Shown: one piece after another, positions 1 through 64,000 of the stretch
Layout of the letters: the number at the start of each line of letters is the position of its first letter
Numbering within the stretch: position 1 is the stretch's first letter
Source: a virus
Taxonomy: Duplodnaviria; Caudoviricetes
Reading direction: 5' to 3' (one strand)
Length of the DNA stretch: 64,000 nt
IMG/VR virus record: IMGVR_UViG_3300022305_000561
The notes under the pieces: model-generated
Told to the model about the DNA's origin: nothing
The model's database searches: none
The model's input: the letters and a program-made list of their open reading frames with translations, nothing else
Program-made: the position numbers and the translations under genes

Positions 1-2
1 GC

Positions 3-1556
3 GTTGTTTAGCTCATTTACAGTAGCGTATCCAAGCGGCTCTGCGTACACAAACCAACCCCCAACGCCAGTGCGTCTTTTTCTAATCATTAATTGTGGTT
101 TAACGGTTAAATTATGATTTATGGTGTGGTCTGCGCCTGTGCCTGTATCGCAAACCACGTCAAAGAAGCCGGAAGCACGTTTGAAGAAATAATTTATGTA
201 GGTAAATGTGTTCCAGTTGGTTCGATTGCTGGCAGCATTTGCACCAAGCGTTACCCCATCCATATCGTAGGACATGAGCGCGTCGGTATCAGCTAATTCT
301 GCACCCGTGTTACTAGAGAATAAACTCTTATTTGCCCCACGTAGGCGGTCGTAAGCAAGGTTCCCGTTATTGGCACCATTCCGCTGCTGAAACATCACCA
401 TATCTGGTGAAAACCCAACTCCAGCAACCGTAGCCGCAGCACCTGTACCCGTCCGAGCAATCGCATTAAACACCTTAGTCCCATCAGTCGGCACTTTCAT
501 CGGTCCTCTGCGGATGGCTACGTAGATGTACTCTGCAGCAGACATATTATTAGGAACTTGTTGAAACCCAGTAGCAGTGGCAATAACAAAATATCCAGTG
601 TTATTTGCCTCGATATCAATTGCGTTAGCATACAATCTTTTCTGTCCAGAAACAGGTGACCCACCTTTTAACCCATCCCGCATAGAGTCATATAACATCC
701 AATTAGTGTTGCCCGAAGTAGAACTAATGTTTTTCAAAAGAATATATTGAGGCTCCCATCCAAGCGTAATATCAACAGGTGTGGCACCACCTCCTGTGCT
801 TGTAAACGACCCACACTGAACAATCCCATCAGCACTGGGGTTGTGGGCAAATAGATATGCTACGTAGGTTGTTCCATTTGAGTTTGTATATGGGATACTT
901 TCATTTACACCCATTCCTTGAATGAGATATAAAGTTGTGGCGCTGGCTACAGATGCGTCACTGCCTTCATATATGGATGCCGTCGATGTTGTGTTTAAAC
1001 CGAAAGTGATGCCTCCTGGACCATATCCCATAGCAAAGTTACCGTTCGATTTTCGTGCGGCAACCATCCAATCCCCACCGGAGTTCGTGGCTTTGATCAT
1101 AACAAGACCAACGTCACACCCTAGATTATGTGGGAGACGTCTCCCACCACCTCCTGTGCCATCCCCAGTCCAAGTCACTATATCAAAAAACTTAGCTTGC
1201 TTGCGGAATGACCATGAGGCGTAGGTTGATGCATTAGTGTTATAAACTGAGCTATTGGATAGTGAAAACCCAGTCGAGGTAAAAGCTGTTAACCCTGTCG
1301 TCTCTATAGTCTGTCCGGCATTTGAACTTGTAGTAAGAGCGTTAGTTGCACCGCGTACTGTGTCAATTAACTTGTTGTCTGTTGCTCCACTTCTACCTTT
1401 GATCCATACCATCCCGCCTTTACCAGCCAAATCAATCCCATTTGTAATATCTTGGCCTGGGCTGTTACCTGTATATAAATACGTACTAAACACATCCTCA
1501 ACATACAATGGTGTACTAGCACCTGCAGCACTCATCACTATATTCTTAGCACTCAT
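3..1556 (-). CDS. Tail fibre / receptor-binding-like repeat protein (DUF7483-like), 3' end runs off the window
   Basis: Not in the ORF track. ATG at 1556 overlaps the upstream stop (TAATG). Reads MSAKNIVMSAAGASTPLYVEDVFSTYLYTGN...GIDLAGKGGMVWIKGR...FFDIVTWTGDG, with repeated YTG/GF.PD.V..K units. Confidence 0.7.
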   Translation of the reverse strand, partial: MSAKNIVMSAAGASTPLYVEDVFSTYLYTGNSPGQDITNGIDLAGKGGMVWIKGRSGATDNKLIDTVRGATNALTTSSNAGQTIETTGLTAFTSTGFSLSNSSVYNTNASTYASWSFRKQAKFFDIVTWTGDGTGGGGRRLPHNLGCDVGLVMIKATNSGGDWMVAARKSNGNFAMGYGPGGITFGLNTTSTASIYEGSDASVASATTLYLIQGMGVNESIPYTNSNGTTYVAYLFAHNPSADGIVQCGSFTSTGGGATPVDITLGWEPQYILLKNISSTSGNTNWMLYDSMRDGLKGGSPVSGQKRLYANAIDIEANNTGYFVIATATGFQQVPNNMSAAEYIYVAIRRGPMKVPTDGTKVFNAIARTGTGAAATVAGVGFSPDMVMFQQRNGANNGNLAYDRLRGANKSLFSSNTGAELADTDALMSYDMDGVTLGANAASNRTNWNTFTYINYFFKRASGFFDVVCDTGTGADHTINHNLTVKPQLMIRKRRTGVGGWFVYAEPLGYATVNELNN

Positions 1557-2452
1557 TATTTGATGTCCTTAGCAAGAACCAACCCACTCCAAGTTGTTCC
1601 ACCATCGTGCGTGAAGAATCCTAACACATCTCTTCCTGCAGAAGTCAATGTGGGAGCAGTGCCAGCTGCCCATTTCATACCAGACCACCAAGTGACGGCA
1701 TATGCCCCACCATTGGTCAAGTCGATGATGAAGGAAGCAACCGTACCAGTCACAGGAACATTCGACACAGTCAATGTTGATATGGCAGAGATAGTCTTGC
1801 TGAAATAGTTGCCCAAGGAAATGTCTATATTAAGAGCAGCTATTGCTACTTTAGTTTCTTTTAATGACACAACATTTAGTGCTGAAACAACAACATTATA
1901 TGCTCCAGAAAAAGTAATATCTCCATTCATTACCCAACTTTTAGCATTAGCAGTATATATATTACCATTATTTAAGTACAATCCATAATTAGAAGATCCG
2001 CCTGTTGCATCACCATATAAACCAACATTCAAACCACCAACATGAGTATCGTTTGAATATCCTCTTACACCTATAGCAGATCCAACATCTGTTGTAGCAG
2101 ATACATGAGCCTCTCCAACAACACCACCAGATCTAGTAGTTGCACTGGTATAACCAACACCATAAAGTCCAATACCATAAACATTAGCATCGCTAGAGTG
2201 AGCAGTTGCTTCTGCCATCAACCCTATATTATGACTTTCACTATGCTGAATGCCAGATAATGTAGCAGAAATTACAACATTTGTGCTTGGAAATCTTGCA
2301 GCAGTTGCTTGAGCGCCTATTAATACCTTTTGAGAAGCATCAATTGCAATAGCAGATACACCATTTGTTTGGAGTTGTAGTATACCAGAAGCATCAGCAG
2401 ATGTGGCAAGACCACCTGCCCCAGTTGAGATTGCATTTATAGATGAAGCCAT
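1556..2452 (-). CDS. Tail fibre-associated structural protein
   Basis: Gly-rich GxYG beta-repeats; C-terminal LTNGG..W..GTAPTLT..GRDVL domain common in phage fibres. Confidence 0.65.
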   Translation of the reverse strand: MASSINAISTGAGGLATSADASGILQLQTNGVSAIAIDASQKVLIGAQATAARFPSTNVVISATLSGIQHSESHNIGLMAEATAHSSDANVYGIGLYGVGYTSATTRSGGVVGEAHVSATTDVGSAIGVRGYSNDTHVGGLNVGLYGDATGGSSNYGLYLNNGNIYTANAKSWVMNGDITFSGAYNVVVSALNVVSLKETKVAIAALNIDISLGNYFSKTISAISTLTVSNVPVTGTVASFIIDLTNGGAYAVTWWSGMKWAAGTAPTLTSAGRDVLGFFTHDGGTTWSGLVLAKDIK

Positions 2453-2479
2453 ATTATTACCCTATTCTGATATTTGTCA

Positions 2480-2938
2480 TTATAGCACAACCCAACGTGA
2501 GCCAGATGGAATTGTAACAGTAGCACCAACACCGATGGTCATTGGTCCAGTACACATTGCATTTTTATTTGATGATATTGTGTAGCTTGATGTAATGGTT
2601 TTGCTATTCTCAAAGAACACAGAATCGCCAACGCCACCAGTTGCACCACCACCTATTGATCCCCAAGCAGATCCGCTATATCCCTCGAACTGATTCAAGG
2701 TGCTATTGTATCGCATATGACCAGTTAATGGAGTTAATGGTCTATCTGAAGTTAATCCGACAGGCAACTTTAGTGCGGTTACTGATGTATTTGATAGATT
2801 GCCAGATACGATCAGATTACCTGAGATCGTACCGCCAGTTGCATCTAGTTTGTCGTTATTTAAATTTGAAAAGTTAGCATCTACTTCAGCAACAGTAAGA
2901 GGAGTTCCTTTCACTTGCCTTAGAACTATTGTTGACAT
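2480..2938 (-). CDS. Short tail-fibre-like protein
   Basis: N-terminal KGTPLTVAEVDANFSNLN, RYNSTLNQFEGY..W motif, C-terminal GP.TI..GATVTIPSGSRWVVL. Confidence 0.7.
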   Translation of the reverse strand: MSTIVLRQVKGTPLTVAEVDANFSNLNNDKLDATGGTISGNLIVSGNLSNTSVTALKLPVGLTSDRPLTPLTGHMRYNSTLNQFEGYSGSAWGSIGGGATGGVGDSVFFENSKTITSSYTISSNKNAMCTGPMTIGVGATVTIPSGSRWVVL

Positions 2939-3144
2939 TATGATTCCTTATTTAGTAATTTGGTGAGTAACATTTTGATATCATCCATATCTTTCTTTAT
3001 AGTATTTATGTCAGATTCCATATCCACTAGTTTGGATGTAGTTTTCTTCTGAGCCATATACTTAGCATACCCTGATTTATCAACATCCACCACCAATCCA
3101 GAATTAGTCTTTGCTAGATTGGGGTGATTTTCGACTTGATTCAT
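2938..3144 (-). CDS. Small coiled-coil protein conserved downstream of DUF4815 genes in T4-like phages
   Basis: V.NHPNL.K...G.V motif and C-terminal coiled coil; translationally coupled. Confidence 0.6.
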   Translation of the reverse strand: MNQVENHPNLAKTNSGLVVDVDKSGYAKYMAQKKTTSKLVDMESDINTIKKDMDDIKMLLTKLLNKES

Positions 3145-6100
3145 TATGCTAATGCCACAATTCTAAAGTCTCTCATTCTTGGAATTTTATTAGTGTTGGT
3201 TGATGTATATACAATCTTAACTGATATTGTATCAAATGGGGACAACCCTAATAGATGAATACTGCCCTCATTCAATTCTGTTTTGGTATCACTTGATACT
3301 AAGGTAGAATCAAAAGGTGCTTTGATATAAGGTAAGTTTTTAGCTATTGAACTGTCGCTTGCATTTGATATTTTGTAGTATATTTCTATATCAGCTACAG
3401 GAGGTTTATTGTATATGAAAAACAACTTAAATGATGTAGATGAGTTTGCAAATGTTAGTTCTTTTGAAACATATTTAGCTAAAGTTGTGCTGTTGGTTGG
3501 AGTTATTTCATCTCTGTATCTTCTTCCCCATAACATAGTCAAAGCAGATGGACTTTCTGTTACAAGGGCTTCACCCACAGTAAAATATGAATTGTCGGCT
3601 GCTATACTTGTTATTAGATGGATACCATTATTAGCTGCATTAGAACATCCTGTTACACTAACATAAGATCCAACAATAAATGTAGATATATTAGATTGAA
3701 TACCAGCATTAGCAGTATTGAAGCTGTTGTTAGTTGAGCTTACAGTTATTAAGCTTGAAGATGAAGCAACGCTATCAAAATCAATATCAGATACGTTATA
3801 TGCATTTGATGGATTGTCTATTCTATTTCCAGTAGTCACAACACTCAATCGGTGAGTATCAATCATTGGTGATAAGAAATCACTAGTTGATGATAAAGAT
3901 GCATTTAGTTTAAACGATGCCCCATTAGTAGATTCATTATCTGGACTCATAACTAATATTGTTTCGTTTGTATCAATAGCAAAATTATTGGGTAATGGTG
4001 CTAATGTACTATACACAGTTGGTGAAGTATTACTTCTACCTTGATATGTATATTTGATATCAGTACCAATAGGTTTTAACTCTTGTATGATAGTTTGTAT
4101 GTTATCAACCCTTACATTTTTAGAAATGGATAATGATGGGTCAATAATATTACCTGAGAACAATGCTGCAGAAGCAACAGTAACAGTAAATGTATCTAAG
4201 TCACAAGCAACTACAGTGAATGTTCCTGTTAGTTCTGCACTAGTTAGACCATAATATGGAGCTTCAGAAGCAATACCTGTTCCAGTTCCAACTGCTGTTG
4301 CAACAAACTTAACCCCTAGTGTATTTGCACTTGCTCCTATAGAAGTCCAAGTTGTTGTTCCTACAGTGGTTATGACATAAGTCTTTCCTGATACAATAGA
4401 AGTTGCTCCAATAGCAACATTTGATGCCGTAATATTTGCAAATGATACAGGTTGACCAATAGAGAATCCGTGATTCATTAAATATGTTCGAACTGTAGTA
4501 GCCCCAGCATATGTTTGTATAGCACCATAAGGAGTTGCTTTATTTTTTAATGGGGAATTCCTAAATGCAATATTTGGATTTACATCAGCATTAAACTTAG
4601 CTCTATATAAATTAAATGTTAAATCTTGATTTTGATCTTCTGTCCAAGTAGTAGCATTTTGAGATTTGAATAAAGTACCCATCAATGGTTGAGATGATAC
4701 CATGCCCATACCATTAATAGTGCTATCTTTCATATAAGAAGTCCAAACATTATATTTGAACGAGTCGCTCTTAATGAAAATACAATAGTCTGTCAATCCT
4801 TTTAGGAATACTGGTGCTTTAAAGTTGATTCTAGTAGGAGTATCTGCTGCTGCTACTTCTTTACCGTTTGCATCAATTACAATATTTGGTGATATCTGAA
4901 CATCATAAGCAGCAACTGTAGTTTTGCTCAAATCTACTTCGTTCGGTCCTGGGAAACCATTTACTAAATCTATTATAGAAACATAGACAGGTAATGTAGT
5001 ATCTTTTGATGAAAAAAACAAATCCAACCCAGTAACGAAAACTCCAGTTTCTTCGTGAACAAAAAAACTATATGCTAATGGTTCTACGTGAGGCATTTGA
5101 TTTAATTGTGCTACAGTGGTTAATCCTGAAATAGTTTGTACCGTAGCAGCTGAAACGAGAACTTGACTAGAAACGTTTGCATAAGTGGTTTGTGATGTAG
5201 TATATGCCTCTTGGCGACTAGAAACATTTCTTATGGTAGTAATAGTTGGTTGTATTGTGTTTAATGTGCCACTTGAAGTAAAATTAACCGAACCCCAAGA
5301 ATCTGCTTGTAAATCTGAAGAAGTAGAAGTAGAGAATGTTAGTTTTTTTAAACCAGCTGTGAATTTATCAACACTATCATTAGTAATATTAAACAACCCC
5401 ATCAGATTTCCATATGGTGATGCTATTGCTAAACTTGGGGTATTGATAGAATATATTGTACCAACACTAGATGAGATTGACCCAGTTACCGTATGTCCTG
5501 TACTAAATGTACCTATAACATTAACAACAAATAGTTTTAAGTAATATGTGCTACCTATGATGGGTGCCATCTCATAACCAATAAGAACCCCAGTTGCTCC
5601 AGAGGTATTGTCTAAGATGATATCGCCAGTAGACAAGGTATTTACTGGATTGTTTGCTATAGTTCTTGCAACAGCAGATATTCCTGATCCAACATCAGTG
5701 GTATTGTCAAATACAACAGCACTAGATGCTAAAGATATGATGATCTCTGTTGCGGGTATGATGTGGCTGGTAACCTCAATTCCATCAAAATAACTATTGA
5801 ATGTAGCATTAGGTTTAAATCCTGAACCTTTGTATGACACATAAATGCTTCTCATATAAGGAATCACACTTTGTGTAGTAGATGATGATCTTTGGTCTGT
5901 ATATGTTATATCCTGAACAGTTCTATACTGAGTCACTGAAGTTGTAGTAGGAACAGAAGTAGTTACTGTGCTATATACAGCAGGAACTGGAACATTTGTA
6001 GTAGTAGGTTTTTGCCAAGTGACATTAATTGTAGCGTTATCGTGCCCAGCATCTGGGTTATTTGGTGGAGTGTATGTTACATTTGAACTTACTTGATAAT

Positions 6101-6401
6101 CAGTGCCATTTGCTACGTTGTATTGGCTGGTTGCAGATGCAAAAAAAGCATCTGTATACGCCTGTATCTCTTGTCTTACTGTACCGTCATTGATGGTAGA
6201 TTGAACAGCAGCAGTGTTGTCGTTTGCAGCAACTACCATCAACGACTGATAAGCATCACCTATCCAAGCCGCGTTAGTTTCTACACCTTGTCTTAATGTT
6301 TCCCATTCTATCGGCAATCCAGCAGCGGTTGCAGATGCTATTAGTGCATCTAGAACTGCTGTATCTTTTACTTCTTGTGAATATCTATCAACTATGTCCA
6401 T
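3144..6401 (-). CDS. Virion structural protein, C-terminal half of DUF4815/VrlC-like baseplate protein
   Basis: IPYMRS..F, PLAYSF, GTLFKSQNATTWT..QNQDL.F.LYRAKF, C-terminal PRMRDFRIVALA. Confidence 0.8.
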   Translation of the reverse strand: MDIVDRYSQEVKDTAVLDALIASATAAGLPIEWETLRQGVETNAAWIGDAYQSLMVVAANDNTAAVQSTINDGTVRQEIQAYTDAFFASATSQYNVANGTDYQVSSNVTYTPPNNPDAGHDNATINVTWQKPTTTNVPVPAVYSTVTTSVPTTTSVTQYRTVQDITYTDQRSSSTTQSVIPYMRSIYVSYKGSGFKPNATFNSYFDGIEVTSHIIPATEIIISLASSAVVFDNTTDVGSGISAVARTIANNPVNTLSTGDIILDNTSGATGVLIGYEMAPIIGSTYYLKLFVVNVIGTFSTGHTVTGSISSSVGTIYSINTPSLAIASPYGNLMGLFNITNDSVDKFTAGLKKLTFSTSTSSDLQADSWGSVNFTSSGTLNTIQPTITTIRNVSSRQEAYTTSQTTYANVSSQVLVSAATVQTISGLTTVAQLNQMPHVEPLAYSFFVHEETGVFVTGLDLFFSSKDTTLPVYVSIIDLVNGFPGPNEVDLSKTTVAAYDVQISPNIVIDANGKEVAAADTPTRINFKAPVFLKGLTDYCIFIKSDSFKYNVWTSYMKDSTINGMGMVSSQPLMGTLFKSQNATTWTEDQNQDLTFNLYRAKFNADVNPNIAFRNSPLKNKATPYGAIQTYAGATTVRTYLMNHGFSIGQPVSFANITASNVAIGATSIVSGKTYVITTVGTTTWTSIGASANTLGVKFVATAVGTGTGIASEAPYYGLTSAELTGTFTVVACDLDTFTVTVASAALFSGNIIDPSLSISKNVRVDNIQTIIQELKPIGTDIKYTYQGRSNTSPTVYSTLAPLPNNFAIDTNETILVMSPDNESTNGASFKLNASLSSTSDFLSPMIDTHRLSVVTTGNRIDNPSNAYNVSDIDFDSVASSSSLITVSSTNNSFNTANAGIQSNISTFIVGSYVSVTGCSNAANNGIHLITSIAADNSYFTVGEALVTESPSALTMLWGRRYRDEITPTNSTTLAKYVSKELTFANSSTSFKLFFIYNKPPVADIEIYYKISNASDSSIAKNLPYIKAPFDSTLVSSDTKTELNEGSIHLLGLSPFDTISVKIVYTSTNTNKIPRMRDFRIVALA

Positions 6402-6410
6402 TTTTATATC

Positions 6411-9400
6411 CTATGCTGTTTTATTTATGGTTGGTAGAGTGATTGTGTCATACCAAACATCGCTACTTGGGGCAAGAGCTAAGTTGCCATAAAATGTAGC
6501 TATAGCAAAAGGATTAACATTTTCGACTCTTGAAGCAAACGGATTATTTATGTAGCTAACTTCTGTATATGGTAAGGTAATTATACCATCATTTGTCACA
6601 TAGTTGTTGGCAGTTCTTTCTGAATCTAACACATTAACTTCTGATAACAAGACAGACTCTTGATAGTGTGGAGGATACAACTCGCCCGATGAACTATTTA
6701 TAAAGCAATTATAATCAACATTAGCCACATCTCCTGTGCCGTGATCCGAAAAGGATTCAACAATAAAACCATTTTTATACATATCAACGCCATCTTGATC
6801 GGCAATTGACAAATTGGTTGTTTGTTGTTCAATTAAGGAGAGCGATACATAATATTCAAGGTTTGATATACGCTTATCGAGTTTAGCAATATCCTTCATT
6901 GTATATCTAGCATTAGATACTGGCGATAATACAACCGTTCTATTAACATCAGCACCATATGGATAGTTAGCTATGATATATAACAACATTGAGGTGTTAG
7001 GTATATTTGGTGGGATAGGTTTCAGCCCAGAAGTACCGTTCAATAATGTAATAGATTTATTAGGGTTAAGGACAACAACATCAACTCTAGGTAAGTAGTA
7101 TGAATAGTCAACATTGATGTTATATCCACTCTTCAAGATTCCAGCAGAGGCAGTATCAAATCCAATTCCGTTATCGTTCCTTACTGGTCTAAAATCTAAT
7201 GTGTCTCTTAATTTTGCTTCTATATTCCCATAAGGGATAGCGTTAGTATACGAATCTACATTAAAATAATCGCCTGCACCATGACTAAAGTATTCAAAAG
7301 AGATTCGGATAGAACCTATAATTTTAATCTCTGGATTAATTCTACTAATGTTACCTAAACCATAAATCAATCCAGTTTGACCAGAATCAAACCTAAATAA
7401 GTTTGTTATATCAACATTGGCTGGATTTGAAGAATTGATGGCACCAAAAGCATAGGCTTGTTTTACTGCTATTATTCTATAACAATCTGCCTTACCTAAT
7501 GATATATTAGACATAGTTGCAGCAGCAGAAGTTGTCATATCTATAGATAATATAGTTTTTGTTTTTGTTCTTGGTGAGGCAGTTTTAACAACAGCAGCAA
7601 ATACTGTATATGATGTTGATGGGGTAAGTCCATTAGCATATATTGAGGTATTGCTATTTACTGTATATGATGATGGAACTTGAACCGACCCTGAAGTATT
7701 ATTGACAAACATAAAGTTTGTGCTGTTGCTAGTTGGCTCAAAAGATTCGAAAGGATTAGTCAATGACATATCAACACGACCAGCAACGCTGCTTGTGATA
7801 TTACCTAAAGCTCTTGTAATATTATAACTTATGTCTATAGTAGCATCATCAGAACCTTTTACTGACCTGATGAACTTATTGGGTAAACCAACAACTGCAC
7901 TATTATTTACATTATTATTAACATTAGCACGAGTTACGACAGCAATACTAGCAGTTGTTGTCAATGAAGCGGAAATTGTAATAGAATTATTGCTTACTAT
8001 AGTCAAAACTTTGAAGTAATTGATACTATTAACTGTGATATAATCATTCACTGCCAATTCCGTTGCAAACAGAGTACCAATTCCTGTTACTGTAGTGCCA
8101 GCAGATGTAACTGATCCTGTGAGGGTAATATTGGCTGGAACTATATCACAAGTAAAATCAAGACCTGATGTGTTATTACAATATATCTGCTTTGCGTTTT
8201 TCTCGAATGTGTATCCTGAAAGCATAGCAATATCATAAACATACAATCTATAATTTGCAGAACCGCTGTCATGTTCTAACCATCTGACTGTAGCAGTACC
8301 AACCTTAGTTCCTACTGCTGTTCCGCCAGATACTGTATAATTATTATACAAATCAACTGATACAAAATCTGTCCCCAACCCTAATGGAGTTGAATACATA
8401 TTTCTAACTAATATGTAAGTGCCATCATATACATTAACAGTGACATTATTTGAACGGGAAAAATCTCTTGCTTTGGTATTTGATAATCTTAGGATACCTG
8501 TCTTTGTATATTCATATCCTTGAACAAAAGCAGAACCTTCTGATAACTCAACAACATATTTTGTGCTATCCCCATCAGGATATAATCCATTATTAATAAA
8601 AACAGATTCTGCATATTCCCACTTTGCAGTTCCATCTATAAATGGACTAGAAAATGTTGTAGTATATGAGGGAGAAGATGATCCAGAAGTTCCTGCTTGA
8701 ACGCACTTGTATCGATATATGATACCTCCAACAAGAGCATATACTACATCATCCATTTGATAAGGTGTGCTTGGCAACCTAATCCCTAAAGAATTCTTTC
8801 TATGTTCTCTCAATGCTGCATTGAAGTTTTTAACTATATAATCTCCAGACTCATCATAAGTTCTTTTAGCTAGAGTTACTTCTAATTCATTATATGAAGG
8901 CATATTCTGTGATATTATAACCTCACCAGAATTTATAGACAATAGTTCAACGAAATTGGCGGGTGGTGTAGTATAACTAACCATCTCAAAAGAAGTTGAT
9001 ATTGAATATCTATCTGCACCAGGAGCAGAATAGTTTGGAGTACCTTGAGCATTGTCTAATAAAGATTCGTCAGTAGTATATTCAATGATATTCTCAGCCC
9101 AAACTATACCAACCTTTGCTGTGGGTTGTAAAGATGATAAAGAACTAGAATTAACATACTTTGCCACAACTATATTAGTATATGCAACATCTACAAAATA
9201 TCCATTGATATAATAGATACCAGAACCTATAGAAGCAATAGATCCTTTACCAGTAGAATTTGTTGTTGATGCTAATACTTCATATATGGTTTCATTACCT
9301 GTGGCAATATTAGATATTGATTCACTATTTAGAAATACAGAACTTGTTGAGCCAGATGAAATATATCTTAGATATAATGTAATTGGGTCTGTGGCGGTGG

Positions 9401-9746
9401 ATGGTTCTGCGTGTATGACAACAGCAGTAACCCCTGAAGTAGCTCCCTTTACTACAGTTCCTTCTAATAAACTTGCAAAGCTTGCAACAGTATTAGATGA
9501 TGAGTTGGTATTTTGAATAGTTACATAAGACATATCATTATTAAACAATATGTTTCCTGGAACGACAACGGATCCTTCTTTAAATAGATGTTTGCCAATA
9601 CTATTTACTTGATTTTGTAAAATAGATTGAGTTTGATTCAACTCTCTAGTTTGGACAGAATAACCAGGTTTAAAAAGAACCTTTTGAAAATTCTTTGATG
9701 CTTCAAAATCATCATAGTAAGGTTCTACGTTAAAATTCATTGTCAT
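6411..9746 (-). CDS. Virion structural protein, N-terminal half of DUF4815/VrlC-like protein
   Basis: NFNVEPYYDDF...VLFKPGYSVQTRELNQ.Q, APGADRY, RTYDESGDY, RYTMKDIAKLDKRISNLEYY. Confidence 0.85.
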   Translation of the reverse strand: MTMNFNVEPYYDDFEASKNFQKVLFKPGYSVQTRELNQTQSILQNQVNSIGKHLFKEGSVVVPGNILFNNDMSYVTIQNTNSSSNTVASFASLLEGTVVKGATSGVTAVVIHAEPSTATDPITLYLRYISSGSTSSVFLNSESISNIATGNETIYEVLASTTNSTGKGSIASIGSGIYYINGYFVDVAYTNIVVAKYVNSSSLSSLQPTAKVGIVWAENIIEYTTDESLLDNAQGTPNYSAPGADRYSISTSFEMVSYTTPPANFVELLSINSGEVIISQNMPSYNELEVTLAKRTYDESGDYIVKNFNAALREHRKNSLGIRLPSTPYQMDDVVYALVGGIIYRYKCVQAGTSGSSSPSYTTTFSSPFIDGTAKWEYAESVFINNGLYPDGDSTKYVVELSEGSAFVQGYEYTKTGILRLSNTKARDFSRSNNVTVNVYDGTYILVRNMYSTPLGLGTDFVSVDLYNNYTVSGGTAVGTKVGTATVRWLEHDSGSANYRLYVYDIAMLSGYTFEKNAKQIYCNNTSGLDFTCDIVPANITLTGSVTSAGTTVTGIGTLFATELAVNDYITVNSINYFKVLTIVSNNSITISASLTTTASIAVVTRANVNNNVNNSAVVGLPNKFIRSVKGSDDATIDISYNITRALGNITSSVAGRVDMSLTNPFESFEPTSNSTNFMFVNNTSGSVQVPSSYTVNSNTSIYANGLTPSTSYTVFAAVVKTASPRTKTKTILSIDMTTSAAATMSNISLGKADCYRIIAVKQAYAFGAINSSNPANVDITNLFRFDSGQTGLIYGLGNISRINPEIKIIGSIRISFEYFSHGAGDYFNVDSYTNAIPYGNIEAKLRDTLDFRPVRNDNGIGFDTASAGILKSGYNINVDYSYYLPRVDVVVLNPNKSITLLNGTSGLKPIPPNIPNTSMLLYIIANYPYGADVNRTVVLSPVSNARYTMKDIAKLDKRISNLEYYVSLSLIEQQTTNLSIADQDGVDMYKNGFIVESFSDHGTGDVANVDYNCFINSSSGELYPPHYQESVLLSEVNVLDSERTANNYVTNDGIITLPYTEVSYINNPFASRVENVNPFAIATFYGNLALAPSSDVWYDTITLPTINKTA

Positions 9747-9783
9747 AACTTTATACTCTTATCATTATTGTTATAGTTATTTA

Positions 9784-11814
9784 TTAGAACTTCAAAACAG
9801 TCTGTAATGTGACTGTCTGATCATTCGTTTGATAGAACGCTGCTCTATTGTCAATATACAACATATCACCACTGTATTTGTCAATGGTTGGATTTGCTGC
9901 TGTATGTACTATAAATGATGTTGTGTTGTTTGATAGAACATTTCCAGATACTGGTGTACTGTTAGAGTTAGGTTGCAATAATATTTTTATATCTGTACCT
10001 AAAACAATAGTGGACGAGATTACAGTATAAGTATCTCCAAACTCATCAGTAAGTATCATATCATCAGTTACAGTACCATTTGATAAAATTCCCTGAACCA
10101 CAAAGCAAGCACTGCCTAATGCATTTGAATATGTTAGTTCAGAATCATATTCTTGTATATTTTTTATTATTCCAAACTGACGATAATCATTATTGAAAGA
10201 AAAACCAGATACATTGGTTCCAGTAATAGTACTATAAAACATTAAGGTATCTGCATGTAGTTCATGCAAGATATGTTTTCCATGTCCTTTGTGTGGTGGT
10301 ATTATTGCTCTAGCTGATGCAAGTTCTGTAGGTGTAGTAATAAGGGCTGTAATATTTACAGTAGCATAGGTATACCCAAATCCTCTATTAGTAATAGTTA
10401 TTTTATGTAACTTATTATTTACTATTTCAGCAGTTGCTGTAGCCCCTTCTCCGTCTCCAGTAATATTAATATTTGCTGCAGTATATCCATTTCCTTGGTC
10501 GCTAACATGGATATAATCTATAGCGCCACTAACAGCTAACAATTCTATGTTAGCCTGAACTGTATCTATATTTCCACCAGATGTAGATATTACTATCTGA
10601 GCTGGGGTATCGGAAATAGTATTACCATATGCAGTAGCCGTAGCGGATCTATATGAATGTCCAGCATTGTCAATAATTACGCCAGTAATTTGACCAGCAG
10701 CAACTATAGCAGATAACTGAGCTTCAACGCCAGTATCACTTTGTACTACTATAGTGGTATTGTTTACATTATAATTAATACCTGGATCATTAAGGATAAC
10801 GTGTGTAATAACTCCATTAACAATAACAGGCGTAATTATAGCAGTTGCATTACCAGTAAATTGTCCAGTACCAGTACCAACTACGGTTAGTGTGGCAGTT
10901 GCATATCCAGTTCCACCAGAAATAATGTCAACAGTTGTTATTTCACCATTTACTGTTGATATTCTAGGACTCAATACTGCACCAACTCCTTTAACATTTC
11001 CTGTACCTAGACCAGTTCCAACTATTGTAGGAATAATAGCAGACCCAACAATATAGGTTATTCCAGTTGTACCAGCAATGGTATTCCATTGGGTATTTGT
11101 GGTTGTACCTAAGGTATTAATAACATATTGTCTACCTACTACCAACGAACCCATTGCAGTTGTACCACTACTTATGGTGATAGATGCTGTAGTATTAGAA
11201 GGGTATCCAGTTCCAGTATTTACTATAGACACTGTATCTATAGCACCATTATTATAAAAACTGCTATTAATTGCAGTAGTAATAGGAATATATAAATTAT
11301 TTAAGAATTTTACCCTTAATGATAATGGGATATTCATAGCAAATTTCCACTTGTACCCATCAGAAGTAATGAATGGTAAGTCATTATATCCAGTAGGTTT
11401 AACAGTAGACAAACTATTCAGATTATTATCTAGACACAGGTAAAGATTATATTCATCGGTTAATACATAAAAACGTGCTGTATTAATACTAGAAGCTCCT
11501 GAATATGACAAATTATCTATGGCATAAGAATCATCGTATGTATCATATATTGATGAAGCTTGCCAATTTATTCTCGGCACAACAAAGCTAACATCATTAG
11601 AAGCTATTTCTTTTACTGATATAATATCTTTTCTTGTAGATAGTGCATACTTATATGTTGATAGTGGAGTTTCTATATGCTCTACGCCATTTAATATAGT
11701 ATAAGGAACTGTTTTACCTAAAAAGTAATAAAACTTAGAGGATTTTGAGACAATACTGCTATATACAGAATCTGCAATAGTATTATGCATCAATGATGTT
11801 ATTGCAATAGTCAT
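9784..11814 (-). CDS. gp8: Baseplate wedge protein gp8-like
   Basis: VVPRINW...YD.Y, FYVLTDEYNLYLCLDN, DGYKWKF, NDYRQFGIIKN, KYSGDMLYIDNR. Confidence 0.85.
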   Translation of the reverse strand: MTIAITSLMHNTIADSVYSSIVSKSSKFYYFLGKTVPYTILNGVEHIETPLSTYKYALSTRKDIISVKEIASNDVSFVVPRINWQASSIYDTYDDSYAIDNLSYSGASSINTARFYVLTDEYNLYLCLDNNLNSLSTVKPTGYNDLPFITSDGYKWKFAMNIPLSLRVKFLNNLYIPITTAINSSFYNNGAIDTVSIVNTGTGYPSNTTASITISSGTTAMGSLVVGRQYVINTLGTTTNTQWNTIAGTTGITYIVGSAIIPTIVGTGLGTGNVKGVGAVLSPRISTVNGEITTVDIISGGTGYATATLTVVGTGTGQFTGNATAIITPVIVNGVITHVILNDPGINYNVNNTTIVVQSDTGVEAQLSAIVAAGQITGVIIDNAGHSYRSATATAYGNTISDTPAQIVISTSGGNIDTVQANIELLAVSGAIDYIHVSDQGNGYTAANINITGDGEGATATAEIVNNKLHKITITNRGFGYTYATVNITALITTPTELASARAIIPPHKGHGKHILHELHADTLMFYSTITGTNVSGFSFNNDYRQFGIIKNIQEYDSELTYSNALGSACFVVQGILSNGTVTDDMILTDEFGDTYTVISSTIVLGTDIKILLQPNSNSTPVSGNVLSNNTTSFIVHTAANPTIDKYSGDMLYIDNRAAFYQTNDQTVTLQTVLKF

Positions 11815-11823
11815 TTTATGTTC

Positions 11824-12270
11824 CTAAGAAATAGTAACGGACCATGTAATGGCAATACTATCTCCAGCTTCTTTGGTGACAACAGGAAATGTAGTTCTAC
11901 ATAACATAGATCCTGTAGATGCATTATTGAATATCCCTGCTTCTGTTAATGCACCAGTAGAAACCCCAGCACCAAAGGAAGCTATGTAAGTTACTGTATT
12001 ATTAAGTTGAGTTGCTGATGAAATTGCAACTCTTGAACCCAATGCAGATTGCAGGGCAGTATTTGCAACGGTAGGAGCATCAACGCCAGCCCCAATGCCC
12101 ATATGTGACATCACTGCATCAACTGCTCCAAGCATTCTTGAAATAATATGAGTCTTTCCCGTGGTAACTACCAAATTTGGAATATGTCTTTTATCTGTAA
12201 TAATACCATCAATGTTTGTTTTGATGATCATTAATTCGCCAGTCATTTTTAGTTGTTCAAATATATTCAT
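11824..12270 (-). CDS. Baseplate/tail structural protein
   Basis: NLVVTTGK..I.SRM, EAGIFN...G.MLCRTTFPVVTK...DSI.ITW; lies between gp7 and gp8. Confidence 0.7.
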   Translation of the reverse strand: MNIFEQLKMTGELMIIKTNIDGIITDKRHIPNLVVTTGKTHIISRMLGAVDAVMSHMGIGAGVDAPTVANTALQSALGSRVAISSATQLNNTVTYIASFGAGVSTGALTEAGIFNNASTGSMLCRTTFPVVTKEAGDSIAITWSVTIS

Positions 12271-12307
12271 TGTGGTTCCTTTATTAAAGATTATATGTTA
12301 TTTATGT

Positions 12308-13813
12308 TTAGAAAGTTTGTAAGGTAGTTCCACAATATGCAAACTCCACATATGTTATATCACAGTACGGATTTGTTGTTATAGCACCACTATCACTTAC
12401 ACTAGTACTATCTGAAAAAGCTTTACTAATTGATGCGCTATATACATCTCCAATACTAATACTTTCTGATAGTAGTTTGCTCATACTATAAGTGGAATTA
12501 TCACTAATAAAAATAGGATCATGTGGGGTTACTTGAAAAAATCTATTTAATATAGCCAGATATGCTGCTAATGAAATTTCGTTAGATAGGTTTTGTTCAC
12601 CAAACAATCTCATTCCTGCTGGATGTACTAAAGATTTTACTGGATTTTTATAAGAAGTTATAGATTCAGCAGAAGAAATTAGATATGAGAATAACTGATA
12701 ATAGTGGTCTTGTAATTTATATACATTAGATAAAAATCCATTTTCATCACCATAAAACCCAGGATATTTACGAACTGCACCAACTTTAATATTAAGTACT
12801 GCAGTATACTCATCATCGATGCTAGTATTTTCTGTTACTGAAGAGTCGGTATAAAATTCTTGTAAAATAGCACCACAATAAACTGGACTGCCATAATTTT
12901 CATCACAATATGGATTGGAGGATATTAAACCACTATCTATAAATCCTAAAGTTTTACTAATAATGTTTGGAAATATACTAATAACACTATCTGCAGCAGT
13001 TGTAGATGTTATAGTGGCATAGAATTCAAAATCATACCCATAACCAAAATTTATTAATTCTACTCCTGTTAGGTTGCCTAATGTGTCAATACTAGTAACT
13101 TTAATCTTAGCGTCTGTTCCTAAATTAGATGGTACTGTAAATAATTGTCCTACATAAAATCCTAATCCAGTTTTATATACAGAAGCTTTTGTAATAGATT
13201 TTTGTAATGTTGCAGTAACATCACCAAAAATTAGAATATCTCCAGAAGATATTGCACTATAATTTATCCGATCTATAAATACTTCAAATAAATTATCAAC
13301 AGGCCTAATCCTATTAACAGATACTAGTAATGAAAATTGTGAGTTACTTATACTAACTTGCTGTCCTACAATATCAAAAATATTTCCGCTAGTTACATCA
13401 ACTAAAAATGATAAATCTTGAACCCATGCGCCATCAGAAGACTTGAAGATATAGTCCTTTGGATATTTGATCTCAATTTCAGTATTAAACAAATGCCTAA
13501 ACAGAATCCTAAACGATTCCTCAGAACCTTTAGTTGAATAGAAATCCTTTATGTGCTTTAGAAAGAATTTATCATCTTTAATATCTGTTTTTGGTAGATC
13601 AATCCCAAACTCATTACATAACGATTCAACAAATTTGTCTAATGTTGTATCAATATCTCTGATTGTTGATAAGTTACCAACCCCAGATAGTTCTGTTTCC
13701 TTTAAGAATGTATAATATAGTTCAACGAATCTTGTGAATTTAGGATAATCCTCAACTACAAATTCAGGGAACTGGTTAGCTATTACAGACGATGCAGGTA
13801 TTTTATAAGCCAT
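12308..13813 (-). CDS. gp7: Baseplate wedge protein gp7-like
   Basis: QFPEFV.EDYPKF..F..YY.F, FY.TKGSEESFRILFR, YQLFSY, LVHPAG. Confidence 0.8.
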   Translation of the reverse strand: MAYKIPASSVIANQFPEFVVEDYPKFTRFVELYYTFLKETELSGVGNLSTIRDIDTTLDKFVESLCNEFGIDLPKTDIKDDKFFLKHIKDFYSTKGSEESFRILFRHLFNTEIEIKYPKDYIFKSSDGAWVQDLSFLVDVTSGNIFDIVGQQVSISNSQFSLLVSVNRIRPVDNLFEVFIDRINYSAISSGDILIFGDVTATLQKSITKASVYKTGLGFYVGQLFTVPSNLGTDAKIKVTSIDTLGNLTGVELINFGYGYDFEFYATITSTTAADSVISIFPNIISKTLGFIDSGLISSNPYCDENYGSPVYCGAILQEFYTDSSVTENTSIDDEYTAVLNIKVGAVRKYPGFYGDENGFLSNVYKLQDHYYQLFSYLISSAESITSYKNPVKSLVHPAGMRLFGEQNLSNEISLAAYLAILNRFFQVTPHDPIFISDNSTYSMSKLLSESISIGDVYSASISKAFSDSTSVSDSGAITTNPYCDITYVEFAYCGTTLQTF

Positions 13814-13815
13814 TG

Positions 13816-15615
13816 TTATCTACTAGGCGAAAAGATATAATCTGACCCTACAACTTTCGTTTCGGCTACTGCTGAAACAGAGAGCGTTAATGGGTCTATC
13901 CTAACAATATGATCCCTGACTGAGACTATATCATTAGATTGTAATTTCATAGTAATCACAAAATCTGATTCTGTTAGGTTTGTAATATTTAAAGCATTGA
14001 GTTGAATCTTACCTATGGAATAATCTACAGTACCTTGAGTTGAATTGGTAATAACCCTATTTCTATTTACATCCAAATAGAATCTTTGTAATTTACCTAA
14101 CCCATCATCATTAATGTATTGAACCTTCGTATCGCCAGCAACATAAAATCCATTAGACATAATAGAGTCTTCTGGCACACCAGCTTCATATATTGGGTTA
14201 TCAACATGAAACAAATAATTAGCAGTAATGTTAAATTTTGGAGCAACCTTTCTGCTTATAGTCAAATAAGTTATATTGCTTGTTATTGAAGTATCTGTTG
14301 CATCTATAAGACTTAACACTTTAGAATATCTGAATATAGAGTCAAACTTTTTCAAATCTGTATCATTATACCCCAATATGTTATTTGTTACATTAGTAAT
14401 CAATTGTGTAGAAGATAATGTAGTCAAGTTTGGATTATAGTATATTGTACTATGTAATTTTATGTTTAGGTAGAATGGGTCTACAAACTCAGGTGTGATC
14501 GTTAAAATCTTTTTTGATTTAAGAATTTCTTCCTTAATCATAGATTTCTCATTTGCTGATAACACTGAACTAGTTTTGGGTGCTATTGATATAAACACTT
14601 TACCGTATACTGGAGGAATATTCTCATCTCCACCCCAAACTTGGATTGAATCAACATTAGTGAAGTTGTTTAATATTATTGATTTATAATCTTCATTAGT
14701 TACTGCTCTATTTGAGGCGCTGTAACTTTTTGGTGCATTATGTTTTATTTCATCAATAGTTTCAGGATCAGCCCCACCAGATGATGCAGATATGGTAGAA
14801 ATAACAGATTGCCCTAGAAGACTACAAGCAAATAATTTGGCTCCATTTGCAGCACCCTTATTAGTAACCACATAAGATAACTGAACCACGTTGCCGTTTG
14901 TCACAGCCTTACCTATTCTGTCATTACCAAACTGAATCTCATACTGACCATTCTCAATCTCTTTGAGGAAATAGACAGCATCTGTTGAATTTATAGTTAA
15001 TACATCTAAGGCTCTTCTAAACTTAGTAACGTTGCTTGAGCTGGCACTATCTCTGACATTAATAGTCAATGTTGATATATCACAATTAGCATTTGATATA
15101 CGATATCTAGCAGAATCAGACACCACATAAGATTGAGTTAAAGGAGTTCCCTCTATCAACTTAACGTTGTTGAATGTGTACTTACCTGCTATGTTTATTG
15201 TTGTATATGATGCATCAGTATAAAACACATAAGAAGTTCCATTGACTGTAGTAGTGAATGGTGTCAACTCACTCAATACTAACGTATCAGGAGTGTTGCT
15301 TACATTAGATATGACTATATTAACAGTTGCTCTTGAAGTTGTTGCAGACCTTGGAAGGTAACCCAACTCAAATGCTCTTGATACAACACTTTCCCTTTTT
15401 GCCGCTGAATCGAGAAACGATTCATTAACAGCCAAGTTGGTATATAGTGCATTGTAATGTGTATTGTATGATAATACATCTAACAGGACAGATAGACCTG
15501 AACCCTCAAAATCATAATCAGAAAGGTCTGATTGACCCCTAAGGAATGTCTTAAAATTGGATTTGATGTTATCAAAATCTAATTCTGTAGTCGTTATGTT
15601 GTTATTCGTAGCCAC
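13816..15615 (-). CDS. gp6: Baseplate wedge protein gp6
   Basis: ELDFDNIK, DYDFEGSGLSVLLDVLSYNTHYN, RAVT..DY, VWGGDENIPPVYGKVFI. Confidence 0.92.
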   Translation of the reverse strand: MATNNNITTTELDFDNIKSNFKTFLRGQSDLSDYDFEGSGLSVLLDVLSYNTHYNALYTNLAVNESFLDSAAKRESVVSRAFELGYLPRSATTSRATVNIVISNVSNTPDTLVLSELTPFTTTVNGTSYVFYTDASYTTINIAGKYTFNNVKLIEGTPLTQSYVVSDSARYRISNANCDISTLTINVRDSASSSNVTKFRRALDVLTINSTDAVYFLKEIENGQYEIQFGNDRIGKAVTNGNVVQLSYVVTNKGAANGAKLFACSLLGQSVISTISASSGGADPETIDEIKHNAPKSYSASNRAVTNEDYKSIILNNFTNVDSIQVWGGDENIPPVYGKVFISIAPKTSSVLSANEKSMIKEEILKSKKILTITPEFVDPFYLNIKLHSTIYYNPNLTTLSSTQLITNVTNNILGYNDTDLKKFDSIFRYSKVLSLIDATDTSITSNITYLTISRKVAPKFNITANYLFHVDNPIYEAGVPEDSIMSNGFYVAGDTKVQYINDDGLGKLQRFYLDVNRNRVITNSTQGTVDYSIGKIQLNALNITNLTESDFVITMKLQSNDIVSVRDHIVRIDPLTLSVSAVAETKVVGSDYIFSPSR

Positions 15616-15626
15616 AGTATATCCTT

Positions 15627-16241
15627 TTAACGTGCTCTTTCCAATACTAAGTCAATTCTTAGTGGTTGTGTAGTATTTATAATCTGAAAATAGATGGTTA
15701 CATTAGCAGAGTATGATTCAGAATTCATATCAACTATTACGTTCAATAATTGAACTCTAGGTTCATATCCAGTAATAACATCGGTGATAGAATGTTGTAA
15801 AAGTATTTGGGTCATTGGAGTTGCAAGTTCAAACATAAGAGCTTTGACTTGAGAACCTATCTGACTATGAAACGGTCTTTCGTAGTTCATAGTCAAGACC
15901 AAATGTTTAATTGATGCTTTTATAGCATTAGCATCAGCCTTGATTGATATATCAGCAGGAGTTGAATACTTGAATGTACTATTGGTAGTTGGTTGAGATA
16001 CACCCGTATATAGTTCTAATGATGTATTTGAAGTTATAGTTTTGACCTTACCAATAAGTTTTGATTCCACATATAGGTTATCGTGTTCTGCCATTGCAGA
16101 TACAAATAAACTATCAGCACCAACTACTGTTGTTGAGTTAAGGGTAGTCGTTATGGTTCCAATTCCTGTGTGTCTATCTTGTGAAGATGGCGCAGGTAGG
16201 AAGTTGAGGTCTATGTCTGTAAATGTTCTTGTATTTTTCAT
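15627..16241 (-). CDS. gp25: Baseplate wedge gp25 (sheath initiator) with an N-terminal insertion
   Basis: FTDIDLNF...AIKASIKHLVLT..YERPF....GS, YEPRV. Confidence 0.88.
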   Translation of the reverse strand: MKNTRTFTDIDLNFLPAPSSQDRHTGIGTITTTLNSTTVVGADSLFVSAMAEHDNLYVESKLIGKVKTITSNTSLELYTGVSQPTTNSTFKYSTPADISIKADANAIKASIKHLVLTMNYERPFHSQIGSQVKALMFELATPMTQILLQHSITDVITGYEPRVQLLNVIVDMNSESYSANVTIYFQIINTTQPLRIDLVLERAR

Positions 16242-16258
16242 ATAAGTATTTATTCCTA

Positions 16259-16561
16259 TTATCCTGCAAACACTGAACCTGAGCCAGATGATATTGACCC
16301 AGAATCTGCTGAGTCTCCATTCCTAGCAATAGCAATGCCATCAACAAATACTGAACTTGATCCAGCATTTATAACAGCAGTATGTGGAACACAAGCATTT
16401 CCAGCTGGTATCGTATGAACTGTTATAGCATCCCCTAACCTACAAGCACCAATGCCATCAACAAATACTGAACTTGATCCTGCTTGAGTTGAAGTCGTTC
16501 CTGTACAACCATGCCCTGTACTTACTGAATCAGTCCCACTTTTCCTTGCTACTGCTGGCAT
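16259..16561 (-). CDS. PAAR spike-tip protein (gp5.4-like)
   Basis: MPAVAR, repeated GSSSVFVDG.G/A.R.GD, His/Cys metal ligands. Confidence 0.9.
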   Translation of the reverse strand: MPAVARKSGTDSVSTGHGCTGTTSTQAGSSSVFVDGIGACRLGDAITVHTIPAGNACVPHTAVINAGSSSVFVDGIAIARNGDSADSGSISSGSGSVFAG

Positions 16562-16570
16562 ATCTAATCC

Positions 16571-19411
16571 TTATGAAAATAGTTTCTTCAATCCTGAAGA
16601 GTGTTTACTTTGATCAACATATGTGTATGTTTGACCTACGTTACCTTCTGTAGAATATGATACGTGAACCCATCTGGAAGCACCATTATTCTTATATTCC
16701 ATAATAAGTTTATTGTATGGTAAAACTTTTTCCAACTTAGTGACCAAAGCAAATAGATTATCAACACTGTTATTGTCTATGAATTGAAAATCTATTGCTC
16801 TGCCTTTATTATGATCTGAAGATGCTTTAGATGAGGCAACTGCCCCTTCAGTCCTAAATCCTGAAGTTAGCATCCAAGTGGCTCCATTACCACCACCCTG
16901 ACAAGCGCCCAATTCTTTATAGATGGGTTCTAATATATTCTCACACAATGCAGATAGGTTAGCCACAATCGTTTGTTTTGTGTATAACTTTCTATTACTA
17001 GATCCTGCTGAGGGTAAACTAACATCAGTGATGCTATATTTACCACCCAAGGTCAACATACCTAATGTGAAATGCTCAGACAATTTATAACTTAAGGGGA
17101 ATCCAGATTGATTATTAATTTCATTCAACTTATCTGCAGATATACCTTTACCAGAACCAGCTCCACCAGATACTGCAACTGAATCTTCATCTGTTGGATT
17201 CTTAATAGCATTGTGTTCATATGCGCTTGTTGTATATAAACTATTAGCTGCCTTTTGTCCACTTGGTGAGTTCCAATCATCTTCCTCTTCATATTTAAAC
17301 TCGCCAGAAGCTGACCTTTGAGGTGGTTTCAAGTTTGCGTAAGGTTGGTTATATGCAGATTCAACTGGCGGCACAACAAGTCTGTGTCTACTTGCACTGT
17401 TAGCTGCAGATAATGAAGTTTTAGTTTCGATAGGAGCTCCAGCATATTTGACATCATATACATTTGGAGTTCCACCACCAAACAAGCTTGATAATCCTGA
17501 ACTCAACGGTAATCCGCTCAATATATCATCTATAGCAGTTTTAGGTAAAGTATTTGGATTATATGTTCCTGCTGGGTTCAATGCTGTCTCTACCAGAACC
17601 TGTTCTTTTGCTCTATCTTTAATTTCTTTACCAGCAAAGTCAACAGGTTTCTTAGCAGCCCCTAATAATGGTAATTCTGTTATATCTTTAATATCAATTT
17701 CTGTACCATTCAAGTCTATTTTAGCTGATTTCATTGATATTATATTTGTAGCATTCAATACTGCTGTTCCAACTGATTTTAATTCTAAATTACCAGTCAA
17801 AGTTTGAGCTTTGAATGTTCCAGTTTTTATTTCAGTTGATTCTGCTATATCAAGTTTGAATGTCTTAGCCTTGATTTGGAAGTCAGCAGGAGTTTCCAAC
17901 TTAAAACTACTTGACATCTTCATAAGAGTTTCAGCAGTAGAAGCAGTATCACCACCTTCCATACTCATGGACTTAGAAGTCTTAAGTTTTAAAGCATCAG
18001 TAGATTCAATAGACATAGTACCAATTGATCTTGTGTTTGATGTCTTACCGACTTCAACGTTATAGTTACCTTCTACTAGAACATTGTAATCACCACCAAC
18101 AGCAATATTAAGGTCTTTTGCAACTCCAATATTAGCATCATTATGGAATACAGCATCAACTTGACCTTTCACTTCAAGATTTGCATCACCTTGACATAGG
18201 ATATTCATTGGACCTGAAACTGTCAGGTTGCAAGTTCCATTGATGAATATGTTTCCATTACGTTCAGTAATGTAGAAGCCATCACCAACAATATAGTTGA
18301 TTTGAGAACCATTAGGATCTATTTCAATGAATGTACCTTTCTTATGATATAGATTAACACGTTCACCTTGAGGGCTATCATCAAATTCTAATACGTGACC
18401 TGATTCAGACTCAAATACTTTATTGTATGGATATACTGTATTGTATGCTGATTGAGGTTGATCGTATGTGCCAATAGTATTTGCTATTGGGATATCAGTC
18501 TTTCTAGTAGTATCTTTATATTTTATGTTTGTGCCTTCAATAATACCCCGAGCAAGTCGGTTAGTATCAGGCTCATTCATATAATCCCTGAGGGGATATT
18601 TACCCTCAGGATCAGTAAATCCATTTGTATTGAAGTTGGCTGTTCTATCTTCAGTATATGCCTCTTTCTTATTAGGAGATGACATATCAATTTCTTTTTG
18701 TGTCTTATTGATGGCTGTACTAGTAGCATCTTTAGTGGTTGGTGGATTGGCAGCAACACCCCCCAAGAAATATTCATAATATCTAACTTTATGTCTGTAT
18801 GAATCAGAACCTGCAGGGTCTCCAGGATTAACTGCAGTCAATGCTTTGAATATGAATCCAGGTTCATACTGAAGAGTCTTCCAACGAGGGATTCTCATCT
18901 TTATAAATTCAACTGCAACGTTGGCACACAACTCCATAACAGTATCGTCTGTACCAACCATTACATCTGGATTGCTGGCTAAATCTTTTCCAACCAACTT
19001 ACCTAATGCGACATAATTGTCTTTGTGAGTAAGTTGTATAAATCCTCTACCGTAGTATTGACCAGCAGCAGGAGTAGCTCCATTTCGTGTTCCATAGAAC
19101 CAACCAAAGAATTCCTGCTTTGACATATCCTTGCCACCAGCATTACTTCCATATTTTTCAGCATCAGCCTCAGTCACTCTTGGTTTTGTCAAAAGTGTTG
19201 CTTTCTTGTATCCGTGTTGTTCTTGAACAGGTAACCAAACACTCTCAACTCCAATGATACCTAAAATAGCACATTGAGCATATTTTGAATCTAGTCCTCT
19301 ACTTTTGCAAGCCTTTTTTATAGCAGCAATACCACGCATTGCTCCTTGAGTTGCTTTAGCTTCTGATGGAGGTGTATCTGGAATTGGTATGCTTTCTATT
19401 GGATCAGCCAT
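16571..19411 (-). CDS. gp5: Baseplate spike gp5, C-terminal part: GH19-like muramidase + beta-helix + peptidase M15
   Basis: YYGRGFIQLTHKDNY (GH19); YPYNKVFESESGHVLEFDD..GER...YH..GT (gp5 beta-helix); SSDHNKGRAIDF...WVHVSY (M15). Confidence 0.85.
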   Translation of the reverse strand: MADPIESIPIPDTPPSEAKATQGAMRGIAAIKKACKSRGLDSKYAQCAILGIIGVESVWLPVQEQHGYKKATLLTKPRVTEADAEKYGSNAGGKDMSKQEFFGWFYGTRNGATPAAGQYYGRGFIQLTHKDNYVALGKLVGKDLASNPDVMVGTDDTVMELCANVAVEFIKMRIPRWKTLQYEPGFIFKALTAVNPGDPAGSDSYRHKVRYYEYFLGGVAANPPTTKDATSTAINKTQKEIDMSSPNKKEAYTEDRTANFNTNGFTDPEGKYPLRDYMNEPDTNRLARGIIEGTNIKYKDTTRKTDIPIANTIGTYDQPQSAYNTVYPYNKVFESESGHVLEFDDSPQGERVNLYHKKGTFIEIDPNGSQINYIVGDGFYITERNGNIFINGTCNLTVSGPMNILCQGDANLEVKGQVDAVFHNDANIGVAKDLNIAVGGDYNVLVEGNYNVEVGKTSNTRSIGTMSIESTDALKLKTSKSMSMEGGDTASTAETLMKMSSSFKLETPADFQIKAKTFKLDIAESTEIKTGTFKAQTLTGNLELKSVGTAVLNATNIISMKSAKIDLNGTEIDIKDITELPLLGAAKKPVDFAGKEIKDRAKEQVLVETALNPAGTYNPNTLPKTAIDDILSGLPLSSGLSSLFGGGTPNVYDVKYAGAPIETKTSLSAANSASRHRLVVPPVESAYNQPYANLKPPQRSASGEFKYEEEDDWNSPSGQKAANSLYTTSAYEHNAIKNPTDEDSVAVSGGAGSGKGISADKLNEINNQSGFPLSYKLSEHFTLGMLTLGGKYSITDVSLPSAGSSNRKLYTKQTIVANLSALCENILEPIYKELGACQGGGNGATWMLTSGFRTEGAVASSKASSDHNKGRAIDFQFIDNNSVDNLFALVTKLEKVLPYNKLIMEYKNNGASRWVHVSYSTEGNVGQTYTYVDQSKHSSGLKKLFS

Positions 19412-19419
19412 AATATACC

Positions 19420-20106
19420 TTAAAAGTTTTTATCGAAGTAAGCTAATGCTTCTTCTTTAGTGTTGAATGCCATACTTGTTCCTTTGAATGGTAGATATTG
19501 TGGTTCTTCCCATTGTTCAGGTTTAGATAATGTAGCATTGAATTTCTTGGTGTTCTCATCAAACGATATTGTTGCTATAGTTGTCTCTGATGTATTATCG
19601 TTTACATTGTAGGTGGTATATGTCCCATCAGACAACTGTGTATTGACAGCATTAATATGATATTTACTAGCGGTTGCTTGAACTTCACCAGCACCAGAAT
19701 CACTTGCTATTGAATCGATCAGGTCTGTTATAGAGTCACCTGTTGAACTAACCAATTCACCACTATCATCAGTAGATACAACACCATTAGTTACTTCAGA
19801 AACATATGCAGCAGACCGTGTTTGAGGTATACCACCAATTGTTCCAATCATAACAGGTTGTTGTTGAAACTCATCCATAAAGATTACTATGACCCAAGTT
19901 CCTTGAACCACTCCTGTTGGACTCCAACCTAAGCCATTCATAGAAGCTGAATTGATAGGCAGCATGGGATGAGCCCAAGGTAAATCGAATGTTGGGAGAT
20001 CGATTTTGTTGTCTGTATGAAGACCAACGACCCTAACTTGACATCTGCCTAGTTTCAAAGGATCCATCCGATTTTCAACTACCCCAGTATAAAATGTCTG
20101 ATTCAT
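19420..20106 (-). CDS. gp5: gp5 N-terminal OB-fold protein, encoded as a separate gene
   Basis: GVVENRMDPLKLGRCQVRVVGLHT...LPWA.P...G.WV...F.D...QQP..IGTI. Confidence 0.88.
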   Translation of the reverse strand: MNQTFYTGVVENRMDPLKLGRCQVRVVGLHTDNKIDLPTFDLPWAHPMLPINSASMNGLGWSPTGVVQGTWVIVIFMDEFQQQPVMIGTIGGIPQTRSAAYVSEVTNGVVSTDDSGELVSSTGDSITDLIDSIASDSGAGEVQATASKYHINAVNTQLSDGTYTTYNVNDNTSETTIATISFDENTKKFNATLSKPEQWEEPQYLPFKGTSMAFNTKEEALAYFDKNF

Positions 20107-20113
20107 ATATGTC

Positions 20114-21379
20114 TTATTTGTCTAGGTTAATGTCAAAAGAATCTTTTATGAGTGAGAATGTGCATTCGTGAGATGATATCCCTACGTTATGTCGTATGGA
20201 TGATATCAAGTAAAATCCAGAAAACATATTGTCTCTAGTGTCAGCCTCAGTATCTTTTTTATCAAGAGGTTTATTTTGATAGAGTTTCAACTCAACCTTT
20301 TGACCTACTGTGTAATCTGTTCTACCCAATACTGTTATTTGAATCTTAACACTTTCTGCTAGTTGTAGTAATGATCTTCTACGTTGAAAGTATTTGGCAT
20401 TTGATATATCGTGATTGCCAGTCATAACAGCATTGGCTTTATGCATAGTAGCAATAGCAGAAACTGAACTATGATTTAATGTCTTGGATAATAATGGATA
20501 TTTATTCAGTCTCTTATCCTTATCATAATCATTCAGGATATCAAATGTTCTAACAGCATAATTCTTTGTTGTTATATCGTGAGTTATCAAGGTTGATGAG
20601 TAAGTCCCATTCTGTATGTTGCTAATGTAATCAAACGATACAGGAATATTCAAATTCAGTACTCGACTGAAGTCACGTTCTATGTTTCGTATACTCTTGA
20701 CCGAATCAATATCTCTTGAATAGGAATCATTTATAAATAACCTAACTGAATCTGTGTTATATAATGATTCTAATGATATAAAATTCAACCCATTTCTATT
20801 CTCAAAGAATAAGAAGGTTGGTGACCCATTAGCATTAACAGCGTGTTCTGCAAGATAGTTTAGATTCTTGATAGGTGACCAAAAATTAGATACATATGCT
20901 ATACCATTAGTGGTTGGCTCAATATGGAATCTATTTGATGTAGGGTTGAGGCTGTATTCAGCAAGAACCTTCTCCGCCAGTTTACCTATATTATCATTAT
21001 ATGATCTACTGATTTTGATATTGAGGTCTAACAAAGCCTCTACTGAGATGAAGTGGAGTGTATAACTCACCACTCTATCGCCAGCCATCTCTCTATCTTC
21101 TAATTTATAAATTCTAAAGGTATTCTCAATGAATGTTCCTTTATTGGTAAATCCTGGTGTTGCTAATCTAATATTGAGGACTTCATTACCAACCAAGGGA
21201 AAGTAATTAACCAAATCCAAAGCATCCTTTATTACAACTGACCCAGTAATAAATGGCGAAAAGATATCCTCAAAAATATTGAGAGATAACATCATATGCC
21301 TAACGTCAATGGAAATACCCTTGGATGATATTATTTCCATTTTTTGAACGTCTATCTCACCTGCACTTTTCAATTCCAT
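20114..21379 (-). CDS. Baseplate hub / tail protein (gp27-like position)
   Basis: IFEDIFSPFITG.V.I.D, FLFFEN..G.NF.SLE, FSG.YLIS.IRH. Confidence 0.75.
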   Translation of the reverse strand: MELKSAGEIDVQKMEIISSKGISIDVRHMMLSLNIFEDIFSPFITGSVVIKDALDLVNYFPLVGNEVLNIRLATPGFTNKGTFIENTFRIYKLEDREMAGDRVVSYTLHFISVEALLDLNIKISRSYNDNIGKLAEKVLAEYSLNPTSNRFHIEPTTNGIAYVSNFWSPIKNLNYLAEHAVNANGSPTFLFFENRNGLNFISLESLYNTDSVRLFINDSYSRDIDSVKSIRNIERDFSRVLNLNIPVSFDYISNIQNGTYSSTLITHDITTKNYAVRTFDILNDYDKDKRLNKYPLLSKTLNHSSVSAIATMHKANAVMTGNHDISNAKYFQRRRSLLQLAESVKIQITVLGRTDYTVGQKVELKLYQNKPLDKKDTEADTRDNMFSGFYLISSIRHNVGISSHECTFSLIKDSFDINLDK

Positions 21380-21879
21380 TATATCGTACCTAACTCTCTA
21401 GCAACTTGATTTATGATTTTTGGGCTGATAATCTTGATTGGTCTTTTACTTTCATTAACAGCATACTCATAATCAGAATTTGTTATTGGCGATGAACCAA
21501 CAACATTACTATCAACAATGAAAGTCTTTCCATTCAGGTTTGCTTCATAATGGTGGATGTCGTTTATATGATCTATACCATATTTGTCAAGTATGACTTT
21601 TGCCATTGAAGACTCCATCACAGGAAAGTCTGTTATGTAATCATAACGATCGTTTGCTAATAAGATAGCCCAATGATAGTCTGCCTTACCATATACCCTT
21701 TCTGCTATTGATTCAGGCGTATCGCCATCAACCATAATGTAAGTATCAAATAAGGTAATGTTAGAGAGCACTTCCTTTCTAACCCTAACATTCTTGGTGA
21801 TGTCTGTCATTACCTTATATTCATCTTTACCATTGATGTTATACTTGTATAAAAGTTTACCAAAATCCTGAAAATACAT
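21379..21879 (-). CDS. gp53: Baseplate wedge gp53
   Basis: MYF..F, DGDTPE.IA..VYG..YHW.ILL.N, IHHYE, NESKR.IK. Confidence 0.9.
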   Translation of the reverse strand: MYFQDFGKLLYKYNINGKDEYKVMTDITKNVRVRKEVLSNITLFDTYIMVDGDTPESIAERVYGKADYHWAILLANDRYDYITDFPVMESSMAKVILDKYGIDHINDIHHYEANLNGKTFIVDSNVVGSSPITNSDYEYAVNESKRPIKIISPKIINQVARELGTI

Positions 21880-23033
21880 TAGAATTTATCCTTTTTAATA
21901 TTGTCTTTATCAAGTTTGCCAAGTTCTTTGAATAATAAGGACATAACAATTTGGGTAGGTGTACCATCTGGAAAGGTTGAAAATGTACCTTGAGGTGCAT
22001 AATCTAAAGAAAGATCCATAAGCACGCAAGAAGTATGATGATGTATGTTATCATTAGGTTGATTATTGTTGTAATAAGTTATATCAAATTCTGATGGATA
22101 GATATACAAGAATTGGTCTTCATCTTTGAATTCGGGGTGCATATGGTATTTGAACTGATGAATAATGTTCAAACAATTAGCAGCTTCTTGAGAGTCTTTT
22201 GGTGCAAATGTATAGGTGAATGAGAAGGTTCTAAAATCAACAGATTTGAATACTTGTTCTTTTACTGGATTAACGGCAGTCTTGGATATTTTTGAAATCA
22301 TTCCCGAGGCATCACCTGCACCTTGCATCGCTAAGGCAGCAGCACCAGCAGAGACAGTCCCCTTGGTATTCTCGCCCATGGCTTGAGCACCACGATACGA
22401 AAGACCGATATCCGCCTCTTCATAATTCACAGAATATTTTACTGATAATGCTAGAGGCATATGTAATGCAATTCCAGTTTTAATACGTTTCACGGGTTGA
22501 TTAAAACCACCAGTCTCATTTGCTACAATTCCCGTAGCTATAGCTCTAGTCGCTCCTCCTATAATTGAGGACAACAATGAACTGGTTTCAATACCAATAG
22601 CGCCTAGCAATTTGTTAGCAATAGCGCCTTGTCCAGCACCAATAGCACCTTGAATACCAGCAACTGCCTTAGCACTAATTTTTTGACCTGTTACTTGATT
22701 TACTCCAAGAACAGCATCAGCAACAAAATTATCAGCAGCCCCAAATTTCCCAATCTTTGATTCGGACTGAACGTTGATATTAAACATAACATAGTTGCCA
22801 CCATATTCTTCTTGCATTATGTTGATAGGATAACTAAACGAATCAATTTTGTATTTTGAATATGGAGTTTCTAGTGCTTCTGTTACAAGTACAGCGGCTG
22901 CAACTTGAGGCACAGTACTTAAAACTGCAGCTATAGCACCACCTGCAATACCGCTTATATTCCCTAAATTCTTTGGGTTATATGGTATAATTCTAACAAG
23001 ACTTCTAGGATCTGCCATTAAATCGTTTGCCAT
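21879..23033 (-). CDS. gp48: Baseplate tail-tube cap gp48
   Basis: IALHMP, NP.KEQVFKSVDFRTFSF.Y.F.PK..EA, F.EL. Confidence 0.85.
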   Translation of the reverse strand: MANDLMADPRSLVRIIPYNPKNLGNISGIAGGAIAAVLSTVPQVAAAVLVTEALETPYSKYKIDSFSYPINIMQEEYGGNYVMFNINVQSESKIGKFGAADNFVADAVLGVNQVTGQKISAKAVAGIQGAIGAGQGAIANKLLGAIGIETSSLLSSIIGGATRAIATGIVANETGGFNQPVKRIKTGIALHMPLALSVKYSVNYEEADIGLSYRGAQAMGENTKGTVSAGAAALAMQGAGDASGMISKISKTAVNPVKEQVFKSVDFRTFSFTYTFAPKDSQEAANCLNIIHQFKYHMHPEFKDEDQFLYIYPSEFDITYYNNNQPNDNIHHHTSCVLMDLSLDYAPQGTFSTFPDGTPTQIVMSLLFKELGKLDKDNIKKDKF

Positions 23034-23063
23034 AACACATTCTCTCTATATTACTATTACACT

Positions 23064-23077
23064 TATTTATATAAATA
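23064..23077. promoter_or_regulatory. Back-to-back T4-type late promoters (palindrome TATTTATATAAATA)
   Basis: TATAAATA on both strands between the divergent gp48 and gp4 operons. Confidence 0.8.
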
Positions 23078-23082
23078 ATTTG

Positions 23083-23523
23083 ATGAAAAAACAAAAATAC
23101 TATCAAGGGTCTTGGACTCCAAAACAAATATACAAATATGATGGCGATTATACAAAAATCACATATCGAAGTTCTTGGGAACTCAAGTTTATGAATTGGT
23201 GCGATAATAACTCTACTGTGTTATCTTGGTCATCAGAGGAAACAGTTGTGCCTTATAGGTCACCTGTCGATATGAAACCTCATAGATATTTTGTAGACTT
23301 TAAAATCAAGGTCAATTCCAACAATGGAATAAAGACCTATTTGGTTGAAATCAAACCTGATATGCAAACTCGTCCACCTAAAGTCCCAACAAGAAACTCC
23401 AAGAGATACTTGACTGAATGCTCAACCTTTATGGTCAATCAAGCCAAGTGGGATGCTGCTGATAGGTGGGCAAAGGACAGAGGTTGGGAATTCATAGTCC
23501 TAACAGAAAAGCATTTATTTTGA
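23083..23523 (+). CDS. gp4: Head completion nuclease gp4
   Basis: YQG...P....KY.GD...I.YRSSWE.KFM.WCD, HRYFVDF, EIKP, NQAKW. Confidence 0.92.
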   Translation: MKKQKYYQGSWTPKQIYKYDGDYTKITYRSSWELKFMNWCDNNSTVLSWSSEETVVPYRSPVDMKPHRYFVDFKIKVNSNNGIKTYLVEIKPDMQTRPPKVPTRNSKRYLTECSTFMVNQAKWDAADRWAKDRGWEFIVLTEKHLF

Positions 23524-23531
23524 TATAAATA
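23524..23531 (+). promoter_or_regulatory. T4-type late promoter
   Basis: TATAAATA upstream of gp2. Confidence 0.7.
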
Positions 23532-23556
23532 GTATAAACAATACCAAGGAATAAAC

Positions 23557-24168
23557 ATGGCAGAACGTGAGAAAAAAGTCGCAACATATTATGATATATT
23601 TGCTCTCAACCAATACAACCTAAAAGACATCACACAAAAGTCGTATTCTTGGTATACCCAACAAGCATTACTTTTAGGTCGCCAAGGGTTTACTGCAAAG
23701 CGTGTGATTGATAATCCTTCAGCTATAAAACAAAGTAAGGTTATTCCTGGAAAATTATATTTATATGGTTATGACCCAAAACATAAAAAGACATTGCCAT
23801 ACTATGATAAGTTCCCAATGGTATTTCCATTCAAAGTAGTTAAAGGTGGGTTCTTAGGGTTGAATATGCATTATATGCCTGTTCCCTTTAGAATAAAACT
23901 CTTAGATAGACTAATGCAGATTGATGGAACAAAGAACACAAAACGAGTAAAGATGCAATTATCTTGGGGTTTGATCTCAGGTGCATCTAGTTTGAAGATA
24001 CTAGAACCTTGTGTTCATATGTATCTTAACGATCATATTCAAACACAGTTTAGAGAAATAGAAAGAGTAGACTGGGCAACAGCAATGATGTTACCTTGTC
24101 AGCAGTTTGTTGGAGCATCTAACATTCAAGTCTGGAGAGACACAATGAAAAAAGCAGGTATGTACTAA
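23557..24168 (+). CDS. gp2: DNA end protector gp2
   Basis: GKLYLY.YDPKHK.TLPYYDKFP, GFLGLNMHY.P..R. Confidence 0.92.
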   Translation: MAEREKKVATYYDIFALNQYNLKDITQKSYSWYTQQALLLGRQGFTAKRVIDNPSAIKQSKVIPGKLYLYGYDPKHKKTLPYYDKFPMVFPFKVVKGGFLGLNMHYMPVPFRIKLLDRLMQIDGTKNTKRVKMQLSWGLISGASSLKILEPCVHMYLNDHIQTQFREIERVDWATAMMLPCQQFVGASNIQVWRDTMKKAGMY

Positions 24169-25004
24169 TGGCAGCAGATGATAGCAAAAAATCAGTTGGG
24201 TTAGATAATTTCATATCCCTAATAAAAAATACTGGATTATCTCAAGTTAGCCATTTTAGTGCTGTGTTATACCCACCACCAATGATGAAACGACTAAAAT
24301 TAGACTTATCCAAGTTTGCTTTGTTATGTGATACTGCCTCAATTCCAGGTATAAGTTTTATGACTAATGACGTTGCGGTATATGGTGAGGCAAGACAAAT
24401 GCCCACCCAGAGATTATTTTCTGATATATCATTAACATTTTATGTTGATTTAAATTTGGTCATCAAGAAATATTTTGATGATTGGACGAATTTGATCATA
24501 GACCCCAAAACAAGATCGGTCAACTATTATCGTGAATATGTGTCTCATATGGATATAATAGTTCACGATAAAAATCATAATGTCAAATACAAAGTAACTC
24601 TTAATGAGTGCTACCCCAAATCAATACGAAATATTGGATTGGATTATAATGACCATAATCCAATGAAACTATCTGTTGAATTCCAGTATAAGGATTATGT
24701 AGTTCATAATCTATCGGGTGAAGGTGAACAGCTAGAATTAAAAGCGTTCCTGAAGGATAGTTTGAATACTGATGTATTAGGTTCAATAAAACGAGAAACA
24801 GCCCGCATAGACAGAGAGCATAGTTCAACCAATGAAACTGGTTCGCCGTTGGTCACGTTGCCTGAGATAGTAATAGAGAATGATGTGCCTAAAACTACGT
24901 TGCCTGAAGTCACACAATCATTAACTAATCCAGATGAGATTATATTACCAACATCAACTAATATCCTTTCAACCACTATAGACCTTCTAAACGCGATATT
25001 ATAA
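24168..25004 (+). CDS. gp54: Baseplate tail-tube initiator gp54-like
   Basis: LCDTASIPG, LTFYVD, YFDDW, L.ECYPK.I..I.L.Y. Confidence 0.8.
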   Translation: MAADDSKKSVGLDNFISLIKNTGLSQVSHFSAVLYPPPMMKRLKLDLSKFALLCDTASIPGISFMTNDVAVYGEARQMPTQRLFSDISLTFYVDLNLVIKKYFDDWTNLIIDPKTRSVNYYREYVSHMDIIVHDKNHNVKYKVTLNECYPKSIRNIGLDYNDHNPMKLSVEFQYKDYVVHNLSGEGEQLELKAFLKDSLNTDVLGSIKRETARIDREHSSTNETGSPLVTLPEIVIENDVPKTTLPEVTQSLTNPDEIILPTSTNILSTTIDLLNAIL

Positions 25005-25005
25005 T

Positions 25006-25416
25006 ATGAACATAGATGATAAATTGAATGAGGTATTTAACCTTGAACCTGTTGATGGTGATTTTATATCCAAACGAGGTGTTGTGTTAGTACCAACAGA
25101 TAATGCAGTAGAGAATGATTGTGATTATTCAAGAAACAATTTGTATGGATTACTACAGAGTGGGCAAGATGCCTTAGAATCTGCATTAGAAATAGCCAAA
25201 CAATCTGAGAACCCAAGAGCGTTTGAGGTAGTAGGTAACTTGATAAAACAACTTGCCGACATAAACCATCAATTGTTAGATGTACATATTAAGAAACAGA
25301 GGATGACTACAAAGGAAGTTGATAAAGCAACATCAATTACAAACAATTCAATATTCGTTGGCTCAACAACTGAACTCAATAAATTTATAAACAATATGAA
25401 CAAAGGTGAATCATAA
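25006..25416 (+). CDS. gp16: Terminase small subunit gp16-like
   Basis: DYSRNNLY.L...GQ.AL....A.QSE.PRAFEV...LIK, FVGSTTEL. Confidence 0.82.
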   Translation: MNIDDKLNEVFNLEPVDGDFISKRGVVLVPTDNAVENDCDYSRNNLYGLLQSGQDALESALEIAKQSENPRAFEVVGNLIKQLADINHQLLDVHIKKQRMTTKEVDKATSITNNSIFVGSTTELNKFINNMNKGES

Positions 25417-26129
25417 TGGCATTACCAAAGCAAAGTACCGCAATATACACAACAACTATACCTTCAACTGAACAATCTGTCAAATTTAGACCATTCCTAG
25501 TTAAGGAAGAAAAGGCTCTGTTGATTGCTCAACAATCTGAAGATAAGAATGTAATGGTTGATACTCTAAAGACCATTATCAAAGATTGTATTGTGGATAA
25601 GATCAACGTTGAAACATTGGCAATGTTTGACCTAGAGTATTTGTTGTTACAAATCAGGGCTAAATCAATTGGTGAGATTGCAGAGTTAATCTTTTCTTGT
25701 GATGTATGTGATGACCCAAAGGCAAGAGTTAAGATTGCTTTTGATTTGACTACTATCAATGTCACTAAAGACCCAAACCATACCAAGAAAATAAACCTAT
25801 TTGATGATGTTGGTGTTGTATTAAAGTATCCAACTATTGATGAAGTAAATGCATTGGCTGATGTAGATTTGGATAATGTTGATGCTGTATTTGATTTGAT
25901 CATATCGTCTATTGAATATATTTATGATGGTGATGAAATTTATCATACAAAAGAACAAACAAAATCTGAGGTTGAAGAGTTCGTCAACAACTTAACCCAG
26001 CAACAATTTAAGTTGATAGAATCATTTTTTGAAACTATGCCAAAATTGAGACAAGATGTTAAATACACTTGCCCTGTTTGCGATAGAGTTCATAACAAAT
26101 ACATTGAAGGTATTGAATCTTTTTTCTAA
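25416..26129 (+). CDS. gp26: Baseplate hub assembly protein gp26
   Basis: MALPK, FRPFLVKEEK.LL, FDLEY..L.IRAKSIGE, CxxC pairs; ends EGIESFF*. Confidence 0.9.
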   Translation: MALPKQSTAIYTTTIPSTEQSVKFRPFLVKEEKALLIAQQSEDKNVMVDTLKTIIKDCIVDKINVETLAMFDLEYLLLQIRAKSIGEIAELIFSCDVCDDPKARVKIAFDLTTINVTKDPNHTKKINLFDDVGVVLKYPTIDEVNALADVDLDNVDAVFDLIISSIEYIYDGDEIYHTKEQTKSEVEEFVNNLTQQQFKLIESFFETMPKLRQDVKYTCPVCDRVHNKYIEGIESFF

Positions 26130-26305
26130 TAGCTCTATGTTCAGATTCCTTGGAAAACTACTACAAGATGAATTTCGCCTTGATGCAGTATCACAAGTAT
26201 TCATTATCTGACATAGAGCATATGATCCCATTTGAACGAGAAGTCTACACAAGTTTATTGACCAACTTCCTTCAGGAAGAAAAAGAGAGACAACAAAAAC
26301 ACTAG
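26126..26305 (+). CDS. gp51: gp51-like baseplate hub assembly domain in the -1 frame of gp26 (probably made as a frameshift fusion)
   Basis: Not in the ORF track: LIALCSDSLENYYKMNFALMQYHKYSLSDIEHMIPFEREVYTSLL...*; first ATG at 26168 lies inside the conserved motif. Confidence 0.85.
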   Translation, partial: LIALCSDSLENYYKMNFALMQYHKYSLSDIEHMIPFEREVYTSLLTNFLQEEKERQQKH

Positions 26306-26328
26306 AACGCCAACAGAGATAAGATAAT

Positions 26329-28428
26329 ATGTTAGATTTACTTGCTAAACAAAATGCTCACTTAGAGGCAATTGAAAACCTATTGAAGACTGATAGGTTG
26401 ATGCAGTTGGCTCAGACTTATGGTATCCACCAAATTGATGTTGATGAGGATAAGGTTGTAAAATCTTTAGCCAGTATTGATAAAGAAGACGATAAGATAG
26501 TTAAGGCGACTGAGAGTATTGCAATCATATTAAGTCAGTTAAGTGCTCAGAATATTGAATCTAACGATTTATCAATAGAATCTAATGTTGTATCATCAAA
26601 AATCGTTAAGGCAATAGAAACTTCTTCAACATTTGCTCAAATCGCAGCTAAGGCACATCTTGAATCTCTAAAGAAGATGCGGGAAGATATAGCCAAAAAT
26701 AACGAACATAAGGGTATTGCTGAAAAGTCTGGGCAGAAATCCGCAACCACTAATATAGTCGACAAGTTCAGAAATACTGTACAGAATATAGGAGAATGGG
26801 GAAAACGAACTAAAGAATCGTTATCAAACTCAGAAGGCAAAATGTCGGTTGGTAGTGTATTAAAATCACCCTTGAAAAGTATAGGTGCAGCACTATCTCC
26901 AAAATATGCAGAACAATTACAATACATCAAAAATGAAAGAAATCTTAATCCAGATTCTGACAAAACTGATAAAGAGTTGAAATCTGATTACAAAGAAAAC
27001 AATCGCTATCAACAAAGAAATGATAGAAACGAAAAGAACCTAGATCGTAATAGAGGAACCCTAACAAAAGAAGAATATTTGAAAGGTGGTTCTGATAAAG
27101 CTAAATCATATGAAAAAGAACAACTGGATATTGGTAGAGGTCTCAAGAAAACCGATTCAAGATATAGATTAGACGATGAGCCAGAGAAGGATGAAAAGGC
27201 TCAGTACAAAGCGGGGGAAAGAGCACTTGGTTCTAGAAAGGCTGATAAGACCCTTGAGAAAAACTTTGCAACACGAACTACCCTAAACGAAAGGAATGTT
27301 GCTAATGAATCAACGTTAGCAACTGCTGTTGGTAAAACAAACTTAACCCAAAAAGAATTCCTATCAGGTAACTCAAAGGAAGCAAAGGCATATAAGAAAG
27401 AACAAGCTGCTGTTGGTAAAGGATTACAGAAAGTTGATTCAAGGTATACATTAGGTCAAGATGAACCATCAAGAGCAAAACCAATTAAGGCTACTGCTGA
27501 ATCAAATAATGTACTTGGAACAGTATCTGCATTGGGTAGTTCTATAGAACCAATGACTGCTGCTAATTTATCTCAAGAAGATAAACTGGAAAGTATTGAA
27601 GTAACAAAAGATTATCAAGATGCTCAACTAAAGAATAATGAAGAACAAACAGAAATCTTTACCGATCAACTAAAAACACAAAAAGAAATACTTGAAATCC
27701 TCAAAACTCCTGGAACTGCAGCACCTGCCTCGACTGGATCTGGTATTGGGTTACCTGAGACTGGGGGAGTTTTACAAAAGGCAGGTGGTTTTCTTAAAAA
27801 GGCAGGCAATGTTGCATCTAAATTTATGGGAGCAGCTGCAGTACCTTTAGCAGTTGGTGTTGTTGGAGCTGCCGCAGCCAACCTTGCTGCAAATACATTC
27901 TCTGATTCCTTTGGAGAAGGTGGGTTTGATGTTGTAAAGAAACTTCAAGATGATAAAGTGATTGATTATAACGCAACTGTTATGGGATTCAATCCTTCTG
28001 AGGTATTAGATTGGGAAGGAATACAAAAGTTAAAACCTGAAGACCTAAAGAAATTGTTGGATTCAGGAGTTGAATTTAGTCCTGAGGATACTTCTAAACT
28101 ACACAAAATATACACACAAAATCTGATTACAAATGGGAAGGATTCTCCTGCCGCTAAACCTGAACAAGTAACACCAACAGCACAACCTGTTACACCTGAA
28201 CAAGTAACACCAACAGCTGAAGCACCTAAAGCAGCAAATGCTGTATATAATCAATCAGCTGAAACAGTGCAATCTGCAACACCTGCAGTTACTCCAGTGG
28301 TTAATAATATATCATCGCCCACAAATGTAGTTAATAACAGTTCTAGTAAATCGCCTATGAGAATTGATGTTAAGAACCCTGAATCATCAGTTCAGGCTAT
28401 GTTTTCAAGTAGACAGAAATTTTATTAA
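26329..28428 (+). CDS. Tape-measure / hub (gp29-like) protein
   Basis: 699 aa, helical and charged, hydrophobic Ala/Gly segment, C-terminal PVVNNISSPTNVVNN; follows gp26/gp51. Confidence 0.6.
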   Translation: MLDLLAKQNAHLEAIENLLKTDRLMQLAQTYGIHQIDVDEDKVVKSLASIDKEDDKIVKATESIAIILSQLSAQNIESNDLSIESNVVSSKIVKAIETSSTFAQIAAKAHLESLKKMREDIAKNNEHKGIAEKSGQKSATTNIVDKFRNTVQNIGEWGKRTKESLSNSEGKMSVGSVLKSPLKSIGAALSPKYAEQLQYIKNERNLNPDSDKTDKELKSDYKENNRYQQRNDRNEKNLDRNRGTLTKEEYLKGGSDKAKSYEKEQLDIGRGLKKTDSRYRLDDEPEKDEKAQYKAGERALGSRKADKTLEKNFATRTTLNERNVANESTLATAVGKTNLTQKEFLSGNSKEAKAYKKEQAAVGKGLQKVDSRYTLGQDEPSRAKPIKATAESNNVLGTVSALGSSIEPMTAANLSQEDKLESIEVTKDYQDAQLKNNEEQTEIFTDQLKTQKEILEILKTPGTAAPASTGSGIGLPETGGVLQKAGGFLKKAGNVASKFMGAAAVPLAVGVVGAAAANLAANTFSDSFGEGGFDVVKKLQDDKVIDYNATVMGFNPSEVLDWEGIQKLKPEDLKKLLDSGVEFSPEDTSKLHKIYTQNLITNGKDSPAAKPEQVTPTAQPVTPEQVTPTAEAPKAANAVYNQSAETVQSATPAVTPVVNNISSPTNVVNNSSSKSPMRIDVKNPESSVQAMFSSRQKFY

Positions 28429-28448
28429 AAAAGGAGTCCGAAGACTCC
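28427..28448 (-). terminator. Rho-independent terminator with C(UUCG)G loop after gp32; may also act on the convergent + strand transcript
   Basis: Minus strand GGAGTC-TTCG-GACTCC-TTTTTT. Confidence 0.85.
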
Positions 28449-28480
28449 CTGAGTGGTTTCTCCTTTAAGAGATAACTGGT

Positions 28481-29389
28481 TTATTCAGCTTCGGCAATAC
28501 TCTTGAAGTAATCAAGGATATCTTCGTCATCACTAGATACTGCAGCTTTTGGCTGTGGCGCTGGAGTTGACTTAGGTTGAGCAGGTTCCGTGGTTGCTAC
28601 TCTTTCAGATATTGCTGAAGCAGTAGTAACAGGAGCTGCATCTAAGTTCAACACATCAGCCAACTTACGGCTCAATTCTTCAAAAGTCTTAAAGTTCTTT
28701 TTATCAAGGAACTCTCTCAAAGGATATTGTTTGTTTACTAATGCAACTAACTTATCCTCATCACCATTGAATAACTCAGATGGTGAATCAAACTCTGATT
28801 TGTCGTACGATGGCCAACCTTCAACTTGTCTAATACGAAGTCTAAAGTTTGCACCTTCCCACAAACTAAATACATTGACTGGAGTTTCATCTTCAAAAGT
28901 TGGCTTGGCTTTATCCATAATCATGTCAAAGATTTTTTTACCAAACTTGAACAACTTAACTTGACCTTCATTCTCAGGATGTTTTGGGTCACTGATTACA
29001 AGAATGTTACAAGTATAGTTTAAACGTCTTTTTTGTTTACGAGCAGTTTCTTTATCTGCTTCTGAACCCGAGTTCCAAAGTTTGGCATTCAAATCACCTA
29101 ATGGATCTTTCTCGCCAATTGTAGATAATGAATTCTCAATATACCAACGACCTGTTGGACCTTGAAATCCGTGATTGAAAATTCGTACCCAAGGAAGGTC
29201 ATCGCCTTCAACTTGCGGTAGAAATCTAATGACAGCAGAACCATTACCTGCTTTATCTCTGTCTAGTTTCCAAAGTCTATCATCATCAAAACTTTTTGAT
29301 GTAGAACCTGGATTAGTGATCTTTTCAAACTCAGAAGTAATTTTTGAAAAGTCATTGTTTCTTAATTTTCTTAACGATTGTATGTCCAT
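28481..29389 (-). CDS. gp32: Single-stranded DNA-binding protein gp32
   Basis: DDRLWKL..DKAGNG.AVIRFLP, HGFQGPTG.WYIENS, FGKKIFD, acidic tail DILDYFKSIAE. Confidence 0.96.
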   Translation of the reverse strand: MDIQSLRKLRNNDFSKITSEFEKITNPGSTSKSFDDDRLWKLDRDKAGNGSAVIRFLPQVEGDDLPWVRIFNHGFQGPTGRWYIENSLSTIGEKDPLGDLNAKLWNSGSEADKETARKQKRRLNYTCNILVISDPKHPENEGQVKLFKFGKKIFDMIMDKAKPTFEDETPVNVFSLWEGANFRLRIRQVEGWPSYDKSEFDSPSELFNGDEDKLVALVNKQYPLREFLDKKNFKTFEELSRKLADVLNLDAAPVTTASAISERVATTEPAQPKSTPAPQPKAAVSSDDEDILDYFKSIAEAE

Positions 29390-29486
29390 TTTATTTCCTA
29401 GTATAGTTGCGAAGTATTGTGTTGCGAAGTATCATTGTATATTTGCTATAACATTATATATCTCCCATAATTTAGTTTACATATCT

Positions 29487-29515
29487 ATTATACCCTATGA
29501 ACCTGAAAAAGTAAA
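29487..29515 (-). promoter_or_regulatory. sigma70-type early promoter for gp32
   Basis: TTTACT-N17-TATAAT. Confidence 0.7.
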
Positions 29516-29527
29516 GATTTATTTTTA

Positions 29528-29596
29528 TATAAATAGGTATAAGTCGCGATGTACCACCATCCACTTATTCTAAAACTATAACGGAGTATCAGCATG
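29528..29596 (+). ncRNA. Late promoter plus structured leader of a GIY-YIG endonuclease gene (copy A)
   Basis: TATAAATA, then ATAAGT-CGC-GATG-taccac-CATC-C-ACTTAT-TCTAA...GGAG...ATG; related copies at 43689-43765 and 31764-31856. Confidence 0.6.
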
Positions 29597-30202
29597 ACTA
29601 TTTATACAACATTTATCCCAGACCAATATTGCGTCTATCACACCACCTATTCTGGATCGCTGATGCCAGCGAACTATATTGGCTCAACATCAGTAGACAA
29701 TGTTCTCAATAAAAACTATCGTGGGTCTGTTGTTTCAAAAATCTATAAATCAATATGGAAATCTGAAATAAAACTGCATCCAGAACTATTCTCAACTGAT
29801 ATAGTATCATATCACGACACTAGATCCGATGCGACTTGGAAAGAACTTCAGGTACAGAGAACTCTAAATGTTGTCAAGAGCGATTTGTTCGTAAATAGAT
29901 CATATGCCACGGTAAATGGATTTCAAGATACAATATTTTCGCCAGAAGAACTCGCATCAAGAGGTAAGAACATATCAGATGCGCATGCCAATAGATCTCC
30001 AGAAGAAAAAGCAGCAACGAGTAAGAATCATTCTAATTCTTGGGATAACAAAACACCAGAAGAAAAAGCAGCATCCAGTAAGAAACATTCTGAGACTAAG
30101 GCTAAAAAGAAGGCAGAGTTAAATCTTCAACAAGCGAAGATTGCTCGAGAATTAGTTGTACTTTATCTTGAGGAAACTTTACAAATCTATCCAGTTTCTT
30201 AA
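29594..30202 (+). CDS. Freestanding GIY-YIG (Seg-like) homing endonuclease
   Basis: YCVYHT...NYIGS...YRGS...E motif; C-terminal SPEEKA repeats; inserted antisense between gp32 and gp59. Confidence 0.8.
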   Translation: MTIYTTFIPDQYCVYHTTYSGSLMPANYIGSTSVDNVLNKNYRGSVVSKIYKSIWKSEIKLHPELFSTDIVSYHDTRSDATWKELQVQRTLNVVKSDLFVNRSYATVNGFQDTIFSPEELASRGKNISDAHANRSPEEKAATSKNHSNSWDNKTPEEKAASSKKHSETKAKKKAELNLQQAKIARELVVLYLEETLQIYPVS

Positions 30203-30722
30203 TTATTAAAAGATCCTTTCCCCATACTGTTTCTAAGGTTGATTCCCATTTCTCAAGGAACGGCATAAACTTATTTAGTATGAATAAAGACTCGATTGTA
30301 ATATTATTTCCAAGATATAGTTTAAACAGTTCAGGAATATCCTTACTGTTATCTATCATTTCAATACAAGATAACCCTTTCTTTTCCATAGCCAATACTA
30401 CATTATCAATATCGTTATTAAAGGTGTTAGAAATACTTTGCTTCCGCCTATTCCATAAAATAAAGTTAGATTCAGAAGAAGCAATATTATGTATTGGGTC
30501 ATTCTTATATGCGTAGTTAGATACGAGGAACTGAATTGACTCTGAATCAGTATCAAACTTTCTAGCTATAGCATTATAGATATTATAATCCCGTCTGGCT
30601 AAGAAGTTCTCATAAGTTACACCAGAGGTCTTGCCTTTATAGTCAAATAGATTATATTTCTTATCGGTAAAGTGTAATCGAACAGCCTTATCATACTGGA
30701 ACAGTTTGAACCCAGTAATCAT
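30102..30722 (-). CDS. gp59: Helicase loader gp59
   Basis: GF..F....AVRLHFT...YNLFDY.GK, F..R.D, I..ES..IL. Confidence 0.85.
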   Translation of the reverse strand: MITGFKLFQYDKAVRLHFTDKKYNLFDYKGKTSGVTYENFLARRDYNIYNAIARKFDTDSESIQFLVSNYAYKNDPIHNIASSESNFILWNRRKQSISNTFNNDIDNVVLAMEKKGLSCIEMIDNSKDIPELFKLYLGNNITIESLFILNKFMPFLEKWESTLETVWGKDLLIIKKLDRFVKFPQDKVQLILEQSSLVEDLTLPSF

Positions 30723-30934
30723 ATTACTGCACAGGTTGTGATTCTAGGCAACTTCCCTTCCTCAATCATCTCCAATTCAATCATATCCTTTAAAGATTTA
30801 CTAATATTTGATACAATATCAATTGGGTCGATAAAGTTATCAGAACAATACAATAGGATTGCATCCATTCTGGTTATTTTCTTTTCAATAGCCATTGTTT
30901 CTATAAACAAACTGAAATCTACTTCTTCACTCAT
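30719..30934 (-). CDS. gp33: Late transcription coactivator gp33
   Basis: FS..IE......I..MDAI..YC....ID......IS..LK..IE.E; adjacent to gp59 as in T4. Confidence 0.8.
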   Translation of the reverse strand: MSEEVDFSLFIETMAIEKKITRMDAILLYCSDNFIDPIDIVSNISKSLKDMIELEMIEEGKLPRITTCAVI

Positions 30935-31199
30935 TTATCTCTCCATTCAATAGTTCTAAATAATACCTCTCAGCTGACCTGAAGCCAAGCTTGAACATGT
31001 CCTCAGCGAACTCAGACATACCTTGAGTTGACATCTTAAGCTCTTCTTCAGTTACAGGTTCTGAATCAGGCTGATCAAGATGTTCTTTGATCTTATAGTA
31101 CAACTTCCTATTCTTGCTTATCATTGAAGTTACACTTGAGTCACAGTAATCAGCCAAGACATCTTTTGCCTCTATCAACAAATCTCTTTCAATACTCAT
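30927..31199 (-). CDS. Hypothetical protein, MSxERxLL/QP(E/D) family
   Basis: ORF track; N-terminus shared with neighbour. Confidence 0.6.
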   Translation of the reverse strand: MSIERDLLIEAKDVLADYCDSSVTSMISKNRKLYYKIKEHLDQPDSEPVTEEELKMSTQGMSEFAEDMFKLGFRSAERYYLELLNGEINE

Positions 31200-31425
31200 C
31201 ATCTACTCCAAACGCATTTATTACTTTCTGTTTATAATCTTCACGAGCAACTCTATACCCAAGTGCATAGCCTCTTTTATATTTTTCTATCCCTTGTTGT
31301 AGTGTTAAAGTATCTTGCTCAGGTTGAGCAAGTAGCTCTTTGATTTCGATTATGAGATTGGGGCATTTAGTGTTCACACTAAATGCTTCTGCACATCTTT
31401 CTAACAAATCTCTTTCAATACTCAT
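31189..31425 (-). CDS. Hypothetical protein, MSxERxLL/QPEQ family
   Basis: ORF track; first 20 nt identical to the neighbouring paralogue. Confidence 0.6.
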   Translation of the reverse strand: MSIERDLLERCAEAFSVNTKCPNLIIEIKELLAQPEQDTLTLQQGIEKYKRGYALGYRVAREDYKQKVINAFGVDDEY

Positions 31426-31703
31426 TTCAACAACTCCAAGTAATAACTCACCATTCTGTACTCCCGCATCAAAATCTCATATTCATCGAATTTCTCATTA
31501 TATGGTTTCCTCACAGGGCTATCATATGTTGATTTCATCAATACTGAGTTTGTATATCTGTTACCAAAATCTATAAACCAATCATCAATAACTTTCTTCT
31601 GTTGAACCAACCCTTCAAAGATTACAGATAGTTTATCTCTTTCCTTCATTGCATAAAGAATTGCATATTGTTTAATCATTTCGCGGTTCTCATTAATTAA
31701 CAT
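31422..31703 (-). CDS. Hypothetical protein
   Basis: ORF directly after TTGACT-N17-TATAAT promoter (31709-31737). Confidence 0.6.
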   Translation of the reverse strand: MLINENREMIKQYAILYAMKERDKLSVIFEGLVQQKKVIDDWFIDFGNRYTNSVLMKSTYDSPVRKPYNEKFDEYEILMREYRMVSYYLELLK

Positions 31704-31853
31704 AACTTATTATAATATACATTCCTAATTCAGTCAAGGCTTATTTTAACAGTTTCTAATTATTATAAATAGAAGTAGGCAATAAAAAAAAAATGCCAAT
31801 CGCGGTGCTACCAACACCCATTAGCTCTAATCATTCTTCAGTAAGGAACTACC

Positions 31854-32401
31854 ATGACCAGCAACAATATTTATACCCTCCAATTTTGTACTTACCTAAC
31901 ATCATATTCAGGTAATAAACTCCCACCCTTCTATATTGGCTCTTCTTCTACTGAACGCATATCCTCAGAAGAGGGATTAATTTATAGAAAAGATCTAAGC
32001 GACAAAATGACAGGTGAAGGAAATCCTCAATTCGGGAAAACAGGCGAACAAGCAACTTGCTTCGGAAGAACAGGCGAACTTCACCCTCTCTTCGGCAAAA
32101 CAGGAGAACTCTCTCCTAACTTCGGCAAAAAACGATCAGATGAAGTTAAGTTATCGATATCCATTAATCACGCAGATGTATCAGGTTCAAATAATCCTAG
32201 AGCAAAATCTTGGAAACTTACATCTCCTCAAGGAATAGAATACTATTGTAAAGGGAATATAGAAACTATAGTCGAAGAACATAATCTAGGAATATCTTCC
32301 CTGAAAAATGTCTAGGATCTATAGTTCCCCCTTTACAATATAAATCTAACCATCCAAAGACAAAAAATACTGTTGGATGGAAACTAGAAATACTAATTTA
32401 A
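31854..32401 (+). pseudogene. Decayed GIY-YIG/NUMOD3 homing endonuclease
   Basis: FCTYLT..YIGSSS jumps directly to NUMOD3-like GE.NP.FGK repeats, so the catalytic core looks deleted; a frameshift near 32310 separates the ...VGWKLEILI* tail. Confidence 0.65.
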
Positions 32402-32959
32402 TTCTTTTATCACATCGCATAATCCATACTGCAACGCTTCTGCTGGACTTAACCAGCAGTCATGCGCAGGAAGCAACACTTTCTTGATCTTATCTTCAGA
32501 CAAGTTGGTAAACTTCTTGTAATGACGTAGCAACATATCATTGGTTAAATCGAACGCCTTAGTAGTCGATACCAGCTCGTGATGCTTCCCAAAACTGGAC
32601 CATGAATATTGATGAGAAAGAATAGCAGTGTTTGGTGTTAATATTCTATTGCCTTTCATACCAGCCATAAAGATCATTAACCCAGCAGAAGCAATTTCTC
32701 CAATACCTATAGTTCTTACAGGAATTGCTGAACCTCTCATCACATCTATCAAAGCAAATCCAGAAGATAATGAACCACCGCCTGAACAAATCATCAGGTT
32801 CAATAACTCAGGTTTCTCTTCAGCAAAGTTTGAATCAATAATCCACTCTATAACACCCCTAATTGAATCATTATTGATATTATCCATCAAAAGATAAAAT
32901 GCCTGTTGCTCTTTGTTGCCTGCAATAGATTTATTGATTTGTGAAAACATATTAGCCAT
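32393..32959 (-). CDS. clpP: ClpP-family protease subunit
   Basis: ICSGGGS, IGEIASAG (Ser), ILSHQ (His), DCWLSPAEALQYGLCD (Asp). Confidence 0.9.
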   Translation of the reverse strand: MANMFSQINKSIAGNKEQQAFYLLMDNINNDSIRGVIEWIIDSNFAEEKPELLNLMICSGGGSLSSGFALIDVMRGSAIPVRTIGIGEIASAGLMIFMAGMKGNRILTPNTAILSHQYSWSSFGKHHELVSTTKAFDLTNDMLLRHYKKFTNLSEDKIKKVLLPAHDCWLSPAEALQYGLCDVIKELN

Positions 32960-32985
32960 ATTAATCCTTATATGAAAATAAACTT

Positions 32986-33062
32986 ATGTATTAAGATAAA
33001 AGCAATTGATCTACTTAACCCAACTACAGATATATTATAACGTGAAAATGAGTAAAAGTAAA
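32986..33062 (-). repeat. Early promoter plus ~50 nt leader, duplicated at 54257-54332
   Basis: atgtattaagataaa..gcaa.t.atctacttaacccaactacagatatattataac present at both loci. Confidence 0.8.
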
Positions 33063-33227
33063 GCTTTTCCGTAACTTATTGTTCAGTAACTTCTTTTAAA
33101 GAAATAAGTCGTTTTAAACGCATTTAAGAATATTAATAGGTAACTTTGTACGGGTATGGTATTTTAAGGAAGAAATGGTGTTTTAAGTTATTGATTTTAA
33201 TAGGGAATAAAGGCGAAATTTTAATCG

Positions 33228-34067
33228 CTATAGGTTTAAAACATTCATCATAAATAATTCAGAATTACCATTATTCATAATAGGAATCCCTTCATATTTG
33301 AACTCTTTGAACTTTTGTAATATTTCTCGTTCTAAGTTACGGGCATCAATTCCTTTGTCATATTTTAATTCTTGTATGATAGTAGTTTTTATGCCCTCTG
33401 GTATACCCATCCCAGATAATCTTTCTTTAGCTGAAAAATTAGTAATTCCTATCTTATATAATATCAGGTCATCAAGTTCGAACTTAATATAATAACAAGT
33501 TCCAGGTTTACTGTTGTCGAACCCGCCCTTAATGCAATATGGGCACCCCTTTCCACTAAGGTGTTGATGAGGATACCGTAGGAATGTTCCATGAGACGAG
33601 CATTCAATTTCTACTTTCTCCTTGTCTGATATAAATTTAGTATTATTATATCCATACTTAGAGTTGAAAATTCGATTAGATTTTTTAATAAAGTTTATAG
33701 ATTTTTTATTTTCTTTTTTATATTGGAGGTTAGCAATAGCTTCTTCTTTAACTAATTTTCTTTTAGCGATAGATTCTCCTTTAACCGCTATCTTTTTTGC
33801 GATAGATTCTTTTTTGCATTCTGGACAATATGACACCTTCCTTAATAGGCTATCAGGTCTTCTGAGAAACATACCATGGGTTTCATTTATTGTGCAAAAT
33901 ACTTCTATATGAATTGCTGAACCTTTATATTCGCCGTATCGGAATTTATTTCCGTGAAAACTATTTGCTTTTAGGATAAATTGTTCTGTTGTTATCGTTG
34001 AATAATTCCTTTTGTATGAAATTTTGTAGTAGAAAGTTATGGCAATCCTTACTAAAGGGAATTTCAA
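33228..34067 (-). CDS. Putative homing endonuclease (zinc-ribbon/DUF723-like repeats, C-terminal GIY-YIG-like domain)
   Basis: TTEQFI.KA..FHG.K..Y, C..HG.F...P..HL.G.GCP.C, CYYIK...YKIGIT, G.SELF; start codon uncertain. Confidence 0.75.
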   Translation of the reverse strand: MKFPLVRIAITFYYKISYKRNYSTITTEQFILKANSFHGNKFRYGEYKGSAIHIEVFCTINETHGMFLRRPDSLLRKVSYCPECKKESIAKKIAVKGESIAKRKLVKEEAIANLQYKKENKKSINFIKKSNRIFNSKYGYNNTKFISDKEKVEIECSSHGTFLRYPHQHLSGKGCPYCIKGGFDNSKPGTCYYIKFELDDLILYKIGITNFSAKERLSGMGIPEGIKTTIIQELKYDKGIDARNLEREILQKFKEFKYEGIPIMNNGNSELFMMNVLNL

Positions 34068-34140
34068 ACAGGGTAATTAATCCTATTCTAGCCATACTTC
34101 TATTTATATAAATTGGAATCTGATGTTCCAAAGTTTAGAC

Positions 34141-34168
34141 AAAAAAAAGCCTTCAGTCAAGAAGGCTT
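34141..34168 (-). terminator. Rho-independent terminator
   Basis: Minus strand AAGCCTTC-loop-GAAGGCTT-TTTTTT after the hydrolase gene. Confidence 0.75.
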
Positions 34169-34172
34169 CAAT

Positions 34173-34637
34173 TTATGCTTCTTTAAGTGCTTTGTAAAAA
34201 CAATGATTGCCTATTTTCACTGAGTGCTTAGGTCTTTTGGGATACCTATACTTAAATGAATCAAATGAATCGAGGTTTCCTATTGGGCTCTTTACTGCTC
34301 CAGATAAGATATTTGATGCTAAGGTCATATACACTTGCTTATCCTTTGATGGAATACGTTTTTGGGTGTATTGTTGTTTTACTACTTGACACGCTGGTTT
34401 GTGGAATATTTTTTTAGACCGATTGACAATCGTTGCGCCCACTGCAAGTTGTCCAGCCAAAGACTCACCTCTCGCCTCAGAATATATGGTTTCTGCGACA
34501 CATTGTATATCTTTGTGTGATATATGACTTTTAATAGTCACTGGTTTTGATGTAATATTCTTTTTGTGTGCTGTAGTCTGAGCATCCGAAGGTGCAGACA
34601 TAAAGCATAAACATAAGATCATTGTAGTTGATCGCAT
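34173..34637 (-). CDS. Cell wall hydrolase, SleB/Hydrolase_2 family
   Basis: Signal peptide; CVAETIYSEARGESLAGQLAV...VNR; KIGNHCFY. Confidence 0.85.
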   Translation of the reverse strand: MRSTTMILCLCFMSAPSDAQTTAHKKNITSKPVTIKSHISHKDIQCVAETIYSEARGESLAGQLAVGATIVNRSKKIFHKPACQVVKQQYTQKRIPSKDKQVYMTLASNILSGAVKSPIGNLDSFDSFKYRYPKRPKHSVKIGNHCFYKALKEA

Positions 34638-34798
34638 GTGTTTCTCCTATTTTTAGTTACAATATCAGAAGAATCCTAATATTGCTTTCCTATTCTTCGG
34701 TGACTCATTGCCTTGTTGAAGTTTTATAACGGAATTGTGACTTCAGTTTATCTTATACCTTTCCCCTAATTAGTTTCTGAATATACTATTTATATAAA

Positions 34799-35449
34799 TT
34801 AATAACCTTTGATTCTTCTGAACTCACTTCTCGCTTCTATTGCAAATGGCATCCAATCTTCTGTCTTTTCAACAAAGACCTGAGAACCTTCATTATCCAC
34901 TGCAATTAGTATCACAATCTGTTTTGGAAAGATTCCTGTCATCTCAGCCATCATCATCGCATACATTGTACATTGGATGAAATAGTTGCTAATCCAATCT
35001 TTCTGTTTCAATTTACCAGATGTCTTGAAGTCAATAACAGACAGAACACCTTTATAGTCTGCAATACAATCAGTAGTACCAGCAACCTCAAGTTTATGAG
35101 AATATAACATAGACTCTAAGCAATACACATTATCTATATCATCTAAGTTATGCTTGAATGTATTCCATAATTCAGCATCAAACAAATCAACATTAACTTC
35201 TTGATTGTTCAAGTAATCTTCACATAGAGTATGGATTCTAGTACCTCGTCCAGAAGCTCTAGTAGAAATCTTATTGGCTTCTTCATTACCAACTTTCTTT
35301 CGCCAAGCTTTAATGGATTCCTCAGAACCTAAAGAAGTGACCGTAGTTACTGAAGGATACTTGTTACCGTCGGGAGTTTCATATAGACGCTTACCATCTA
35401 CATTGATGCGTTTGAGGGATGGTAGTTCTAAGGGAATGTGGTTGATCAT
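34799..35449 (-). CDS. PD-(D/E)xK exonuclease typical of T4-like phages
   Basis: YPSVTTV, RGT.IH..CE, AGT.DCIA......IDFKTS, YF.Q..MYA. Confidence 0.88.
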   Translation of the reverse strand: MINHIPLELPSLKRINVDGKRLYETPDGNKYPSVTTVTSLGSEESIKAWRKKVGNEEANKISTRASGRGTRIHTLCEDYLNNQEVNVDLFDAELWNTFKHNLDDIDNVYCLESMLYSHKLEVAGTTDCIADYKGVLSVIDFKTSGKLKQKDWISNYFIQCTMYAMMMAEMTGIFPKQIVILIAVDNEGSQVFVEKTEDWMPFAIEARSEFRRIKGY

Positions 35450-35637
35450 TTAGTATCCAATTCTTTTTCAAGGAAAAATCTAAATTCCTTTGCTATTTTC
35501 TTCTTATCATTCCATTCTAAGAAGTCACAAATACAATCCCCAGTCATATAATTAACATTAGAATACCATTCATCCTTATGTTGAGGTAAGGAATTAACAA
35601 ATTCCTTCAAATCTTCTAAATCAATTAAAACTTTCAT
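35446..35637 (-). CDS. Hypothetical protein
   Basis: ORF track; coupled to neighbours. Confidence 0.55.
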   Translation of the reverse strand: MKVLIDLEDLKEFVNSLPQHKDEWYSNVNYMTGDCICDFLEWNDKKKIAKEFRFFLEKELDTK

Positions 35638-35894
35638 AATGAATACTTATCGTCCGATAATCTAGGATAGGGTTTTTCGTGCTTCATCGCTTCTGCAAAA
35701 TCTAAAGCAAATACTTTAGCCGATGACAATTTAATGAACACATATCTGTTGTAATCAGGCACCCTACGAGCAAGCTCAGGTTGGCCATCGCAGACTGACC
35801 ACTCATTGTGCTTGGTTCTGAAGATAGCTACCACGTCAACAGGGAAATCCCATTTGTCAAGCTTGATGTCTATTTGGTACCAGTCTGTATTCAC
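35634..35894 (-). CDS. Hypothetical protein
   Basis: ORF track; downstream of early promoter 35982-36010. Confidence 0.55.
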   Translation of the reverse strand: MNTDWYQIDIKLDKWDFPVDVVAIFRTKHNEWSVCDGQPELARRVPDYNRYVFIKLSSAKVFALDFAEAMKHEKPYPRLSDDKYSL

Positions 35895-36013
35895 TTTACG
35901 GATTTTTGAATTTTGCTGGTATAGATTTCTTTACTTCTTTGAATGTTTTCATTTAGTTCTCATTTATTTAAATTATGAGTTATTATATACTGGATAGAAT
36001 CAAAAGTAAAGCT

Positions 36014-36409
36014 TTATTTTAAAATAAAACTTCGGAAAGATTCAACATGTAGCACTGGATTTGGGGTCTTAAAGTTCTTCTTGCGCATGATGGTTTTAGC
36101 AACAAGATCAATCTTGTTAGTCTTGCGATCAAAGTGTATGTTCACTGGGATATTGATGTCAGTGCTGAGGGATTTGATGACCTCCTCAATTTCCTCAGGA
36201 GTCTTTGATATTGTGATACCGAACTTATCATATAGACTATGATATACCTTACTGAGTTCTGCAACGGTGATCTGTTCGATGTTACGAGGATCGTTGAGGC
36301 GATCAAGGAAATGTCCACTAAACTCAACATCAACATTAAGTTTAGCGAATAATTTATCCAACGACGTTTCAATGATTTTCAGTTGTGCTCTTGATATGGT
36401 GCTTGGCAT
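36014..36409 (-). CDS. Conserved late-expressed phage protein (HFLDRLNDPRN motif)
   Basis: TATAAATA at 36436-36443 and SD GGAG upstream. Confidence 0.65.
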   Translation of the reverse strand: MPSTISRAQLKIIETSLDKLFAKLNVDVEFSGHFLDRLNDPRNIEQITVAELSKVYHSLYDKFGITISKTPEEIEEVIKSLSTDINIPVNIHFDRKTNKIDLVAKTIMRKKNFKTPNPVLHVESFRSFILK

Positions 36410-36452
36410 AATATACTCCTATTTGGTTATTGGAGTATTTATAATCCACTGA

Positions 36453-36794
36453 TTATTCTTCCATCAGTTTATGAAGTTCTCTATCATATTCTTCTTCAAG
36501 GTCAAAAGCTTTGATTACATTAACCATTGCTTCTCTGTGTAATAATACCTTATCAATCGCTTTGAACATTTCAAATATGTCAAATTCTTTAACTTCATTT
36601 TTGTCTAGTAGACCACATTCTTCTAGTGAGTTCATATATTCCTTAACCATTTGCGCTTGGTGCGCTAACCATTTATGAGAAAATATTAAATCGTCAATAG
36701 CGGCTTCGGGTTGAGTGGCACAACCTATTCCTAATTCAGTTCTGTACGATAAAAGCTTTTTGTATATTGTATCTAACTTTATGTTTGCATTCAT
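36453..36794 (-). CDS. Hypothetical protein
   Basis: ORF with SD GGAGG; early promoter 36853-36882. Confidence 0.55.
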   Translation of the reverse strand: MNANIKLDTIYKKLLSYRTELGIGCATQPEAAIDDLIFSHKWLAHQAQMVKEYMNSLEECGLLDKNEVKEFDIFEMFKAIDKVLLHREAMVNVIKAFDLEEEYDRELHKLMEE

Positions 36795-36872
36795 TATACC
36801 TCCTAACACTAATACTCCTTAAGGGGATAAGAATCAATATATTAGTATTATTATTATATTACTTATTGGTGC

Positions 36873-36905
36873 AAAAAGTAAACCCACCTTTTTATCGGTG
36901 GGTTT
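36873..36905 (-). terminator. Terminator hairpin after phoH whose T-tract overlaps the -35 box of the next early promoter
   Basis: AAACCCACC-loop-GGTGGGTTT-ACTTTTT. Confidence 0.7.
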
Positions 36906-36910
36906 GTAAA

Positions 36911-37687
36911 CTAAAAACCTAATTTTTCCTTGGCAATGATGTATGACTTGACAAGGCTCGATCTAACAATATCAGCAGAAGTAAAATGGATTCTACAGAA
37001 TTCATCCATAGATTCAGATATCTTTAGAAACTGAGGCAACCCAGTAACCTCTGAAGATTTCTTTACCAAATCATTCTGACTTAAATCACCAACAAAAATA
37101 ATCTTTGATTGATGACCAATTCTTGTTAGTATAGTATCTAACTCTTGGAATGTACAGTTTTGCATTTCGTCTAAAATTACAACTGAGTTATCAAAACTCA
37201 TACCACGGATAGCGGTTGTTGTGGTGAATTCAACATATCCTTGCTCTTTCAAACGCTGATATGCATCAGGTCGTCCAAATAAGGTGGAACAAATTTGAAT
37301 ATATGGGTCTTCATAGATAGATGTCTTTTCATCTAAACTACCTTTGAGGAATCCAACATCTCTTGTTTGAACTGCCGATCGAACAATCAGCACTCTATTG
37401 AACGAATTACTTTTATCCATTACCTCTTCAAGACTCTTGTACAAAGCAATGAAAGACTTGCCTGTACCTGCAGAACCTGATAGCATCATAAAGTACTCTC
37501 CAACTGCATATGAGTTGTAGAATGTCGCTTGATTTTCTGTCAGAGGCTTGAATGTTTTGAGGTCTTCGATACGCATTTTCAATCTATTCGATTGTACATT
37601 TTGAGAACCCTTATCGTTTGCTGCTTGATATTTTGATAAGTCATCAAAGTGTGTATCTACGATCCTAGTTGCTGGTTTGCGAGCCAT
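36911..37687 (-). CDS. phoH: PhoH-family ATPase
   Basis: GSAGTGKS, GFL.G...EK, RGMSFDN..VILDEMQN, GD..Q.D, DIVRS. Confidence 0.93.
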   Translation of the reverse strand: MARKPATRIVDTHFDDLSKYQAANDKGSQNVQSNRLKMRIEDLKTFKPLTENQATFYNSYAVGEYFMMLSGSAGTGKSFIALYKSLEEVMDKSNSFNRVLIVRSAVQTRDVGFLKGSLDEKTSIYEDPYIQICSTLFGRPDAYQRLKEQGYVEFTTTTAIRGMSFDNSVVILDEMQNCTFQELDTILTRIGHQSKIIFVGDLSQNDLVKKSSEVTGLPQFLKISESMDEFCRIHFTSADIVRSSLVKSYIIAKEKLGF

Positions 37688-37706
37688 CTTTTATATCCAT
37701 TGTTAG

Positions 37707-37958
37707 TTAAATGTCTGTAGTTCTATCTAAACAAGACCCTGGCGTTCGTTTGTGGATATTAGATAAAACCTCTTTAAAATCACTATTCTTACCTTTCAAT
37801 AATCCTTGACCTATGTTAATAGACCTTACTACCATAGGAGAATCAATGTAAATTTCCAAATCTGGATTAGATTCTTTATAGGTATCTAACTCAGACATCT
37901 TCATCACTCTTATCGTGATGTCACCTGTTTCTTTGTGTTTAAAACTATACGTTGGCAT
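37707..37958 (-). CDS. FmdB-like small protein lacking the Zn cysteines
   Basis: MPTYSFK..ETG...M..SELD.Y...NP, FKEVL..I; usual position before phoH. Confidence 0.65.
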   Translation of the reverse strand: MPTYSFKHKETGDITIRVMKMSELDTYKESNPDLEIYIDSPMVVRSINIGQGLLKGKNSDFKEVLSNIHKRTPGSCLDRTTDI

Positions 37959-38136
37959 TATTCCTCACATAAGCGTTTACTTTAGGGTTTAACATCATAC
38001 CCTCTGTTGGATCATAATATACGATTTCTCCATTCTTTCTAAATGGTCCTAATAAACCTTCCTTTTGCATATAGCCATCAATGCTAACTGAATTGGGAAG
38101 AGCCTCGGATTTTATAGGTTCAAATCGGTAGATCAT
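37945..38136 (-). CDS. Hypothetical protein
   Basis: GLLGPF....G..VYYDP.EG motif. Confidence 0.6.
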   Translation of the reverse strand: MIYRFEPIKSEALPNSVSIDGYMQKEGLLGPFRKNGEIVYYDPTEGMMLNPKVNAYVRNNANV

Positions 38137-38272
38137 TAATTTCCTCTGGTTTAGGTTCTAAGATTGGTTCTGGTTCTTTCTTACCAAATATCAAATCCCA
38201 GTTATCAGCAAACTTTTGTTGGTCACTTATTGGTCTTGGTTTAGAACCTTTCCCTCCGTGGGTTGCTGCCAT
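38120..38272 (-). CDS. Small conserved phage protein (50 aa)
   Basis: Manual translation MAATHGGKGSKPRPISDQQKFADNWDLIFGKK... Confidence 0.6.
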   Translation of the reverse strand: MAATHGGKGSKPRPISDQQKFADNWDLIFGKKEPEPILEPKPEEINDLPI

Positions 38273-38422
38273 TCACATCTCCTTAATTTGATTACGATTT
38301 TTACGATACATAAACAGTTTCACAAGATACTCAAACTGTTGGGGTTCGTGTTTCCAAGATGGTAGAGAACCATATACCTCTACCATCTCATTATATATTA
38401 GAATAACTTCTTCGTTGGTCAT
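38273..38422 (-). CDS. Small conserved phage protein (49 aa)
   Basis: Manual translation MTNEEVILIYNEMVEVYGSLPSWKHEPQQFEYLVKLFMY... Confidence 0.6.
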   Translation of the reverse strand: MTNEEVILIYNEMVEVYGSLPSWKHEPQQFEYLVKLFMYRKNRNQIKEM

Positions 38423-38676
38423 CTTTGAGCGTTAAATGTATTGAGATTGCCTTCATCATCAAAATACTTTGCTGTTGGTACGTGTCTAGCATACTCAAGA
38501 ATAGAACCCATATACTGATCTTCATCAGACCAATTCAACTTACCAGCTTCAATAGGATGGTGGATATGGCTGATTGGAGTAGCAACAGAAGTAGTTCTGT
38601 ATACGACCACAGCATCTAGTTCTAGTCCAACTGGGATTCTATTGCCTTCGTGTTCTACAAATTTATAGTTTTGCAT
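38419..38676 (-). CDS. Hypothetical protein
   Basis: ORF track; coupled by ATGA overlap. Confidence 0.55.
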   Translation of the reverse strand: MQNYKFVEHEGNRIPVGLELDAVVVYRTTSVATPISHIHHPIEAGKLNWSDEDQYMGSILEYARHVPTAKYFDDEGNLNTFNAQR

Positions 38677-38736
38677 ATTTTCTCTCTTGGTTGATTAAAA
38701 TCTTCAAAATATTTTTGGTATTCAGCCATCTGTTCT

Positions 38737-38913
38737 TCATTCATTAGGTTCGTATCCATAGTTATTATAGATTGCCATGAACTCATCATTATCAAACTTT
38801 GCTTCAGGATAATCATCATAATAATCCTCAAGTTGTTCATCAGTGAAGGTATCTAAATCATACTCTTCATACTCATTCATTGGCATATCAGTATAAGGTA
38901 TTTTTGTTTTCAT
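38737..38913 (-). CDS. Highly acidic 58-aa early protein
   Basis: First ORF after promoter 38946-38974, with GAGA..ATG; 18 D/E versus 3 K. Confidence 0.6.
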   Translation of the reverse strand: MKTKIPYTDMPMNEYEEYDLDTFTDEQLEDYYDDYPEAKFDNDEFMAIYNNYGYEPNE

Positions 38914-39048
38914 AATATATTCTCTCTTTATTTAAATTATGAGTTATTATAATATGAATAGAACAAGAAGTAAAGCTTTATTTTAATTTATTTTCATATG
39001 GGTGTTTACACTTACTAATTTTAATAAATACAATCATAGGAGATAAAA

Positions 39049-39330
39049 ATGAATGAATTTTTTAAGATTGTAGCGGACCTCGGATTCCCAATATCAGCAG
39101 CATTGGCCGCAGGTTATTTTGTATCCATAATGTTGAAGTTTATTTTAGCAGGAGTAACAAGTTCTGTTAAGGGAATGGCTGGTATCATTACTGCATTAGA
39201 CAATAGGGTTAAGACTATGAATGCTGATATCATACGGATTGATACTCTAGTAAGTTCAGCTCTTGGTTTGAGACCCGATCTTGATAGAATAGGTAGAGCA
39301 AATGGAAAAGAAGATTGTAGGAGGGATTAG
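39049..39330 (+). CDS. Small membrane protein, paralogue 1
   Basis: GFPI.A hydrophobic helix, LD.RV..M..D.IR coiled coil; SD AGGAG. Confidence 0.7.
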   Translation: MNEFFKIVADLGFPISAALAAGYFVSIMLKFILAGVTSSVKGMAGIITALDNRVKTMNADIIRIDTLVSSALGLRPDLDRIGRANGKEDCRRD

Positions 39331-39650
39331 TGGATAATATTGCAGAGTTAGTATCAAAATATGGATTTCCTATCATTGCTGCGGGTGGTATGGGATATCT
39401 GGTGTATTCGGTTTGGGTGTGGGCAACCGTAGAGATAAAACCAGTAATATCAGAAACCAGTACTGTATTGATAGCACTCATAGACAGAATACGGATGCTT
39501 GATCAGGATAACATTAGGCTTCAACAAAAGGTAACAACAGTATTACATCTTCGTGGTAAAACAATTGAAAGGGAAAGAGTTCATGCCGAACTACTAATAA
39601 ACAAGGAACACCATGAAAATAATGATACTAATAGCTCTGTCCCTGATTAG
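39330..39650 (+). CDS. Small membrane protein, paralogue 2
   Basis: GFPIIAA helix, LIDRIRMLDQDNIRL. Confidence 0.7.
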   Translation: MDNIAELVSKYGFPIIAAGGMGYLVYSVWVWATVEIKPVISETSTVLIALIDRIRMLDQDNIRLQQKVTTVLHLRGKTIERERVHAELLINKEHHENNDTNSSVPD

Positions 39651-40140
39651 CAGCAATATATTTGCATCGGAAATAAACCAACAATTCAAAGATCCAGCTT
39701 TTAGTGGTATTGGTTGGTCGTCACATATGTTTACTGTATATCAAACCACTCAAGCAGCAAAACAATCCATAGTAAATACACAAGCATCAAATGTAGCAAT
39801 TGCTTCTTCAGCAGCATCCAATACTCCTGCAGCAAAATTTATGAACTTGTTCCAATCACAAATATACTCACAGTTAGCAACCCAACTAAGCAATAGTTTG
39901 TTCTCTACTTGCACCACAGCGGCTGGAGCAGCAATTTCTGGATGTACACCAAATCAATATAATGGTCATATGGTTATTGATGTCAGCACAGGCACTTCAT
40001 TAGATTGGCAGAAATTGGATGCATCGGGTAATACCGTGTCAGCTACAAATGGATTAACTGCCACTCAAGTTCAACTCAACATCAACGGAACTAGGACAAA
40101 TACATCTGTTACTGTACCCATAGCATCGTTTGCATTCTGA
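39613..40140 (+). CDS. csgF: Curli assembly CsgF-like secreted protein
   Basis: Signal peptide, then SEI...FK.P.F.G (CsgF N-terminal pattern), F...QSQIYSQL...L...LF; precedes csgG. Confidence 0.75.
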   Translation: MKIMILIALSLISSNIFASEINQQFKDPAFSGIGWSSHMFTVYQTTQAAKQSIVNTQASNVAIASSAASNTPAAKFMNLFQSQIYSQLATQLSNSLFSTCTTAAGAAISGCTPNQYNGHMVIDVSTGTSLDWQKLDASGNTVSATNGLTATQVQLNINGTRTNTSVTVPIASFAF

Positions 40141-40928
40141 TGAAAATATTATTACTAACATTAGTGTTATTAGCTGGTTGTTCTGCTATCCGCCCATTAG
40201 AACAGGTTGGCACTAGAACAGAATCTAGAATAACAAAATCCTCGGCAGAACAGTTTGATAAAGTCCCTCATTTAGATGGATCTCCCTTAGCAGTAGCAGT
40301 ATATTCATTTACAGATAAAACGGGTCAAAGGAAACCATCAACAACATTGTCACTATTCTCGACTGCAGTATCTCAAGGAGTAGATGCTTATGTTATTAAA
40401 GCTTTAAAAGATATTGATAATGGTCAATGGTTTAGAGTAGTTGAACGAGGTGGTATTGATAATCTTATTAAAGAGCGTCAAATTATAAAGCAAACACGAG
40501 ATCTTTATGGTGATAAGACAGAATTGTCCCCTCTAGTTTATGCGGGATTGATACTTGAGGGTGGAATAATTGGCTATGATAGTAATACAAGAACAGGCGG
40601 TTCTGGTGTAGTTGCTTTTGGTATTGGACCTTATACCCAATATAGTCAGGATCAAGTAATTATCAACATGAGATTAGTATCTGTACAAAATGGAGAAGTC
40701 ATTGCATCCGTTACTGTAGAAAAGAATATCTTATCTACTGGTGATGGCATAACAGGAATGACATTTTACAATTTAGGCACAAGATCATTTGAAGTAGACA
40801 TCAGTCAAACATATAACGAACCAGGACAATATGCTGTTAGGAATGCGGTTGAGACTGGTATTATAGAATTGTTATATGAAGGAGAAAGAAAACATCTTTG
40901 GAAATTCAAACAGGAAGTTAAAAAATGA
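40140..40928 (+). CDS. csgG: Curli secretion channel CsgG/HfaB-family lipoprotein
   Basis: Lipobox LAGC; VAVYSF.DKTGQRK, FSTAVSQG, WF.VVER...NL.KERQII, EGGIIGYDSN. Confidence 0.92.
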   Translation: MKILLLTLVLLAGCSAIRPLEQVGTRTESRITKSSAEQFDKVPHLDGSPLAVAVYSFTDKTGQRKPSTTLSLFSTAVSQGVDAYVIKALKDIDNGQWFRVVERGGIDNLIKERQIIKQTRDLYGDKTELSPLVYAGLILEGGIIGYDSNTRTGGSGVVAFGIGPYTQYSQDQVIINMRLVSVQNGEVIASVTVEKNILSTGDGITGMTFYNLGTRSFEVDISQTYNEPGQYAVRNAVETGIIELLYEGERKHLWKFKQEVKK

Positions 40929-41698
40929 AATATTTTGCAGCATTAATAATATTTTGGTTAATGGTTTTATTCACTTTTGATAGTCAATCAGCAGACCCAA
41001 CCCCAGTATTACCACCAAATCCAGTAATACCAACAATGCCGACAAATACCCCTAATGTGACAGCAGCAGCATTAGAATCTACAACAAATAAGGTATTCAT
41101 TGATCAGGCTGGCGCTACCCCGAATATCAATATCACTCAAACAGGCACTGCGAATAAATTAGGCTCGTCTGAGTTGTTACCTTTTATATTCCGTGGCAAT
41201 TTACATACGTTTGTTAGTATTCAAACTGGACTCAGCAATACCCTTACTGGCAGCATCTATGGTGATACTGTAGGTATAACAACCACAATACAACAAATCG
41301 GCAATAGTAATCTTGTAAATTTCAATTGTGGTAAAGGTACAGATGCTAGTTGTGGTGGTTCAACATTTAATTGGCATTTCTCTGGCAACTCCAACACATT
41401 ATATTACAATGGTGGTGGTGCTAATCAAAACTCCGCTATCAATTCTGATGGTAACAATAACTCATTTAATTTCTTAATACAAGCACCTAATGCTGCACAA
41501 AACATACAATTAGTTGGCAGCACAAACACATTTAACTTAACTCAAACTGGTGGCGGTGCTGCAGGAAATTCGTTTGCTGTTAATTTGATAGGTTCAGGCA
41601 ATACATTTAACGCATCACAAACAGGCGCTATTGATAATGTCATATCAATAAAATCCTCAGGAAGCAATGGGACTTATAATATAACACAAAAACCCTAA
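40925..41698 (+). CDS. Curlin-repeat (CsgA/CsgB-like) secreted protein
   Basis: Signal peptide, Pro-rich linker, repeated N-x3-I-x-Q-x-G-x2-N units rich in G/N/Q/S. Confidence 0.75.
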   Translation: MKYFAALIIFWLMVLFTFDSQSADPTPVLPPNPVIPTMPTNTPNVTAAALESTTNKVFIDQAGATPNINITQTGTANKLGSSELLPFIFRGNLHTFVSIQTGLSNTLTGSIYGDTVGITTTIQQIGNSNLVNFNCGKGTDASCGGSTFNWHFSGNSNTLYYNGGGANQNSAINSDGNNNSFNFLIQAPNAAQNIQLVGSTNTFNLTQTGGGAAGNSFAVNLIGSGNTFNASQTGAIDNVISIKSSGSNGTYNITQKP

Positions 41699-42783
41699 TG
41701 AAATTCTTGATTCTATTCTTTATGTGTGCTAATGCCTTTGCTGGTATTGGTACCATTACTGAACAAGAGGGTCAAGTTAATATCAAAAGAGGTAATGGAA
41801 ATCTAGTTGGTACAAAAGGCACATCACTTGAAATGCTCGATACCATTATAACAAACAAGAACAAGTCTGGCATAACATTTAACGATGATACAACGGTAAA
41901 TGTTACCGAAAACAGTAAACTTGAAATTGACGATTTTGTATATGATCCAAACTCAAAAGGCACTGGTAAGTTAGCATTAAAAGTTGCATTGGGTACTGTT
42001 AGGTATGCTTCTGGTAAGGTTGCTCACGAGAACCCCAACAGCGTGAAGATTAATACACCAACAGCCACTATTGCTGTGCGTGGTACAGATTTTGTAATGG
42101 CAGTGGATGAAATAGGGCGATCTATTATTGTATTGATGCCTCAGTGTGATGATATCGAAAATGAGGCTTGCAAGACTGGGTCAATAGAAATTATAACACC
42201 AGCAGGTTCGGTGGTTATGAATAAACCCTATCAAGCAACTCTAGTAGAATCTAGAGGTGATGCACCACCAATGCCAACTATTATCAAGTTTGATTCGAGC
42301 AAGGTTGGTAATAATATGATGGTAACTGTCCCAAAAACTGAGGGTGGTGTATCATTGATTAACAAATCAAGGGATGCAGTAAAAGCTTCACAGAAGTCAA
42401 AACAAGATAAGAGTTCTGATAAGAACAGTACCCATACAACTGGTGTTATTGGAGTTACCTCAGAACAAGAGGCACAAATATCACAAGATATAGGTGGTAT
42501 AGGTTCTATTAAACAAACAACAGAAAAGCTTATCCCATCAGTACAGAAGTCTGACGCTGAGTTGATGGGCGAGAGTTCTCGTGTTACTCCAGTGTATACA
42601 AAAGTAGTTCAAACTGGATGGCAATATTATAATCATACGGAAACAGATAGACAACAAGCAACTATAGTAATGGAAAAATCAACACTTGTTCAGATAGTTG
42701 TAATACAAGATATGATACAAGATACATTCCAATTTGCTAATAAGCCACAGGGGTTTATTACAATACGTCAAAACCAGAAATGA
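41698..42783 (+). CDS. FecR-domain periplasmic protein
   Basis: Signal peptide; IG.ITE..G, ITF.DDT...V.ENS.L.IDDFVYDP, I.TPTATIAVRGTDF. Confidence 0.85.
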   Translation: MKFLILFFMCANAFAGIGTITEQEGQVNIKRGNGNLVGTKGTSLEMLDTIITNKNKSGITFNDDTTVNVTENSKLEIDDFVYDPNSKGTGKLALKVALGTVRYASGKVAHENPNSVKINTPTATIAVRGTDFVMAVDEIGRSIIVLMPQCDDIENEACKTGSIEIITPAGSVVMNKPYQATLVESRGDAPPMPTIIKFDSSKVGNNMMVTVPKTEGGVSLINKSRDAVKASQKSKQDKSSDKNSTHTTGVIGVTSEQEAQISQDIGGIGSIKQTTEKLIPSVQKSDAELMGESSRVTPVYTKVVQTGWQYYNHTETDRQQATIVMEKSTLVQIVVIQDMIQDTFQFANKPQGFITIRQNQK

Positions 42784-42793
42784 GGATATTAAG

Positions 42794-43084
42794 ATGGCAG
42801 TAACAAAAACAACAGTTGTAGAGAAAGATATGGAAAAGGAAGATTTTATGACATCAAAATGGCGACCAATGATGGCTATATCATATATGGCCATTTGTCT
42901 ATTTGATTTTATGGTTGGTCCAATTCTTTATAATATACTCCAGTATATGAATCCTGGTCAACACTTAGATATGTGGCAAGCAGTTACATTACAGGGTGGT
43001 GGCTTGTATCATTTATCAATGGGTGCCATCATTGGTATTACTGCTTTTGGTAGAACTAAAGAGAAGTTAGCAGAACAAGCATAA
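42794..43084 (+). CDS. Holin-like membrane protein (3TM/GTA-holin-like)
   Basis: KWRPMMA..Y...C.FDF, W...TLQGGGL.H..MGAI.G.TAFGRT.EK. Confidence 0.65.
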   Translation: MAVTKTTVVEKDMEKEDFMTSKWRPMMAISYMAICLFDFMVGPILYNILQYMNPGQHLDMWQAVTLQGGGLYHLSMGAIIGITAFGRTKEKLAEQA

Positions 43085-43121
43085 ATGTATTAAATACGAA
43101 ACATTATTCAATTAAAACCGT

Positions 43122-43304
43122 TTAATGTTTCGTACACCAAGGTTTATCATTTCCTACCCAATCTTGAATATGTACACTCCAACACATCAATTTATTATAA
43201 GTTGGGTATAACCACTCACAATCAAGATAATCCATTAGGTAACTAACCCAGTCTCCAAGTATATATAATACCTCGCTCAAAATTCTTGCAAATATTTTTT
43301 TCAT
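43122..43304 (-). CDS. Hypothetical Trp-rich small protein
   Basis: ORF track; follows cyclase C-terminal part. Confidence 0.5.
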   Translation of the reverse strand: MKKIFARILSEVLYILGDWVSYLMDYLDCEWLYPTYNKLMCWSVHIQDWVGNDKPWCTKH

Positions 43305-43310
43305 AATATC

Positions 43311-43622
43311 CTACTTGCTTGTTGCCACAAATGTTCCATTCCAGTCTCTGGGCAGTTTCTTACTAAGTTCATAATCAGCAATTCGTTGTATCATCATATC
43401 ATAATAGTAATCTAACTCACCATCAAACGAACCTTTCAATGCTTCACATTCTAACGCAGCAGTTGTCCATTCTTGTCGGTTGTAATGCCATAACATCTTA
43501 TCGTGTATATTATCTCGCATCTCTTTAGCCAGAACCAAATTCTTAGGTTCTAATACTGTATAGATGTCTACACCTTCAGTTTTTCCTTTTACGGAAATCG
43601 TATCTAACTTTATTTCAAACAT
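43311..43622 (-). CDS. Adenylate cyclase C-terminal fragment (KGK motif + TPR-like helix)
   Basis: LDTISVKGKTEGVDIYT...Y..Q.W..A...P.DWNG.F.ATSK; own SD GAGGT. Confidence 0.85.
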   Translation of the reverse strand: MFEIKLDTISVKGKTEGVDIYTVLEPKNLVLAKEMRDNIHDKMLWHYNRQEWTTAALECEALKGSFDGELDYYYDMMIQRIADYELSKKLPRDWNGTFVATSK

Positions 43623-43666
43623 TGATTACCTCTTAGGTGTTGACCAAAGGCATTTATTGATATACC

Positions 43667-43765
43667 CTACGACAACATATACAATAAATAAATAGTCAAG
43701 CTGATACTCCGTTATAGTTTTAGAATAGGTGGGATGTAGGAATCCGCGACCTATAACTATTTATA
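43667..43765 (-). mobile_element. Remnant of a homing-endonuclease cassette (late promoter, structured leader, 10-codon stub) inside the cyclase gene
   Basis: 28-nt identity TATTCTAAAACTATAACGGAGTATCAGC with the 29528 leader, followed by TTGACTATTTAT (ATGACTATTTAT in copy A). Confidence 0.8.
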
Positions 43766-45512
43766 TAAATTCAGATCTCAACTTATCTATTGTATTTTTA
43801 CTTAATATTAATGATACACCATAATTTTTTGTTTGTCCCTCAAGTCTAGCAGCAAGATTAACTTCATCGCCTAGTATATCATAACTGAACCTATCTTTAG
43901 ACCCCATATTACCAACAAATACCGTTCCTGTACTGAGACCTGCTCCAACTTGTAAAGGTGGTTTACCTTCAGCAACCAATTCAATATTCAATTCTGCTAA
44001 TGCAACTTCCATTTCTTTTGCTGCCTTTAATGATTTAGTTGCCTGATTATCTACATCCAATGGGGCACCCCACCAAGCCATTATTGCATCGCCTATCAGC
44101 TTACCCACAGTACCATCATTATTCATTATTATTGGAAGCATCCTATCCATATATCTTGTAATAAGATTCGTCAATCCTTGAGGGTCAGTTTTATAATGTT
44201 CTGAAATAGTTGTAAATGACCTGATATCTGAAAAGTATATCGTCAGTTCTTTAGAATCTCCACCTAACTTCAACAGTTCTGGATTCTTCTGTAACTTTTC
44301 TACATAGTCAGGACTTAAGTATGTTCCAAACTGTTTCTTTATCTGGAGTTTTGCTTTAAGTTCTGTTAGGAATAAGGTGGCATATGTGTGTCCAAATACC
44401 GTTCCCACAGCGAGAATAGGTATTGTGATATCAAGAAGATAGTGGAAAGTATTAAATATACTGCTAGAGATAGGATAAAAAGAAAGTAAAATGCCACCGA
44501 TAATAAAGATTCCATACTTGACCCTTGCTATTAAGATTGATAAAATGCTAAGTATGACCATAGCAAGTATTTCTGCACCAGTACTCCAATCAGGTCTTGA
44601 TATATTAGTACCTGTTGTTAATGTATTTAGAACGGATGCTTGAAGATGATGTGGAAAGACAGAGCCGTTAGCAGTGGCGACTGGGTTGTTGAGTCCTCTT
44701 GCAGATAATCCAACAATGACGATACTGGAGTTAAAGGACTCTGGAAGGTGGCTTGCTGAATATTCTGTAAATGTTGCTGGCTTAACCCATATCCTACCGA
44801 TACTGTCTGTTTGAATCTTTCCGAACTTTGGGATTCTGACGGCTTCAATAGAATCATCATTGACTTTGACTTGAAAGGAAGGGTCTCCTGAAGCGACCCG
44901 CAATGTTTCAAGACTGATACTGGGGTACAATAGTCCGTTGGAATTGACCACCATTGGGATTCTTCGGGTAACGCCATCAATTTCTGGGAGTGTATTAACA
45001 ACACCAACACCAGCAGCAGTATCATTAAACTCTTGTATGTTTGGCTGAATGTTACCATATTTCACTCCGATAGATTTAGCATCACCACCAATAACGGATA
45101 CGCCTGGACGAAATGCTGCATACTTATCTGAAAAATATGAATCGTCTATTGCTGTTTGTGGTAGAACTACTGGATATTCTTTTAATGTGTTAGTAAAATT
45201 ATTGTCGTATCCTGCTCTATCCACATCTAGAAGAAAAATATTAAAAACAACCAAGCCAGCGTTGAGATCATAAAGGTTTTTAATAAGAGCTGAATATTCG
45301 TTGCGAGGAAAAGGAAATTGACCTTTTTGAGAAATTGTTTCATCATCTATGTTCACCAATACTATGTCTGAATGTTGTATATCTTGTGTAAGAAGAGTAT
45401 CAAAATATCTTAATCTGATACTCTCTACAAAAGTTGGGTCTAATACCCTTATCCCTACAATAAGTGATAATGTAATTAATGCACACCAGCGGGATAAGAG
45501 TATTTTTTTCAT
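43761..45512 (-). CDS. CHASE2-domain class III adenylate cyclase, N-terminal and main catalytic part
   Basis: IV.V.IDD..I...GQ.PFPR, DGV.RR.P (CHASE2); TM helices; FSDIRSFT, K.IGDAIM, GNMGS..RF.Y...GD.VNLAARLE. Confidence 0.92.
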   Translation of the reverse strand: MKKILLSRWCALITLSLIVGIRVLDPTFVESIRLRYFDTLLTQDIQHSDIVLVNIDDETISQKGQFPFPRNEYSALIKNLYDLNAGLVVFNIFLLDVDRAGYDNNFTNTLKEYPVVLPQTAIDDSYFSDKYAAFRPGVSVIGGDAKSIGVKYGNIQPNIQEFNDTAAGVGVVNTLPEIDGVTRRIPMVVNSNGLLYPSISLETLRVASGDPSFQVKVNDDSIEAVRIPKFGKIQTDSIGRIWVKPATFTEYSASHLPESFNSSIVIVGLSARGLNNPVATANGSVFPHHLQASVLNTLTTGTNISRPDWSTGAEILAMVILSILSILIARVKYGIFIIGGILLSFYPISSSIFNTFHYLLDITIPILAVGTVFGHTYATLFLTELKAKLQIKKQFGTYLSPDYVEKLQKNPELLKLGGDSKELTIYFSDIRSFTTISEHYKTDPQGLTNLITRYMDRMLPIIMNNDGTVGKLIGDAIMAWWGAPLDVDNQATKSLKAAKEMEVALAELNIELVAEGKPPLQVGAGLSTGTVFVGNMGSKDRFSYDILGDEVNLAARLEGQTKNYGVSLILSKNTIDKLRSEFI

Positions 45513-45514
45513 AT

Positions 45515-46291
45515 TTAGAACAAGTCCGAAAAGAAGTTTCCAATTGAATCTAGCCAGTCATCGTCTTTCTCAACCGCCTGTTCATCTGGAATTGCTACTT
45601 CTTCAACAACAATAGCAGCAATAGCAGCAGCTACGACTGGTGCAACAACAACAACAACTGGTACAGGTTTGGAGAATACATCTTCATCAATAAGACCTAA
45701 AGCAATATCATAATGATGTTGTCTATCTTTCAAACCAACAGTACCACCATTGATTTTCTTTGTTAATGTAGTAAAGTCACTTGAATCGGCATATTGATTC
45801 AGTTTAGTATTCTTCCAGAAGAATGCACCAGATACTACAGCACCTTCCAAGGTTTCACAGAATGCAACAGTTTCATCTAATGATTTACCAATTGCTTTTG
45901 CTAATGCTTGATAGTTACATTTACCCGTGGTTTGAATACAACCACGACCACGGAATTTGAACCCATCACCAGATGCTTCAGAACCATTACCCATTCTATC
46001 ACAGTAGACTTTATTTGCAATCTTTTCTGGGTTTCTGTTATATGGTGCAGCCATCGCAGCAGAGGTGAACCTTTTTGGCCACACTGAGCAAAGACCAGCA
46101 GCAGAATAGTTCAAGTTCTCTTTCAATGCAGTAAACTGAGCAGACTCGTGGCTAGTTTGAGCTAAGAATGCTGCAACCCTTTTACGAGTGTTGATTTCAT
46201 ATTCTGGTAATACTTTGTTTAGAACTTCAAGTAACACTTCAGGTTGTTTGTTGTTTGGACAAATCTTCTTCAGTTGTTCAAGGGTTAGCAT
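45515..46291 (-). CDS. GH19-family endolysin
   Basis: AAFLAQTSHES..F..L.ENLNYS, RMGNG....GDG.KFRGRG.IQ.TGK.NY, TKKINGG..GL.DR. Confidence 0.9.
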   Translation of the reverse strand: MLTLEQLKKICPNNKQPEVLLEVLNKVLPEYEINTRKRVAAFLAQTSHESAQFTALKENLNYSAAGLCSVWPKRFTSAAMAAPYNRNPEKIANKVYCDRMGNGSEASGDGFKFRGRGCIQTTGKCNYQALAKAIGKSLDETVAFCETLEGAVVSGAFFWKNTKLNQYADSSDFTTLTKKINGGTVGLKDRQHHYDIALGLIDEDVFSKPVPVVVVVAPVVAAAIAAIVVEEVAIPDEQAVEKDDDWLDSIGNFFSDLF

Positions 46292-46430
46292 TGTTTCTCC
46301 TATTTAATAGATTGTGTTTTCTTGTGTTTTAAGGACTTCTTTAGTGCTTTCAACCAGAGTATCTTTTCAGCAGCGTCTTGGTCAACAGCCTCTATATCAA
46401 TTTTAAAAGTTATAACACCAATATATTTAT

Positions 46431-46718
46431 TCATATTCCCCACCTAATAAAGCCTATCATCAAAAATACAATTACTAGGCTATAAATGATTATGGCAAAA
46501 TTGTTAAAATAACCTTTAACTTCTAACTCTTGTGCTATTTGATCCACCACCTTAATTTCAGCAAAAGCCGATATGTGTATCATTGCATCGCCTAAATAGC
46601 ACACGCTGTATGCACCATCTATTTGGAATGAGCCTTGATGGTCTAATAAAAAGACCGTGCCAGAGTCATCGTCTGTCAGTGTAAATCGTTTGTTATTGCC
46701 TAGTTCATAAAGTCTCAT
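46431..46718 (-). CDS. Hypothetical protein with C-terminal TM helix
   Basis: ORF track. Confidence 0.55.
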   Translation of the reverse strand: MRLYELGNNKRFTLTDDDSGTVFLLDHQGSFQIDGAYSVCYLGDAMIHISAFAEIKVVDQIAQELEVKGYFNNFAIIIYSLVIVFLMIGFIRWGI

Positions 46719-47131
46719 TTCTTTTTTGCTCCATAGTGGTTTTCTGCAAGTGCAACGCCAGCCCAGTAACTTTCGGCATTAGTCGCATCTTTGTCGGCTC
46801 GAAAGCCTTGTGATATTTCTTTCCCCGTCATCAGCTCACGGGTTGGTGGCGCTCCTTTGTCAGACATCATATCAAAGATGTTGCCCATAGCATCCCCTAC
46901 CATAATGTGTAGATATTCATTCCATGTGTCTTTACTTTTAACCGCAGCAGCGACTTTACTAAGTGTTGTTGTTGCTTCTTTTAAAAATTCCCTATCCAAT
47001 TCAGTTAGATAAGGTTCTTGCTCAGGTTGGTCTAGTGCAGTTTGGATATCCCAATATAAGCTATAGTGGGTTTGTTTCGATACTCTTAGTGCGTCCCGTA
47101 CTCTTTTAAGCAACTCTCTTTCTTTACTCAT
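46715..47131 (-). CDS. Hypothetical protein, MSxERxLL/QPEQEP family
   Basis: MSKERELLK...LDQPEQEP. Confidence 0.6.
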   Translation of the reverse strand: MSKERELLKRVRDALRVSKQTHYSLYWDIQTALDQPEQEPYLTELDREFLKEATTTLSKVAAAVKSKDTWNEYLHIMVGDAMGNIFDMMSDKGAPPTRELMTGKEISQGFRADKDATNAESYWAGVALAENHYGAKKK

Positions 47132-47405
47132 CATTCGCCTCTCTTGCTATAAGCATTGCGTCTGCTAACTCATAAGATTCATCTGCTATAGCTTTGTGAC
47201 TATCACCGCCCGCATAATATCCAGACAAATAACCCTGCATAGCCAAACCTGCAAAGTGGTCGCGTAAAGTTATATGTCTATCTTTAAAAGCTTTGCCGTC
47301 ATGATACCCATCATTATAAATCTCAGATACAAATAGCTGTAAGTTGTTATTAGTTAAACTTGTTATGCCGTACTTTGTAGCTAAAAAGTCTACTTTTTTA
47401 TTCAT
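47124..47405 (-). CDS. Hypothetical protein (TLRD.FA..AMQG...Y..ADAML..R phage motif)
   Basis: Motif common in phage early proteins. Confidence 0.65.
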   Translation of the reverse strand: MNKKVDFLATKYGITSLTNNNLQLFVSEIYNDGYHDGKAFKDRHITLRDHFAGLAMQGYLSGYYAGGDSHKAIADESYELADAMLIAREANDE

Positions 47406-47590
47406 CACGCCCACCTAGCCCAAAATTGGTTTGAATTAATCGCTACTCGTTGTTTGTTGTGACATATCCGTAGTTTCTAACAAAATCATCATATCCTTTA
47501 TTAGCTTTCTTTCCTTACTCATTTTCACACTTCCCAATTACTTAATTTATAAGTTATTATACTACATATTCTGATAAAGTAAAGATATAT

Positions 47591-48211
47591 TTAATCCCAT
47601 AACCCCTGATAATAAGTCCCCATCAACCTAAACCCATTTGACATTCTTTTTTGATGTTTGGCCATCCCATCCCAGTCATATTCTCTAGTATGGTTTGGAC
47701 CATTTATCATTTCTGAATTGCCATTATCTAGTTTTTTCCACTGAATGTCTGCCATGCCTGTCTTATATTGTTCGTCCCACTCAATTGAATACTGAGTGAA
47801 TGCCCAAATCATTTCATCTAATGCCCAATCCCATCTTAATTGCCAATTAGCATCGGTATCCCATTCATTTTCTTTTTCTGGCGCGGAGGTTGATCTCAGC
47901 CCTTCGGGTACATCTATATCATCAACGCCTGGAGCACCGTGCTTCTGTTCTTTCAGTTTGATTAACATTGGTAGGATTATCATGCCCAAAGTATGATCCA
48001 TTGACCACACATCAAAGTTATCAATCTTCACATACTCAATTCGTGGATGTATTTTATCTAGAAATCCCGCGAGGTGTTGACACAATGATGTCAACCATTT
48101 GGGAGGTTCCGTATCATATATTTCATCCTCGGTCTTCCAGAACAAAACTTTTTTCATTATGGTGAACCCGCTTAACCAATGGTTGCGATAGTTACTTATA
48201 TATACTTTCAT
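47591..48211 (-). CDS. Conserved phage protein
   Basis: MKVYI..Y, VKID..D.WSMD.TL..II.PML..LK..KHGAP.VD, RWDW.LDEMIWAF. Confidence 0.7.
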   Translation of the reverse strand: MKVYISNYRNHWLSGFTIMKKVLFWKTEDEIYDTEPPKWLTSLCQHLAGFLDKIHPRIEYVKIDNFDVWSMDHTLGMIILPMLIKLKEQKHGAPGVDDIDVPEGLRSTSAPEKENEWDTDANWQLRWDWALDEMIWAFTQYSIEWDEQYKTGMADIQWKKLDNGNSEMINGPNHTREYDWDGMAKHQKRMSNGFRLMGTYYQGLWD

Positions 48212-48807
48212 TATGAAACTCCTTTGTTGAAATCAATTGCCATTTGTTTAGCATCTGCTAATGTTTCTGCCGTCCATTCCCCTCTGCCATATTTCTCTGG
48301 ATAAGGAGTGAAATTATTGTGAGTATAATCTCTATCAGCACCGATAAATGTGGTTTTTGTAACTAACATAAATCCAAGTTGATCGTCCTGAATATAATCA
48401 TCCTGCCTGGAAAGCAATACAGTAGTGCAGGTGATATCAGGCGATTCACATTCCCGCCAAATATCATCATCAACATCATAGAAATTCAAAGTATATTGAA
48501 CCAAGTCTTCTTTATTAAAAGGAGAATAAGCACAATCGCCTTTACTTACTTTAGAACCAACACCAAATCCATAGATTGCTCTATGGCTTCAGCTATACCA
48601 CTTCTGTTCTGATGGACTGAATCCAGTTCCGTGTCGCAATTCCTCAAGGATTCCTCTCTCGACTAAATGGGCAACATCATCTTCCAAGCCGACTCTGGTG
48701 ATATAACTGTCATCAAACTTTGAATAGTAAATTAATCCATCATCTTCTGGTATTGTAGATGGTCCACTATATGCTACCAATTCTAAATATTCTTCATTTG
48801 TCATCAT
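48211..48807 (-). pseudogene. Conserved phage protein interrupted by an in-frame TGA
   Basis: GFSPSEQKWYS*SHRAIYGFGVGS continues in frame into ORF 48211..48504. Confidence 0.6.
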
Positions 48808-49097
48808 TCACCCCTTCTATCATCAATGGGTATGCAATAAGTCTTCTAATTATAAGATTGATTGGTGCTAGTTCTCTTCCTTTATATTTCATCAGTTGTC
48901 CCCAAAATGTTCGTTTACTTTCTTTACGGCATTATCAGCGCACTCCCAATCACTATGAAACGACACTTCATCTCTAACAATACTCATCAGATCTCAAGGT
49001 GGTGAATGCATTCCTGTATTGAGGGTAGAACATTTCTTTTGCCACTGGGTTGCCGCTACATTGAACCTCAAAAGTCATGTAGGATATAACTCTATAC

Positions 49098-49367
49098 TCA
49101 TCCATCACACAAGGCTCTCATTGGGATTGCAACATAGATATTACCATTAGCGTTGACAGAGAAGGCAACATTCTTCTCAACGATATCACCAGATTCTCTG
49201 AATATAATTCTTGCTCCAACATAAGAGTTACCATTCTTTCTTAAGACTGAGCTAGTAACAATCGCACTGATATAGTTACCTTCTTCAACCATTTCAACTA
49301 AAGCATCCGATACTAAATCAGTTGCTTTTTGTAGTATATTTCCACGACTTAGGTTATTAATATTCAT
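49098..49367 (-). CDS. Hypothetical protein
   Basis: ORF track. Confidence 0.5.
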   Translation of the reverse strand: MNINNLSRGNILQKATDLVSDALVEMVEEGNYISAIVTSSVLRKNGNSYVGARIIFRESGDIVEKNVAFSVNANGNIYVAIPMRALCDG

Positions 49368-49665
49368 CGTCACTACCATCAACCTTCGTTACAAAGGTAT
49401 CAAACTTCTTTTCATCTGTCCAAGTGTGGCAATACTCATTATCTTCATCACACAACATAATCATTTCATGTTTAGTGATGATTCTGGACGATACAATAGT
49501 CTCGCCCAATGATAGCTGAGAAAACTCCCTAGCTTCGTCCATCACAACAGTATCATCAGCCCAACCCATTTTGCCAACTGGCACTTCAACAACATATCGA
49601 GTGCGATATTGTTGGATTGCTTCTACCAATACTAGTTGGGTTTGTTCTGTCATTTCAGCACTCAT
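49357..49665 (-). CDS. Conserved phage protein
   Basis: VLVE.I.QYR.RYVVEVP...A.D.V...EFSQ..LGE.IVS.R. Confidence 0.65.
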   Translation of the reverse strand: MSAEMTEQTQLVLVEAIQQYRTRYVVEVPVGKMGWADDTVVMDEAREFSQLSLGETIVSSRIITKHEMIMLCDEDNEYCHTWTDEKKFDTFVTKVDGSDDEY

Positions 49666-49759
49666 ACACTCACCTTCCCAAAAAATGAAACGACCAACAT
49701 CACCTCAATTGCAATCACAACGACGAATCCTGTGACATAAAATATACCTTCTAGCATTT

Positions 49760-50236
49760 TCATTTTGTTACCAATACGTTAATAGTGTTTAGAAAAATAG
49801 CAAGTCCTGCTGGGACATCGCTGGTAGTTTTGTTTGCAATCTTCTGAGCTGTAAGGATTGCATCTTTATACCTAGGTAGGTACAAGCACATAGAGATGTT
49901 ATGGTTTGCGTTGTAATACGTCACACAGAAGTTTCTATATTGTTCAACCTCAGGGAATACTGTTTGAACTTCAAAATGTAGGCGATGCAACTTATCTTCA
50001 ATCGCTTTGGATGCTTCAACGAAACAGTTTTGTTGGAAGATGATATGCTCAATCTCAAGTGCTTCGATGAATACTTCTCCGTGGTTGAGGTTACGATATC
50101 CCCAAGCCTTTGCCATCTTGTGTTTGATGAAATACGATTTGACTTGATTGATGATTGATACGGAGGCTACCACCTCTTTCTTGGATGTTCTTGATACTGG
50201 TCTACGGTTTGATACTTCTGAAGCTATTGTACTCAT
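49760..50236 (-). CDS. Hypothetical protein
   Basis: ORF track. Confidence 0.55.
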   Translation of the reverse strand: MSTIASEVSNRRPVSRTSKKEVVASVSIINQVKSYFIKHKMAKAWGYRNLNHGEVFIEALEIEHIIFQQNCFVEASKAIEDKLHRLHFEVQTVFPEVEQYRNFCVTYYNANHNISMCLYLPRYKDAILTAQKIANKTTSDVPAGLAIFLNTINVLVTK

Positions 50237-50238
50237 AA

Positions 50239-50583
50239 TCAATTCTCAAATTTTTTGTTTTCAGTATTAATGGTGTCCCAGAAATATTCATTATCTCTTG
50301 GGCAGTATTTTTCGACCAATGCAAGTTGCTCTGGCGTTGTTGGTAATTCAGTTCCATCTGATAATTGTAAAGTGGCTTTAAGAACTGAGATGTCTCCAAT
50401 CTCAGCCCATTCTGCTGGTTGAGTCCAAGTCTGTTCAACGTACTTGCCGTACACATAAAACTCTACTTCCCAGTAGATTGAATCTAATGAACCTTCTTCA
50501 AGATTCAATAAAGTTTCTAGGACTGAGTATTGTTCATCTTTGATAGATGGGTTGATAATGCCGTAATATTTCACTTGACTCAT
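50239..50583 (-). CDS. Acidic hypothetical early protein
   Basis: First ORF after promoter 50618-50646. Confidence 0.6.
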   Translation of the reverse strand: MSQVKYYGIINPSIKDEQYSVLETLLNLEEGSLDSIYWEVEFYVYGKYVEQTWTQPAEWAEIGDISVLKATLQLSDGTELPTTPEQLALVEKYCPRDNEYFWDTINTENKKFEN

Positions 50584-50649
50584 TTTATATTCTCTCTTGT
50601 TTTTTAAAGTATGAGTTATTATATAACGGATAGGGGCAGAAGTAAAGCA

Positions 50650-50907
50650 TTAATCAAAATAAAAAGTTTCTACAGTGAAACCACTTTGATCATTCATCCA
50701 ACCACCATTAGGCTGTAATTCGCTGATAGTATATTCATCACCTGCCAGAACTTCCATACGGTAAATATCATCCGCATCACCGCCTATTTCTACGATAAGT
50801 TGATAATCGTTTTCTAAAAATGCAGAATACCTAAATCGGTATTTGTAATAAGAACTGAACGTGACTGTTACATCACCATATTTTTCAATAAATTCATCGT
50901 ATGTCAT
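50650..50907 (-). CDS. Acidic conserved phage early protein
   Basis: V.F.SYYKY.F, GG.ADDIYR; promoter 50941-50969. Confidence 0.6.
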   Translation of the reverse strand: MTYDEFIEKYGDVTVTFSSYYKYRFRYSAFLENDYQLIVEIGGDADDIYRMEVLAGDEYTISELQPNGGWMNDQSGFTVETFYFD

Positions 50908-50972
50908 TTTCGTTAACCCTCTTTATTTAAAGTATGAGTTATTATATAATGAATATGGTCAAAAGGAAAGCT

Positions 50973-51134
50973 TTATTTTTTGATTATAGTAAATGAACCA
51001 TCTTCATTGGCTGCCCATTTTACAGTATCGCCATCATACCACCCTAGAGATTCAACAAGCTCCTCTGGCAATCTAATCATCAAATCGTTATCTGGACCAA
51101 ACTCATAGACTTCTGATGTGTATGTCTTATCCAT
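50973..51134 (-). CDS. AbrB/MazE-like small DNA-binding protein
   Basis: Manual translation ...DLMIRLPEELVESLGWYDGDTVKWAANEDGSFTI. Confidence 0.65.
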   Translation of the reverse strand: MDKTYTSEVYEFGPDNDLMIRLPEELVESLGWYDGDTVKWAANEDGSFTIIKK

Positions 51135-51411
51135 TTAGCTTCTCCAAATCCTCTTTTAATCGTTTATGGAAAGATTCCTCGCCATCGTCTCCAGCAAGCA
51201 ACCAATCGATCCGCTGAGCATATACCAAGGCTTGCTGCAAGTGCCATACTGCAAGCTTGAACTCTTGGATGGTTTCTTCCTTGTAACCTGCCCCTTTCTT
51301 CTGTTCCCACTCATCAAGTTCTTCTGAATCGTTGTAGTATATGACGTCTACGATATCGTCTGCTATCTGATCCAGTTGATATTGCATATAATTAAATGTT
51401 CCACCCGAAAT
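51127..51411 (-). CDS. Conserved phage protein (SGG.FNY...RIDWLL.GDDGEESF), apparent ATT start
   Basis: Frame extends upstream to ATT TCG GGT GGA ACA TTT AAT TAT, with GGGGTG SD. Confidence 0.55.
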   Translation of the reverse strand: MSGGTFNYMQYQLDQIADDIVDVIYYNDSEELDEWEQKKGAGYKEETIQEFKLAVWHLQQALVYAQRIDWLLAGDDGEESFHKRLKEDLEKLNG

Positions 51412-51583
51412 AATACACCCCCACTTGGTTAAAATAAACTACAGTTTATTGGACAGTTTACTCACCATTCCAAAATGATTTAACAAATTCCATAGATAGC
51501 AGATACCATCCTCTGAATAGCCAACCTACACTTACTAATGTTATTACCATCACCACTAACATTACAATCTCTGATATGGTCAT

Positions 51584-51844
51584 CTAGCCTCCTTGATGTC
51601 TGGTTGGCACATCATTAGGGTTTCGTGCCACCGATCCACACCATTCTGATCCATCGTATTCAATTGGAAAATACACGAAGTCGTCAGTCCAAGCAGTGAA
51701 TGGTACACCCTCAGTTTGACCAAAGCCATTGTCAAATGGCGCCTCCAGTTCTTCTTTGGACAAGGTGCAAATGAGAGTAGAGCTTTTATCACCGCTGCCC
51801 AACATTGCCCCTGCTATTTCTTCCCGCCAAGTTGTGGTACTCAT
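51584..51844 (-). CDS. Conserved phage protein
   Basis: FD.GFG..EG.PFTAWT...VYFP..YDG.EW..SV.RNP. Confidence 0.65.
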   Translation of the reverse strand: MSTTTWREEIAGAMLGSGDKSSTLICTLSKEELEAPFDNGFGQTEGVPFTAWTDDFVYFPIEYDGSEWCGSVARNPNDVPTRHQGG

Positions 51845-52110
51845 TTCGTTGTCTTTTTCCAGAAAGGCATCGGCAATAGATCATCAAGAAAATCAAGCTG
51901 ATCGTACTCGACATCATCTCTTTCTGATATCTTGTTGCGTTTGAGCAACTCCCATATCGTCTGATAATGCCTTGATGTATGAGATTCAAAGAAGCAGTTC
52001 AGGAGAACATTGCAGACTTTCACGTGATGTTCGGCTAATGCCCTAGAATCAAACTCAATGCCATCTGATGTGGTGAATACAGTCTTTTCAGTTATTTCAT
52101 AGTTATTCAT
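51841..52110 (-). CDS. Hypothetical protein
   Basis: F.TSDG.EF....AE motif. Confidence 0.55.
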   Translation of the reverse strand: MNNYEITEKTVFTTSDGIEFDSRALAEHHVKVCNVLLNCFFESHTSRHYQTIWELLKRNKISERDDVEYDQLDFLDDLLPMPFWKKTTK

Positions 52111-52254
52111 CTATCTTTTCCTTGTATGTTCTCAGCAATAATATAGTTAATATGAACCACCAAGGATTCCAATTCCATATTGTTATAAGATATACAGTAC
52201 CTGCCAAAAGAGCAAGGTTGTATACAAATATTACGATAAGGAAAGGAGTTCTGA

Positions 52255-52443
52255 TCATACTGCCACCCTATGTATGCGGACTTCATACTTCATCCCTAGG
52301 TACTTCTTTTCACCTTGGGTCAACACTCTGTTGTATCCCTTGGCAGACTTCTTAGCATCCTCTTTCTTCTCAAAAGACTTCACTAGACTTCTGCCTGAAA
52401 CACCGATAGCACCAGAACAACTAAACACGCCATATTTTAACAT
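52255..52443 (-). CDS. Hypothetical basic protein
   Basis: ORF track. Confidence 0.5.
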   Translation of the reverse strand: MLKYGVFSCSGAIGVSGRSLVKSFEKKEDAKKSAKGYNRVLTQGEKKYLGMKYEVRIHRVAV

Positions 52444-52703
52444 TTTGCATTATCCTCAAATACTTTATCATAGTCGTAGTGTCCGTTCAGGAACGCATTG
52501 ACTTCATAGAAACAGCAATCACTATTAATTGCAATGTGGTATATTTGAGTGGTGTGTTTTTCACCATCTATCTCCCACTCATAGTCTTTGATCCTAGCAG
52601 CTCCAATGACTCCGTTCAATGGTTTAGTACCACCAAAATCATAGGAAACATTCATTCCTACAACTGAGTCTACATCTTTTTTCATCATTTCTTGTAAATT
52701 CAT
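52437..52703 (-). CDS. Hypothetical early protein
   Basis: First ORF after promoter 52738-52766. Confidence 0.55.
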   Translation of the reverse strand: MNLQEMMKKDVDSVVGMNVSYDFGGTKPLNGVIGAARIKDYEWEIDGEKHTTQIYHIAINSDCCFYEVNAFLNGHYDYDKVFEDNAKC

Positions 52704-52777
52704 AATATATTTTCTCTCTTTATTTAAAGTATGAGTTATTATATTATGAATGAACCAAGAAGTAAAGGTTTATTTTA

Positions 52778-53572
52778 TTATATTTCAAAATATTTCAATT
52801 CAAAAGTATCAGCAATCTTCTCATAGTTTATATACCCTCTAGGATTACATAATACCCTAGTTTCACCAATCATATAATCGTGGGCAGAATGTGTATGTCC
52901 ATGAAGCCAGACCTTTATCTGAGGTCTATCAATAATGAACTGGTCAAGGTTTGAATGATATCCACCATTCATAAGTCTATCTTCAGCATAATCCTCATGA
53001 ACACTTTGAAAACTTGGAGAGTGATGCCCAACGACAACAAACTTACCCTCTTTCTCAACAGTATCCCATATTAGGCTTAACATCTTACGATGTTCTAATA
53101 CAGCATCGTTAGGAGTAAACCTTGCCCCATCTTTCCATATGATTCTAAAGTCATTCATCCGAGTCTTCATAAACTCTTTTGTTACAGGGTCTTCACCATT
53201 CATATCAGACCAAAGAGTACCGCATATAAAGGCAGTGTCTTCGATTGTAATGACTTCTTTATCTAATATATGCAGGTTTGGGATATAGCCAAGATGTTCT
53301 CTTAGGGTATTAAGAGTTAAGTTGAATCCATAATTATAATGTTCGTGGTTGCCCATAATGTATATGACAGTTTCAAACTTAGAAGCACAATCAGAAAAGA
53401 AGTTATGAATACGTTGACTTCTAAAGAAACCAATATCATCTTTATTAAGTTCATCTAAATCCCTGACAGTGCAAATATCACCAGCAAGGATCAATACCTC
53501 AGCATCTTCTGCGTTGTCAAGAACAATCTTACCTATTTCCAAATGTAAATCTGAGCAGTAAGCAATCCTCAT
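52778..53572 (-). CDS. Metallophosphoesterase (calcineurin-like)
   Basis: SDLHLE, LAGDI, GNHEHY, HH.P, HGHTH, NPRGY. Confidence 0.92.
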   Translation of the reverse strand: MRIAYCSDLHLEIGKIVLDNAEDAEVLILAGDICTVRDLDELNKDDIGFFRSQRIHNFFSDCASKFETVIYIMGNHEHYNYGFNLTLNTLREHLGYIPNLHILDKEVITIEDTAFICGTLWSDMNGEDPVTKEFMKTRMNDFRIIWKDGARFTPNDAVLEHRKMLSLIWDTVEKEGKFVVVGHHSPSFQSVHEDYAEDRLMNGGYHSNLDQFIIDRPQIKVWLHGHTHSAHDYMIGETRVLCNPRGYINYEKIADTFELKYFEI

Positions 53573-53775
53573 CTATTCCTCGCATAGTTGTGAAATATTC
53601 TAAAGGCAAGCATCACATCTTTATCAGACAGCATATCTTCATATAAAACCTGAAGAGTTTCTTCTGTTATATTGACCATATCTTTCAAGTTAATCATTAT
53701 AGAACTGTTAGTCCTAATATAGGTTAGATTTATCCAGCCCTGATTTATATAAGATTCCCAAGCGTCATTTAACAT
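53569..53775 (-). CDS. Hypothetical protein
   Basis: ORF track. Confidence 0.5.
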   Translation of the reverse strand: MLNDAWESYINQGWINLTYIRTNSSIMINLKDMVNITEETLQVLYEDMLSDKDVMLAFRIFHNYARNR

Positions 53776-53784
53776 ATTATTACC

Positions 53785-53994
53785 TCAAAATTCATCATCA
53801 GAAAACTTTATTCCACAAGCATCAAAATCAAAATCTTCTGGGAACGCTAGGGTTTCCGCAGAGCAACCTTCATTCATCCCCCAATAATCAATATCAGAAT
53901 TCATAATATCTTCTAACCGAGATCCATCTTTGAACCAATGGATAGATGCAGAACAGTCGCCATTGTCGCTAAGTAAGGCATAAATTTTTATCAT
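53785..53994 (-). CDS. Hypothetical acidic protein
   Basis: ORF track. Confidence 0.5.
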   Translation of the reverse strand: MIKIYALLSDNGDCSASIHWFKDGSRLEDIMNSDIDYWGMNEGCSAETLAFPEDFDFDACGIKFSDDEF

Positions 53995-54230
53995 AATTCC
54001 ACCACCATAGGTGTCACCACTATTTCAATATGAGCTTGTTTGAGGACTTCACAATCATCTTCATTGACACATTTTCCAGGAGATGAAGGCATATTACCTT
54101 CAGGTATAATGATATATTCAATACCATCAACATTAGATTCTTTAGTAGCCCAATACTCATTACCAATGCAGTTAGCGTACCAGAATGTTTCTCTTTCAGC
54201 GTTTATTATTCTTATTCTAAAACCTTTCAT
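53991..54230 (-). CDS. Hypothetical protein
   Basis: WY...IG.E motif; downstream of the duplicated leader. Confidence 0.55.
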   Translation of the reverse strand: MKGFRIRIINAERETFWYANCIGNEYWATKESNVDGIEYIIIPEGNMPSSPGKCVNEDDCEVLKQAHIEIVVTPMVVEL

Positions 54231-54353
54231 ATTGACTCCTCATTTAAACATAATGTATGTATTAAGATAAAGCAACTAATCTACTTAACCCAACTACAGA
54301 TATATTATAACTCATAAATCAGTAAAAGTAAAGACTTTAGACATAAAAAAACC

Positions 54354-54545
54354 CTAGAGTTTAATTTCTAAGGTTTTTATTTTATTCAGCTTGTCTAGGG
54401 CATCTTCTATTATTCGGTTAGAATCCATCAACTTGTAGAGTATTTGGGTAGATAACTGTATAAGTTCTATTTGCTCATCGTGCTTCAAATCAGTTATTAT
54501 TGACGCATCAATTGATATTAGATTTACTTTCGGTTGAGCATACAT
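54354..54545 (-). CDS. Hypothetical protein
   Basis: ORF track; SD AAGGA. Confidence 0.5.
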   Translation of the reverse strand: MYAQPKVNLISIDASIITDLKHDEQIELIQLSTQILYKLMDSNRIIEDALDKLNKIKTLEIKL

Positions 54546-54559
54546 TATATTTCCTTAAT

Positions 54560-55060
54560 TTAATTCCCTTGTTGTAAGTATGTATATACTCCGCACTTCT
54601 TTAAAAACTTAGTCCCAACGTTATCTCTGTATTCATTCTTATAGAATACATTGATTATACCTGCACCATATATCAGTTTAGCACAATCCATACAAGGAGC
54701 GTGAGTGAGGAACATAGTTGCTCCATTACCTGATTCAGAACTACCAGCAAGTTTCAGAATGGCATTTGCTTCTGCGTGGATTACTTCAGGTTTGGTTTTC
54801 AGTCTGTAGTTGCCAACAACAGCATATCCATAATCTGAATATTCTTCTTCAGGATATTCATCTGGATGCAAGCATCCTTCAGGCATCCACTCTTTACTCT
54901 CGCAGTTGTTATCCCAACCACTCGGAGTGCCATTAAATCCAATTGATATAATTCTATTATCTTTTACAACAATAGCACCTACTTGAAGTCGTTTAGCATA
55001 ACTCATTTTGGAAACAGTTTCTGCTATCTCCATATACATCTTTTGAAATTTAATTTTCAA
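54560..55060 (-). CDS. cd: dCMP deaminase
   Basis: S.AKRLQVGAIVVK....IG.NG.P, HAEANAI, PC.DCAK; start approximate. Confidence 0.92.
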   Translation of the reverse strand: MKIKFQKMYMEIAETVSKMSYAKRLQVGAIVVKDNRIISIGFNGTPSGWDNNCESKEWMPEGCLHPDEYPEEEYSDYGYAVVGNYRLKTKPEVIHAEANAILKLAGSSESGNGATMFLTHAPCMDCAKLIYGAGIINVFYKNEYRDNVGTKFLKKCGVYTYLQQGN

Positions 55061-55260
55061 TGTAAAGTCTCCCCCGCACGTAAATCGGTACACATCTTAT
55101 CAACAAACTGTTTTACTGCAACTTCAGCAATTATATTAGCAAAGTTCTCAAGTAACTCATCAAGATCACATTCATCTGGGACTTCCATCGTACCATCTTC
55201 AAATACAGTAAATCCTGCAGCAACAGCAAACTCTTCTAACCATTCATGTTCATCATTCAT
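55057..55260 (-). CDS. Acidic hypothetical protein
   Basis: ORF track. Confidence 0.5.
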   Translation of the reverse strand: MNDEHEWLEEFAVAAGFTVFEDGTMEVPDECDLDELLENFANIIAEVAVKQFVDKMCTDLRAGETLH

Positions 55261-55502
55261 GTTCTATATTTCCACTCTTTGTTTGTTACGACTAGGAAGT
55301 TTCTTGGATGCCATCTGTTCATAATAAAATGCAATCTAGTCATATAAGCCTTGCTAGTATTAATATCAGGTATCTGTGTCATTCCCACTACTAACTCTGG
55401 TATAGTTGTGTATTTTGTAAGCATATCGGGAAATGGGTATGACTGTATGATCTTAGTGCTCATTCCATCCCTTTCTATAACATCCACCCACGGAATCATC
55501 AT
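55257..55502 (-). CDS. Hypothetical protein
   Basis: ORF track. Confidence 0.45.
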   Translation of the reverse strand: MMIPWVDVIERDGMSTKIIQSYPFPDMLTKYTTIPELVVGMTQIPDINTSKAYMTRLHFIMNRWHPRNFLVVTNKEWKYRT

Positions 55503-55605
55503 ATTTTTATCCTATTCATATTTGTCTAAGTTCCAATCATCTTCAATAATAGAAATAGCAACAGCTTCCCAGTATACGTTAGGTATGTTGCCTAAATTGT
55601 CTTGA

Positions 55606-55845
55606 TCATTTCGTTCTCAAAAAGTTTTTGTATGCCTCACGCAAGGGATACACAACAAAGAAATATAATCCACCGACTGACACTAAGGATAGTTGATACC
55701 ACACTGCGTATAAATCATAGGGTGATGGTAAGGTGAACATCAAGACTGCTGTTACCAGTTGCTGAATGAGCAACGAAGCAAACCACCAATCAAACCCTTT
55801 GATGTCGTTGAATAGCCATCCTAGGAACGCTATTTTATCTCTCAT
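55606..55845 (-). CDS. Small membrane protein
   Basis: Two hydrophobic segments. Confidence 0.5.
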   Translation of the reverse strand: MRDKIAFLGWLFNDIKGFDWWFASLLIQQLVTAVLMFTLPSPYDLYAVWYQLSLVSVGGLYFFVVYPLREAYKNFLRTK

Positions 55846-55846
55846 A

Positions 55847-56245
55847 TTATTCCCCAAAAAATGTAATGGTGGTTATCGGTTCACTTGCCTTGAAGCAGAA
55901 CGATATATCCTTTGGGATCACAACGAAATCCCCAGGAAATACATCTAACTTCAACAGTTCATCTTCATACTCAAAGTAGAATCTACCCTCTCCTTCAATC
56001 ACCATCATTCCTGTATCCACTTCATAAGCTGTATACACATTTTTGATGAGAGGAGAACAAGTTTCATCTAAACGATAGTTGAGGAAATCATACAAGCTGA
56101 TTGTCTCAGCCACAAAGGCACTAATGTTGAAGAATTCCATTCTATTGAACACTATGTCATACTTCTCTAATTCAATTCTAATAAGCATTTCATTAGAAAG
56201 AAACTGGTCCAAGCGGTCATCCTTATACTTATATAAACGTGCCAT
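55847..56245 (-). CDS. Cupin protein resembling acireductone dioxygenase (MtnD), metal His ligands absent
   Basis: VIEGEGRFYF.....L.V.PGDFVVIP. Confidence 0.55.
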   Translation of the reverse strand: MARLYKYKDDRLDQFLSNEMLIRIELEKYDIVFNRMEFFNISAFVAETISLYDFLNYRLDETCSPLIKNVYTAYEVDTGMMVIEGEGRFYFEYEDELLKLDVFPGDFVVIPKDISFCFKASEPITTITFFGE

Positions 56246-56430
56246 TAGCAATATCTATTGTATAGGTAGTTCATTCTTGCCTCAAGGTATTTGAACAGCA
56301 TAGCCCAAACCACTATCCCCATCGCAAACATAATAATCACCTCACCTGATGAGGCAGTAACTACAAAGAATGATATTGCAACAATTGCAACAATCAAATC
56401 CAACAGTAATATCAAAATTTTCTTTTTCAT
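56245..56430 (-). CDS. Small two-TM membrane protein
   Basis: Hydrophobic ORF in a run of tiny membrane ORFs (56245-56820). Confidence 0.5.
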   Translation of the reverse strand: MKKKILILLLDLIVAIVAISFFVVTASSGEVIIMFAMGIVVWAMLFKYLEARMNYLYNRYC

Positions 56431-57220
56431 CTTAGGTTCTCTGCGTTAATACATGATGCAACTTTTATTTTTTTGAAGTTGCCGTTGTCTGTTTTCTGAA
56501 ATAATGCATCTGCACAAGCATCTATTGTTGGGTAAGATGTTGTCATCACATCACCAGCAAATAATATGATTATCAATAAGAACATCCTCAATCTCTCATA
56601 TTGCAAAGTATATCAATAACATACCTGCTAATATCCATAACATAGGGGCAATTCCAGGGACGATAGAAGTTTCAATAGAACCAACTCCCCCAAAAATCAT
56701 CATAGCGCCTAGTAACATTCTGATTGAACCTTTCATTATAGACCCAACATTGTAGTAACGACTACATAGAATACGCCAAAAGTTAATGCGTACGATAATT
56801 CAATTAGATTCTTTTTCATAATATTCTCGCTTGTGTTAATTAATTTATAAGTTATTATAACTCATCTAATCTAAGAAGTAAAGGGTTTAATTTCTTTTGC
56901 CTTAACTTTTTTATAATTTGCGGCAGTATAACCTTGATTGGTCATAGACTGTTTAGCGATAGCCTCAGCTTCTGTTTTAGAATAAGCCTCTATCCCAGTG
57001 ATAGAAAATGTACCATTGGGTTTCATACTAAAATCGACAGTATATTTCATAGGATATCCAATATAGAAACTAATACAGGGATAGTGAAGAGGAACATCAC
57101 TGGGACACTTAACAACATTTCGATGGTATAATTCAACGTTTTCATAATATATTTTCTCATTTATTTAAAGTATGAGTTATTATATAACGAATAACTCAAG
57201 AAGTAAAGGTTTATTTTAAC

Positions 57221-57835
57221 TCATTTTACTGTTTTTATAGACCCATCTGAATTGGCCAAGTAGGCTTCAAACTTGATATCAGGAAACGCTGTTTTCAGTT
57301 TCAGGAACTCTTTAAGGTTGCTGATAGCATCATCAAATAGCCTCACTTTACTATATTTGCCAGTCTTTAGGTAGTTGTGTATGATTACATACTTTTTAAT
57401 GGCAGGGGCAGAAATATCTTCAATATTGCCTGCGCGTTCTACTCTAACCTTGTCAATATCAAAGTTGTGCTTCCTGAAGGTATCAAGGAATTGTTCTTTG
57501 TGATCAAAGTTGGCTCGGGCAGTAATGATTATCACTTTGCTATTGGGGTTCTTACTTGAATTTGCAAGGATAATTCTAGCCTTATCCATCATCCTAGCGA
57601 TAGGTTTAGATTCGTGATAGAATTTTGCAGCATCCCTGAACTCTGAGAAGTCATAAGATTCCCCAGTTTTCAATTTATGGGTATTGTATTCTTGATTACT
57701 AAGTTTCAAGATTGGTTTACCGTCTTTCAAAACAGCTATTTGAGCTGTGGTATGAAAGAGGGTATCGTCAATGTCAAAGATTGTGAGTGAGCCAGAGGCT
57801 AGTTCTTCTTGTAAGTATTCTTTAAACGTATTCAT
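57221..57835 (-). CDS. HAD-superfamily phosphatase with a capsid-targeting-like N-terminus
   Basis: FDIDDTL, IITAR, K, LFDD...N; begins MNTFKEYLQEE. Confidence 0.8.
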   Translation of the reverse strand: MNTFKEYLQEELASGSLTIFDIDDTLFHTTAQIAVLKDGKPILKLSNQEYNTHKLKTGESYDFSEFRDAAKFYHESKPIARMMDKARIILANSSKNPNSKVIIITARANFDHKEQFLDTFRKHNFDIDKVRVERAGNIEDISAPAIKKYVIIHNYLKTGKYSKVRLFDDAISNLKEFLKLKTAFPDIKFEAYLANSDGSIKTVK

Positions 57836-57890
57836 ATGTTCCTTTATTTAATACGGTTATTATACTTGTATTTATTTTAAAAATAAAGCT

Positions 57891-58379
57891 TTATTTTGCG
57901 TATTCCCAAGGTCGCCACTTGACTACTGTGAACTCATTGTATTCAATCTCTTCAACGATTTGGAACTTGTAACCATTTTTTCGGTTCATTACAGGTAGAT
58001 AAACATCACCTTCTGCTGGAAAGTTTAAGGTAGACACAATGCTATAATCCGCATAATCCAAAAATAATTCGTATATTTCTCTTCCCCCACATACCATATA
58101 CTCCTTCTCAGGATTCTTCTCATATTCGTATAGGAAGTTATCCATACTCATAGTTTCAAATCCCTCTAAGGTATAATGCTTGTTCCTTGAAAGAACAATA
58201 GCATCACGACCTGGAAGTTTACCAACAGATTCAGCAGTAGTTCTACCCATAATCAATGTCTTGCCCATTGTCTCTGATTTGAAGAACTTTAGTTCCTCAG
58301 AACAATGCCAAGGCATCTTATTCGTTTTGGAATCACCAATAACGCCATTGGATGATACTGCTGCAACCATTGTTATCAT
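57891..58379 (-). CDS. frd: Dihydrofolate reductase
   Basis: AAVS.NGVIG....MPW, FK..T.G..IMGR.T, LPGR, GG..IY. Confidence 0.93.
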   Translation of the reverse strand: MITMVAAVSSNGVIGDSKTNKMPWHCSEELKFFKSETMGKTLIMGRTTAESVGKLPGRDAIVLSRNKHYTLEGFETMSMDNFLYEYEKNPEKEYMVCGGREIYELFLDYADYSIVSTLNFPAEGDVYLPVMNRKNGYKFQIVEEIEYNEFTVVKWRPWEYAK

Positions 58380-58454
58380 AGTTTACCTTGAAGTTTAATT
58401 ATATTATGATTTATATATTATGTCTCTACCAACCCAATCACCATTACCTTGGGC

Positions 58455-59435
58455 TTAAACTGATATTGGAGCCTTTATGGAGGGAAAGAATTGATATCCC
58501 TCCATTTCAAATGAATCCACAGTAAAATCATCTATGGATTCATATTTCTTATTGATATCTAATGTTGGTAAGTTAAACAACCAAAGATTCCTACCTAATA
58601 ATTCCTCTGCTTGCTCAATATGGTTTTTGTATAGATGAGCATCACCAAATGAGATATGCAGTTTATCTGGAATCATATCAACTACATTAGCAATCATATA
58701 TGTCAACAAGGCATAAGAAGCAATGTTGAATGGAACACCCAAGAAGGTATCCGCTGACCTCTGATATAGATGACAGGACAATGCGTACTTTGGAGTATTC
58801 ATATCATCCATGATTTTTGTGTATTCTTCTTCATATAATATGGTTGGGTAGATAGAACTACATCTTACCGATCGTTCCTGAAAGGTGAGTTTCCGTACAC
58901 CAAATTGAAAGAATGCATGGCAAGGCGCTAAAGCCATTGAAAAATTACAAACATTATCTTGTGGGGACAGAGTTTCATCAGGCAAGTCTGCAACATTCCA
59001 AGCGGATACGATATGTCTACGACTGAACGGTCTTTCTCTAAGTCCAGTGATTAAAGCAGAAATCTGATCAACATTAGATTCGCCATCACACCAATTTCTC
59101 CACTGGTGACCATAGATTGGACCAAGTTCACCATCTTCACCAGCCCATTCTTCCCAGATAGTTGGTTTATCATTACCATTCAGTTTGCGCAACTCTTCGT
59201 TATTGGTTGATCCAGATAGAAACCATAACAACTCAGCAGCAACCAATCTAAACGAAGTGAACTTTCCTGGCAGTAATGGGAACCCTTTCTTTAAGTCAAA
59301 CTCAAGATGTTTGCCAAATAGACTTAATGTGCCTGTACCAGTTCTATCATCAGAATCATTGCCATCTGCTAGGATTTCTTCAAGAAGATCGTAGTAACAA
59401 TCCATTGGTCTGTTAAGTGGTTCTATGTCATTCAA
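58455..59435 (-). CDS. td: Thymidylate synthase ThyA
   Basis: DRTGTGT, ELLWFLSG, LGPIYG.QWR, MALAPCH, YQRSAD.FLGVPFN; no intron. Confidence 0.96.
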   Translation of the reverse strand: MNDIEPLNRPMDCYYDLLEEILADGNDSDDRTGTGTLSLFGKHLEFDLKKGFPLLPGKFTSFRLVAAELLWFLSGSTNNEELRKLNGNDKPTIWEEWAGEDGELGPIYGHQWRNWCDGESNVDQISALITGLRERPFSRRHIVSAWNVADLPDETLSPQDNVCNFSMALAPCHAFFQFGVRKLTFQERSVRCSSIYPTILYEEEYTKIMDDMNTPKYALSCHLYQRSADTFLGVPFNIASYALLTYMIANVVDMIPDKLHISFGDAHLYKNHIEQAEELLGRNLWLFNLPTLDINKKYESIDDFTVDSFEMEGYQFFPSIKAPISV

Positions 59436-59436
59436 G

Positions 59437-59724
59437 TTAAAATACCTTCAATATTGATAGTGTCGCTGCAACAACGACCGCAAAATTCAAAGTTGTTGAA
59501 ATAATCAACAACGACCATAACTTACTATTTCTACTATTAGCATATTCTAAATCATTAGCAGTTCTCTGCCACCCCATAAAGTTACGTTTTTGATCTTCTT
59601 GATGTTCCTTAAGCTCTTCTTCTCTTTTCCTATTTACTTCTTGAAGTAGTTTTTTCAACTCAACTACAGTATCTCTACTTTTTATTTTTACGACATCAGC
59701 AGCCATCACCAAACCCCTATCCAA
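59437..59724 (-). CDS. Coiled-coil protein with C-terminal TM anchor
   Basis: ORF track. Confidence 0.55.
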   Translation of the reverse strand: MDRGLVMAADVVKIKSRDTVVELKKLLQEVNRKREEELKEHQEDQKRNFMGWQRTANDLEYANSRNSKLWSLLIISTTLNFAVVVAATLSILKVF

Positions 59725-59743
59725 ATACCGCCAATCAATTTAC

Positions 59744-60013
59744 TCATTTTGTCATTCCTATAAAAATTAAAAAAGATAATGATACAAACAGAGCCACTGA
59801 CAATCCAACTATAACATCATGAAGATGATCTATCTTTGAATTATTTCTAATCGATTGAGAATCTCTAGATCTCCAAGACTTCTCAACTAATTTGTTTGAG
59901 TCCAATACACTTTGGGTATACTCATCATATGTAATCCAATACCCATCCTTATCTTCTTCCATATCAACAGGACCATTTACGCAATTATATCTTTTCATTC
60001 TTCGCTTCCTCAA
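59744..60013 (-). CDS. Protein with C-terminal TM anchor
   Basis: MKRY...MEE..DG.W..Y motif followed by TM. Confidence 0.55.
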   Translation of the reverse strand: MRKRRMKRYNCVNGPVDMEEDKDGYWITYDEYTQSVLDSNKLVEKSWRSRDSQSIRNNSKIDHLHDVIVGLSVALFVSLSFLIFIGMTK

Positions 60014-60143
60014 TTAACGATTTCATAACCAATTCTTTCTGATTAACAGTCATGTTGCTCATGAACCGTATCTTACCTTTGCTATCTACCCAAGCAATTA
60101 ACATCTTAGAGTTCTTCTTAATATGTGGTTTCATTGTTTCCTG

Positions 60144-60559
60144 TTATGCAGTTAGTTGATATGGTTTGTCCCATTTACCGATTTTGATGTAATAATAATA
60201 TGCAGTGTCGAAGTAGTCGGTTTGAGCGTCAGTGTTGTTATAGTAACCAGCACTTCTTAGGGCAGCAAACGCTTCTTCAAAGAATGCTAACTCTTGACCT
60301 TGGTATGAATCAGTTATCCAACCATCTGTCAAGGTGAAGTTCTCTCTTACATAGAAAGTTTCATTTAGGTTCTTCCAACCATGATCTTCTTGGAGTTTCT
60401 TGTTGTAGATACCTACGAAGTCAAAGGCACTGCTTTTGATGTTCAGATTGATTGTACTCATGTTATCAACTGAAAGGGTTGCTTTCACATTATACTTCTT
60501 CAGGATTGGTTTCATCAGGTTGTTGATGATTGCTTTTTTTCTTGATTCATATAAGCCAT
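60144..60559 (-). CDS. Conserved phage early protein, frameshifted at A AAA AAG
   Basis: MAYMNQEKK in frame 0 joins AIINNLMKPILKKYNVK...D.QTDYF..AYY..I.IGKWDKPY in frame -1. Confidence 0.6.
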
Positions 60560-60660
60560 AATATATTCTCACTTTTCAATTGGTTTATTTAATTTATGAG
60601 TTATTATATAATGAATGAACCAAGAAGTAAAGGTTTATTTTCTAAACAATCGTTTTATTT

Positions 60661-61200
60661 TTACCCAACCGCTTTCTTTGGGCGACCTCTTGACTTCTTC
60701 TCTGATCCAGAGTCGGGTTGGCTCGACTCCAAAGGGACTTCAACATTCGTCACCTCACCAGCTCTGAACTCTGCCTCATCAATACCGTGTGGCCAAATAA
60801 AGAAACCAGCATCAACAATCTTATCTAATGTGATGTTGGGGTACATTTCAGTTAATGATTGATCTTTGATAGCAATAACAACTTTAGCCTCAGTTGGGTG
60901 TATACTTTCCAACAACTGAATGAACAGTTGTTCACGCTTTGATCTGGATAAATCCTGTCTAAGGAACCTTTCAAATGATCTAGTTTCATTCCATAAGTTA
61001 CCTGGAGTCATACCTTCTGGACCTGAATCTTCCTTGTAAGGAGGTGTTCCTTCAGGCAACGACCACTTACCCTTTGGGATAAAGCCATACCCAAATATCA
61101 TTTTCAAAGCATCGTTTGTTACATATTCTTTCAATAGGGTTAAGGTATCACCATCATTGATACGTTTCAGTACTTCAGGGATTAGTTCTTTTTTATTCAT
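60661..61200 (-). CDS. Conserved T4-like phage protein (DUF6433-like)
   Basis: W.LPEG.PPYK, KRE.LFIQLLE.IHP.EA......KD. Confidence 0.7.
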   Translation of the reverse strand: MNKKELIPEVLKRINDGDTLTLLKEYVTNDALKMIFGYGFIPKGKWSLPEGTPPYKEDSGPEGMTPGNLWNETRSFERFLRQDLSRSKREQLFIQLLESIHPTEAKVVIAIKDQSLTEMYPNITLDKIVDAGFFIWPHGIDEAEFRAGEVTNVEVPLESSQPDSGSEKKSRGRPKKAVG

Positions 61201-61239
61201 ATATTCACCTTTTTTTAGTTAATGTGCTAATTATGTATG

Positions 61240-62133
61240 TCAGAAATCTTCAATTGAATCCATTAACAAACGCATCTTGTTCTTAATCAAATAATTGAAG
61301 ATGTTATTCCTATTGAACTTAGGTCTCTCTTTTAGAAACTCTTCAAGGATACTGTTTGATATTTCTTCAGGTATCTTCTCAAAAGAAACTAGCATCTCGT
61401 TTCTATCATACCTAGATTTTTCTAAATCGTTTAAATTATCTCTATTAGAAAACCTCTCTATAACAGATTTAGTTACTGGAGTAGCTCTACCATACACTTC
61501 TTTATTGACAAAAAAATCATCAGGGCATAGTACAGAAGGCACACCATCACTCACATCCCCTCGTATTATATGTTCAACGATAAACTGGGGTATGCTTGGC
61601 GGAGTCTTAACATACTTCTTAGGTGTAGGAGAATACTGTCTAATGTTAGAATACTTATGCAACTGAGCAAAGTCTTTATCTGAACTGATAATAAGAGTAG
61701 GGCGAGCAATCTCTTCAATACCAAACTGATCGAAGTCATTATCCTGAGTCCACTTACTTAATACAGCAATGATATCATCAGCCTCACATCGTTCAACTCT
61801 TACTACTTTGTATGGGAAGAACTGTATCAGGTCTTCTCGTACCATATCCATACATTCAAAGATAGTCTCCCAGTCGACATCAGATGCTTCTCTGTTAGTC
61901 TTTCTACTAGCTTTATAGTATTCAAACTTATCTCGTCTCCAATAATTCCTATCATCAACTGCGATTACTACTTCGCCATACTCTTGATGAAACTTCTTCT
62001 TATGAGCAAGAATGCTTGATAATATAGTATGACGTATCAAATCCTTGTTCTGATCAAGAGTGTTGCTCTTGATCTCTTTGGAGAATACAATCGTAGATGA
62101 TATACAGATTTGGCTATAATCAATAACGATCAT
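61240..62133 (-). CDS. rnh: T4-type RNase H / 5'-3' flap nuclease
   Basis: MIVIDYSQ, YWRR..F..YKA.RK, EADDII, ISSDKDF.QL, GD.SDG.P. Confidence 0.93.
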   Translation of the reverse strand: MIVIDYSQICISSTIVFSKEIKSNTLDQNKDLIRHTILSSILAHKKKFHQEYGEVVIAVDDRNYWRRDKFEYYKASRKTNREASDVDWETIFECMDMVREDLIQFFPYKVVRVERCEADDIIAVLSKWTQDNDFDQFGIEEIARPTLIISSDKDFAQLHKYSNIRQYSPTPKKYVKTPPSIPQFIVEHIIRGDVSDGVPSVLCPDDFFVNKEVYGRATPVTKSVIERFSNRDNLNDLEKSRYDRNEMLVSFEKIPEEISNSILEEFLKERPKFNRNNIFNYLIKNKMRLLMDSIEDF

Positions 62134-63272
62134 TAGAATACCCTCAAGATAATCATATTCTCATTAGTTCGACCACTAGGAATACTTCTCTTTGAAGCCA
62201 TTCTAGTAAATTGTTCAAGTATCTGTTTCTTATTTAATACAGCTAAATCCTTAACAACCTCAGGCTTTCTGATAGTCTTAATACTCGATATATTAACGTC
62301 ATATCCAATTATAGCAGTTCCTTTAACAGATAAAGTATCTCCAACTACAGCCTTATAATAGGTCAGTTTACGCTTCACAGTATCGTATAACCAAGCCTCT
62401 TGAGAATCCACCAACTTAGTTGGAGCAATAGATTTGATATCTAACTCGGGAAATACAGGAAGATACTTTAGTTTAGTAACAATAACACTTGGAGCTTTAG
62501 GTTTAGTAACTCTAACCTTCTTGGAAGATACTACTTGTTGAGTACAAGAAGCAACAAAATCTTTGAGCAATTTTAAGAAGTTTTTGACTTGAACGGTCTT
62601 AATGTGAGAATAAGAATCCTTCAATTGCTCACAATTGCCAATCAACACTTCCTCAAGTTCTGAAATTTGACTTTTGAACATATCAGGAATAAGTTTAGCA
62701 GCTTGCCCACTGATAGTCTTGATAGATTTCTTGAATGTAAATGTCTTTGGATAACCTAATTTTACAAACTCGTCAATCTCTCCGTCAATCTCAGAGGCAA
62801 ATTCAGTTGCAATATTCTTAACCCTATCTTGAATTGATATTACGTTTCTAGATTTAGTCGATTCAATCTTTTCTTTAGGTATAACAGATAACTCATCTAA
62901 CGATTCAATGGTAGTCTTAATGAATGTTAACTCACTCTCCTCAAGATACTGGTTTCTTGATTGAAGTCTGGATAGAGTGCCAAGTTGTCTGAATGAACTA
63001 TCATCCTGAAGTTTGGATATCGAATTCTTCTTAAGTTTATTGGTAATAGCTTCCAATGCCCACTTCTTCTTATCAGCAGGTGAAGCGTATAGATTGTACC
63101 AATTTAGAGCTTGGATAAGGGATAATTTATAATTCAAAGGATTGATGATAGGCTCATCAGTACCCTTAAAGATTGCATCAACCTTTGCTCTCTTCTCTCT
63201 GATCTTATCGTTTACATCTTTCTTTGCTGTTATTCCCGAATTGCTTTTCTTCAATGCCGCCATAATATTCAC
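62133..63272 (-). CDS. Conserved T4-like phage protein
   Basis: ALNWYN, SIQDR, L.SI.P...V.....W.Y.T..RKL, KT.RKPE, GR.NE..I.LRV. Confidence 0.7.
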   Translation of the reverse strand: MNIMAALKKSNSGITAKKDVNDKIREKRAKVDAIFKGTDEPIINPLNYKLSLIQALNWYNLYASPADKKKWALEAITNKLKKNSISKLQDDSSFRQLGTLSRLQSRNQYLEESELTFIKTTIESLDELSVIPKEKIESTKSRNVISIQDRVKNIATEFASEIDGEIDEFVKLGYPKTFTFKKSIKTISGQAAKLIPDMFKSQISELEEVLIGNCEQLKDSYSHIKTVQVKNFLKLLKDFVASCTQQVVSSKKVRVTKPKAPSVIVTKLKYLPVFPELDIKSIAPTKLVDSQEAWLYDTVKRKLTYYKAVVGDTLSVKGTAIIGYDVNISSIKTIRKPEVVKDLAVLNKKQILEQFTRMASKRSIPSGRTNENMIILRVF

Positions 63273-63325
63273 CTGTTAATTAATTTATACGTTATTATAA
63301 CGTCATTGAAGTTAAAAGTCAAGCT

Positions 63326-63577
63326 TTAGTTTATTCCAACAACTGATTCATATAATAGAGCAAGTTCTTCTTGTTCAGATTCTACTTCAGAATAGTTTTG
63401 CTTATGGAAGATTTGAGCCATCTTGCGTAATAACTTCTTATCAAGGTCAAAATCTTCTGCAAGAGCTTCAATAGTCTCTTTAACCAACTCGCGTTCAGCA
63501 CTGATTCTTGTATATGAATCAGAGATTTCAGATAACATTTTCTTAATTTTTTGTTGGTCAGCTGGGTTGCTAATCAT
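63326..63577 (-). CDS. dsbA: Double-stranded DNA-binding protein (T4 DsbA family)
   Basis: EIS.S..RI.AE...IKE......E.F...K..L..MA...HKQN. Confidence 0.8.
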   Translation of the reverse strand: MISNPADQQKIKKMLSEISDSYTRISAERELVKETIEALAEDFDLDKKLLRKMAQIFHKQNYSEVESEQEELALLYESVVGIN

Positions 63578-63783
63578 TACACTTCCTCTTTTGATTGAAA
63601 TTCTTCAGATGTTTCATACTTCTGTTTTAATATAGATTTTTGTTCACGTTTGTAATCAGTCTTCAGTTTGACTACCTTACTACAGAACTTAGGATCAGCC
63701 AACTCAGCCTTGACCCAATCATGTGTATAATTCTCTTGTGTTTCCACTTCTTTTCCTCTTGTTAAAATATTATTCATCTTCAT
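63577..63783 (-). CDS. Hypothetical protein
   Basis: ORF track. Confidence 0.5.
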   Translation of the reverse strand: MKMNNILTRGKEVETQENYTHDWVKAELADPKFCSKVVKLKTDYKREQKSILKQKYETSEEFQSKEEV

Positions 63784-63916
63784 CATTACAATATGTGTTT
63801 ATGATATTTTCTACTGTTTCTTTAGATACCTTTAGGAACTCTGCTATTGCTTCATTTGGAACTCCAGACTCATATAAATCTCTGACTGATATTATTAATT
63901 CTGATATTTGTGACAT
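63770..63916 (-). CDS. Small HTH-like protein (48 aa)
   Basis: Manual translation ...DLYESGVPNEAIAEFLKVSKETVENII. Confidence 0.5.
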   Translation of the reverse strand: MSQISELIISVRDLYESGVPNEAIAEFLKVSKETVENIINTYCNDEDE

Positions 63917-64000
63917 TATTTTATATCCTTTGAGTTATCGGCAGTTTCTTTTGTGGTTTTATTTTTTTGTGTATTCCACCCAGTTAATCTTCCCCTAATA

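Follow-up and report, generated by a model that had tools for sequence, protein, structure and literature searches.

A probable programmed -1 frameshift linking gp26-type and gp51-type baseplate hub proteins in a single gene of T4-like phages

A gp26-like gene in a 64,000-nucleotide stretch of DNA from an uncultured T4-like phage (the window) ends in a slippery heptamer, and the -1 frame behind it is open and encodes a gp51-type C-terminal module. The heptamer and the open frame are a real observation, confirmed here, and lie far beyond chance. The explanation that we consider very probable is a programmed -1 ribosomal frameshift of the lambda G/GT type, by which one gene would give both a gp26-type and a gp51-type protein; neither has so far been observed. 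The ribosomal nature of the shift, its efficiency and the binding partners of the two proteins are all inferred. There are no protein, ribosome-profiling or reporter data for any member of the family, and the fused product remains unseen.

The gp26-like gene (25416–26129, + strand) specifies a protein of 237 residues, a predicted baseplate-hub assembly chaperone, and its 3' end reads GAA TCT TTT TTC TAA. The heptamer T_TTT_TTC (26120–26126, + strand) is in frame with the gene, which places it in the X_XXY_YYZ phase, and the 0-frame stop codon TAA (26127–26129, + strand) follows immediately on its 3' side. The -1 frame is open from 26126 to a TAG at 26303–26305, giving an extension (26126–26305, + strand) of 59 residues plus a stop, whose translation starts LIALCSDSLENYYKMNFALMQYHKYSLSDIEHMIPFER. 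Its first ATG is at 26168 and a TTG is found at 26150. Conceptual joining of the 0 frame and the -1 frame gives a fusion of 296 residues, for which the predicted tryptic peptide across the junction (from the conceptual translation) is YIEGIESFFLIALCSDSLENYYK. A sequence-only reading of the window had reported the heptamer ahead of the gp26 stop, the open -1 frame with its gp51-type motif and an ATG within that motif; all of these were found as described and every coordinate it gave was right.

Database comparisons identified the two frames as parts of one known architecture. The 0-frame protein matches the Pfam family PF12322 (T4_baseplate) over model positions 2–218 of 219, with an E value of 2.4e-60 and a score of 204.4 bits against a cut-off of 24.5. 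It also aligns to positions 5–232 of the 282 in phrog_150, annotated 'baseplate hub'. For the -1 peptide, the matches are to phrog_634, named 'baseplate hub assembly catalyst' (4e-25), and to positions 237–277 of 282 in phrog_150, where the peptide continues the 0-frame match. In T4, gp26 (208 residues) consists of PF12322 only, while gp51 (249 residues) is made up of PF12322 (residues 1–201) followed by a C-terminal stretch that matches phrog_634. The sequence-only reading had described T4 gp51 as a gp26-type domain fused to this C-terminal motif, and the description holds. Both T4 proteins are hub assembly chaperones; gp51 has been described as an essential hub protein of unknown function that is required for assembly and is not in the particle (Leiman et al., 2010; PMC3004832).

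The 296-residue fusion was assembled by script and compared with gp51 proteins by BLASTP. Residues 23–289 aligned with gp51 of Aeromonas phage Aes508 in one alignment that runs across the junction (E 5e-12). Comparison with T4 gp51, which had been proposed as a check on the idea of a fusion, likewise gave one alignment, colinear over the junction and covering residues 23–293 (E 5e-7). In a multiple alignment, T4 gp26 terminates ...EFFELL, three residues beyond the FF at which the 0-frame product of the window ends. No single uninterrupted ORF of the window encodes the gp51-type architecture; a stop codon and a change to the -1 frame separate the module from the gp26-like part. The window is thus without an ordinary gp51 gene, and the architecture is reached only through a frameshift.

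The arrangement is conserved among relatives. A tblastn search with the 59-residue peptide matched 565 phage records, which include cyanophages and phages of Vibrio, Aeromonas, Sinorhizobium, Pelagibacter, Methylophilales and Pseudomonas. For closer comparison 87 loci were used: the window, 80 IMG/VR contigs found with the gp26 protein as query (37–61% protein identity) and six named phages, namely Synechococcus phages S-CAM1 and S-CAM3, Sinorhizobium phage phiN3, Vibrio phage V05, Pseudomonas phage pf16 and Methylophilales phage Melnitz. An in-frame T_TTT_TTY/A is present in 87/87 (TTTTTTC in 61, TTTTTTT in 25, TTTTTTA in one), as is a gp51-type module in the -1 phase, with an extension of 57–68 residues. 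The 0-frame stop falls 0–2 codons past the heptamer at 85 loci and eight codons past it at the other two. The sequence-only reading had suggested comparing gp26 3' ends among relatives for a conserved TTTTTTY with an open -1 frame; this is what the comparison revealed, the single TTTTTTA aside.

Synonymous sites around the heptamer are also fixed. The codon 5' of the T-run ends in T at all 87 loci (AGT 46, TCT 20, GAT 11, AAT 8, GCT 2), and the residue that it encodes is variable (Ser, Asp, Asn or Ala). Within gene bodies the share of T-ending codons for these residues is just 0.34–0.78. The first Phe codon of the run is TTT in 87/87, against 0.73 in gene bodies. If the loci are assumed to be independent, the joint log10 probability of these fixed synonymous sites is about -30; the 87 loci are in fact relatives of one another, and the probabilities given here treat them as more independent than they are. 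T4-type phages provide a control. T4 gp26 retains the FF, encoded as TTC TTT, and the T-run is absent from all five gp51 junctions examined in phages of this type. The T-run is therefore not accounted for by the protein sequence.

Elements that could stimulate a shift were sought on both sides of the heptamer. GGAGG or GAGGG is found 9–10 nt upstream in 54/87 loci. In E. coli dnaX, a Shine-Dalgarno-like element at this distance from the slip site stimulates the -1 shift. Where a Glu codon occupies the position, it is GAG in 54 of 71 cases, compared with 27% GAG in gene bodies (binomial P ~1e-17). On the 3' side, the 50 nt past the heptamer are the most structured of eight segments tested over 85 loci, with a mean MFE of -9.0 kcal/mol and a mean z of -1.47 (the other segments range from -0.12 to -0.98). 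RNAalifold found no consensus hairpin after the heptamer in either 84 or 50 sequences. Hairpins visible by eye after the heptamer occupy different registers, and we claim no conserved structure.

The window itself is poorly furnished with such elements. It has no upstream GGAGG, just a weak Shine-Dalgarno-like GAAGG (26106–26110, + strand; codons GAA GGT) 9 nt 5' of the heptamer, and no stable downstream RNA was found (MFE -7.5 kcal/mol, z +0.65 versus shuffles). What stands out most besides the heptamer is the stop codon that adjoins it. U_UUU_UUC is not known as one of the most efficient bacterial slip sites. In view of the weak stimulators, the efficiency of frameshifting in the window may be low.

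The same two products could arise by a different mechanism, transcriptional slippage, in which RNA polymerase adds an extra U on the T-run; one added T yields exactly the fused frame. We regard it as a minor, improbable alternative for the six-T site of the window. The run reaches seven or eight T in 25/87 loci, long enough for the slippage known from bacterial polymerases (PMC5009743). In the other 62/87 loci, among them the window, the run is just six T before a C or an A, a short tract for productive slippage. Moreover, a polymerase does not need the T-run to keep a constant X_XXY_YYZ phase with the reading frame. A Shine-Dalgarno-like element, at the spacing known from ribosomal -1 shifts, is also enriched through synonymous choice.

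A second alternative is that no fusion is made and the -1 ORF is a small 'gp51' gene of about 50–60 codons, translated from its own start or by termination-reinitiation. The annotation of public records is compatible with this idea: the ten frameshift-type records inspected carry either gp26 alone or two separate CDS, and a joined CDS appears in none. Potential starts are also present at some loci, with an ATG at extension residue 4 in 25/87 and a TTG at residue 9 in 23/87. In some relatives, such as Vibrio phages V05 and D490, an ATG overlaps the gp26 stop, and a separately started small protein is possible there. Against this, no start codon in the -1 frame is conserved before extension residue 19–20 over the 87 loci, and the first common Met is residue 20. 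Positions 5' of that Met are nevertheless conserved (H6 in 75/87, L9 in 80/87, Y12 in 70/87, N16 in 84/87 and F17 in 87/87), and the first ATG of the window lies inside the conserved YYKxNF motif. Entropy by codon position just 3' of the heptamer, read in the -1 frame, is 1.03/0.82/1.42, a periodicity like that of the preceding coding region. As far as sequence comparison can establish it, these data show that the -1 frame is under coding constraint from the first codon past the heptamer. Independent initiation at TTG 26150 or ATG 26168, which would have refuted the sequence-only reading, is thus unsupported by the conservation data. A separate small gene also leaves the invariant T-run, its phase and the fixed synonymous sites unexplained, and in T4-type phages the module is always the C terminus of a gp26-like domain. 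We consider this alternative improbable.

The distribution of promoters bears on the same question. The T4-type late promoter motif TATAAATA occurs on the + strand at 23070 and 23524 (the latter, 23524–23531, is the last + strand copy before the locus) and next only at 29528. Since no further + strand late promoter comes after 23524 and before 29528, gp2, the tape-measure-like gene and the genes between them seem to form a single late unit, and we infer that no promoter stands in front of the -1 ORF; both statements are inferences from motif positions.

Artefact or decay, in which a normal gp51-like gene was split by miscalling of the homopolymer (six T for seven) or by a recent frameshift mutation, has in its favor that one extra T fuses the frames and that homopolymers are error-prone, but it can hardly be entertained when the identical split and phase recur in 87/87 independent assemblies or isolates from several phage families (a nearby stop in 85), both frames are under coding constraint and the frameshift-type genomes checked contain no second gp26 gene. 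Sequencing error is excluded for practical purposes by the presence of the same split at all 87 loci.

A programmed -1 ribosomal frameshift remains our preferred explanation, and the following course of events is proposed. Most ribosomes would terminate at the TAA at 26127 and release the 237-residue protein, the counterpart of T4 gp26. A minority would slip back one base on U_UUU_UUC, either because both tRNA-Phe re-pair (UUU-UUC to UUU-UUU) or because the P-site tRNA alone slips with the stop codon waiting in the A site. Shifted ribosomes would resume at the CUA at 26126 and add the 59-residue helical module, producing a 296-residue counterpart of T4 gp51. By analogy with lambda gpG and gpGT, the tape measure protein would be bound by the part common to both forms, and the extension would recruit a tube-like or hub protein in hub and tail initiation. 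On the same precedent, the two forms would be made at a set ratio, assembly would require both, and neither would be retained in the virion.

The window carries a baseplate and hub module. On the - strand are gp6 (13816–15615), gp25 (15627–16241), gp5, which is split in two (16571–20106), a gp27-like gene (20114–21379), gp53 (21379–21879) and gp48 (21879–23033). These are followed on the + strand by gp4 (23080–23523), gp2 (23557–24168) and a gene for a gp54-like protein of 278 residues with a tail-tube fold (24168–25004). The latter matches PF23849 (Phage_TTP_2, 5e-8) and phrog_45 ('tail tube', 2e-41), and shows a weak colinear match to T4 gp54 (E 0.011). The small terminase gene terS (25006–25416, + strand; phrog_445 6e-35, PF11053 1.5e-9) lies between the tube-like gene and gp26. 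A tube-like gene is located 5' of gp26 in 62 of the 76 loci with enough upstream DNA; the terminase insertion at this place is seen only in the window and ten close relatives.

Downstream of the extension is a + strand gene (26329–28428) for a protein of 699 residues, followed by gp32 (28481–29389, - strand). A large + strand ORF is present 3' of the extension in 70 of the 71 loci with enough sequence. The 699-residue protein has no match in Pfam or PHROG and no tblastn match in 50,697 phage records, and its BLASTP comparison with T4 gp29 was not significant. A feature-based look-alike search with a language model gave a value of 0.90 to the PF25671 (T4_Tape_measure) cluster, which we treat as a lead only. 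From position and size, the protein is probably tape-measure-like and a probable counterpart of gp29; homology has not been demonstrated. The sequence-only reading had called the next gene tape-measure-like. The large ORF in that position stands, and its homology to tape measure proteins rests on weak leads only.

Whole genomes were searched to establish how many genes of the family each phage carries. The five frameshift-type genomes searched (V05, phiN3, pf16, Melnitz and S-CAM1) contain exactly one PF12322 gene each. A second PF12322 gene was not found in the 64 kb of the window, and a copy outside it is not excluded. T4, Aes508, Acinetobacter phage Henu6, Proteus phage Pm5461 and Klebsiella phage Fraggle have both gp26 and a gp51 that is one contiguous gene. 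Such uninterrupted gp51 genes are present in about 1,380 records, from enterobacterial, Acinetobacter and Aeromonas phages. The earlier suggestion that a single locus here does the work of two paralogues in T4 agrees with these gene counts; the fusion itself is unseen. In Fraggle the gene order, all on one strand, is gp54, gp51, gp26, gp25. Judged by gene order alone, this tandem gp51-gp26 pair may represent a stage between the frameshifted gene and the divergent pair of T4.

In a maximum-likelihood tree of PF12322, the frameshift-type genes and the gp51 genes are each set apart by a branch with good support (98/92 and 100/99). The gp26 genes are not one group: Fraggle gp26 joins the gp51 branch, a placement for which long-branch attraction is flagged as possible. 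The tree is unrooted and has long branches, and the succession of events cannot be read from it. The frameshift is found in Kyanoviridae, Emdodecavirus, Chakrabartyvirus and Schizotequatrovirus, the last a member of Straboviridae, and from this spread we infer that the one-gene state is the likelier ancestor. On balance we favor, with some reserve, the view that gp26/gp51 is the tail assembly chaperone of the T4 superfamily, that the one-gene frameshift is ancestral and that genes 26 and 51 of T4 are a later duplication that replaced recoding.

An AlphaFold2 model of the 237-residue protein, built with 51 aligned relatives (mean pLDDT 85), was compared exhaustively with 48,161 representative PDB chains. 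With residues 1–95, the highest-ranking chain was 3fgx (Z 7.9, 85 aligned residues), followed by 2ob9, 'bacteriophage HK97 tail assembly chaperone' (Z 7.4, 84 aligned), and 3klu, YqbN of B. subtilis (Z 7.0, 85 aligned). A phage-inducible island protein of Vibrio (5ir0) ranked fourth (Z 5.2, 83 aligned), and the first unrelated chain ranked fifth (Z 4.2, 68 aligned). Superpositions on 3fgx, 2ob9 and 3klu have an rmsd of 3.9–4.1 at a sequence identity of 8–16%. We take 3klu and 3fgx (rbstp2171) to be chaperone-type prophage tail proteins. The best-scoring chains belong to a single functional class and are well separated from the remaining ones. Foldseek against the PDB placed 2ob9 third, with the highest probability in the list (0.72), and returned nothing at E <= 0.001; a profile search of gp26 against PDB sequences gave no relevant match. 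Judged by the model, the N-terminal ~90 residues resemble the tail assembly chaperone fold; the Z scores are moderate, and the resemblance concerns the N-terminal domain only.

The second domain (approximately residues 95–237) gave no informative fold match. In the window it contains two CxxC motifs, as in T4 gp26, and 58 of 86 relatives have none. The extension is modeled as a small helical domain (pLDDT 80); a fold search with the 59-residue model produced a flat, uninformative list (best Z 4.9). The same overall fold is common among predicted structures of myovirus proteins, including those of Bacillus, Campylobacter and Ralstonia phages. The proposal in the sequence-only reading that gp26 and gp51 are analogues of G and GT draws support from the N-terminal fold match and from synteny with the large downstream gene; binding partners remain inferred.

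A conserved -1 frameshift in the tail assembly chaperone genes of long-tailed phages was reportedly described by Xu, Hendrix and Duda in 2004. Few recoding events in viruses are as strongly conserved. A review describes the G-T frameshift as conserved among long-tailed phages 'except T4' (Atkins et al., 2016; PMC5009743), which makes T4 the stated exception to the rule. Full-text literature searches, which did not extend to subscription literature, found no frameshift joining gp26 and gp51, and none of the public records inspected reports one. If our interpretation is true, T4-like phages obey the same rule as other long-tailed phages, and the only stated exception to the G/GT rule is removed. 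Genes 26 and 51 of T4 would then be a natural case of a frameshift replaced by gene duplication. The 'catalytic' gp51 would gain a mechanism, as a GT-like form that couples the tape measure protein gp29 to hub or tube proteins, and public records that annotate a small separate 'gp51' ORF would have to be changed to a joined CDS (565 records matched the extension). Direct experiments are possible in cultured systems: cyanophages, KVP40-type vibriophages and phiN3.

T4 has a counterpart for each of the two predicted products. T4 gp26 belongs to the same Pfam family as the 0-frame protein of the window and ends three residues after the FF, and in T4 gp51 the C-terminal module corresponds to the -1 extension and the protein is colinear with the fusion. 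In T4 the two forms are separate, divergently transcribed paralogues without the T-run, whereas in the window both are contained in one gene. The chaperones of known structure differ in extent: HK97 chaperone (2ob9), YqbN (3klu) and 3fgx have about 100 residues and lack the second domain of the window's protein, which is about twice the size of gpG and has an extra C-terminal domain with two CxxC motifs. Further differences from the lambda type are that PF12322 is filed as 'baseplate hub' and not as a tail assembly chaperone, that the upstream tube-fold gene is gp54-like and does not encode the major tube protein, and that a small terminase gene intervenes. What the window has in common with lambda gpG/gpGT is the overall plan: near its end, the upstream ORF carries an X_XXY_YYZ heptamer, at which a -1 shift (inferred for the window) lets a single gene specify a short protein and a form with a C-terminal extension. 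The position of the gene, between a tube-fold gene and a large gene that is probably tape-measure-like, would also fit the lambda-type pairs.

The two CxxC motifs of the gp26-like chaperone lie far apart in the sequence of its second domain, at residues 95–98 (window 25698–25709) and 219–222 (26070–26081). Their presence suggests a four-cysteine metal site that would link distant parts of this domain. When the model of gp26 was compared with known structures, a zinc finger (2nb9) was matched over residues 91–237, although only weakly (Z = 2.8). T4 gp26 likewise carries two CxxC motifs; the motif is wholly absent from 58 of the 86 relatives. T4 gp26 (locus L083, 7806–8429, minus strand) also resembles phrog_1140, the family of gp28 ("baseplate hub distal subunit"), though the match is weak (9e-4). 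It is no more than a hint at the sequence level that gp28, too, may belong to the gp26 chaperone family as a remote member.

Upstream, a small terminase (gp16-like) gene (25006–25416) separates gp26 from the gp54-like tube gene, and its end overlaps the gp26 start by 1 base. Gene-order comparison of the loci placed a small terminase at this position in ten close relatives (L003–L015) besides the window, and nowhere else; the tube-like gene adjoins gp26 directly, with no intervening terminase, in 53 other loci. Separately, the gp4-like head completion protein (23080–23523) was matched by PF08722, the N-terminal domain of TnsA-like endonucleases, at 9e-21.

At about residues 470–525, the 699-aa tape-measure-like protein (26329–28428) is hydrophobic and rich in Gly and Ala. 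A tblastn search of 50,697 phage records returned no match to it, and the proteins encoded at the same position in relatives differ extremely at their N termini. Between this gene and the convergent gp32, a G+C-rich hairpin with a T-run behind it (28431–28450) is likely to be the terminator for gp32 and perhaps acts in both directions.

Adjacency to a tape-measure-like gene is not universal, since in the cyanophage Sf-FR1 of Synechococcus (L094, 491–2382) no large gene separates the gp26/gp51 pair from gp32, which comes next and lies on the opposite strand. In Klebsiella phage Fraggle (L098, 610–3188), gp54, gp51, gp26, and gp25 are arranged in tandem on the same strand, whereas genes 26 and 51 of T4 are a divergent pair. 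The Fraggle order is possibly an intermediate between one frameshifted gene and two genes.

Follow-up and report, generated by a model that had tools for sequence, protein, structure and literature searches.

We found in the window, the 64,000-nt stretch of viral DNA analysed here, a CHASE2 class III adenylate cyclase gene divided between two open reading frames (ORFs) of the minus strand (Table 1). The large ORF encoded a CHASE2 sensor (aa 14-326; E 5e-35), a transmembrane region and most of the class III cyclase catalytic domain. Its Guanylate_cyc match (Pfam PF00211; aa 421-578) scored 64.7 bits against a cut-off of 21.9 and covered profile positions 7-155 of 183, while positions 156-183 lay on the separate 103-aa ORF, so that the full catalytic domain was not present on one polypeptide. 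The two strands that complete the catalytic domain were in the small ORF, as was the KGK turn, which the sequence-only reading had already placed in the small fragment; a helical C-terminal domain of about 75 aa followed. The small ORF ended in ...ATSK, like the entire cyclase family, and gave no match in Pfam when searched alone. Six residues, D429 (FSDIRSFT), K471 and D475 (GKLIGDAIM), D545 (SYDILGD), and N552 and R556 (VNLAARLE), were invariant in the 16 split forms aligned. We take D429 and D475 to be the metal-binding Asp pair, K471 and D545 to specify the substrate, and N552 and R556 to be the Asn-xxx-Arg transition-state pair. The Asp-pair motifs FSDIRSFT and IGDAIM aligned with the corresponding motifs of the solved phytochrome-cyclase fusion 6fht.

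Table 1. Features of the split cyclase locus and of the related endonuclease cassette elsewhere in the window
Feature	Position	Strand	Remark
Large cyclase ORF, 583 aa, ending ...KLRSEFI then TAA	43761..45512	-	
TATAAATA, T4-type late-promoter motif of the endonuclease cassette	43758..43765	-	supplies the stop of the large ORF
Leader hairpin: stem ATAGGT/ACCTAT, CGC/C internal loop, inner stem GGAT/ATCC	43725..43754	-	
Endonuclease Shine-Dalgarno GGAG (43710-43707) and dead 10-codon stub LTIYLLYMLS, then TAG	43667..43710	-	
Probable 3' end of the endonuclease gene: GISINAFGQHLRGNQCLK, then TAA	43610..43666	-	in the frame of the stub; overlaps the start of the small ORF
Small-ORF Shine-Dalgarno AAGAGGT	43628..43634	-	5 nt before ATG 43622; read off the sequence
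Small cyclase ORF, 103 aa, starting MFEIKLDTISVKGK	43311..43622	-	
Paralogous cassette next to gene 32: leader (29524-29593) and intact 202-aa homing-endonuclease-like ORF (29594..30202)	29524..30202	+	

The two ORFs were separated by 138 nt (43760-43623), close to the roughly 140 nt after which a new Shine-Dalgarno and ATG had been proposed, and both signals were present at that place. The stop codon of the large ORF (TAA, 43763-43761) fell within the sole copy of TATAAATA in the split region, in agreement with the earlier statement that the cyclase stops inside an inserted late promoter. The same arrangement of stop and promoter was seen in two split relatives, L003 (GTA TAA ATA) and L004 (ATA TAA ATA). 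This late promoter is inherited from the endonuclease cassette. The Shine-Dalgarno of the small ORF fell inside the probable relic of endonuclease 3' coding sequence (codons L-R-G).

Judged by its sequence, the insert is a decayed homing-endonuclease (HEG) cassette. About 83 nt (43775-43693) matched 29524-29606, with 95.6% identity over 45 nt and 92% over 25 nt, which bears out the view that the insert copies the endonuclease leader at about 29528 and adds a 10-codon stub. Two leader sub-patterns each occurred exactly twice in the 64-kb window (0.00-0.01 expected by chance), and an exact search with the leader in IMG/VR gave no match. The intact 202-aa ORF of the paralogous cassette matched phrog_10820 (E 9e-24) and phrog_314 (E 5e-17) in PHROGs and had no match in Pfam. 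The leader hairpin was fully paired in the relic, and in the copies compared (window 29539-29568, L003 at 7746 and 213, L004 at 7746, and L088) both stems covaried with the pairing kept; the predicted fold of 43685-43764 had z = -2.4. Members of the endonuclease family of the relic begin MTIYLY..., and the stub opens with TTG, in contrast to the ATG of the paralogue and of L004.

The last 57 nt of the insert, left unexplained by the sequence-only reading, look like the C-terminal end of an endonuclease. This segment (about 57 nt) is probably, with modest support, the C-terminal stretch of about 18 codons of the endonuclease gene in the frame of the stub. Its translation resembled endonuclease-family C-termini (P0138), with a best score of 33 that was equalled by 11 of 300 shuffles. 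P0136 and P0137 ended in ...CLK, the overlap-frame reading of ATG TTT GAA ATA A, and P0137 (endonuclease) and P0127 (small ORF, starting MFEIK) had the same longest contig, of 45,038 nt. The 3' 60 nt of the insert had no DNA match in any related locus compared.

Comparison with uninterrupted homologues confirmed that the joined parts read as one contiguous cyclase. At 154 of 167 related loci, large-ORF residue 582 ran in frame and without a stop into small-ORF residues 2-5, and the junction was exact to at most two residues, with only I583 and M1 being extra relative to the unsplit gene of L002. The lengths of the two products (583 and 103 aa) compare with 684 aa in L002 and about 668-689 aa in unsplit relatives generally. 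At the same codon and behind the same leader, L003 carried an intact 303-aa endonuclease gene (NUMOD3, phrog_314) and L004 an intact 254-aa endonuclease gene (phrog_12324), and the gap between the cyclase halves in relatives with an intact endonuclease was 0.9-1.0 kb. The attribution of the split to the remnant of an endonuclease cassette is upheld by these two loci. One further relative (P0004/L008) showed an in-frame re-fusion in which the translation-start DNA of the small ORF was kept as an 11-aa linker. Related phages keep the stages side by side: uninvaded, with an intact endonuclease, with the endonuclease deleted (the window), and re-fused in frame with a linker.

The split was also widely represented among homologues. 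Nineteen homologue clusters ended at the same position as the large ORF, and small ORFs standing alone made up seven clusters, with 54-100% identity to that of the window, all of which started with MFEIK and ended with ATSK. All 20 split rows sampled formed one clade (SH-aLRT 98), and the only unsplit row inside it was P0004/L008. From these comparisons the split form is evidently old and common among related phages. A single clade for the endonuclease-adjacent catalytic segment does not by itself prove vertical descent as a split gene, because that tract is expected to be co-converted in homing. The nearest named phages by protein were HTVC008M (36%) and the Melnitz phages (34%), in which the gene is unsplit. 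The locus had no megablast match among GenBank phages, an IMG/VR search with the small-ORF alignment returned unsplit genes only, and a metagenome scan gave relatives of at most 69% identity among the matches listed. A literature search on phage CHASE2 cyclases found nothing relevant.

An AF2 model (pLDDT 86.7) served to place the break in the fold of an unsplit relative. The break fell in the loop that connects helix 178-184 to strand 189-196, predicted to be a surface loop before the KGK-bearing strand-turn-strand, and in the re-fused L008 the extra residues were modelled as a disordered surface loop. The model of the unsplit relative superposed on P. aeruginosa CyaB (3r5g) with a TM score of 0.90 and an rmsd of 1.6 Å. 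The family profile matched 57 solved cyclase sequences (best E 3e-46), and its matches to 3r5g, 1wc1 and 6fht extended through strand-KGK-strand. The solved class III cyclases CyaB (3r5g), Spirulina CyaC (1wc1) and 6fht have the same catalytic fold as the phage family and are a single chain across the segment that is split in the window. Unlike them, the phage family also has the N-terminal CHASE2 sensor and the helical C-terminal domain of about 75 aa.

Purifying selection was evident on both halves. Between L003 and L004, both split, the catalytic part had a dN/dS of 0.05 (pS 0.69) and the small ORF a dN/dS of 0.18 (dS 0.95), compared with 0.76 for the endonuclease itself. At similar divergence, pN/pS was 0.18 (catalytic) and 0.47 (C-terminal) in 40 unsplit pairs versus 0.14 and 0.29 in the split pair. 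The dN/dS check on the two halves, proposed with the sequence-only reading, therefore showed selection in the L003/L004 pair at least as strong as in unsplit genes. The catalytic dN/dS was 0.07 between the window and L003 and 0.05 between the window and L008. Recent transfer as the cause of the high identity among split-type catalytic domains was rejected, as their synonymous sites were near saturation (pS 0.67-0.76). At positions where at least 95% of unsplit genes agree, the split clade had 10-12 changes in common, and these could reflect altered or lost catalysis.

Beyond the anatomy, the origin of the insert and the selection described above, we infer that the two chains assemble and are active. 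The split cyclase is probably a working two-chain enzyme, because the split form is old and common, both halves are under selection and the break lies in a surface loop. In the proposed course of events, a free-standing homing-endonuclease gene (MTIYLY.../NUMOD3, PHROG 314 / 12324) would have inserted in the catalytic domain of a CHASE2 class III cyclase, in the loop that precedes the final strand-turn-strand. The upstream half would have received its stop codon from the TATAAATA of the cassette, and the downstream half its Shine-Dalgarno and ATG from the 3' end of the cassette. In the lineage of the window, an internal deletion would later have killed the endonuclease gene, leaving the leader (late-promoter motif, covarying hairpin and Shine-Dalgarno), 10 N-terminal and about 18 C-terminal codons, the ATG-to-TTG change and TAG. 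One operon would then yield the cyclase as two chains, of 583 and 103 aa, without intein or intron and with only two extra residues. The 103-aa chain would most probably dock non-covalently on the truncated catalytic domain, where its beta-hairpin would complete the sheet and bring the KGK phosphate-binding turn, while its helical domain would pack alongside the catalytic domain. Such docking would restore an active dimeric cyclase.

An unlikely though serious alternative is that the cyclase of this phage is dead or dying, after the split or after the loss of the endonuclease, and that its ORFs are intact because too little time has passed for decay. A single DNA copy of the exact relic was studied, and without assembly of the chains the catalytic domain would be missing two strands and the KGK turn. 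The small-ORF branch of the window was also somewhat richer in unique residue changes, with nine against 10 synonymous codons compared with 1/4 and 1/5 for two unsplit relatives in a small three-way comparison; five of these nine changes lay in a junction-proximal tract resembling the split-clade allele. Against decay, both ORFs are intact, the window keeps 124 of 136 (large ORF) and 14 of 15 (small ORF) columns conserved in at least 95% of unsplit relatives, and 10 of the 12 changed columns of the large ORF are common to L003 and L004 and not private to the window. The clade of split forms, taken as a whole, has a long history and is kept under strong purifying selection; the deletion left precisely the small ORF's Shine-Dalgarno and ATG untouched, and an identical small ORF is present on four contigs. 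In addition, an in-frame re-fusion took place in the sister lineage L008, an argument for continuing selection on the complete protein.

A more ambitious form of the two-chain reading, which we consider rather improbable, is that of a long-lived natural two-chain class III cyclase assembled by beta-hairpin complementation without intein or tails, in which the 10-12 changes of the clade would be adaptations to assembly and the promoter-hairpin leader of the dead endonuclease would control when, or in what amount, the small chain is made in the window. The regulatory part of this scheme, in which the late promoter and hairpin of the reused relic would regulate the timing or dosage of the small chain so that the cyclase is active only late, is improbable when taken by itself. 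It would account for the intact state of TATAAATA, of the hairpin with all its pairs, and of the base-pairing between the promoter segment and the first codons of the stub, although the endonuclease ORF is dead; a young relic can explain the retention of promoter and hairpin. TATAAATA was only mildly enriched in the window (17 found versus 10.3 expected), and the hairpin leaves the small-ORF Shine-Dalgarno uncovered. The small ORF can be translated from the read-through mRNA of the large ORF because its own Shine-Dalgarno is strong, and in the same operon it does not need a promoter of its own. The earlier suggestion that the promoter of the second chain gates cAMP production to late infection was not supported, as the halves lie in one minus-strand operon and no terminator-like site was found between the two cyclase ORFs.

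The production of a single polypeptide by ribosomal bypassing, splicing or stop read-through is very hard to credit. The ORFs are in the same frame, about 138-141 nt apart with two in-frame stops between them, and ATA-TAA closes the large ORF while ATA is codon 4 of the small ORF, a possible take-off and landing pair; ATA is, however, a common codon in this AT-rich genome. The T4 topoisomerase is encoded in two pieces by genes 39 and 60, and gene 60 also uses translational bypassing, across a gap of about 50 nt and with the take-off codon inside a stem-loop. The window has neither feature: its gap is about threefold that of gene 60, with about 150 nt from the take-off to the landing ATA, and its hairpin begins 11 nt after the take-off codon and does not contain it. 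Bypassing would yield a protein three residues short of that of L002, in which residue 582 runs directly into small-ORF residue 2. Bypassing, offered earlier as an alternative, was rejected because, in relatives whose split falls at the same codon, the gap is 0.9-1.0 kb long and houses an entire endonuclease gene, and the junction codons differ. Splicing was likewise discarded, as a group I or II core would not fit in 138 nt and an Rfam search of 43200-44000 matched no family, intron included, and read-through of two TAA codons is implausible. An assembly artefact or chimeric contig, conceivable in a metagenomic assembly whose insert repeats sequence elsewhere in the same genome and named earlier as a possible refutation, can be practically dismissed, given the identical 103-aa ORF on four contigs, the 583-aa ORF with an identical tail on a second JGI contig, the 19 homologue clusters stopping at the same position, and a repeat only about 90% identical to its paralogue and carrying its own compensatory hairpin changes.

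The split cyclase of the window adds a case to a type of split phage gene already known. The nrdA-a / mobE / nrdA-b arrangement of Aeromonas phage Aeh1 was reportedly described by Friedrich and colleagues in 2007. These 'genes in pieces' have a demonstrated function (Crona et al. 2011, PMC3045599), and the comparison with them drawn in the sequence-only reading fits. In both cases, a free-standing homing endonuclease gene invaded a T4-like phage gene for an enzyme, at a point of the catalytic core that separates two secondary-structure elements. Both also have active-site residues on two separately translated chains without intron or intein, and endonuclease sequence, in the window a probable 3' relic, overlapping the start of the downstream half. 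The host gene encodes a CHASE2 class III adenylate cyclase in the window and a ribonucleotide reductase in Aeh1, and the endonucleases belong to the MTIYLY.../NUMOD3 family and the HNH mobE family, respectively. In Aeh1 the endonuclease gene is present, whereas in the window it is reduced to a 138-nt relic of leader, 10-codon stub and probable 18-codon C-terminal remnant. Element-derived tails are essential for assembly in Aeh1, and only two residues have been added in the window.

In marine phage metagenomes, 'fractured genes' rely on split inteins for rejoining, and one such locus, gp41-7, lost its endonuclease (Dassa et al. 2009, PMC2677866). According to the part of that article drawn on here, those loci resemble the window in having an endonuclease leader with a hairpin and TATAAATA, and in belonging to uncultured T4-like marine and freshwater phages. 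[quoted passage not shown] In Aeromonas phage 25, a GIY-YIG endonuclease gene divides that for the gp43 DNA polymerase (Petrov and Karam, cited in the same part of PMC2677866). This polymerase and the T4 39/60 product are essential phage enzymes specified by two gene parts adjacent to mobile endonuclease genes and lacking an intein, and both differ from a cyclase in enzyme type.

If the two chains assemble, the break would mark a point at which the class III cyclase fold splits naturally and which is a candidate for fragment-complementation reporters. To our knowledge, the split phage genes known are almost all replication and nucleotide-metabolism genes, and with the cyclase a signalling enzyme joins those that are still working, or at least selected, after a homing-endonuclease split. 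CHASE2 cyclases were widespread in the relatives of pelagiphage HTVC008M and the Melnitz phages, and they were a repeated endonuclease target, at no fewer than two sites.

The large and small ORFs are, from their collinearity, the two halves of a single gene. In a tblastn comparison of both ORFs with related loci, 175 in all, taken from IMG/VR and from JGI metagenomes, we found 154 in which large-ORF residue 582 ran in frame and stop-free into small-ORF residues 2-5. In the large ORF, which ends ...KLRSEFI, the CHASE2 sensor occupies aa 14-326 (E 5e-35), and the Pfam PF00211 match is restricted to profile positions 7-155 of 183. The two ORFs are separated by 138 nt, with AAGAGGT lying 5 nt ahead of the small-ORF ATG. 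Measured against the unsplit locus L002, the window adds just two residues (Ile at the end of the large ORF and the starting Met of the small ORF), and there is therefore no space for intein halves. Among named phages, the closest are Pelagibacter phage HTVC008M and the Methylophilales Melnitz phages, and their cyclase is unsplit. The contig to which the window belongs is listed at about 140 kb in the protein index.

Coordinates of the split cyclase gene and of related features
Feature	Coordinates	Strand	Description
Large ORF	43761..45512	-	583 aa; CHASE2 sensor, membrane region and class III cyclase domain
Stop codon TAA of large ORF	43763-43761	-	within TATAAATA at 43765-43758
Small ORF	43311..43622	-	103 aa; first residues MFEIKLDTISVKGK; ATG at 43622
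Best upstream sigma-70-like site	47583-47556		from a promoter-like repeat family with 8-10 copies in the window
Extra residues (11-15) exactly at the split site, unsplit cyclases	L008 5225-5270 (same contig as L001); L007 7737-7783		
L005 region of the second split site	2915-3861	opposite to cyclase	234-aa NUMOD3 endonuclease gene in the gap

Approximately 83 nt of the insert (43775-43693) copy the leader and initial codons of an endonuclease-like ORF at 29594..30202, a neighbour of gene 32. For each of two long sub-patterns, the window contains exactly two copies, against a chance expectation of about 0. The copy starts with TTG instead of ATG and its reading frame closes after 10 codons, giving a stub (LTIYLLY...) similar to the endonuclease-family N-terminus (MTIYLY...). 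In the stub frame, the final 57 nt encode GISINAFGQHLRGNQCLK followed by a stop, similar to endonuclease-family C-termini such as ...NFKRHLKGANC... of family member P0138; the best score was equalled in 11 of 300 shuffles, a modest indication that these 57 nt derive from the 3' end of an endonuclease gene. Two further members of the family, P0136 and P0137, end in ...CLK, the overlap-frame reading of ATG TTT GAA ATA A (MFEIK), and the same longest contig is listed for P0137 and for P0127, a small ORF beginning MFEIK. Our conclusion is that the relic represents an endonuclease gene that lost its interior and was then disabled further; its probable surviving 3' end carries the small-ORF Shine-Dalgarno site. 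The 202-aa endonuclease-like ORF itself contains a tandem 57-nt repeat (29990-30103, 77% identical) encoding ...PEEKAA.SKKHS..., which may be a repeated DNA-binding module.

Intact counterparts were found in relatives. Two loci, L003 (identical in sequence to L006 and L009) and L004, share the window's split codon and hold an intact gene in the gap (303 and 254 aa, respectively); both genes match PHROG homing-endonuclease families, and that of L003 also matches NUMOD3. Both cassettes open with the window's leader, in which TATAAATA again provides the TAA terminating the upstream half and is followed by a hairpin. The stems vary with pairing kept, both in the outer stem (ATAGGT/ACCTAT, GTAGAT/ATCTAC, ATAAGT/ACTTAT) and in the inner stem (GGAT/ATCC, GATA/TATC, GATG/CATC), and pairing is possible, too, between the promoter segment and the initial codons of the endonuclease. 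A leader copy in L088 (TAAATA motif from 4321, minus strand) has the inner stem GGAT/GTCC, which requires a U-G wobble on the sense strand and would give A-C, a mismatch, on the antisense strand; this is a single data point relevant to whether the fold is that of an antisense RNA. Immediately downstream of the split cyclase in L003 lies a full-length GroEL-like chaperonin gene (9025-10644, minus strand, 539 aa).

The sequence-only reading had also considered ribosomal bypassing, splicing and an assembly artefact. Bypassing and splicing, together with read-through, are rejected, since in relatives the gap is occupied by an entire gene (0.9-1.0 kb) and the junction codons differ; in addition, the take-off codon for bypassing lies outside the hairpin, and no intron model matches (an Rfam search of 43200-44000 returned no match). 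An artefact is ruled out by the recurrence of the same ORFs on independent contigs. The locus is a real, well-defined endonuclease-cassette relic splitting a cyclase gene; that reading had described its ORFs, the stop within the promoter motif, the new Shine-Dalgarno site and ATG, the leader copy and the 10-codon stub accurately, and its interpretation as a cassette remnant is borne out by the intact genes at the same codon.

Among the 120 best protein clusters, 19 share this stop position; their tails include ...SENV, ...SEFI, ...YENI and ...SKSV. Stand-alone small ORFs form 8 clusters, 54-100% identical to that of the window; seven begin MFEIK, and all eight end in ...SK (7 ...ATSK, 1 ...AKSK). 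A quick IQ-TREE phylogeny of the catalytic segment placed the 20 split rows together in one clade (SH-aLRT 98), the split state changed twice and none of 500 label shuffles was equally clustered; this segment adjoins the endonuclease and would be expected to undergo co-conversion in homing, a caveat to the case for a functional split state. The sole unsplit row within the clade is L008 (P0004), sister of the window, and the sister of the clade is L007, unsplit with a related loop. Because the DNA of the 11 extra residues in L008 is homologous to the small-ORF Shine-Dalgarno/ATG leader of L003 and L004, L008 is read as an in-frame re-fusion after endonuclease loss. The same cyclase family has a second split site in L005, in the membrane region between residues 330 and 349.

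An AF2 model of the unsplit L002 cyclase (residue 395 to the end, pLDDT 86.7) superposed on Pseudomonas aeruginosa CyaB (3r5g) with a TM of 0.90. In this model the break falls in the loop that connects helix 178-184 to strand 189-196, and the small ORF is therefore predicted to supply the last strand-turn-strand, with its KGK turn, and a C-terminal domain of four helices. A second model, of the re-fused L008 (pLDDT 86.6), places its 11 additional residues in a surface loop that is disordered (pLDDT below 50 at 191-195), indicating that the site tolerates an inserted loop. In two relatives, the gene immediately preceding the cyclase (L001 5819-5950; L002 1617-1760) weakly matches the helical C-terminal domain of the small ORF (29-32% identity over about 45 aa).

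We estimated selection between the two split loci L003 and L004, whose synonymous sites are near saturation (pS 0.69). In the large ORF, the catalytic part had a dN/dS of 0.05; the small ORF had 0.18 and the endonuclease gene 0.76. The pN/pS of the split pair was lower than in 40 unsplit pairs of comparable divergence, both in the catalytic part (0.14 versus 0.18) and in the C-terminal part (0.29 versus 0.47), so that splitting has brought no relaxation of selection. Comparing the catalytic part of the window with L003 gave a dN/dS of 0.07, and with L008, 0.05. In a small three-way comparison, the window's branch of the small ORF had 9 unique residue changes against 10 unique synonymous codons, with 1/4 and 1/5 in two unsplit relatives. 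Of the columns that at least 95% of unsplit genes conserve, the window retains 124/136 in the large ORF and 14/15 in the small ORF; ten of the 12 changed large-ORF columns are common to L003 and L004, so these read as clade-specific states rather than private decay. Catalytic residues are invariant among split forms. On balance, the split gene probably encodes a working two-chain enzyme. The split clade, which sits on a long stem branch, shares 10-12 substitutions in the catalytic part (window 44252-43779, minus strand) at columns with at least 95% conservation across 138 unsplit genes, including G441K, V444P, M451I, N452T, F508L, M522V, N527S and G571S; the clade may have adapted to being split, or its function may have shifted.

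The locus is of the same type as the Aeh1 nrdA-a/mobE/nrdA-b genes in pieces (PMC3045599). Its leader matches the late-promoter and hairpin layout of gene-fracturing endonucleases described by Dassa et al. 2009 (PMC2677866), where locus gp41-7 likewise has lost its endonuclease and retains the hairpin upstream of the C-terminal part. Unlike Aeh1 nrdA and those fractured genes, the window cyclase has neither inteins nor added tails.

The proposal that the inserted late promoter gates the cyclase to late infection found no support. Both ORFs lie in a single minus-strand gene row, no terminator-like site was found between them, and the small ORF is preceded by a strong Shine-Dalgarno site of its own, outside the leader hairpin, so that it is translatable from the large-ORF mRNA; additional late transcripts may arise from the inherited late promoter. 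A cassette of about 50-80 nt is repeated in 8-10 copies over 35951-63341 (e.g. 38915-38993, 52707-52785 and 47538-47589), with CTTTAC, a spacer of about 17 nt and TATAAT on the minus strand. These cassettes are probably early promoters. Mobile promoter cassettes are known in T4-type phages, and by analogy these could possibly be of that kind. An intergenic segment of about 110 nt occurs in two copies (32957-33068 and 54228-54338; 87% identical over 70 nt), both terminating in the promoter-like AAGTAAAG.
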